Assembly: GCA_026026165.1 (NCBI GenBank)
Contig: JAPEUD010000026.1
Location: forward strand, 248,001 to 276,807
Source: Sarea resinae
Taxonomy: Eukaryota
Direction of reading: 5' to 3'
Length of the DNA stretch: 28,807 bases
Below are positions 1 to 28,807 of the stretch, piece by piece. Numbering within the stretch: the stretch's first letter is position 1; each line of letters opens with the position of its first letter. Made by a program: the position numbers and the translations under genes. Below the pieces are notes generated by a model. It searched no databases and was not told where the DNA came from. It saw only the letters and a list, made by a program, of their open reading frames with translations.

Positions 1-240
1 ATGTTCTAATAGAGAGAAGGAGAGAAGAGAGAGTAAAGGAGGTGAAAGAAGTAAGAGAGGTAAAGGAGGTAAGAGAAGTACGTGGGTTGATAGGGCGTTA
101 GGTAGAGAATACCTTGAATGTCATGTTCCTATATAGTATAGTGTAGTATAGTGTAGTATAGATAGGCGTGGTGGATAGGCGTAGAGGATATGTGTAGTAT
201 GTATGTATATATATATGTATGTACGTATTATGTATGCATA
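1..240. repeat. Low-complexity tract: purine-rich (GA/GGA) stretch followed by (TAG/TATG/TA)n repeats
   Basis: About 70 nt nearly all purine at 11-78, then TAGTATAGTG and TATG repeats. Confidence 0.8.
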
Positions 241-659
241 GGCTTGGATTAATCAAGAGAGACATCAATCTACTAATCAACATTTCAAATGGGGACATCG
301 AGATCGAGAGATCGAGAGAGATCGAGCAGCAGAGAGATGTACATATAGAGATAGTTCAGGAGCGAGAAAATAGTAAATACTACCAACACTATAGAGATAC
401 ATCTATCTCGATATATAATTGTATTATCTCCCCCCGCCTCCTTTTTTTTTTTTGCCCACCCCCCAAGAAGAAGTGCCTTTTTGATAGATACTCGAGAAGT
501 CTATTTCCCCCTCCCACCCCGTACTTTGTCCCCGGGCGCCACGGTCCCAAACCCCGATTTCCCCGCCCCAACCCCCCGGGTCCGTCCAGATATTCCAAAC
601 CAAGAGAAAGAAAAAAGAAGAGAAAAAATGGGAAACGATGGTCCGTCTCAGCATATTGT

Positions 660-707
660 CTGCTTGCTTGCTTGCTTTTTGCTTGCTCGCTCGCTCGCTC
701 GCTTGCT
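660..707. repeat. (TTGC)n/(TCGC)n tetranucleotide repeat just 3' of the GH16 stop
   Basis: tgcttgcttgcttgctt...gctcgctcgctcgctcgcttgc. Confidence 0.9.
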
Positions 708-727
708 GGCCCGCACGCCAACTAGCT

Positions 728-1952
728 TTACCAGTGCGCGCCGCGGCGACGACGTTGACCGGCGAGATGCCTCTTCTTGCCGCCGACGATGCCACCCGCC
801 GAGGTACCGTGGTTGGGCAGATTGAGCGAGGGGGCATCGGTGACGGTCTGGTTGCCGGAGCCGGACTTGACGCGCGAGATGACCTTGCCGTTCTCGTCGG
901 CGGACGAGTCCGTGTAGACCTTGAGCGAGTTGATGGTCCAGTAGGCGTCGGCAAAGGCGGACGGGTTCTGGCCGACGTAGTCGGTGCACGTGTCGGCGAG
1001 CGAGGCGCACGAGCCCGTCCACGAGTTGCCCGCCCAGTCGCCGCAGAAGGTCGTGTCGAAGACGATCTGGAGGTCTTTAAAGGACGAGTCGATGGTGCAG
1101 TCGCCCTGGAACTGGGCGACCGGTTCACCCCAGCCGGACGGGTCGGGCGACGACCCGGACACGTCGCTGGGCGCCGAGCCGCGCGTCCAGAACCACACGT
1201 TGATGTCGCTCGACGTCCACTCCATGGCGTAGACGCCGCCGTTGGCCGAGTTGAAGGCCGAGCCGTAGCTGCTCGTGCGCGAGTCCTGGATCTGGCACCC
1301 GTCGTTGCTGCTGCCAGAGCTGTCGCAGTCCGAGAAGATGATCGAGCCCGTGAAGTCGCCGTCGTTGGTGATGGAGCAGCCCGCGCCCGTGTGCAGCGTC
1401 ATGTCGTTTTCCGTTTGGTCGTTGACGCCCTCGACGATGTCGATTTCGCCGTCGTTGGGCCAGTTGGGTCCGACCATCCAGCTAAAGAAAATTAGAGACG
1501 AAATCCACATAGGATGAGATCTAAGCGTACAAGGCGGGCCAGGTACCGCAGATGCCGCCAGGCATGTGGGCGGCATCCAGCACCACGAGGGCGTGGTTGT
1601 AGACCGTGTTGCTGGTGATGCGGACCGAAGGACGGCCGCTGGTCTGGACATTGGTGTGGTCGACGCCCATGGTGACGGTGTCGCTGGTGGTCGAGATCAA
1701 GCCATCGCTCTGGGCAGTGGATTGGTCCACGTAGGTGACGAACCCGTGCGTGGGATCCGAATCCTTTGGAGGCTGTCAGTACGGACCGTCTCGAATGTGC
1801 CGAAAGGAGGCACTCACAGTGAAGAAGGTAAACTGGCTGAAAAAGGTCGACGGATCCGAGTAGTCATCTGCGATGGAATACTGGGCAAGACCCAGCTTGG
1901 CAAGGCCTAAGCCGAGAAGAACGGTCTTCGAAGCTGTCTTGAAGAAGGGCAT
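728..1952 (-). CDS. Secreted GH16 endo-1,3(4)-beta-glucanase (fungal laminarinase-like), ~373 aa, 3 exons
   Basis: Exons 1952-1818, 1763-1531, 1481-728; introns GTGAGT..AAG and GTACGC..TAG. N-terminal signal-like MPFFKTASKTVLLGLGLAKLGLA, then DPTHGFV, CGTWPAFW, catalytic EIDIVE, GGVYAMEW and DTTFCGDWAG, which are typical of fungal GH16. Confidence 0.93.
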
Positions 1953-4900
1953 CTTGCGGTGGAGAAGATATTGATTATCTTCGAAGACAATAGTGTATAT
2001 ATGTGTTTGCTAGATGATGGTGCGGTATCGAAAAAAAAAAAAGAGCAAAGACAAGCTGGAAGCAGAGGGGTAGTTATAGTCGTGGACAGGCTGGGTCAGA
2101 GCTCAAGCTCGAGCTCGAGCTCAAGCTTCAAGTTCTCAGGCATCCCAACCAACAGGGGAATCTCCTCGAAACAGGGGATCATTCTCGGAATCAGCTGGTA
2201 TCAGCGCACGATTCACTGCAATCAGCTCGCTCCGTCCTCTGAGTGAAGATGTTGGCAACAATCATGCCGTCCAGGCATGTTTTCCGGGGGCGGCAAAGCT
2301 CTGGCCTGTCCTAGCTCACGCGGGCCGCCTGAGAGCTAAGCTTTTGCGAAGAGCAGGGTCAGAAGGGGCCAGCCCCCAAGCGCAAGGGACATGGTAGCAA
2401 TCGAGGAATCCATCAGATGGATTTGGGCTTAGCCAGTCAAGGGCGTCTCGTCGAAGTGGCCTGTAGCGCTGTAGCATAGCTTCTTCCACATGCACGCATC
2501 ACGCCTGAGACGTCCACGGCTGCGGCAATTAGGGACTTGGGGGGGGGGGCTTCTCCATAGACAGATGCTAGACATGGATGATTGAGCATGGACCCGATTC
2601 GGGTGAGGTCGCAGTCCAGGAACAGAGAGAGAAGCGACCGAGATGAGAGATGAGAGATGAGAGAGAAAGAAGAAATTCACGATCGACAAATGGGGGCTGG
2701 ACTGCCAACCCGGCTGGCCCCGTCGATGAAACAGAGAGCAAATGGTCCAGGGACGCGGTGGAGTCGTGACCGTGAGTAGCAGTGAGCGCTGCAAGGTACG
2801 GTAGCAGGGAAATCATGCTCGACATGCATGGAGAAGCTCTGGCGAGAGTCGAAAGTTGGAAGGAAAGAGGCGTCTGCGACGTGTGATTCGCTTCTAGGGC
2901 CCCGGATCGGTGGCCGCGTGGAAAATGATAGATTCCCAGGATGTCGATGGCGTTCGAGATGTTCGAGACGTTCGAGACGTCCTGCTAAGCTTTCGGCGAT
3001 TAGCCTCCGTCCGTCGTGCCAGTCTCTCGTTACATTGGCTTGCCCGTTCATTAGCTGCTAGAGGGAGGAGGTCAGGTAAAGCATCGACCATGCGTGTGCC
3101 CTTGGTCGATGGGGCCATTATCAGATAACGATCTAGTGAGGACGCATCTGGACCCTGCCATGTCGAGGCTTGACGATAGAAGATCGAAGATGCAAGATGA
3201 GCGTCACCATCCATGCATCTGTTTCCTCGCCATGGTCCGGCATCTTCACGCTCTGCAACAGGACGGCCGAAGCGGCAAAAGGGGCAGAGAGTGAAGAGAG
3301 GGACGGATCGAGCGGCGAAGGCCGGGGTGAGCAGTCGAGACGACGCATGTGGCTGAGAGGAACATGGCCTGAAACGGCCATTGATCCCATCACCATCACC
3401 ATGACCATCATGATTATCACCACCACCACCACCCACCACCATCAACCCCTGTGCTCCGTAGGCTGCCCCCCTACTCGGTACTTGCTCCCCGCATCACAGA
3501 GGTCGAACACCGTCTCATACCGTACCTACCACCCACCACCCACCCAGACAGGTGTCTCCCACGCTCCCCACGGCCTTCCCGGTGTCCCATTCCCATGCGC
3601 CCCTTTCACCTTTCATCCACGCCCGTGGTCAGGTCCGTGGTCGTGGCCGTGAATTGTCCCCGTTGCAGAGATCGTCCGTCCATCGGATCACCACGGTCGC
3701 CCTGCGCTTGAGGTTCCAACATCTCCGCACTGCCGGTCGCGCGTCCGATCTCGTAGCTCGTACCCTCCAGCCACTGACATCGAAGGACTTCTTCATCCAC
3801 GGCAGACGATCTGTCGGTCGCCTTATGGGACATGCAGGTGCAGGTGCAGGTGCAGGTATGCCTGTTGTACAAAGTATCCATGTAATCCTAAACCTCTCCT
3901 CTCCAGCTCCTACTGCAACTCGGACGAACACCACCACCACCACTTCGTCTGGTCGTCTCCAAGATCACGCACGCGCCCGCCGCCCGCATCCTGTGCCTAT
4001 CCAAGACCAAACAAGGGCAAGGGGTCTCAGCCTTTCCCTCGGACTCTGAGGACTCTGGAAGCGTGTGAAGTCTTCTGGACTTTGGACTGACTCCTAGTTC
4101 CCTGACTAAAACGTGCACACTACTCAGCCTAGTATACTGCGTAGTACTGCACTCCGGAGTAGTCTCCGCTACCTTACTCCTTACGCCGTACTCCGCTCCA
4201 CCCATTGAATAGTCTTGACAACGTGAATGGAACAGAGGCGGACGATATTCCGCTCGATTGTAGACCCGACCCGTGCCTATCATCTCCTGCTTCCTTTCTC
4301 CTTCCTCTTTCCCCGTCTCCATCCTGCATGAGAGAGTGAGGACAGTGATCGAAGCCAGCGCGCATGTCCATAGTCTGTACGTAACGCACGTAAACACGAT
4401 GAACACCACCGGATTCAGGCCAACGACTACTCTACCGCCAGGACATCATCTCTCAAAGGACGGCACCGGCGGCGGGGGCCTTAGCCCAAACCATGGCGAT
4501 ACATAGTTCAACGGCTACGGTGACATGGCGCGGCCGGGTACCCAAGGTATACTCTACCGGCGCACCTACCTTACTCTACTCTAGGTACTTACTAACTCTA
4601 CCGGCTCCATCATAGCAGAGTACGGACACAGTAGTAGGTAAAAGTATCATGCAAGGCACCGGCGCTTCGACCCAGAGACGGGAAGGGCTTGGAAGTCCAA
4701 GTCGAGGTCGAGGTCGATCGAGGTCACGATGGGAGTCAGCCAGCCAAAGGTACGAGCGCACGCACGCAATAATGTATTCTCTTCCCAGCTTCTCTCCGCT
4801 GTCCCGATGCCATCCATCGTCGCCATCATCGCCGTTGGTCGTAGCCAAGGTAGCCGACAAAAAGATGCAATTGTCCACCTGTGCCTCATGCAAAGCATCC

Positions 4901-6225
4901 ATTCCGCCAGCCAGCCAGCCAGCCATGCGGACGGGAAGCCATCAGCCATACCCGTCCAGGCGCCCCTCGCCCCTCGCCGCCCGACGATCGCCAACGACCA
5001 ATTCGCCGTTTTCGTCGTAGAACGAATGCCCGAAATGGAAAGATGATATGTAAGGCTGTAGAGTAGGCCCGTGGGCGGCATAGAGAGCCCCAAAAGAAAA
5101 GAAAAGAAAAGAAAAGAAACACGTACATACCTACCCATCAATAAGGACGAATAGGACAAATGCCCTCTCCAACCTCCCTACCTACCTAGGTACCTACAAT
5201 ATCTACTAACCTACATGTTGGTTTGTCACGAGCCCGCACGGCTGCTGCCATTGTGTTAGTACATAGTAGTGGCCGTTGTCGTCGTTGCCGTCGTCGTTTG
5301 TTGTCGCCGTCGTTATCGTGCTCGTTGGTGATCTATCTACCTATCTCGGTATCTATCTTGCCGCCCTACGAACGAACAATGAATGGAATGATCCCATCGA
5401 GTATCGATCGACGGGCGGATCTGCTTTGGGAAGGTCTCATCGCGCGGTATCCGTGCCTGCTGTACCTGACCTAACCCATCACAACTCTTCTCTACCTACC
5501 TTAAGGTACCTTTCCTTACCTAGAGCTGCACCGAGCTGCACCGCACGCACGTAGATTACCTACCTAAGGGACCTAAGGTACCTAGGTAGGGCCCAGAAAA
5601 CGGCAGCGAAACGAACGAACGAAGGAAGGAACGAACGAGCGTAGCGCAGACCATGTTGGGCCCGAGTTGGTTTCGACCGATCGGGTGATGCTCGGACGGC
5701 TCCATTCCACTATCGTATGAAGTATTACATGACTCCGGAATGTACAGCGTACTACTGTGGTACTATGGGGGCCTGCCTCTTCTTTCCGGAAAGAGCCATG
5801 CATACATGCATCATCGACTCTTGGCTGCTACTCGATTCCCAAAGGAGAATCACGCGGGACACAGACCGTAAGGCGGACAACGATCACGACGACGACGGCA
5901 ACAACAACAACCGCAATGACGGCCCGATAGCAATTTACGTACGTACGTAGGCACTTGAGTTCTTGATTTTCTTGCGGGCAAACTATGTAACGGTCATGGT
6001 TGTATAACTGGCCTGTGGGCGAAAACAAAACCCCCCTACAGACACGCACAGCACAGCAGGGAAAACGGAACAGACAAGATGCAATCAGAGAAAAAATACT
6101 CAAACACAAATAAAACAGACATCTGCTTGCTACTCGAACAAAGTTGGGCGCTCGCTAATACAACAAGAAGAAAGGGAAATGAATTAGTCGTAGTCGGGAT
6201 GGATGATTATTACGGCGTGATCGAT

Positions 6226-9200
6226 CTATCGACATGTAGGACATCCGAGCCCCGATTCCCCTGGATCATTATGCGCACCGGAACCAACAGCAGTAGCGCT
6301 AGTGGTGGTGATGCTGGTAGTAGTCGGAGCTGTAATCGCACCGTCTGATGCCGCCACCCGTAGTGTCTCCAGACATCTGGTATGCACAACGTGGCCGCAC
6401 GCAAAGACGATCAAGGGGCCCAGATCTTCCATGGGCACGACGGCGTTACCTTCAGGGCCACCACCGAGCATCGCAGCTTCGTTCTCATCCTCCCCTGCGG
6501 TGCCATGGCCAAGATGCATGCCGCCGGCCTCGGCCATGATCGAGATTGGATCGCCTTCGACATCGCTGGTCGCCCTACCCTTTCCCCTCTCCAACGATCG
6601 AGACGACAGCCCTTGGGATTGTTGTATTCTTCTCCGTGCCTTTCTCTTCCGCTCCGCTTCCCGTCGTTTCTCCCAGGCGTGCCACTCGTTGCCACCCACG
6701 CCCGGCCCCCATACTTTCCGGTTGCAGCCTTCGCACGTCTGATCTCTTGCTCGCCAACCTCTTTGTCTGAGATCGGCGGCCTCCGTGACGTGTACAAAGA
6801 GGTCCTTATCGAGGAGTCGATTCGCCAGGGCAAGGATAGATTCTTCATACGCGTAAGCTGAGAAAATCGTCGCAAGGACGCCGCGGAGGTCCGAGAGCGA
6901 AGGGGATGAGAGAGAGGCCCGTGCCAAGAAGGCTTGGAGAATTCGAAGGAAGGAGAAGTCAGTGTGGACAGCCGTGCCATTTGGAGTGGCTTTAGGCGTG
7001 ATTTGAGATGTCGTCGCAAGCAGAGCGGTAAACGTCTGCTGAACAGCGGTCCGAAGCGAACCGGTGAGCTTTATTGATGGTGAGGATGGGGTATCTGCAT
7101 TGCTTCCCTCTGAGTCTGACTTTTGCTGGATCGCTGCCGAAGCATTCTTGGTGATGCCGACGACCGTGTCTATGAGATCAAGCCAAAGAAGCTCCTCGTT
7201 GGACATCTCTTGCTTTGCAGAAGACAATCCTTTGCCATGGTTTCCCGTTGATACGGTTTTAGATTTCAGAACCGTCTTCATGTGGTTTTGGCAAAGCCAG
7301 ATTCCCACCTGAGTATACTTGTGTATTGCCTCTGCAAGATCTTGAGCGCTCTCGTCGGCCTCTGCACGATTGCTGTCGCTGGTCTCCACACCAAGGACGC
7401 CCATCAATGCCGCTTCCAGCGTACCGAAATGCTGTATGAGCCGGTCCATGGCTTGCCTGACCTTCCCTTCCCTAGCCATGAGGACAACTGCGGCATCAAC
7501 TACTCCGGTGTTCTCTATAGCCGGAAGGACCTCCTCCAGTCTCAGATCTCCCGATTGCAGAAGGTTGATATAGTCAGCAACATGGGAACGATCATACTCA
7601 CACATCAATCGAACGTATTGCTCAACAAAGGCATGATTGGGTGTCTCGCGATCCGTACGGAAGACCCCAGAAGATTGATCTTCGGGTTCTAGAATGGTTC
7701 GAAGGTATTCGAATTGCGCACAAGGATTGTCACTGAGCGCATCCAACATGGTCTGATGCAGGTCTGGGGCGTAAGCGGCAATAGCCATTGCAGTCTTCGA
7801 AGTGTCGATATTTGCGAGTTCCCGAGCATTTTTGATGATTACAGAACGTACTTCACGGCTTTGTCGGTCATTGAGACCAGTGCGAGGTCGCAGGCAATCG
7901 CCAATGCACTCGAATATAGCTTGCTGATTATCGTGGTCGTCGAAATACGTCTGCAGTAAGTCGGCGTACCGTTTCTCCTCCTTGAACAAAGACTTCAGCA
8001 CCCTGTAAAACCCGGCATTTCGGAATCGTGGCACTAAAGAAGTAAGGTCCGGCGGATGGTACATCGACATCAGATACTCGACGCTGAGCTGGCAATCGTC
8101 GGCGATATCGATTGACGGATATTCGCAAAGGTCCAAGAGAACGCGATGCAAAGTCGTACCGGGCAGAAGAATAAATTGTGGAAATTTTGGTAGGTTCCGA
8201 GCAATAAACATCGCCAGGTATATCGTGTCTTCCGAGCCGAAATTCTGAGGTGACAGCACTTCTAGAAGAATGCTGACAATAAACTGACGATTCACCGATA
8301 GCCCAAAGACCTCGTCGTCTCCCAAGTCTCGTCGTGTCCCACCGTTGACCATACTTTCGCGTTCGCCGTTCAAAAAGCTGTCCTCAAATGCTTCGTTCAA
8401 AGCACTCAACAAGCTTGGTGCGTCAAATTGAAGTATCATTCGTAGATATGGAAATGAGGGCTCTGGCTCCTGGGCTGGTCGCGTAAGGACGGGCTTGCCG
8501 GACTCCTTTGGCCATGCGATTGTCCTTCCAGAGAACAGGAAGTAGTAAATTTGCGCCTTTCCCTTCGAGGCTTCGAGTTCTGGCAACGTCTCTCCGTTTG
8601 GATAAATACGGCTGGTCAATGCGTATGAGAGATATGGGAATATCTTCAAAGCATAAACAGACGAGTACGGTTCCTGTACCTTCTCTCCATTGACGGGCGT
8701 ATCTCGTGGGGGCGGGGGCTTGAGCAGAGAGAGTAGCTCAATGAGAGGGGTGATGTAATCTCCCATTGCTCGATTCCATACGTAGATCAATGCGTCATAC
8801 AATTTGTGCTTTCTGCACATCGTCGTAATCTGGTCAAGATCCATAGTTCTTGTGTCCAGATGGCAAATCATCTCTTCCATCCTTGCTTCAAGGCCTTTAG
8901 AAACATAGTGATTTATGAGATCCTTGATGACCGTCGGAGGAACAGATTGAATAGAAGAGTCCAAAATATAAGGCTCGAGAGCTTCGAGGAAGACGCCTGC
9001 CGACGAGCTGTCTGAATAGCGTTCGTAGACCTCGTCGAAAAGAAAATCAGTATCGTCCATGCTGATGCATGCCAGTAAACACGAAGCTGCCAGCTGATCC
9101 AGTTGGCGCTTCTCAGTCTGCCTTGCCCCTGCTCTGTCACCCGATCCAAAAACGTACTTAAGGGAGGCGGACATCATATCGATAAGCTTTTCCTGGACCA

Positions 9201-11254
9201 TAGAATGCCTATGCATATCATCTTCCGGTAGGCCGACGGTGAGTTTGTCGCCTTCACCTATGTAGTAAGCAGTCGCGAGCTCGATGGCGCCAACGTAGTC
9301 CCCCTCTTCCATGAGCGCAAGTAAACGATCAGCCCAATTAGACAATGTTCCCACCCAAATATCAAGAAAGCCCAATAGAAATATGCGGCCCTTGTAAGCC
9401 CTAAGACTCATATAGAAAGCATCAGCTACTGGTCCATTTCCGAAAGTATTATCAACATCGCCTTCGATATCGGGTGGCTGCAATTGTCTTGAGAACAGAT
9501 CTTGATGGAAAATTTGTCTTTGCATCAAGTCAAGGGACTCCGTCGTACGCATTGAGTTGTCCTCTAGTATGATGAGACGCTGCGTAATAGTAAGCACGGC
9601 AAGCACTGATCGACTTATCCACTGCACGGCTGCAATGGCTTCGTCGGCTCGCCATCGGCTTCGAGGATGGAATTGAAGGCTTGGTGGTCTATCTCTGTCC
9701 GCCGTCTCATGCGCTGATACATCGTTCACTTCCAGGACAGTAAGAATATTTGACCAACAGTAAACAAGCTTTGGCTTTGATACAGCCTCAGGCGCCGATG
9801 GATCTTTAAGCTTCAGTTTGACTGATGGAAACCAAGCGAGGCATCCGCTCATTGTGCTCTGTTCATTTATCTGTTTCGGTCGCGCGGCCTTGTGCTGCGT
9901 CTGCGCGATTGGAGTTGTTGAAACAATGACGAGAAGGTATGGTGTGAGCATGGCGACCAAACCTAGACTGTCAGTGGATTGCTCCGCGTTCCCCAAGGGT
10001 AATGGCGAAAAGGCTAGCACTGAGCTAGGCTTGCGAGGCCGGCTTATTGATGGCATATCACTTGGATAACGACCAAGAATACGGGTCGTTACCACCGTTC
10101 TACCAACAGCACCCAGACCTCTTGTCGCAAGGTGCGAAAATGCCATCCCCCTATTATCTGCTGAGACCAAAGCGGTTCGTCGGGTACCAAGGAATCCTAT
10201 ATGCAGAACTGCGGCCCCGAACACATGCCCATCATCCTTCCGGTCGAGTAATTGAGCCGAATCAATAGACGGAATATGCAAGAATGGCCGAGCAGATCGT
10301 GCGATTTCCCATGTAAAGATACTACCATTGACGTGGCCACCAGCTACAGTTGTGTGATCGGCTGATATTGCCAGCGATGTGATTGCCCCAGCCTCGACAG
10401 CTTTCCAAATTAGGTCCTGGTAACTTGCAAAGGGAGATTCTTCGACTTACCCTTTGTGCCTTGTCCAATGATAGACTTTAGAGTCTGATGGTAGTCAAAT
10501 ATTAAGATAATGCCCTTCGAAGTTCCCACGACAATGGAAGTTGATACGGAGATGCAAGAAGGTCGGCCAAAATTCCTTTTGCCCCCCTCGGAGAATGCTT
10601 GCCCGGATATCTTCCTGAGCCTCGTCCATCGCATAACCTCCCAAGGCGCCGGCGGGGTCTCAGCATCCCCCTGATCTCTGAAAAGTTGGCTTGAGAGAGA
10701 CGATTGCCGGGAATGAATATTCAAGAAAGCAGGGGAGAGTGCCCGCGGCGAATCCAACGGCGACAGAGAGAGGCGCGACTGGAACCGTCGATCGAAAGGC
10801 CGAAGGGATGGAGTTGGACTTTGGCGAGAAATAAAGGCACTGCTACTAGGAGTCGATGAAACAGAACCCTTTTATGATCAGTATGCGGCCTCCTTGATAG
10901 CATATGAATAGACCATACCTGACGTGAAGGAGTGTCGTCTGGTGTTGAAAAGGCCCCTTCCACACTCGGCGGCCTGTAAGAGCCCGGCTTTGGAGAATGT
11001 GCGGGCTCATCATCAATCGAGTCTTCCTCCGCGTTTTCTAACTTCCCATATCCGTGAAATGTGTCTCCATTGGTCTCCAATCCGGCTCCGTGGTTTCGCT
11101 CCTGCTCTTCCCGTAGCCACTCTACGAGCCTCGAGGGCTCTTCATCCGTACCAACATTGACACGTCCCGATTTGTCGTCATCCATCTCCCCGTGTTCTTC
11201 CAAGACCTCGTGGACATGGTTCCCCACTTCAGCCTGGTCTGGCGTGTGGCTCAT
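6226..11254 (-). CDS. VPS8: Vacuolar protein sorting protein 8 (CORVET subunit), ~1642 aa, 3 exons
   Basis: Exons 11254-10919, 10868-10451, 10400-6226. WD40-like N-terminal part (WEVMRWTRLRKI, GTSKGIILIFD, ITSLAISADHTTVAGGH), Vps8/CHCR region (LDQITTMCRKHKLYDALIYVWN..DYITPL) and a C-terminal RING-like motif (CEGC..CGHVVHTRC..CPTC). Confidence 0.93.
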
Positions 11255-11857
11255 CGGGATTGATCTTGTGTGTGCATTGCTTCAGCTTCAGCGATGCCAG
11301 GTAAATAAGCGCTCGAATATGAGATCCTCCGTCTTGTGGAAAAGCGGACCCAGATATCCGAGGCCGTTCAGAGCCAGGGAAGACGGCAGCAGTATCGATA
11401 TATGGCCTTGTGTCTCTTGAGCGCAGCCCTTGTCCGCAGATCGCAGGCCCAGTATTGCTCTATCGCTCAAGCCGCGCGCCCCATGTGTTGCTGCTGGGCT
11501 TGCTGCCGAAACGAGAGCGGCCCGAGACTGGATGGTATCAACTCTTAGACTCTCTTCCTTTCCAGACGGCCTTCGACCAGGACTTTCTTCGTATATCTAC
11601 AGATGAAAAGATCCAGCAGTTGCGCGGTCCATTACAGCTCCCTGAGCGGAGCCTCAAAAGTCGCTGTACATAGTACTAGGTTGGATTACTTATGGCCGAA
11701 TGGGGGCTGGCACCGGAGTCGCCTATCGTCAATCATGGAACTTGCCGAGATATCTACTCCGTACAGAGAGCTCTCGAGTAGGTCTGGATGCTATCCATTT
11801 GCGACAATCTCCTCTCATCACTTTTATAAATCCCTACGAATACCTGCGCAAGCCAAA

Positions 11858-12827
11858 ATGCCTCCTGTAGGGCCTGAGCTTCCGCCCCATTTGCTGGCAA
11901 AGAGGAAGCGTCAGGCTGAAGAGGCCGAAAGCGCTTCAGTTGACCGGCCAAGTCGGACTGCATCGAAGTCGCCGAGCCCGGGCAGCTCTGACAAACGGCG
12001 ACGAGTCGTTGGCCCCTCGCTACCTCCGGCCCCTCTGGATGAAAAGCCCCTAGAAAGCCCCAATCGTGACGAAGAAAGTAGCAGTGATGACGAGATCGGG
12101 CCTGCTTTGCCTCCTCCATCTGGTAGCAAGGTATGGGCAGCCACGATCTCTTTGGCGCATCAGTAGCTAACAGCAACAGCCGAACTATGGAGATCAGAAC
12201 AACTCAACCTCAGTCTTTGATCGCTCCTGGGATCCAGACCCGATCAAAAAACCGCAGCGAGAAGAATGGATGTTGATACCGCCGAAGCAAGAAGATTGGT
12301 CGTCGCGAGTCGACCCGACGAAGCTAAAAAATCGTAAATTTAACTCAGGGAAGGGTGCAAAAGCCCCTGCACAGAAATCTGGAGATGATCATACTATTTG
12401 GACGGAAACCCCGGAGCAGAAGAGAAAAAGACTGGAAGATGAGGTCATGGGCGTCTCGAAGCCAGCGACCATGGGTCCAGGGCCCGGTCCAATACGCAGA
12501 GACGATGCCGAAAGTGAGGAAACAGAAAGGAGGATACGGGAGTACAATGTAAGACGAGTCTCTTGGGCATCGGTGTCTTTATAGCTCATTTGACGTGCGG
12601 TATGCTGATGTGATTGCTTCGAGCAGGAGAAAAATCGAGGGAAGTCACTTTACGATGAGCATAAGAAACACGTTCCAAAGGACGCCGAGGATGATCCCAG
12701 CAAGCGGGCGTTTGACAAGGAGAAAGATATTCGAGGCGGCCAGAAGATCGGATTTACGCAGAAAAAGGAGATGTTGAATCGTGCTGCAGATTTTGGGTCT
12801 CGTTTCGCCAAGGGCTCATTCCTGTGA
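11858..12827 (+). CDS. GPALPP-motif / DUF3752 family protein, ~280 aa, 3 exons
   Basis: Exons 11858-12130, 12180-12548, 12627-12827. Repeated GP(E/S/A)LPP motifs, REEWMLIPP, IWTETPEQKRKR, RGKSLYDEH, RAFDKEKDI and a C-terminal SRFAKGSFL. Confidence 0.85.
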
Positions 12828-13510
12828 ATTCTCGCCCTCACATAGATGCCCAGTGCCTGTAGATAGACAAAGCTCCTGTAATGTGATGGCCAACTCGTTG
12901 ATAGTGACTTGCATGCAAATGGAAAAGGGAATGTCGCGATTTGCGAAGAGCTCTGACGCTTTTCCAGGCTGCCTGGTGGCAGGTAATTACCGGATGCGGT
13001 AACTCTGGACCCTTGCATGATGCGATGATAAGGATAAGGCATCAAATTGAGTCGTCCCCCAACAACATCGCATCCCGTTGTCAACTTCTCCAACCTTCAC
13101 TAGGACCCGTCCCCTCCTTTCAACCTCTCCAAATTCTCGCGCCTTTCCCTACAGCCATTCATTACATACGGTAGAGCTCATGCATCTCGCCAAGCTCCCG
13201 AGTCTATCGTTTATGCGCATTGTTTTGACGCCGACGCATTGACCACTGTGTTTGGCGTGCCCTGCCCGAAACCTTCAATGACTGGATATTGGTACTAGAC
13301 ATTCGTTCTTCTGGACGTCTCTACCGGCGAGAACCTGGTCTTGATACTGGCCGTCGCTCATTCTTCGAAGGTTGTATCTCTTTCTCCACTCATTCACCAT
13401 TCACCTTAAACCAGAGAGGCCTCCCTTCGAGATACTCAACGCTTAGGGCCCTTTTCAAGGTTGAAATTTGATCCAATCGTCGTCGGTCGGTCGTCGACTA
13501 TCACTCATTT

Positions 13511-14171
13511 ATGGCATATACCATCAGCAGAAGGCAGGACACGCAAGATTATGGGGATGGTCCAGGTGGCTACTGGTGGTATTCCCAGGTAAGCTGCATT
13601 GCTCACCCAATTGGGCCATCACTGACAGTGTTCAAGTCTGCTGTGGCTGTTCGATGGGCAATCGCTTTAGTGGTCATTTTTCTCTTCATATTCTGGATAC
13701 TGGGCGGCTATTATCATGCCCAATGGCGGATGAAACATGGACAGCCTCCACTGCTGTATCACAAGGTATGCGCTCACAGCCACCTTCAGGATCATGCTAA
13801 ATAGATACAGTGGCTCATCCCGAGGGCTCAACTTTCACGCTTCGAGTCCCACCGTCGCCAGGCTCAAGACCAATTTTCTTTCTATCGAGCTCAGGGGAAT
13901 GATGGCGGAGATGGTTATGATATGCGGCCTGACATGGGCGCTCCTCCACGTTAGTCGACCTTGAGCTTGAAGATCTCAATAGACTGACTTGAATAAAGCT
14001 TATAATCCAAACTTGGCACCGCCACCAACTTATCAGCCTCCCACTGGCGCTTCAAAAGTTGACCCCGTCCAGGCAACTTACGTATCATCCCCACCATTAG
14101 CAGGGCCATCTCAGAATGGTCGCGAATCTGCAGGTGCATCTGATCTCTCTCTACCACGTCCTATCCATTAA
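13511..14171 (+). CDS. RCR-family (Rcr1/2-like) single-pass membrane protein with PY motifs, ~172 aa, 4 exons
   Basis: Exons 13511-13588, 13637-13765, 13811-13949, 13999-14171. WWYS..VRW precedes one TM helix (AIALVVIFLFIFWILGGYY), then HAQWRMKHGQPPLLYHKWL and a cytosolic tail with PPPY and PPTY motifs of the Rsp5 WW-ligand type. Confidence 0.78.
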
Positions 14172-14558
14172 ACGGGCCAGCTGCGATGCCAGAAGGAGCT
14201 ATCAGTATTCCTTCAATATGCATCTTCCGGATCCAAATGGCATACAAGCTAGGAGCTTGCTGGCGTTATGGAGCTTGTTATGGACTTCGCTGGACGCTAT
14301 GATAGGTCTTCGTTTTACTTGTATTTTCTCAGGCCGCCTTTTTATTGCTTGAAAGCATCGTGTGTTCAGAGCGTCAGTGTAATGCAGCATAAGAAGTTCT
14401 CTACACACTTGATATCTTGTTGATCCAACTTTATCTTGGAAGACACGTCAACGATGGGCTTAGGATAAAGTATTCAAAACATCGGAAGTAGAGGTTTCTT
14501 ATGAGTTCTAGGACATGAGATACGCTACATCTCAAAACCCCCAGTATAGAGGTACGTC

Positions 14559-15265
14559 TCAACCAATATCCATCGCGTCTTCATCTCGAGGAAGGGTGTT
14601 GATCATATCGACGCTGCCAGACTTGACCTCATTCATTTGCTGAGCCGTCCCAGGCTCTGCCCCCTGACCTTGTTTCTGTACTATCTGCTCCGCTCCGCCA
14701 CGCACATTGTGCCCGTTCAACTGGGAATCTTGTAGTTCCTGGGCTTGCTTGTCTTGCGCTCTTCGTCTTGCCTCTAAGAAGGCTTTACGTACACTGTCCT
14801 GATCTTCAGGAATGGATATCGAGGCCGGAATGTTGTAGAGAACGAGCTCGTTATTCCCTACTTTCGGAGGATTGTGCCCCGTCAGGACCGACTTGGGGAT
14901 TTTGGCCATGCGCTTCTCGATATCCGGGAGAAAGATGAGCTTCTCTTCGTCGGACTCGATTCCTGCTAGCTCCTCATCCAGGTTGTAGATGTAGACCTTG
15001 TCTTTGGTGTCGTCCATCTGCATGGCGTCATTGTCGGCCTTGGAGGGAATCGGGCTGCTTGGCGGGGCATGCTGCACCGGGAGGTAGAGTTTGCCATTGT
15101 TTTCTAGAAGCAGTCGGATTAGTCGGAATGCATCGAGATCGAGGGAGACGGGATGTTTTGCTGCCCACCGAGATTCAGTAGCCCTAATCTCTTCACCAAC
15201 CGTTGGTCGTTGTCGAGATTGTCTTGAGCTGGTCGTTTCACGCCGCGGGGATCGCCTTCCATCAT
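14559..15265 (-). CDS. Conserved fungal hypothetical protein, ~213 aa, 2 exons
   Basis: Exons 15265-15169 and 15103-14559; intron GTGGGC..CTAAT..TAG. Splicing gives MMEGDPRGVKRPAQDNLDNDQRLVKRLGLLNL-ENNGKLYLPV. The core MDDTKDKVYIYNLDEEL..LIFLPDIEK..ELVLY..QDSVRKA..EAR looks like a conserved Pezizomycotina family of unknown function (from recall). Confidence 0.75.
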
Positions 15266-15588
15266 CCCTCATCTACATGACAACGTAATTTCTCCTTCCG
15301 CAAAAGCAAAGTCGAACCAATTGATCTTCGCATCTGCTGGGAATAAATCGCTGGACAAGAAGTTGCCTATCGAAGAAGCAACCTCGGTCCGCCAATAACG
15401 CCTGGTTGATGCGAGGGGTGGAAGTGTCCAGAAGTTGCGGACTTAGGTTGAGTCACAGTCACCCTCACCGGCACCGCAGCGGTTTTTCGATCCTCCAGCT
15501 CTTCCGCAAAACTACCACAACCAATTCTCCGCTCATCGCGCCCAACAGAGGATTCTTGCATGGGCGGAGCACAGTTCGACATTTCAAC
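15266..15588. promoter_or_regulatory. Compact bidirectional promoter region between the hypothetical gene and ALA1
   Basis: Divergent start codons at 15265 (-) and 15409/15589 (+) are only 143-323 bp apart. Confidence 0.6.
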
Positions 15589-18500
15589 ATGACTTCTGTA
15601 ATAAATGAGCAGCACCAGTGGAGTGCGCTGCGCGTGCGCCAGACTTTCCTGGATTATTTCAAGAACAATGGGCATACCTTTGGTGCGCGACTCTCCTCAT
15701 ATGACCCCGCACACTGCGACTGACCATGTCGAAATATCAGTCCCATCGTCGTCCGTCGTCCCTCTCTCCGATCCTACTCTTCTCTTTACCAACGCTGGCA
15801 TGAACCAGTACAAGTCCATCTTCCTGGGCACCGTGGACCCGCAATCCGACTTTGCGCAACTCAAGCGTGCCGTCAATTCGCAGAAAGTATGGCCCCCATC
15901 ACTGTGAATAAAGTGCAAAGCTAATTTGTGCTCAGTGTATCCGTGCAGGAGGCAAGCACAACGTGAGTTTGATATTCTTGTCGGCGCACGATGCAGTGAC
16001 TCACGTCTTATAGGACCTTGATGATGTTGGGAAAGACAGCTATCACCATGTGAGTATGGGCCGGGTCGATCAGATGCCAGACGGAGTATTGACAACTATA
16101 GACTTTCTTTGAGATGCTTGGAAACTGGAGTTTCGGGGACTATTTCAAGAAAGAGGCCATACAATTCTCTTGGGATTTGCTCACAAAGGTCTACGGACTG
16201 CAACCGGACCGGCTATACGTGACATATTTTGAAGGGAACGAAGCTGGAGGTCTCGAGCCTGATACCGAGTCGAAAGAGCTCTGGAAGGCGGTCGGTGTGG
16301 CTGACGATCACATCCTCCCGGGAAACATGAAGGATAACTTTTGGGAAATGGGCGATCAGGGTCCGTGTGGCCCTTGCAGCGAGGTTCACTACGACAGAAT
16401 AGGAGGCCGAAATGCCGCGCATCTTGTGAATCAGGATGATCCGAATGTTCTGGAGATTTGGAACAATGTGTTCATCCAGTACAATCGTGAGCCGGATAGG
16501 TCTCTGCAGCCATTACCGAACAAGCACGTTGATACTGGAATGGGTTTCGAGAGACTGGTGTCCGTTCTCCAAGACAAGATGTCCAATTATGATACGGATG
16601 TCTTCACGCCATTGTTCAAGACCATACAAGATATCACAGGTGCTCGCGAGTACCGGGGGAAGTTTGGTGATGAGGATCCGGATGGCATTGACACTGCTTA
16701 TCGGGTGGTGGCAGACCACGTCCGCACGCTCACTTTCGCTATTTCGGATGGGGGTTCCCCAAACAATGAAGGCCGAGGGTACGTCGTGCGCAGAATCCTC
16801 CGGAGAGGTGCTCGTTATGCGCGAAAATACTTCAACACGGACATAGGCACCTTCTTCTCGAGAATTGTCCCCACTCTGGTCCAGCAGATGGGTGACATGT
16901 TTCCGGAAATCAAGAAGAAAGAGGCCGACGTAAAAGAGATCCTTGATGAAGAAGAGGAGTCGTTCTCGAAGACGCTAGATCGGGGAGAGAGGATGTTCGA
17001 ACACTACGCTCAACAATGCAAGCTTCATGATACCAAAAACCTCCACGGTGCAGATGTGTGGCGCTTGTACGATACTTTCGGTTTCCCCGTGGATCTGACA
17101 CGACTAATGGCTGAGGAACGAGGACTGGATATCAATGAGAAGGAGTTCGAGGACGCCCAGGCCAAGGCAAAGGAAGCAAGTAGAGGCGAAAAGAAGGCTG
17201 CTTCTGACCTGGTGAAGCTTGATGTTCACGATCTTGGCAAGCTTGAGAAGATGAATGATGTCCCAAAGACAGATGATTCAACTAAGTTTGGTGAGTAGCT
17301 GGCCCAGCTGTGATTTGCCCTTGCATTTTTTTAACCGTCTTCTAGGAAAGGAGAACATCACGTCGCAGATTAGGGCTATCTACCATGCAAAGGACTTTCT
17401 CAAATCTACGGAGGAGATCCCAGAAGGGGAACAACTAGGACTCATACTCGACCGCACCAATTTCTATGCAGAGCAGGGTGGCCAGGAGTATGATACCGGC
17501 AAGATCCTGATCGACGGAGTTGCCGAGCTGGAGGTGCAGAACGTTCAAGTGTACGCTGGCTACGTCTTGCACACTGGCTTCATGAAATACGGCAAACTCT
17601 CTGTGGGCAACGAGGTGATTTGCGAATATGACGAAGTAGAATTCCCCTCCCAGCATCATTATCTAAAGAAAGCAATTACTGACTGCGCACGCGACAGCTC
17701 CGACGCTGGCCCATCCGAAACAACCATACGGGAACGCACATCCTCAACTTCGCGCTCCGCGAAGTCCTCGGTGACGGCATCGACCAAAAGGGCTCCCTTG
17801 TCGCCGCCGAAAAACTGCGCTTCGACTTCTCGCACAAAGCAGGGGTCTCGGACGCAGACCTTGCCAAGATCGAAGATATCTGCTCGGCTTACATCACGAA
17901 GAATGCAACTGTCTACGCCAAGGACGTGCCGCTCGCGACGGCGCGCGAGATCGAAGGCGTCCGCGCCGTCTTCGGTGAGACGTATCCGGATCCCGTGCGC
18001 GTTGTCTCCGTCGGGACGGACGTCGACACCATCCTCAAGGACGTCAAGAACCCGGCCTGGCACAAGCTCAGCCTCGAGTTCTGCGGCGGCACCCACGTGC
18101 AGAAGACGGGCGATATCAAGGCCCTAGTCATCATCGAGGAGAGCGGCATCGCCAAGGGTATCCGTCGCATCATCGCCGTCACGGGCGAGGAAGCCCACGC
18201 CGTTCAGCGCGTCGCCCAGGATTTCGCCGCGCACCTCGACAGGCTCGAAGCGATGCCGCACGGCGCGGAGAAAGAAGCGGCCGTCAAGTCGACGCAGACG
18301 CAGCTGAACGAGCTCGCCGTGTCCGCCATCACCAAGTCCTCCCTCCGGGACCGCTTCGGCAAGATCCACAAACAGGTGCTGGACGCGCAGAAGGCGAAGC
18401 AGAAGGCCGAGTCCAAGAAGGCCGTCGATGCCGTCGTGTCGTACTTTGCCGACCCGGCGCACAAGGACGCCTCGACGCTCGTCGTGCGGTTGCCGATCCC

Positions 18501-18813
18501 CGCCAACGCCAAGGCCGTCGGCGAGGCCCTGAACCACGTCAAGAGCAAGGCCAAGGATAAATCCGTCTACGTGTTCGCGGCCGACGACGAACCCGTGTCC
18601 GAAGATGCCCGCGTCGCGCACGGCTGCCATGTCTCCGAGGCCGCGGCCAAGAAGGGCGCCTCTGCTTCCGAGTGGGCCAAGGTCGTGTGCGGCTTCGTTG
18701 GCGGCAAGGCCGGCGGCAAGGCCCCGACGGCGATTGGGAATGGCACCGAGGTCTCCGAGGTCGACAAGGCGGTCGAGGCCGCGCGCAAGTATCTTGACGA
18801 TCTGAGCTTGTAG
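15409..18813 (+). CDS. ALA1: Alanine--tRNA ligase; cytosolic form from ATG 15589 (~965 aa), probable mitochondrial form from ATG 15409 (+60 aa); 7 exons
   Basis: Exons 15409/15589-15682, 15741-15886, 15936-15962, 16014-16049, 16102-17290, 17346-17635, 17698-18813. Motifs [54 protein letters not shown], editing motifs NHTGTH and EFCGGTH, C-Ala GGKAGG. Confidence 0.97.
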
Positions 18814-18828
18814 ATAAGAAGCTCGTGC

Positions 18829-18908
18829 GGCTGGGGCTGGGACTGGGACTGGGGCTGGGGCTGGAGCGATCTTGTGCTCTGGTCTGGTCTGGTCTGGTCG
18901 GAGACAGA

Positions 18909-18940
<32 letters not shown>

Positions 18941-19070
18941 GCGTCGTCCAGTTAGACTCGAGCAAAAACGCAAGAAGAAGAATCAAATCTCTTTTCAATT
19001 TCTTCCGCCCATCATTTTGCTTGCTTGCTTACTTGCCCACTCACTCACTCACTCACTCACTGCGTTAGTC
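18829..19070. repeat. Compound microsatellite cluster downstream of ALA1: (GGGRCT)n, (TCTGG)n, (TG)12, (GCTT)n, (CACT)n
   Basis: Directly visible tandem units; (TG)12 at 18909-18932. Confidence 0.9.
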
Positions 19071-19223
19071 AGTCAACTACAGAAACGAAGGGAAATATCA
19101 GTACAGTATGCCGTGTTCGATTGATTTGAACCAGAGAGAAGGGGAACCTGATCGCTCGCTACCTGGTACGTGCGTGAGTATGTGAGTGGGTGAGCAGATC
19201 AAGGTGTGTAAGTGCGAGTGAGA

Positions 19224-19229
<6 letters not shown>

Positions 19230-19289
<60 letters not shown>
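19230..19289. repeat. (GA)30 microsatellite
   Basis: Perfect 60-nt GA dinucleotide run. Confidence 0.97.
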
Positions 19290-19291
<2 letters not shown>

Positions 19292-20731
19292 GGATACCAC
19301 TCTGAGCAAAGTGGCAGTTTCGGGAGGGAGAGGGGGAAGGGGGCATGAGATTTATAGAGCAGAGGAGACTATGCCACCGAGCATTTTTTTCGTGTTGGGT
19401 TGTGTCAACTTCACATATCGCTGCATACGGACCCGACGAAGTCTTGTTGTTATGCGATACGAGTGTGTATGTGTTCTGTCTGATATTTGCTTGCGTGTAA
19501 AACCAGAAGGGTGGCCATCTCCCATCCCTCCCTCCCTCCCTCCATCCATCCATCCATCCCTGCCGTCTTGTATTGATGGACTGCCCAAGCTCGCAGTTCG
19601 ACCTTCCAACCTCCCTACCTACCTAACTACCAGCCCCAACCAAAGAGATAGAGAAGAAGAGAAGACGGAAGGGAAAAGAGAGGAAAGAAAAGAAAAGAAA
19701 AGGAAAAGACAGCACGCCCCCGGCCCCAACACCAGTGTAGCATAACATGACATGACATAGCGCAACACAGCGCAACACACATGTGAAATTATCCCGTCCG
19801 CCTATATCCTTCCATCCCAACCCATTCCATTTCATACCATACCATACGTAGTATACCTCATTATTCCCACGCCACACCTTATCAGATGACCCTAAAACAA
19901 GATTTCCGGCACCGGACCTGGCCGGGCGGCAAAACGCTAAGATCGAATGGTCCCGTCCTATTGTGGTGAAATGAGGTAGATCATCACAGACGCAGAGATG
20001 ACGAGCAAAATGGGAAGATGACAATGAGAAAATGAGAACAGGAAAAAATGTCCGAGAAGTATATTTATAGTTCCCAGGAACGAACTTTCGAAGACTGCCT
20101 GAGCGGCCAGAGGAACAATTCGGAAGGATGTGAGGGTGATATGCCCACCGGCGAAGATCATTGGTCGAGGTGAGCTCCCATGGAAAGAGAAGCGCGAGAT
20201 GTGCGAGGGAGATTGTATGATATAGGTATAGATATCGGGAAATGCGATTTCCCTGGCCTTAGACTCGCGAGGCTTATTGTGTTCCTTTTCTGGCTGTTCG
20301 GTCGCATCTGAACTTCAGATCAGTCTTTTGTCGATGAGAACCAGCGGAGGGCGCGAATGGAAGTTGTCGGTTTGGTGATGGGAATGAGGCATGCGGATGG
20401 TTCGACGACTCAAGTAGCTAAGTCCGTAGCTGTAGGGCGTGAGGCAAGCTCGAAGTAAGGTGTAGCGTCATAGTGCATAGTATGTTGCACTCGACGTTAG
20501 TGTGAGATGTGAGTGGCGGCCGGCACGACATGCAAAACTGATCGTATAAAATACGCAAGATGCGGGATTGCCCGCTGAAACGGACGTGATGACAGTCGGA
20601 GAACGACGGGCTGGAACGAGAGAAAAAGGACACACGACGATGGCATGGGTATCGGTGAATCATATGTTCGCCTGAGAACGCCAAACAATCATCGAATCCA
20701 GAGGGCGCAAAACAACAAGAACGACGTAATT

Positions 20732-22163
20732 TCAGCCCGAGCCAGCTTCAAGTTGAGCAGGCGTGACAGATGAATTCGGAGCAGAAGGGACACCATCGCT
20801 AGAGGGTCCCTGACCATTCTCGGAATGGCGAGTGCGTCTGAGTCGACTAGGCACGCGAATCGAAGGCCAGCTCACGTTCCTAAACGGATTCGAGATTTGA
20901 GGCCGCCAGGAGCGGCGGGCGGTCACGTCAGATGAGGTGCCGGTGTAATTGCTGTGATGCTCAAGCTCTCGTCCTCTGGAAGCGTGACTGGCAGGTCCCC
21001 GGCCAGACCGCCCAGAAACTATCACCCTTGAGCCCCAGGGATATCGTCTTCCATTGATGAATGCGGCGGTTGGAGTTGCCAGCATAGGTCCCCGCGAACG
21101 GGAACGAGTCATGCCAACCACGCGTCGACCGGATCGGTTGGTATCATGAGCCGCGGCCGCTTCGCCCTCGGGGCGCGGCTTGGGTGTGTAATAATCTGCT
21201 TTGCACAGAGGACAGCAGGCTCGACGACTCGTTAACCAAGGATCCACACAGGCAGCATGGAATGCATGGCCACATGTAAGACCGCGAACATCGTTATCGT
21301 CATCCAAGGTGTCCAAGCAGATGGCGCATGTGTCCCCGGAGCTGTTGACCAGCTCCGGAGGGATCGCCGAATGGATATGTTCATCCTCCTCCTCTTCCTC
21401 ATCTTCCCCTTTGATGTCATCCGCTGGAGCCACGGTACTTGCCAGGGTGTCGGCCTTCTCCAGTTCTTCGACCACCGGCTCCTGTTCTTCGACTGTCATC
21501 TTGGAGAGTCGCTTATCCGAGTCTGCCGATGGCCCTTCTACCCCGGCTTCTATTTGCTTGATCGGATCTTCAGGTATCTCGTGAGCCGTAGAATCGTCAT
21601 CTCGAGTAGATGTTGCAACGACTGGCCGCGGGCCTTCATCGGAGCGGCGCAGGTCGCTGGTAGCTGAGATGATCCCATCTGCATCTCTGATGCTTCCCGG
21701 AGCACTTTCAGGAGCTATGATACCTCCTGCTGTCGACAAGCCTTCGCTCTCCCGAGAAGCTCTCCATGCTTTGTACTTGGTCGTTGGAAACCGCTCGTTC
21801 ACCTCATCCATCGTCATGAGCTTCTTCTCTCTCCTCCGTCGATGGGGTCGGGGCATTGTGGCCATGTCTATCGGTTGACCGTTCTCGGCATCCCTCAGCT
21901 GCTGGTTTCTTCGGTTGTATCTGTAGCAGTATTTGACGCCAACAATGATCCTGAAAGATACGCTTTAGCAGGAGGACCAGACGCGGCCATCAGACAGGGT
22001 CGCAAGCATACCATAGATTCGTAAATACAACACCAAATCCGAGAGCGACAAAGAATAACAACGGAGAATTGGTGCTGCCGTGGTGGCCGGAAGAGGTGGA
22101 CGTCTGGGTGGGCGCCGATGAGGTGGCCGACGGAGACGCCGTTGACGAAGGACTAGGATTCAT
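20732..22163 (-). CDS. Single-pass membrane RING-H2 E3 ubiquitin ligase, ~456 aa, 2 exons
   Basis: Exons 22163-22012 and 21950-20732; intron GTATGC..CAG. Ser/Thr-rich N-terminus, TM segment SPLLFFVALGFGVVFTNLWIIVGVKYC, RRRREKKLMTMDEVNERFP, RING-H2 CAIC..CGHAFHAAC..W..CPLC. Confidence 0.88.
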
Positions 22164-23111
22164 GATCGATCCTCAGAGTATGAGAGGCAGGAGTGGCGTT
22201 GACCCTCCCCCACAGGTCTGAGACCCACTCCGACGGTACTGGTCGGGAATTCTCAGGCAGCGCGGAGATGCTGCCTCCCAGCGTTCGATTTCAGGTCAGA
22301 GGAGAGAACAGCGCGACACAGACGCGCTTGCTCCAATTCAAAGTCGACGTGAGGAATCGTTGTCGGTTCGCATGCTACCGGTCCGAACGACGAGCTATCG
22401 TTGGAAGAGTGATGGATGATCGAGAACGGAAGTCGAAGGCTGGAAGAAGGGTGTGCCAAGGACGTTGCCGCTGACGAGCCGCTGTCCCGCCTTCAGGTGG
22501 GCGAGGTAAGGTAAGCTTTGGAGGCTGGAGGCTGGAGGCTTCGTAGGGCAGGGAAGTGAGCCAAGATCCGGGGCGGGAGGGGGCATCAACTAACTTCAGT
22601 CTGTTGCTCGTGCCGCATGTACGATTATGTACAGTGTTTGTGTGTGCATCTCCAGTCGTTTGTCATGGTGAGCGGGAGACCAAGAGTGGAGAAGATTATC
22701 CGCCCCTAAGCAACTGTTGCGACGATCGAGGCTCCTTGAGGAATAGTTGGCTCGTAGCGGGAATGGATTCGCCTTGTCTTGGTCCGCGACGACAGGTACT
22801 CGGAAATACTTCGTCCTTTGCATGAATCATCAATCAAAGAGTGAAGACGGACGACTGAAACAAGCCGAAAATGGCTGACGGAGAAGACGTGAAGCAGAGC
22901 AGAAGAGAACAGAGGGAGAAGAAGGACAGCGAAGAAGAAAGAGGGCCGAAAAGCTAAATGATGTATACAAACAATTCACTGTTGTCGAGCGTGGAATGAA
23001 TGGATGAAATTGTCTGCAGCCCTCAGCCAGTACTTGAGTGATACCTGCTCGCTATGTGAAGGACGACCACGACCAATACCTGAGGGAATCATCAGCTATT
23101 CTGCTGCCGAG

Positions 23112-23158
23112 AAATGTGACAAAGGTGACAAATGTGACCGAAAGTGACAGAAGTGACA
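23112..23158. repeat. Five GTGAC cores at 9-10 bp spacing in the RING / NTase-like divergent intergenic region
   Basis: GTGAC at 23116, 23125, 23134, 23144 and 23153, each preceded by an A-rich spacer. Confidence 0.8.
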
Positions 23159-23302
23159 AGTTGGGACTTTGACCAAGTAAGATAGACTGAATATCATCTC
23201 TTCACCTTCTTCTCCTATTTGAAATTCCTTTACCTTACGAATCCTTTGTGCAATCCGTGTAGTTCCTATCATCATCTGTCGCACGGCCGGCAAAGCAACC
23301 TC

Positions 23303-24103
23303 ATGATCATTACCAGATTCATCTCGCTCCGAGCCAGCTTCACTAAAAGGCTGTTGAAATGGAATACTCGACAGACTTCCAGCACGTTAACCTCAGATGG
23401 ACCGAACAGCAACGATCGCTATGGAGTGTGTGATATCCTGGCCGAGAAAGGTATTTCAAGCGTTATCTGGTTTGAGGATCTTTTAGCACTTTACGGCAGC
23501 GATACTCAAGTATGGGATCTCAAACTCCTCGTACAAGACCCTCGAGAGGCAGCAAATGTCCTTCTCCACGCTGGCTACAAGGAAACATCACACCAGCTGC
23601 ACTTCGATGAGGACCCCGAGTCAAGCAAACGAGGTGTTCGCATGGCTGTCACGTCATCTGAGACTGGTGTTATGCTGCTCCCCACACGCGACTGGTATCA
23701 TACTATGGACGAGGAGAGCACACGGAAATATGTCCCTTCCCTTCACAGCTTCATCGATTCCATGATCGAATTCTGGCTTAATATTTCCTCCCGCGATTAT
23801 GTGGATAGGGTGGGTTTTGCGCTCTACATTGGCTGTCTGATCAACTACTGCTACGCTCTCAAGGACGAGAATGGCGAACCTGTCCGAGATCCTGCATACG
23901 CAAACAAGCTCAAACCTGAACACCGAGAGCTGCATTACGATATCGTTGCAGATTGCCCTAGGAAGGATAGCTTTACAACTACACAACAACACCAGTACCA
24001 TACTAGAAGGAGCAGAGAGATTAAAGAAGGCCTTTTCACACCTCAACCACATCAAAAAAAAGATGCGTTCCGGGCGCCTTTGCCACCACTTATAGAGCAC
24101 TGA
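23303..24103 (+). CDS. Intronless hypothetical protein (~266 aa) with a degenerate nucleotidyltransferase-like N-terminal motif
   Basis: Open frame from the first ATG (23303) to TGA. VIWFEDLLALYGSDTQVWDLKLLV..AANVL..AGY follows the strand-helix-YG-x6-D-strand pattern of minimal NTases. Basic, acid-free N-terminus. Confidence 0.72.
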   Translation: MIITRFISLRASFTKRLLKWNTRQTSSTLTSDGPNSNDRYGVCDILAEKGISSVIWFEDLLALYGSDTQVWDLKLLVQDPREAANVLLHAGYKETSHQLHFDEDPESSKRGVRMAVTSSETGVMLLPTRDWYHTMDEESTRKYVPSLHSFIDSMIEFWLNISSRDYVDRVGFALYIGCLINYCYALKDENGEPVRDPAYANKLKPEHRELHYDIVADCPRKDSFTTTQQHQYHTRRSREIKEGLFTPQPHQKKDAFRAPLPPLIEH

Positions 24104-24193
24104 GGACAGGCACACAAGGTGCTAGAATACTTTCTCGCTGGAATCATCTTCGAACTCTGTTTCGATTTGACTCTGTGCCTTCGGTGTAGATGC

Positions 24194-25108
24194 TCACATG
24201 ATGATGCATCTCTTTGGCCTAAGCTTACCTGTGTTGCGATCACTTCTGCACTTTAGATTCTTGTTTCCTGCATGAGAAGCCATCGCGACATCCACCACCT
24301 TCGAGATATCAAACGTCGCCAACTCTGACCTCCTATAACCTTTCTGGTTTGCCACAACGCGCTTATTTGTCTGTGGATCCTGGACATCGCAATTAAAATG
24401 CGTGTGTCCAAATGCCCACAGCCCAACGTTTGGACTTGTCCAGCACTTTTGATTGGAGATGTCAGTGACGAAAGCAGATCGGATCTGAGCAGAATCATCC
24501 ATGTGCCTAGGATCATTGCAAGCCTCGAGCGTCGTTGGGCTATGGTGTGTGAAAATGGCAATTGAGCGTTCTGGCTCATGCAGTGCAAGCTCTGCAACCT
24601 GACTGTTTAGCCAGTTCACATCGGTATCATGTGCAGCACAATGCATGTCCACAGTCCAATCGATGATGTTGGAGAAATCGGAGACGAAGCAAGCTACCGA
24701 TTGCCGCTGTTCGGGCAAGATGCAGGAAAATAGCGTGCATCCCAGAATAGTCACGCTGTCTGTGAGATCGTACCTCGTGCGATCCAGAAAGACAAATCTG
24801 CCTGAAACTGAACCTTGCGATATGCGCCGTCGCTCCATATTTTCCTCGAAGGCGCGAACGCTAGCTTTTGCAGCAGAGAAGTCCATCCCGTACGGCTCGT
24901 GATTGCCTAAGAGGAAGAAGACAATCTCGAATCGACGCAATTGTTCTTCCAGGAAACCGAAAAGCCGTGGATCCGCAGCGCTCCCTATATCTCCTAGGAG
25001 AGCGAGAAACCGACATTGAGGCTGAATCTCGAATTCTTCGTATGTAGGCCGTGCTTGCGGGGTCTCCAAGTGGAGATCGGACATGATCTGAAGCCGTATG
25101 GAGGACAT
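24194..25108 (-). CDS. Calcineurin-like metallophosphoesterase, intronless, 304 aa, with C-terminal CaaX (CIIM)
   Basis: All five metallophosphoesterase motifs are present in order: SDLHLE, LGDIG, LGNHE, FTHHSP, FGHTH, followed by NQKGY. Confidence 0.92.
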   Translation of the reverse strand: MSSIRLQIMSDLHLETPQARPTYEEFEIQPQCRFLALLGDIGSAADPRLFGFLEEQLRRFEIVFFLLGNHEPYGMDFSAAKASVRAFEENMERRRISQGSVSGRFVFLDRTRYDLTDSVTILGCTLFSCILPEQRQSVACFVSDFSNIIDWTVDMHCAAHDTDVNWLNSQVAELALHEPERSIAIFTHHSPTTLEACNDPRHMDDSAQIRSAFVTDISNQKCWTSPNVGLWAFGHTHFNCDVQDPQTNKRVVANQKGYRRSELATFDISKVVDVAMASHAGNKNLKCRSDRNTGKLRPKRCIIM

Positions 25109-25979
25109 GCTGGAACGACTTGTGATCGATTCGTCTTCGCAGAGCCACTAGCCTCCCGATAGTGAAGGTTCTGTATTGCAGAAAACTTTAGGACATTCTT
25201 TGAGCTCTTATAACGAGAGCCTGGTTCAGAAGATCGCTTGATATCCACAAGCGCTGGAGCTCTCATCCATGTGGTTCTGGTGGTCGAAGGAGTACTCGGG
25301 AATTTCCATGGGCTGAGATATCGGCTAACCACATTATTTCATTTGCCCATTTACTCCGTGCTCTGTACTCGCCGCAAGTGGATGATTTGATTGGTCAGTA
25401 GCCGCAGGTCTGTCCAGGGCTGTGTAACACCAAACACCCCAAGTCACAGCTCTCCCGAGTATTGATTTTTGACGCATCTTGGAATAATTATAACTCCAGC
25501 GCGAAGCCGTGCCAAGGGCCTTGGGCCAATAGATGTCAATTTCAGTCATGTTTCATGACCGGCGACAATTCCTTCCAAACATCGCTCAGAATGGGTGATA
25601 ACAATGGTTTCGACTCAGCCCTTTCAATATCATCATATGACGGCGCTATAAACAGCCAATCGTAGCCAGGAAGCTTGCGCGGCGTCAGCACATGTTTGAA
25701 CCTAATCAACAGCGCCTAATCCTGGTTTCTTTACTCTGCTTTCGCTATGCACCTTTATCGAAGAGGAGAAAAGTTGCATGAGTCTCAAGATGGTAGGTTG
25801 ATGAGAAGACTGGCCTACTATATGTACCGCTTCCTCTGACTCTCGTTGCGAGCTGCTCTGCGCCCTCTGTAATACCAACTCCTTTCTATCGACATCGAGT
25901 ACTTTGTTCGTTCCTTACAGTTCCGTCTCCGCGATCACTGCTGAGTCTTGTATTGTGAATTGTCCCCATCATATCTATC

Positions 25980-26888
25980 ATGGGTTGCGGCAGCTCCAAG
26001 CAAGCTGACAGCAGGCCTGCGTCCGCAAGGCCTGTACCTTCACGGCGAGCCCACCCTGTAGAGTTGCAGCACATGGGAGCAGCATCTACCAGCGGCACAC
26101 AAACAAATCCAGAGCGAACTGGCAAGCCGATGAGCCCAAAGGTAAGGGCTGAACTTCTCAATGCCACCCACAGGGCATTTGGAGATCTGGACTACTGTGT
26201 CATTGGAGGATGCGCGCTCGCTGAATACGGCAATCAGCGGGGAACGTCAGATTTAGATGTCATGGTTCCGCATGAGATATCGGAGGTTGTCACCGGCCAA
26301 TTGCTTTCTCATGGAATAGTGCGAACGGCTCGGGGTGGACTTGGGTAAGTGGCATCATCTCTATCACCCATCAGCTCCATCAGTGATCGTTGCGATATCT
26401 ATTTCTTTGCTGTTTTCAAACCCCTTTTTTTGTGATCCCAAGCCGTCAAGAAGGGATTGCTTACAAACTTTAGCTACATCGCCTCCAACGGTCAATGTTA
26501 CGGACTCGACATCACGACAGACCGAGCAGTTGGGCAAAGATTCCCCAACACTCAACAGGTATCAGGCACTACGGCTCGACTGATGCCTATCCGATCCCTC
26601 TTAAATTCCAAAGCCTACTCCTACATGACTCGGGCAGGGTCCGACGCGTCCGTGAAGAAGTCTAGCGACGCCCAGGACATCCTCTTCATTGTCAACAACA
26701 TGCGGATGAACAATCTCGTCACCAACCGGAACGAATGTCCCTGGGTCGTCGATTACGACTTCTGGACCGAGTTCTGCCAGAGGTACCCAAGGGCGGAAAA
26801 TGATTTTCGGTCTCTAGGCTTGCAAAGAGATGCAACGCCAAATTCCAGTCATCGATCAAGCAGGAGTCGGGCAAGTAGTCGGACTTGA
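25980..26888 (+). CDS. Minimal (AbiEii/MenT-like, pol-beta fold) nucleotidyltransferase, ~259 aa, 2 exons, N-terminal MGCGSSK
   Basis: Exons 25980-26344 and 26474-26888; intron GTAAGT..GCTTAC..TAG restores the frame. Motif VIGGCALAEYGNQRGTSDLDVMV (GG + DxD), a third Asp in GLDI, and C-terminal LLNSK..R..K..DAQDI. Confidence 0.8.
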
Positions 26889-27425
26889 GAACTAGACGTG
26901 TAGCACGAAGAATGCAAACATTGTAAATCAATCAGGCAAAATTACGTGATATATGGGACGCGTTGGCTGCTCCATAATTGTAGACAAAACTACGCTCAAA
27001 AGTATACACAACAACCCATTAAAATGTCGAGCTATTCTTAGACTGCAGAGCGCGAGTTAGTGTCATATGAGGTGCAGCTTTGCTTTATAGAGAAAATGGT
27101 CGGATATATTATATAATACAGCATTTGATGGCAATATCCATAGTATCAGTTCCGCATCGCCAGGGTGACGCCAGCACGCCGCAGTGCACTAGCCTATTCG
27201 ATCGTGCTATTCCTACCTACTCTACCATAGCTAGAAGTCCAGGAGGCAGTCTGACAGAATTTCACCAACAGATTGATAGAAAGATACAAAGTACCTCACC
27301 TCCCAAAGTCAATTTGATCATCCACTTGTCATCGAATCTTCCTCGGACGGAATTCATATCCCAATTCAACGCTCTCACGCCTTCTCTCCCCGGTCAATCA
27401 CGCCTTCAAAATCCCAGAACAGACA

Positions 27426-28724
27426 ATGGCTGAATCAGGGACGCCCGTGGCGCCATCGTCCACGAATCCAATCGTCTTCTTCGACGTCGCGCTTGGAGGT
27501 ACGTCGATATCAATCAATCTCCCGGCCCCCGTTCATGGCCCCCTCTTCATAGAGCCCAACAGCAAGGCCATGATTGTTATGCTCTTCCTTGTCTTGAGTC
27601 CTTTCACCCTTTTACGATCGTGCTTGCGTCTTTACTCCAGCGGCTGCTTCTTTCTTGATCACGTGATTATCAAAGCCCTGAACCCCCCAGCCCTCACATC
27701 CATTTCCGTTCCATTCTCCTTTTCATCATCACTATGCAGCCAGCTAGTTCTCTATATATTACCTGCTTTCATTTTTATACAGCCCCTCTCTTTACGCTAC
27801 CTTTGTATCGCCTTACCCTACACCGTCCTGACCAACAAACACTCTACCCTCAATCCTTTCAAGCCTTTACGTTTCCCCTTCCCCCCAAGCCTACTGCATC
27901 CCGCTCTTCTAACCACAAAGTAACAGGCGAGCCGCTCGGCCGCATAAAGATGGAGCTATTCTCCTCGATCGTGCCGCGCACCGCCGAGAACTTCCGCCAA
28001 TTCTGCACCGGGGAGACGAGATCGCCACTCGGGCGACCACAGGGGTATAAGGGGAGCAAATTCCACCGCGTCGTAAGGCCCCTCTATCCCTCCTCTCCTC
28101 TCCTCTCCTCTCCTCTCCTCTCCTCTCCTCTCCCCCCTCTACACACCCTATCCCTCCTCTTCATCGCCCGAAGCTCTCTTTTCTATCCTCTTCTCAGCAA
28201 AACTAACCACAAGGCCCACGGACCGGGGGGCGCGCGGAAACCCAGATCAAAGACTTCATGATCCAGGGCGGCGATTTCCTGAACGGCGACGGCACGGGCT
28301 CGACCTCGATCTACGGCACCAAGAGCTTCGCGGACGAGAACTTCACCCTGAAGCATGACCGCCCGGGCCTACTCTCCATGGCCGTAGGTCCCACCCCCTT
28401 ACCCCTTTCCCCCTTGTCCCCTCCCCCCCCGGAAACTCTCGCACATCCTCCCTTCCCTCCCTCCCATCCCATCCCACCAACATGATTCACCGACTAAGTC
28501 GCTCAATCCAGAACTCGGGCCCCAACACCAACGGCTCCCAGTTCTTCATCACGACAGTGCCGACGCCCTTCCTGAACAACAAACACGTCGTCTTTGGCGC
28601 GGTGCTGACCGACGACGCCGACGGCGGCGCCAGCATGGACGTGGTGCGCAAGATCGAGAACGTGCGGACCAACCGCGAGAAGCCCGCCATGGATGTCGTC
28701 ATCACCATGTGTGGCGAGATGTAA
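27426..28724 (+). CDS. PPIH: Peptidyl-prolyl cis-trans isomerase H (U4/U6 snRNP cyclophilin), ~189 aa, 4 exons
   Basis: Exons 27426-27498, 27927-28072, 28246-28383, 28512-28724. [62 protein letters not shown] in LNNKHVVFG context, and a C-terminal CGEM typical of CypH. Confidence 0.93.
27570..27681 (+). ncRNA. Possible intronic box C/D snoRNA in PPIH intron 1 (tentative)
   Basis: C-like ATGATTG (27570), D'-like TTGA (27655), C'-like GTGATTA (27663) and D box CTGA (27678) lie in the expected order inside a 428-nt intron. The C box is non-canonical and no target was identified. Confidence 0.3.
28093..28133. repeat. (CTCTC)n pentanucleotide repeat in PPIH intron 2
   Basis: ctctcctctcctctcctctc... 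about 8 units. Confidence 0.9.
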
Positions 28725-28807
28725 GTAAGGTAGGTAGGTAGCGGTTTGAACTTGGGGGGTTTGGTATGTTTTGTTTTTGGTGGTGGGTGGGGGGGGGGGG
28801 GGGGTGA

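Follow-up and report, generated by a model that had tools for sequence, protein, structure and literature searches.

Organisation of the locus

The window analysed here, a 28,807-nucleotide stretch of a Sarea resinae contig (JAPEUD010000026.1), holds three neighbouring genes, which we refer to as A, B and C, between a RING-H2 gene and a cyclophilin gene. In window coordinates, the features are:

20732..21865, minus strand, flanking RING-H2 protein (window annotation)
23303..24103, plus strand, gene A, an ORF of 266 aa, identical to P0001
24104..24193, no strand, spacer of 90 bp separating the stop codons of the convergent genes A and B (ORF coordinates)
24194..25108, minus strand, gene B, intronless, a calcineurin-like metallophosphoesterase of 304 aa (ORF and Pfam PF00149)
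24197..24208, minus strand, the final four codons of B, CaaX signal C-I-I-M (the ORF ends ...RPKRCIIM)
25109..25979, no strand, 871-bp stretch separating the divergent B and C starts, presumed shared promoter (coordinates)
25980..26344, plus strand, gene C exon 1, with MGCGSSK, a low-confidence linker and the hGG and TxDxD motifs (ORF and sequence)
25980..26000, plus strand, N-terminal codons of C, M-G-C-G-S-S-K, a signal of the N-myristoylation and Cys-palmitoylation type (sequence)
26345..26473, plus strand, gene C intron, 129 nt, GTAAGT donor to TTAG acceptor (sequence reading)
26474..26888, plus strand, gene C exon 2, with D134, K168, D190, a helical domain and a Ser/Arg-rich tail (sequence)
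28258..28724, plus strand, flanking cyclophilin exons (window annotation)

Every sequence feature described in the first-pass annotation (gene coordinates, motifs and spacings) was found at its given position, including the RING and PPIH flanks, the 90-bp A-B gap, a B-C gap put at about 870 bp and measured here at 871 bp, and the single intron in C against none in B. The spliced C model (25980-26344 joined to 26474-26888) encodes 259 aa and is identical to P0041, a protein named hypothetical protein M1819_002893 from a Sarea resinae MAG, and the exon 1 boundary coincides with the ends of exon-sized homologue fragments. No conserved element was found in the B-C intergenic region, since it has no k-mer of at least 10 nt in common with the equivalent region of the metagenome locus L003.

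Gene C is a DUF1814-type nucleotidyltransferase

By its motifs and modelled fold C is a DUF1814 (AbiEii/MenT/Pb27-type) nucleotidyltransferase with complete catalytic motifs (G76-G77, D91-x-D93, D134, K168 and D190) and presumably active, and the AbiEii/MenT-type assignment made at first pass gains profile matches and fold scores in addition to its motifs. Motif I reads I75-G76-G77 (hGG) and motif II R87-G-T89-S-D91-L-D93 (R-x-T/S-x-D-x-D). Across 34 aligned family members there is no variation at G76, G77, A79, G84, D93, K168 or D190, R87 and T89 are each kept in at least 90%, and the third acidic residue, D134, is Asp in most. In the profile alignment motif II of C matches up with RFTRDVD of MenT1, which places T89 on the Thr of that motif, the T39 phospho-acceptor named in the title of PDB entry 8rr5.

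The C protein (P0041) has no hit in Pfam at E-values of up to 10, and thus does not reach the threshold of PF08843 (AbiEii), whilst 10 of the 34 family members match that model at E ≤ 0.1 (best E 3.9e-5). Because the curated Pfam model is unmatched, membership of DUF1814 rests on profile and fold evidence: the family profile (113 representatives, C included) matches Pb27 (5uvd, E 9.8e-10) and MenT1 (E 7.4e-5), and the structure model (pLDDT 87.3) has Pb27/5uvd as its nearest solved fold (Z 17.1, rmsd 2.6, 184 aligned residues; Foldseek E 1.5e-9), followed by MenT1 (Z 13.7, rmsd 3.3, 165 aligned), TglT/MenT3 (Z 11.7), ANT(2'') (Z 11.2), JHP933 (Z 11.1) and MenT4 (Z 10.1). Pb27, an antigenic nucleotidyltransferase-like protein of Paracoccidioides brasiliensis, is like C fungal, but the two share only 18-19% sequence identity.

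Gene B is a calcineurin-like metallophosphoesterase

The second enzyme call also stood, B exceeding the cut-off of Pfam PF00149 (Metallophos) with 29.4 bits against 21.5 (E 1.3e-6) and carrying, as read from its sequence, the full set of metal ligands in the motifs D-x-H, G-D, G-N-H-E, H and G-H-x-H. Ligands D11, H13, D40, N69, H70 and H188 are invariant among 32 aligned homologues, of which at least 90% also keep H235 and H237. The family is large, with 1739 homologues at E ≤ 1e-3, far exceeding A (40, itself included) or C (113, itself included), and the counts for B given below, whether of C-terminal ends, lipid signals or linkage, refer to the 120 homologues listed of these 1739. Uncharacterised single-domain bacterial metallophosphoesterases align with B over the full length at 22-29% identity and have the same metal-ligand motifs; the likenesses among bacterial proteins are faint, and point to CpdA-, YfcE- and TIGR03729-type phosphodiesterases, not to protein phosphatases.

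Gene A is predicted to be a degenerate nucleotidyltransferase

A matches no Pfam or NCBIfam family and has 39 homologues at 44-68% identity. Its model (pLDDT 76.6) is of low confidence over residues 1-36, the remainder being predicted to adopt the small nucleotidyltransferase fold, and among solved structures the closest in fold are ANT(2'')-Ia (Z 9.5), MenT1 (Z 9.4), Pb27/5uvd (Z 8.1) and AbiEi (Z 6.9), of which the top score is moderate against a chance-level best of 7-8. All leading matches are nucleotidyltransferases, though at moderate scores (Foldseek E 5e-4, TM 0.3-0.4), and the structural neighbours in the Atlas belong to AbiEii, NTP_transf_5 and DUF2204 clusters (TM 0.41-0.68). We predict A to be a pseudo-nucleotidyltransferase that lacks the GG, the second Asp, the Lys and the last Asp, in agreement with the first-pass reading of an NTase-like motif devoid of catalytic residues.

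The A motif, VIWFEDLLALYGSDTQVWDLKLLV, is without GG and without the second Asp. Compared as profiles the A and C families are co-linear over 171 columns, a weak match (E 0.012, probability 3.6%), and in this weak alignment F57-E58 of A (consensus l-E) stands where C has GG, K74 (H in most A homologues) takes the position of D93, and K168 and D190 of C are replaced by M and Y. The equivalent of D91, D72, is the sole catalytic residue retained and is invariant among A homologues. A also retains a polar pocket of conserved residues (H207, R208, E209, H211, H230, H233 and R169).

Lipid-anchor signals are conserved in the B and C families

The lipid-anchor signals noted on B and C proved, from sequence comparison, to be family traits. 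In B the terminal CIIM is preceded by the basic run KLRPKR, a C-x-x-x C-terminus occurs in 57/120 listed homologues, and 50 of these 57 have at least three K/R among the ten residues before it. This arrangement of basic run plus C-a-a-X resembles tails of the K-Ras4B type, from which the remaining 63/120 listed homologues differ in having no CaaX end; they include a well-supported clade of 22 in the B tree, among whose members are the Botrytis, Lachnellula and Phialocephala sequences. As the CaaX end is missing from so many homologues, membrane tethering of B is not essential to the pairing. CaaX prenylation is not known from bacteria, a point on which B would differ from its single-domain bacterial relatives.

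The C protein begins MGCGSSK, in line with the N-myristoylation consensus of an initial M-G and a Ser/Thr as sixth residue, and has a Cys nearby; the C homologue of L003 starts MGCGPS. An MG or MC start is present in 25/42 C family representatives, these 42 being the ones with at least 45 residues ahead of hGGxA and hence complete N-termini, versus 3/120 listed B homologues. The M-G-C-x-x-S head of C resembles the dual-acylation heads of the G-alpha and Src-family type.

The three genes are linked in distantly related fungi

Judged by consecutive locus tags or accessions, A neighbours B in nine named species: Lachnellula willkommii, Sclerophora amabilis, Botryotinia narcissicola, Botrytis galanthina, B. 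deweyae, B. fragariae, B. aclada, B. hyacinthi and B. elliptica. The A profile also retrieved seven metagenome loci (L001-L007), in five of which (L002-L006) B directly adjoins A. Of the other two, L001 is a 1.3-kb contig, and L007 begins within A and has a downstream ORF pattern like that of L004, in which B is upstream. Geoglossum umbratile and Cephalotrichum gorgonifer have B and C as consecutive genes. The whole trio is consecutive in B. galanthina in the order C-A-B, versus A-B-C in the window, and occurs in the window's own order and orientation in L003 and apparently also on one 5,428-bp contig, a contig size common to P0031, P0069 and P0172. Taking equal contig sizes as a proxy for a common contig rather than a reading of the DNA, 11/39 A homologues have a contig of exactly the same size as one of the 120 listed B homologues (a by-eye table comparison), and 10 of the 20 closest C-family representatives checked match the contig size of a listed A or B homologue.

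The arrangement is rearranged between loci. A and B converge in the window and in L002, L003 and L006; in L004 and L005 they diverge, B lying upstream. On either side of the genes the window has RING and cyclophilin, L004 has Chs7 and RCC1/F-box, and L003 has DNA of 6-25% GC; in this last locus similarity to the window is confined to the three-gene block and absent from the flanks. The linked cases cover five Pezizomycotina classes, and linked B proteins, from the minority of B genes whose neighbourhoods were checked, fall on either side of a midpoint-rooted tree of 121 B sequences. At 77 bacterial loci no A- or C-like gene lay within up to 6 kb of the metallophosphoesterase, so the pairing looks like a fungal arrangement.

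The first-pass annotation, which had the window alone, allowed that the cluster might be chance if homologues never co-occurred elsewhere. They do co-occur, A-B, B-C and A-B-C neighbourhoods all recurring across the five classes, and it is this recurrence in other fungi, rather than the window itself, that argues for more than chance. The first-pass reading of a three-gene module, perhaps a writer/eraser or toxin-antidote cassette at the plasma membrane serving for example allorecognition or antiviral signalling, is supported in part, in its family assignments and in the linkage. The latter recurs with changed order, orientation and flanks, but unevenly, the commonest pair being A-B, often without a nearby C. 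Among the five A-B metagenome loci a C relative was found solely in L003, with readable DNA beyond B or A of at least 2 kb in L002, L004 and L005 and about 1.1 kb in L006. On the Geoglossum and Cephalotrichum contigs no A homologue was detected by a word-indexed search, which could miss one. Taken together, A-B pairs without C and B-C pairs without a detected A suggest that the trio may be two overlapping pairs.

This unevenness bears on the alternative that the real unit is A and B, a phosphoesterase with a pseudo-nucleotidyltransferase subunit acting independently of C, which would be a facultative neighbour in some lineages. A-B is indeed the commonest adjacency, it is kept down to A identities of 36-38% (L004, L005, L007), and C accompanies only one of the five A-B loci. 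However, by the contig-size proxy half of the closest C relatives checked sit with a listed A or B homologue, C remains clustered in B. galanthina despite the changed gene order, and B-C pairs occur in two further classes, and on balance we consider an A-B unit unlikely.

Comparison with known systems

The AbiE and MenAT systems with DUF1814 toxins are now termed type VII toxin-antitoxin systems. C has the same DUF1814 fold and motifs as the toxins of AbiE (Streptococcus agalactiae) and MenAT1/MenAT3 (Mycobacterium tuberculosis), and retains the Thr aligned with the phospho-acceptor of MenT1. Two sources show DUF1814 toxins to be silenced by partner-induced auto-phosphorylation, for which T39 of MenT1 is named as a phospho-acceptor, and Ser/Thr phosphatases to undo this modification in vitro (bioRxiv 10.64898/2026.01.19.700257; PMC11375011). 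DUF1814 enzymes are also described as adding nucleotides to tRNA 3' ends. PMC7319586 gives ANT(2''), LnuA and 5UVD as structural neighbours of the AbiEi antitoxicity domain, and A has these neighbours too. The non-catalytic neighbour A, in its predicted fold, resembles this NTase-like domain (AbiEi itself scoring Z 6.9).

The trio differs from AbiE and MenAT in its eukaryotic host, its separate promoters, its lipid-anchor signals and its dedicated metallophosphoesterase gene. A is without a winged-helix DNA-binding domain and without detectable sequence relation to AbiEi or MenA, and no COG5340/COG4861-type winged-helix antitoxin gene was found at 21500-28807 of the window. Fungal DUF1814 homologues are annotated in many genomes, with a function termed unclear (PMC13468701, PMC13448219), and Dy et al. 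2014 stated that they have no link to antitoxin genes (PMC3985639).

A candidate membrane-tethered module

We judge it probable that A, B and C are a functionally coupled, conserved fungal module and not a chance neighbourhood. The best explanation, which we would put at an even balance, is a membrane-tethered nucleotidyltransferase/phosphoesterase module with a pseudo-enzyme partner. C is probably tethered through acylation of its N-terminus to a membrane, on the inner face, and B would be tethered by its polybasic CaaX tail in many lineages, including Sarea resinae. The likeliest logic would be antagonism. C may make a phosphodiester or phospho-adduct by adding a nucleotide to the end of an RNA or to some other hydroxyl, and may also or instead phosphorylate its own active-site T89 in the manner of MenT1, MenT3 and AbiEii, B would cleave the bond that C made, and A, as a partner devoid of catalysis, may bind B or C or present the substrate on which they act. 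That nucleotidyltransferase and phosphoesterase act antagonistically, the direction and activity being those proposed here, seems to us about an even question, and any one detailed mechanism for the trio is doubtful or worse.

One such mechanism, which we think rather unlikely, is that the trio represents, by descent or by analogy, type VII toxin-antitoxin or abortive infection systems in a eukaryote, adapted to the fungal cell. A, in the role of the AbiEi NTase-like antitoxicity domain, would induce auto-phosphorylation of T89 and so silence the membrane-tethered C toxin, and B would re-arm it when the cell is, for instance, infected by a mycovirus, fused with non-self or damaged at its membrane. 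This dephosphorylation version is weakened by the faint likeness of B's bacterial relatives to phosphodiesterases rather than to protein phosphatases.

The same relatives, faintly resembling the cAMP phosphodiesterase CpdA and YfcE-type phosphodiesterases, fit with a second-messenger circuit in which C would make a signalling nucleotide at the membrane, B degrade it and A serve as non-catalytic receptor, for which the conserved polar pocket on its NTase-like fold would be suited. CD-NTases do appear among the distant fold matches of C (ranks 36, 39 and 49), but weakly (TM 0.24-0.27), its close relatives are the DUF1814 enzymes described as tRNA 3'-end nucleotide adders, no effector-like gene was found in the cluster, and we regard such a circuit as improbable.

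Absence of any functional tie, whether through inherited synteny or because a single variable region carries three accessory genes along, we find more improbable still. Every example lies within one subphylum, the loci examined number some dozens and the contig-size matches are indirect; against this, the adjacency persists through differing order (A-B-C vs C-A-B) and orientation (convergent vs divergent A-B), the flanks differ at every locus read, and the cases cover five classes. Modification of a small molecule is very improbable. In this scenario C, like ANT(2'')-Ia and LnuA, would nucleotidylate an antibiotic or a metabolite within a detoxification or metabolic route to which A and B also belong. 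Both of those enzymes are near in fold to A and C, but Pb27 (Z 17.1) and MenT1 (13.7) are nearer to C than ANT(2'') (Z 11.2), the conserved block is without a transporter or biosynthetic gene, and conserved dual lipid anchors better suit a signalling or conflict protein.

Implications for fungal DUF1814 proteins

Conserved non-metabolic gene clusters are uncommon in fungi. What is new here is the linkage of the three genes in distantly related fungi, of which we found no published description, and which suggests an undescribed working unit. DUF1814 nucleotidyltransferases have so far been understood just as bacterial toxins, and the fungal proteins gain a testable context from being linked, time and again, with a phosphoesterase and an inactive version of their own fold. 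A nucleotidyltransferase that may be silenced by phosphorylation, next to a dedicated phosphoesterase, bears on how bacterial DUF1814 toxins reactivate, a question raised in bioRxiv 10.64898/2026.01.19.700257. Were the type VII-like reading true, the cluster would contain the dedicated phosphatase for toxin reactivation still sought in the bacterial field, and if the coupled membrane module kills or arrests cells, it may add a new part to the fungal systems of cell death, incompatibility or antiviral defence.

Gene models of the trio

An ORF scan of the window confirmed the three ORFs that the first-pass annotation had placed there, as follows:

Gene A: 23303-24103, + strand, ORF of 266 aa, identical to database protein P0001
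Gene B: 24194-25108, - strand, intron-less ORF of 304 aa
Gene C: start at 25980, + strand, two exons, 259 aa spliced, identical to database protein P0041

The C intron, read from the DNA, is 129 nt long (donor GTAAGT from 26345, acceptor TTAG up to 26473), and P0041 carries the source name hypothetical protein, from a Sarea resinae MAG. The stop codons of A and B are separated by 90 bp and the start codons of B and C by 871 bp, and in the window the trio has a RING-H2 gene on one side and a cyclophilin gene on the other. Database searches matched the A and C proteins of the window but not its B protein, whose gene may be unannotated or differently modelled in the source record; the intron-less B ORF can be aligned with its homologues from one end to the other.

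Gene C is a DUF1814-type NTase

The C protein alone had no Pfam match, a single-sequence PDB search with exon 1 returned nothing meaningful, and C matched nothing in NCBIfam or PADLOC. Because a word-indexed search with exon 1 missed the family, matching only C's own protein, an exhaustive HMMER search was required, which returned 113 representatives at E ≤ 1e-3 (query included), many of them exon-sized fragments from prokaryote-style gene calls. Across an alignment of 34 longer members, residues G76, G77, A79, G84, D93, K168 and D190 are invariant, conservation of R87 and T89 reaches at least 90%, and 10 of the 34 matched Pfam AbiEii at E ≤ 0.1. The family profile matched the fungal antigen Pb27 (PDB 5uvd, E = 9.8e-10) and the toxin MenT1 (E = 7.4e-5), and the predicted C model (pLDDT 87.3) matched a series of NTases by fold, in agreement with Foldseek. 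Given the family profile, the motif conservation and these fold matches, gene C is a DUF1814-type (AbiEii/MenT) NTase with its catalytic motifs intact, as first proposed from the sequence. In the profile alignment T89 falls on the Thr of MenT1 RFTRDVD, which is the T39 auto-phosphorylation site (PDB title).

Fold matches of the predicted models of C and A
C, 5uvd: Z 17.1, rmsd 2.6, 184 residues
C, MenT1: Z 13.7
C, TglT/MenT3: Z 11.7
C, ANT(2'')-Ia: Z 11.2
C, JHP933: Z 11.1
C, MenT4: Z 10.1
A, ANT(2'')-Ia: Z 9.5
A, MenT1: Z 9.4
A, 5uvd: Z 8.1
A, antitoxin AbiEi: Z 6.9
A, further NTase matches: TM1012, TglT, JHP933, LnuA

Gene A resembles an NTase with dead motifs

A word-indexed search gave 39 A homologues, and in Atlas (a resource of protein clusters with structure neighbours) A adjoins larger unnamed ascomycete clusters. 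A single-sequence PDB search returned nothing meaningful, the A profile found no solved relative, and A matched nothing in NCBIfam or PADLOC. The top fold matches of the predicted A model (pLDDT 76.6) are all NTases, and Foldseek recovered this set again, its TM scores being weak. Comparing the A and C profiles gave a weak match (E = 0.012), with co-linearity across 171 columns; in this alignment the invariant D72 of A falls on D91 of C, and A has no counterparts of the GG, D93, K168 and D190 of C. An hhalign comparison of the A profile with the single C sequence gave no meaningful match. As the top folds are NTases, the alignment is co-linear and the motifs are missing, A may reasonably be read as an NTase fold with dead catalytic motifs; of the earlier description of A as NTase-like without catalytic residues, the missing residues stand, and the fold call is only moderately strong (Z 9.5 at best).

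Two Lachnellula homologues, P0008 (431 aa) and P0025 (384 aa), have N-termini 120-165 residues longer than other members and without a Pfam domain; this may reflect either an artefact of the gene models or an added region. 'Heterokaryon incompatibility domain-containing protein' is the source name of the Botrytis deweyae homologue P0278 and of the top-ranked Atlas cluster; this name finds no support in Pfam, none of the six A homologues scanned having a domain there (0/6).

Gene B is a metallophosphoesterase

Gene B matched Pfam Metallophos above threshold and each of its metal ligands is conserved across 32 homologues, which bears out the first-pass annotation of a metallophosphoesterase with a full set of ligands. 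Its bacterial relatives share 22-29% identity and show only a faint likeness to CpdA, YfcE and TIGR03729 phosphoesterases. Single-sequence and profile PDB searches found no solved close relative, NCBIfam contained no curated one (the sole faint match, TIGR03767, E = 0.033, was far under the cut-off), and PADLOC gave no match. A 268-aa homologue with 57% identity, P0154, is labelled as a partial metallophosphoesterase of Candidatus Bathyarchaeota archaeon, and in the tree of B sequences it groups with fungal ones, next to Cephalotrichum; most probably a contig of fungal DNA was binned into an archaeal MAG.

Linkage across fungi

Linkage is the main result. By source names and accessions, A and B are consecutive in nine species: Lachnellula willkommii, Sclerophora amabilis, Botryotinia narcissicola, Botrytis galanthina, B. 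deweyae, B. fragariae, B. aclada, B. hyacinthi and B. elliptica. Scanning metagenome contigs with the A profile gave seven loci (L001-L007), in five of which B directly adjoins A (tblastn and HMM scans); the other two are uninformative, L001 being a 1.3-kb contig and L007 starting inside A, with a downstream ORF pattern as in L004, in which B is located upstream. Geoglossum umbratile and Cephalotrichum gorgonifer have B and C as consecutive genes, and a word-indexed search, which could miss an A homologue, saw none on these contigs. As an indirect proxy, 10 of the closest 20 C representatives lie on contigs of identical bp size to a listed A or B homologue; the B homologues compared were 120 listed out of 1739 matches, so the ten without a match say little. 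The named linked cases span five classes (Sareomycetes, Leotiomycetes, Coniocybomycetes, Geoglossomycetes and Sordariomycetes), and the linked B proteins are spread over a tree of 121 B sequences. None of 77 loci of bacterial B relatives had an A- or C-like neighbour.

All three genes occur together in the window, L003, B. galanthina (in the order C-A-B) and apparently one 5,428-bp contig, and C is missing in four of the five A-B metagenome loci, where readable DNA past B or A extends for at least 2 kb in L002, L004 and L005 and ca. 1.1 kb in L006. A and B might then be the real unit and C a facultative neighbour, a reading we consider unlikely. In tblastx, L002 and L006 matched window positions 28390-28455 over 22 residues of proline-rich translation, a match judged spurious.

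The L003 trio has the order and orientation of the window, and the match between the two is confined to the three-gene block; their B-C intergenic regions have no k-mers of 10 nt or more in common. Within L003 (1-14461) the block at ca. 3300-7700 has 47-50% GC and forms an island, GC being 6-25% in the stretches on either side. ORFs of at least 70 aa are almost absent from these stretches, which look like degraded, AT-rich repeat DNA. The neighbours in L004 are Chs7 and RCC1/F-box genes.

Candidate lipid signals

The window's B ends in KLRPKRCIIM. Among the 120 B homologues listed, 57 have a C-x-x-x end, which follows a basic run in 50 of these 57. On the tree of 121 B sequences this trait changed at least 12 times, and it is missing in a well-supported clade of 22 rows holding Botrytis, Lachnellula and Phialocephala. 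C starts MGCGSSK and its L003 orthologue MGCGPS; an MG or MC start is found in 25 of 42 C representatives with at least 45 residues ahead of hGGxA, against 3 of the 120 listed B homologues. The window's A starts MIITRF, and 7 of 39 A homologues (P0003, P0004, P0006, P0022, P0023, P0026 and P0032) have an MG start, typically MGN-x-K-S or MGNKASK, resembling an N-myristoylation signal; on account of these seven, all three proteins may be lipid-signalled in some lineages.

A possible antagonistic module

Two reports describe DUF1814 toxins as adding nucleotides to tRNA 3' ends (bioRxiv 10.64898/2026.01.19.700257) and as silenced by partner-induced auto-phosphorylation of an active-site Thr/Ser, at MenT1 T39, MenT3 S78 and AbiEii T65 (bioRxiv 10.64898/2026.01.19.700257, PMC11375011). 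A passage of the former has Ser/Thr phosphatases undoing this auto-phosphorylation in vitro, and describes the in vivo role as open. The AbiEi antitoxicity domain is likened in PMC7319586 to ANT(2''), LnuA and 5UVD. The fungal trio comprises C, an NTase that keeps the acceptor Thr; A, a non-catalytic protein predicted to share its fold; and B, a phosphoesterase. Because the trio combines these three components, we favour a membrane-tethered module in which NTase C and phosphoesterase B would be antagonists and A a pseudo-enzyme partner; B might remove the group that C adds to its substrate, or the phosphate on C itself. The faint likenesses of B lean towards phosphodiesterases.

The trio could instead be a second-messenger circuit, which we regard as improbable. 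Mere synteny also seems improbable; the arrangement is not frozen, A and B being convergent in the window, L002, L003 and L006 and divergent in L004 and L005. Small-molecule modification is the least probable of these alternatives.

Fungal DUF1814 homologues are said, in a passage of PMC3985639, to be unlinked to antitoxin genes, and the literature found on fungal AbiEii-domain genes held only annotations of unclear function. One report (PMC13468701) describes an expanded set of AbiEii-domain proteins in a Colletotrichum siamense strain, with secretion predicted for 11; this is a different fungal DUF1814 branch from the C family with its acylation signal. In the literature searched, outside subscription journals, we found no description of A-B-C linkage or of a prenylated fungal metallophosphoesterase of B's family. 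We rate the linkage as a new and conserved eukaryotic arrangement of enzyme families that were already known.

Follow-up and report, generated by a model that had tools for sequence, protein, structure and literature searches.

A gene of the fungus Sarea resinae encodes what is probably (at roughly 0.6, by our own estimate) a two-lobed nucleotidyltransferase (NTase) of the DUF1814 superfamily that sits on a disordered tether of ~40 residues behind a dual-acylation start. The gene lies in a stretch of 28,807 nucleotides (assembly GCA_026026165.1, contig JAPEUD010000026.1, positions 248,001 to 276,807), here called the window, and is neighboured by a gene for a metallophosphoesterase (MPE). As far as the accessible literature goes, NTases of the DUF1814 type have so far been investigated almost solely as bacterial toxins, and the fungal Pb27 as an antigen (PMC7913102, accessible text). 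Fungi get a passing mention for DUF1814 in the available portion of PMC11375011.

Gene model and fold of the nucleotidyltransferase

The NTase gene is real and spliced, judging from its sequence and those of its relatives, and its features go beyond chance because they are conserved in these relatives. It comprises two exons with a spliced product of 259 aa (Table 1), although the list of open reading frames gives it as two fragments (25980-26348 and 26583-26888), which the preliminary description had proposed to be joined by a 129-nt intron. Indeed, the translation of the joined exons agrees in every letter with P0003, a protein deposited as hypothetical from a MAG of Sarea resinae. The intron starts with GTAAGT, ends with TTTAG, and is found at the same codon and in the same phase in two types of metagenome homologues (L001/L002 and L003/L005). 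Furthermore, a 17-residue insertion in the homologous protein P0119 falls precisely at the intron position, and 40 of the 112 non-self matches from an exhaustive search start or stop at, or very few residues away from, position 122. Retention of the intron would bring an in-frame TAA (26346-26348) into the message and cut the protein short there. The junction of the joined exons is modelled at a pLDDT of 97 by AF2. The ATG at 25980 is the earliest in-frame ATG, with A at -3 and G at +4, and an in-frame TGA (25956-25958) lies 21 nt ahead of it. The translation of exon 1 starts with MGCGSSK and later reads VIGGCALAEYGNQRGTSDLDVMV; it contains the GG and DxD motifs (26205-26210 and 26250-26258) that had been recognized before.

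Bacterial contamination or recent transfer as a source of the gene was rejected in view of the conserved spliceosomal intron and the fungal-type neighbours in the window, i.e., Vps8, an alanyl-tRNA synthetase, a RING finger protein and a cyclophilin, which are gene kinds expected on a fungal chromosome.

Table 1. Features of the NTase gene and its neighbours (positions are those of the window).
Feature	Position	Strand	Remarks
Gene X, open frame (first ATG 23303)	23186..24103	+	No family by Pfam
MPE gene, 304 aa	24194..25108	-	Pfam Metallophos E 1.3e-6; DxH / GD / GNHE / H / GHxH intact
Intergenic region between MPE and NTase, divergent transcription	25109..25979	.	Presumed shared promoter region
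NTase exon 1	25980..26344	+	Residues 1-121, plus bases 1 and 2 of codon 122 (Gly)
Codons 1-7, MGCGSSK	25980..26000	+	Predicted N-myristoylation (Gly2, Ser6, Lys7) and predicted palmitoylation (Cys3)
Linker, disordered, Pro/Ser/Arg-rich, residues 8-40	26001..26099	+	AF2 pLDDT 44-54 over residues 1-40
Motif I, hG[G/S], I75-G76-G77	26205..26210 (G76-G77)	+	Definition in PMC3985639
Motif II, R87-G-T89-S-D91-L-D93	26238..26258	+	Profile alignment with MenT1; PMC11375011 and PMC7205606 (accessible text)
Intron, spliceosomal, phase 2	26345..26473	+	GTAAGT...TTTAG; position shared with L001/L002 and L003/L005
NTase exon 2	26474..26888	+	Base 3 of codon 122 (Gly), then residues 123-259; stop codon TGA at 26886-26888
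Motif 2a, h[DE]h, L133-D134-I135, predicted third carboxylate	26505..26513	+	Modelled strand 130-137; definition in PMC7205606 (accessible text)
Motif III, K168-A-Y-S-Y-M-T-R175 (KLxAaxxR type)	26610..26633	+	Definition in PMC3985639
Motif IV, D187-A-Q-D190 (DxxD)	26667..26678	+	D190 aligns with MenT1 D152
C-terminal tail, Ser/Arg-rich, residues 241-259	26829..26885	+	TPxxSxR core common to close subfamily

Structure prediction by AF2 with 134 aligned sequences gave a model with an overall pLDDT of 87.7 and a pTM of 0.80; prediction from the single sequence was useless (pLDDT 34). Residues 41-240 are modelled at a pLDDT of about 97 as a two-lobed NTase with a pol-beta fold, in which order begins at about residue 41 after a disordered leader and linker, as had been expected from the sequence. 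Both length and sequence of this linker differ between homologues. At the other end, the protein has the Arg/Ser-rich tail noticed earlier, with Ser or Arg at 11 of the 17 last residues; T243, P244, S247 and R249 in this tail are unvarying across eight close homologues, and many distant family members lack it altogether.

NTases of the HEPN-MNT type ("minimal" NTases, or MNT) have just one small NTase domain, lack a catalytic lobe at the C-terminal side and are paired with HEPN. The preliminary description had called the Sarea protein a minimal NTase, which is contradicted by the modelled core (residues 41-240) of about 190 folded residues with a helical C-terminal lobe that carries DUF1814 motifs III and IV, including K168 and D190. 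No HEPN match was obtained for the neighbours of the gene in the window.

All solved structures of the DUF1814 type that we compared with VIA-align score clearly above pol beta (Z 8.4), with Pb27 (5UVD) at Z 17.8, MenT1 at 14.2, MenT3 at 12.6, ANT(2'')-Ia at 11.3-11.7, JHP933 at 11.0, MenT4 at 10.1 and LnuA at 10.0. Foldseek likewise placed 5UVD (E 3.5e-9) and MenT1 (E 1.5e-4) ahead, and CdnE appeared only weakly (E 0.02-0.04). The best structural match, Pb27 of Paracoccidioides brasiliensis, which was deposited as an "antigenic nucleotidyltransferase-like protein", superimposes with an rmsd of 2.9 over 186 residues; it is fungal as well, has the same two-lobed core, and retains the GG and the R-x-T-x-D-x-D in the aligned stretch. 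However, the two proteins share just 18% identity, and the crystallised chain has neither an acylation leader nor a linker.

Direct searches with the protein sequence detect much less of this kinship. Neither P0003 nor its halves gave anything above threshold in Pfam, NCBIfam and PADLOC scans, P0003 had no match to PF08843 (AbiEii) at E up to 10, and phmmer of the NTase against the PDB returned one chance-level match only. In contrast, a profile of the NTase family searched against the PDB matches 5UVD (E 8.2e-10), MenT1 (E 3e-5) and JHP933 (4OK0; E 0.0047). Among the 134 relatives, four match AbiEii (PF08843) and nine match DUF6036 at E<0.01, one relative bears the UniRef name "AbiEii/AbiGii toxin family protein", and in the ESM Atlas the protein is neighboured by clusters of DUF6036, AbiEii and Aminoglyc_resit as well as by fungal ones. 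By sequence and model, the fungal NTase is thus an AbiEii/MenT-like relative within the DUF1814 superfamily, and the earlier view of a pol-beta-fold enzyme akin to bacterial AbiEii/DUF1814 toxins is borne out by the AF2 model, the Z-scores and the profile matches. We file it as a superfamily relative rather than as a member of Pfam AbiEii because it stays below the PF08843 threshold.

Similarity to small-molecule enzymes calls for another look at the fold. An NTase in the style of ANT(2'')-Ia or Lnu at the membrane would inactivate an antibiotic or xenobiotic, or modify a lipid or metabolite, instead of RNA, and a membrane position would fit the catching of an imported compound. The Z-scores of ANT(2'')-Ia and LnuA are in line with such an activity, as are some Atlas neighbour clusters with Aminoglyc_resit on 32-40% of their members and a sub-threshold match of exon 1 to Pfam Aminoglyc_resit (PF10706; E 0.16). 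We nevertheless consider this unlikely, given that MenT1 is nearer both by structure and by profile, that chains of ANT or Lnu were missing from the family profile search even with E allowed up to 10, and that the conserved Thr89/Arg87 pair is documented for MenT/TglT toxins (accessible text of PMC11375011 and PMC7205606). Like JHP933, ANT(2'')-Ia and LnuA belong to the DUF1814-like structural group; these three are small-molecule enzymes or proteins of unassigned function that share the fold class but are more distant than MenT1, and JHP933 is the only one of them that the sequence profile did not miss. Membership of the Sarea protein in the ANT(2'')-Ia family proper was rejected, as the exon 1 match reaches 12.5 bits against a gathering cut-off of 21 and the full-length protein has no match to PF10706.

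Active site

From sequence and model, the active site is predicted to be complete, comprising G76/G77, R87, D91, D93, D134, K168, R175, D187 and D190. Motif I is conserved across the family at G76 (91/94) and G77 (81/94). Motif II combines a DUF1814-specific Arg, a Thr that is the counterpart of MenT1 T39 and MenT3 S78, and two predicted metal-binding Asp residues encoded by the DLD codons, with conservation of R87 in 85/96, T89 in 84/95, D91 in 76/95 and D93 in 88/96 sequences; it aligns with R-F-T39-R-D41-V-D of MenT1. The carboxylate of motif 2a, D134, does not vary within the close set, and family-wide this position is Asp in 58 and Glu in 6 of 82 sequences. In motif III, K168, the aromatic Y172 and R175 are in register, with Ser at position 4 where the motif has Ala, and K168 (85/90) and R175 (69/87) are widely shared. 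The same is true for D187 (80/88) and D190 (85/88) of motif IV. The motif is defined as +DxxD; in the Sarea protein, S186 directly precedes D187 and the basic K183/K184 lie 3-4 positions upstream. Across 34 full-length homologues, G76, G77, D93, K168 and D190 are invariant, and R87 and T89 occur in at least 90%. In the profile alignment, T89, D91, K168 and D190 pair with T39, D41, K137 and D152 of MenT1 (residues as given in the accessible part of PMC11375011).

Some related copies are decayed. The metagenome copies L001/L002 lack two catalytic carboxylates (D91 to G, D134 to Y), the NTase copy of L004 is a remnant, and the deposited model of Botrytis galanthina misses the motif II stretch, which would be in line with the Sarea gene, too, being a catalytically dead scaffold or a decaying gene that retains the fold alone. 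We regard this as very unlikely, since the Sarea protein retains every motif residue, its open reading frame is intact with canonical splice sites, and most catalytic columns are 85-97% conserved in the family.

Close bacterial counterparts are MenT1 (Rv0078A; 8AN4, 8AN5, 8RR5) and MenT3/TglT (Rv1045), DUF1814 toxins from toxin-antitoxin pairs, which share the fold of the Sarea protein; between GG and DxD, the aligned stretches of MenT1 and the fungal NTase have the same spacing of 13 residues. The AbiEii abortive-infection toxins of Streptococcus and Lactococcus (PF08843) have motifs I-IV as defined by Dy et al. in common with the fungal NTase (PMC3985639), but their spacer is 15 residues long. 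Both comparisons also bring out differences, i.e., the MenT toxins are bacterial and have no lipid anchor or linker, whereas the fungal gene adjoins an MPE gene, and what sets the latter apart from AbiEii is its eukaryotic nature, its intron and the lack of an AbiEi partner.

The MGCGSSK leader

The start of the protein, MGCGSSK, is predicted from sequence to be a dual-acylation signal that is conserved among relatives. It matches the myristoylation consensus Met1-Gly2-x-x-x-Ser/Thr6 with its Gly2 and Ser6, and Cys3 adjoins Gly2 in the predicted palmitate acceptor position. An MGC start of the Gpa1 type is a signal for dual lipidation, and yeast G2A and C3A mutants lose membrane targeting, according to the available text of PMC3724820, which also gives the consensus; at the level of sequence, this agrees with the assignment of the MGC start in the preliminary description. 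Gpa1 and G-alpha-i (MGCTVS) share Met1-Gly2-Cys3-x-x-Ser6 with the Sarea NTase, but carry this signal on G-alpha subunits. Within the accessible literature, our search did not find a dual-acylation signal described on any DUF1814 NTase, nor anything that joins N-myristoylation, palmitoylation and a fungal nucleotidyltransferase.

Conservation of the MGC start in homologues, which had been suggested as a check, was assessed among the 134 family proteins. The GG motif is present in 83 of them, and in 49 of the 83 it is preceded by at least 45 residues. The 49 extended relatives start with MG in 20 cases, with MC in 12 and with neither in 17, compared to one MG and two MC starts among the 120 proteins of a control family (the neighbouring MPE), though these counts are not independent given the common ancestry of family members. 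MGCGSSK matches the PROSITE-type myristoylation pattern that was used for the family counts; so do 15 of the 20 MG starts, with five failing, and 16 of the 20 have a Cys at positions 3-6. A quick tree has MG and MC starts spread over all clades. The Sclerophora homologue even has the identical heptapeptide MGCGSSK in front of a linker that has diverged. At the nucleotide level, a 15-nt block spanning the start codon (ATCTATCATGGGTTG) is the sole intergenic stretch that the Sarea locus has in common with L003 (E 5e-4).

Is the leader translated and acylated in the first place? The protein might instead be a soluble, cytosolic NTase, with the MGC unacylated or with translation effectively starting at Met51, so that the N-terminus would have no anchoring role. 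The counterpart of M51 is the first residue of the annotated proteins from Oidiodendron (P0117) and Byssothecium (P0120), as it is in many gene calls from metagenomes, and Met is found in this column in 63 of 89 sequences, a count that is inflated by these same gene calls. In the organism of L003/L005 (identical in two assemblies), the ORF with the MGCG leader is out of frame with that of the domain, and the crystallised Pb27 chain manages without an extension, with residue 49 of our model aligning to residue 2 of that chain. However, the "short" Oidiodendron protein has its closest relative at the DNA level in L001, where MGCFCSK follows immediately on an in-frame stop, in frame with and upstream of the same internal Met, which suggests that many short forms of the NTase are annotation choices. 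Taken with the 32 MG or MC starts in 49 extended homologues against 3 in 120 controls, the unchanged heptapeptide in Sclerophora and the conserved block at the start codon, this leaves the soluble form an improbable one in our view, and we favour the tethered enzyme.

Neighbouring metallophosphoesterase and possible mechanism

The gene upstream of the NTase, transcribed divergently, encodes an MPE with intact metallophosphoesterase motifs; this conserved neighbour was absent from the preliminary description. An MPE gene directly adjoins the NTase gene in Sarea (the window), Sclerophora (M1837_005227/005228), Endocarpon (EPUS_05251/05250) and Cephalotrichum (SPO03944.1/SPO03945.1), and a single gene separates the two in Botrytis galanthina (BGAL_0126g00250/00230). 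The linkage therefore extends to five ascomycete genera in total, adjacent or one gene apart, and it is seen as well in metagenome loci of three contig types (L001/L002, L003 and L004); in Geoglossum, the NTase homologue lies apart from its MPE. Outside the block that spans the start codon, the intergenic region shows no conservation with L003. Broad synteny was rejected as the cause of the linkage because the short flanks of L001-L005 (0.7-1.5 kb) contain no window neighbour other than the MPE. For the MPE, neither sequence nor profile searches brought up a relative of solved structure at E up to 0.01, and the search against NCBIfam gave a chance-level match only.

The recurrent pairing suggests that fungi have a two-gene system which has yet to be studied, and we would give even odds to a functional coupling, of whatever kind, between MPE and NTase. 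No AbiEi- or MenA-like antitoxin gene (COG5340 or COG4861 type) was seen beside the NTase, whose neighbours are the MPE, the family-less gene X and a cyclophilin. In bacteria, MenA antitoxins pair with MenT toxins and induce their auto-phosphorylation (accessible text of PMC11375011). By comparison with MenT1 T39 and MenT3 S78, T89 of the fungal enzyme may serve as an inhibitory auto-phosphorylation switch. The MPE would be the likely partner in function: it might be a phosphatase by which T89 is reset, or it might erase what the NTase has added.

For the tethered enzyme, we envisage that the initiator Met is removed, Gly2 N-myristoylated and Cys3 S-palmitoylated, which would hold the enzyme on the cytosolic face of a membrane. 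There it would, going by what is known of the family, bind an NTP together with Mg and pass the NMP on to an acceptor hydroxyl. The single most likely acceptor would be a tRNA-like RNA 3' end, by analogy to MenT1, MenT3 and MenT4 that act on tRNA 3' ends (bioRxiv 10.64898/2026.01.19.700257, accessible text), a choice that we hold tentatively and at somewhat less than even odds.

The preliminary description had considered modification of a membrane protein or synthesis of a local second messenger likelier than processing of RNA, but none of our results back this preference, and the nearest characterised relatives modify tRNA 3' ends. A tethered NTase that nucleotidylates a membrane protein in an AMPylation-like manner, or makes a local messenger that the MPE degrades, would fit the predicted membrane signal, and the linked MPE could be the phosphodiesterase for such a nucleotide signal. 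Also, protein, nucleotide and small-molecule targets of DUF1814 enzymes were all left open by Dy et al. (PMC3985639). However, chains of the CD-NTase and OAS type match weakly (see the E-values for CdnE above), the MPE has no detectable sequence similarity to any solved phosphodiesterase, and tRNA is the only acceptor described, namely for MenT1, MenT3 and MenT4 in the accessible part of that preprint. We would thus be rather surprised if this activity turned out to be the right one, and keep a tRNA-like 3' end as our leading candidate.

What the locus adds to the bacterial picture is a Pezizomycotina branch that retains an active site of the MenT type in full, down to the putative regulatory phospho-acceptor Thr, that has acquired a conserved, predicted lipidation leader on a flexible tether, and whose NTase gene travels with an uncharacterised MPE through five ascomycete genera. 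Carried furthest, these features might describe a Pezizomycotina descendant of AbiEii/MenT that operates as a module of two, perhaps three genes, with the anchored NTase being held in check or switched by the MPE as its antidote. At the membrane, the NTase would halt translation via the 3' ends of tRNA or other RNA, or mark another target, and the MPE would strip an inhibitory phosphate from the active-site Thr or erase the modification. We consider a module of this kind distinctly doubtful; if it were true, roles in cell-autonomous defence, allorecognition or stress-induced growth arrest of fungi would be possible. More generally, the locus bears on which bacterial toxin or immune modules eukaryotes have kept and re-wired, and it opens questions about the site, target and restraint of a eukaryotic MenT-like enzyme.

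Gene X, on the far side of the MPE, was considered as a pseudo-NTase; this is not established, with an hhalign probability of 3.6% (E 0.012) against the NTase family profile and no match in the PDB. It has a clear homologue in Endocarpon pusillum (GJ744_004833, P0257; 47% identity, E 8.6e-69), which is identical to the C-terminal half of EPUS_05251, a fused gene model, and the order of gene X, MPE and NTase recurs in that species.

Gene structure and predicted fold

The predicted nucleotidyltransferase (NTase) appears in the ORF list as two separate open frames, the first of which begins MGCGSSKQADSRP... and in translation later reads VIGGCALAEYGNQRGTSDLDVMV. Its start ATG, with A at -3 and G at +4, stands 21 nt behind an in-frame TGA, and the GTAAGT is followed immediately by an in-frame TAA. 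Excision of the predicted intron would join GG|C as Gly122, after which the spliced frame goes on YIASNGQCYGLDITTD... to its TGA, and the product matches letter for letter the deposited "MAG: hypothetical protein M1819_002893 [Sarea resinae]". The preliminary description had read the glycine pair, the DxD and the intron correctly, coordinates included. The same Gly codon is split in the same phase at the metagenome homologue loci L001/L002 (GTAAGT...TTTAG) and L003/L005 (GTACGT...TTCAG), and the homologous protein P0119 carries a 17-residue insertion exactly at this position. Among the 112 non-self matches of an exhaustive HMMER search, 40 start (14) or stop (26) within query residues 121-127, the expected output of single-ORF gene callers on intron-bearing DNA. 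Several full-length homologues align without a break over the exon junction, which has a pLDDT of 97 in the AF2 model. Judged by comparison of sequences, the intron is real; the gene itself is real and conserved.

Taken alone, the protein had no match above threshold in any library scanned. The exhaustive search, run against representatives of 50%-identity clusters, returned 113 of them at E<=1e-3 (56 at E<=1e-10). All named members belong to Pezizomycotina (Botrytis, Sclerophora, Oidiodendron, Endocarpon, Byssothecium, Cephalotrichum, Purpureocillium, Niveomyces, Geoglossum and Diaporthe), and nearly all are annotated as hypothetical. The AF2 model, built from 134 aligned sequences, has a mean pLDDT of 87.7 and a pTM of 0.80, with residues 41-240 at about 97 and residues 1-40 disordered. 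Its structural matches are led by the Paracoccidioides antigen Pb27, whose structure has already been solved (PDB 5UVD; Z 17.8, rmsd 2.9 over 186 residues, Foldseek E 3.5e-9), followed by the bacterial DUF1814 toxins MenT1 (Z 14.2) and MenT3/TglT (12.2-12.6), ANT(2'')-Ia (11.3-11.7), TM1012 (11.4), JHP933 (11.0), the AbiEi C-terminal domain (10.3), MenT4 (10.1), LnuA (10.0) and DNA polymerase beta (8.4). A sequence profile of 34 full-length homologues matches 5UVD at E 8.2e-10 and MenT1 at E 3e-5, the ESM Atlas neighbours agree, and a 2026 preprint lists Pb27, ANT(2'')-Ia, JHP933, AbiEii and MenT1-4 in the DUF1814 superfamily (10.64898/2026.01.19.700257). Together, these matches, neighbours and the superfamily list point to a two-lobed pol-beta fold of the DUF1814 type, a prediction that bears out the pol-beta assignment made earlier while removing the epithet "minimal" given with it. 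That DUF1814 proteins occur in fungi has been stated before (PMC11375011). A small-molecule enzyme of the ANT/Lnu kind would be a rival reading, with ANT(2'')-Ia and LnuA among the structural matches, both at lower Z than MenT1.

Coordinates and residues of the features discussed (window positions unless a locus is named; MPE, metallophosphoesterase)
Feature	Position	Strand	Remarks
In-frame TGA before NTase start	25956-25958
NTase gene	25980-26888	+	two exons, 259 aa; stop TGA 26886-26888
NTase M51	26130-26132	+	first folded-domain residue
GG of NTase motif I	26205-26210	+	motif in full: I75-G76-G77
DxD of NTase motif II	26250-26258	+	motif in full: R87-x-T89-x-D91-x-D93
NTase motif 2a			L133-D134-I135
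NTase motif III			K168...Y172..R175
NTase motif IV			D187-x-x-D190; basic residue displaced
NTase intron	26345-26473	+	129 nt, phase 2; GTAAGT at 26345, TTAG at 26470-26473
NTase Ser/Arg tail	26829-26885	+
MPE gene	24194-25108	-	upstream of NTase, opposite strand; 304 aa; Pfam Metallophos E 1.3e-6
Gene X	23186-24103	+	47% identity to Endocarpon GJ744_004833
Genes of fungal kinds	6226-10446; 16102-18813; 20732-21964; 27659-28261	-; +; -; +
MPE of pair, L003	1-645		adjacent, divergent as in window; 62% identity, E 4e-92
MPE of pair, L001/L002	L002 314-720		adjacent, same strand
MPE of pair, L004	453-1275		adjacent, same strand
Pair, Sclerophora amabilis			M1837_005227 / 005228, adjacent
Pair, Endocarpon pusillum			EPUS_05251 / 05250, adjacent
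Pair, Cephalotrichum gorgonifer			SPO03944.1 / SPO03945.1, adjacent
Pair, Botrytis galanthina			BGAL_0126g00250 / 00230, one gene apart
Leader ORF MGCGPSRP...	L003 1383-1530; L005 478-625		ends out of frame with domain ORF
NTase copy, L001/L002	L001 1068-1926; L002 1501-2359
NTase copy, L004	1501-1887

The N-terminal leader

The start MGCGSSK fits Met1-Gly2-x-x-x-Ser/Thr6 as well as the MGC start of the yeast Gpa1 type, and in Gpa1 the G2A and C3A mutants are reported to lose membrane targeting (PMC3724820). We put at roughly 70% the probability that N-myristoylation and palmitoylation tether the Sarea NTase to the cytosolic face of a membrane. Among 134 family proteins, 83 have the GG motif, which in 49 of these is preceded by 45 or more residues; these 49 extended homologues start with MG (20), MC (12) or otherwise (17), compared with 1 MG and 2 MC starts among 120 MPE family proteins from similar sources, all counts being non-independent because members are related. 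In a quick tree, both kinds of start are scattered through all clades rather than clustered. Fifteen of the MG starts fit a PROSITE-type pattern, and 16 carry a Cys somewhere in positions 3-6; the MC starts mostly continue with F, W or L and may be palmitoylation-only variants. The linker behind the start is free to vary in length and sequence. In the Sclerophora homologue the heptapeptide is unchanged. At L001, MGCFCSK follows directly on an in-frame stop and precedes the very internal Met that the annotated Oidiodendron protein uses as its start. A lipidation-type start is conserved in this family, and 15 nt over the start codon are the sole intergenic block common to the window and L003.

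The NTase could instead be soluble and its leader unused, and two observations do count against a universal anchor: the 17 extended homologues with neither motif, and the organism of L003/L005, in which the MGCG leader, with its start context ATCTATCATGGGTTG as in the window, does not share the reading frame of the NTase domain. The two loci, from independent assemblies, are identical (0 mismatches in 799 nt), and this leader could reflect either a real frameshift uncoupling the anchor or an unusual joint. For the Sarea protein, the recurrence of MG and MC starts leads us to prefer the tether. Our literature search turned up no DUF1814 NTase described as carrying a lipidation leader.

Active site, phosphoesterase neighbour and proposed mechanism

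Following the definitions of Dy et al. (PMC3985639) and Yu et al. (PMC7205606), the full DUF1814 motif set is readable in the Sarea NTase. Conservation across the family is high for G76 (91/94), R87 (85/96), T89 (84/95), D91 (76/95), D93 (88/96), K168 (85/90) and D190 (85/88), with D134 in 58/82 plus 6 Glu. In a profile alignment, T89, D91, K168 and D190 lie opposite T39, D41, K137 and D152 of MenT1, the residues mutated in PMC11375011. That T89 is kept is notable because its Thr/Ser counterpart in MenT1/MenT3 is an off-switch, auto-phosphorylation of which inactivates the toxin, and is reported to be dispensable for toxicity (PMC11375011, PMC7205606). The deposited model of P0004, the Botrytis galanthina homologue, lacks the motif II stretch (the equivalent of RGTSDLDVMVPH; columns 120-140 of A3, an alignment of closer homologues), through either a mis-called intron or a true loss.

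Three loci hold decayed copies: the NTases of L001 and L002 have Gly for D91 and Tyr for D134 and keep the MGCFCSK leader, and at L004 only a remnant of exon 2, broken by a premature stop, is left directly behind an MPE gene. A dead scaffold is a rival account of the Sarea protein, against which its complete motif set counts.

The MPE has intact catalytic motifs, and its metal-binding motifs are all invariant among 35 homologues. Its position near the NTase gene is conserved in five named ascomycete genera, which we take to represent five classes of Pezizomycotina, and on three metagenome contig types. In five more pairs of MPE and NTase hits, the length given for the longest contig is identical. 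Relative orientation varies between loci, Geoglossum is a counter-example, and searches of the L001-L005 flanks returned none of the other window neighbours. This linkage suggests that the two genes are functionally coupled. A sequence search found no solved relative of the MPE, and its family is far larger than that of the NTase (1708 proteins at E<=1e-10 in a word-index search of 90%-identity clusters versus the 113 representatives from the exhaustive search, with tools, databases and cut-offs that differ).

The putatively lipid-anchored NTase would transfer NMP by a two-metal mechanism, and its acceptor may be an RNA 3' end if it behaves like the MenT toxins, which act by lengthening the CCA ends of tRNA (10.64898/2026.01.19.700257). 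The preliminary description had argued from the membrane tether for a protein target or a second messenger, a rival to the RNA 3' end that we favour by this analogy. Phosphorylation of T89 would regulate the enzyme, with the MPE as putative phosphatase or eraser; for the bacterial system, Yu et al. explicitly postulate an as yet unidentified phosphatase (PMC7205606).

Further features of the protein and the window

Gene X matched no known family, and in Sarea no MG start lies within about 500 nt upstream of it. Its counterpart GJ744_004833, which in Endocarpon lies beyond the MPE as seen from the NTase gene, starts MGNKASK, which is of the myristoylation type. Gene X shows a weak, colinear alignment with the NTase family profile (hhalign probability 3.6%), which proves nothing and leaves a degenerate NTase-like fold as no more than a lead.

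M51 is Met in 63 of 89 aligned sequences, a count inflated by gene calls starting there, and Leu or Ile in most others; this Met may be structural or an internal start for a second, anchor-less isoform. The Ser/Arg tail has in the close subfamily the core GLQRDxTPSxSNRxS, with T243, P244, S247 and R249 invariant (A3), and distant subfamilies end just after the conserved GL with no tail; where present, it resembles tails that serve in phosphorylation or RNA binding. The other window genes are such as a fungal chromosome would be expected to carry (Vps8, alanyl-tRNA synthetase, a RING-finger protein and cyclophilin), the alanyl-tRNA synthetase gene being interrupted by an intron or a change of frame.
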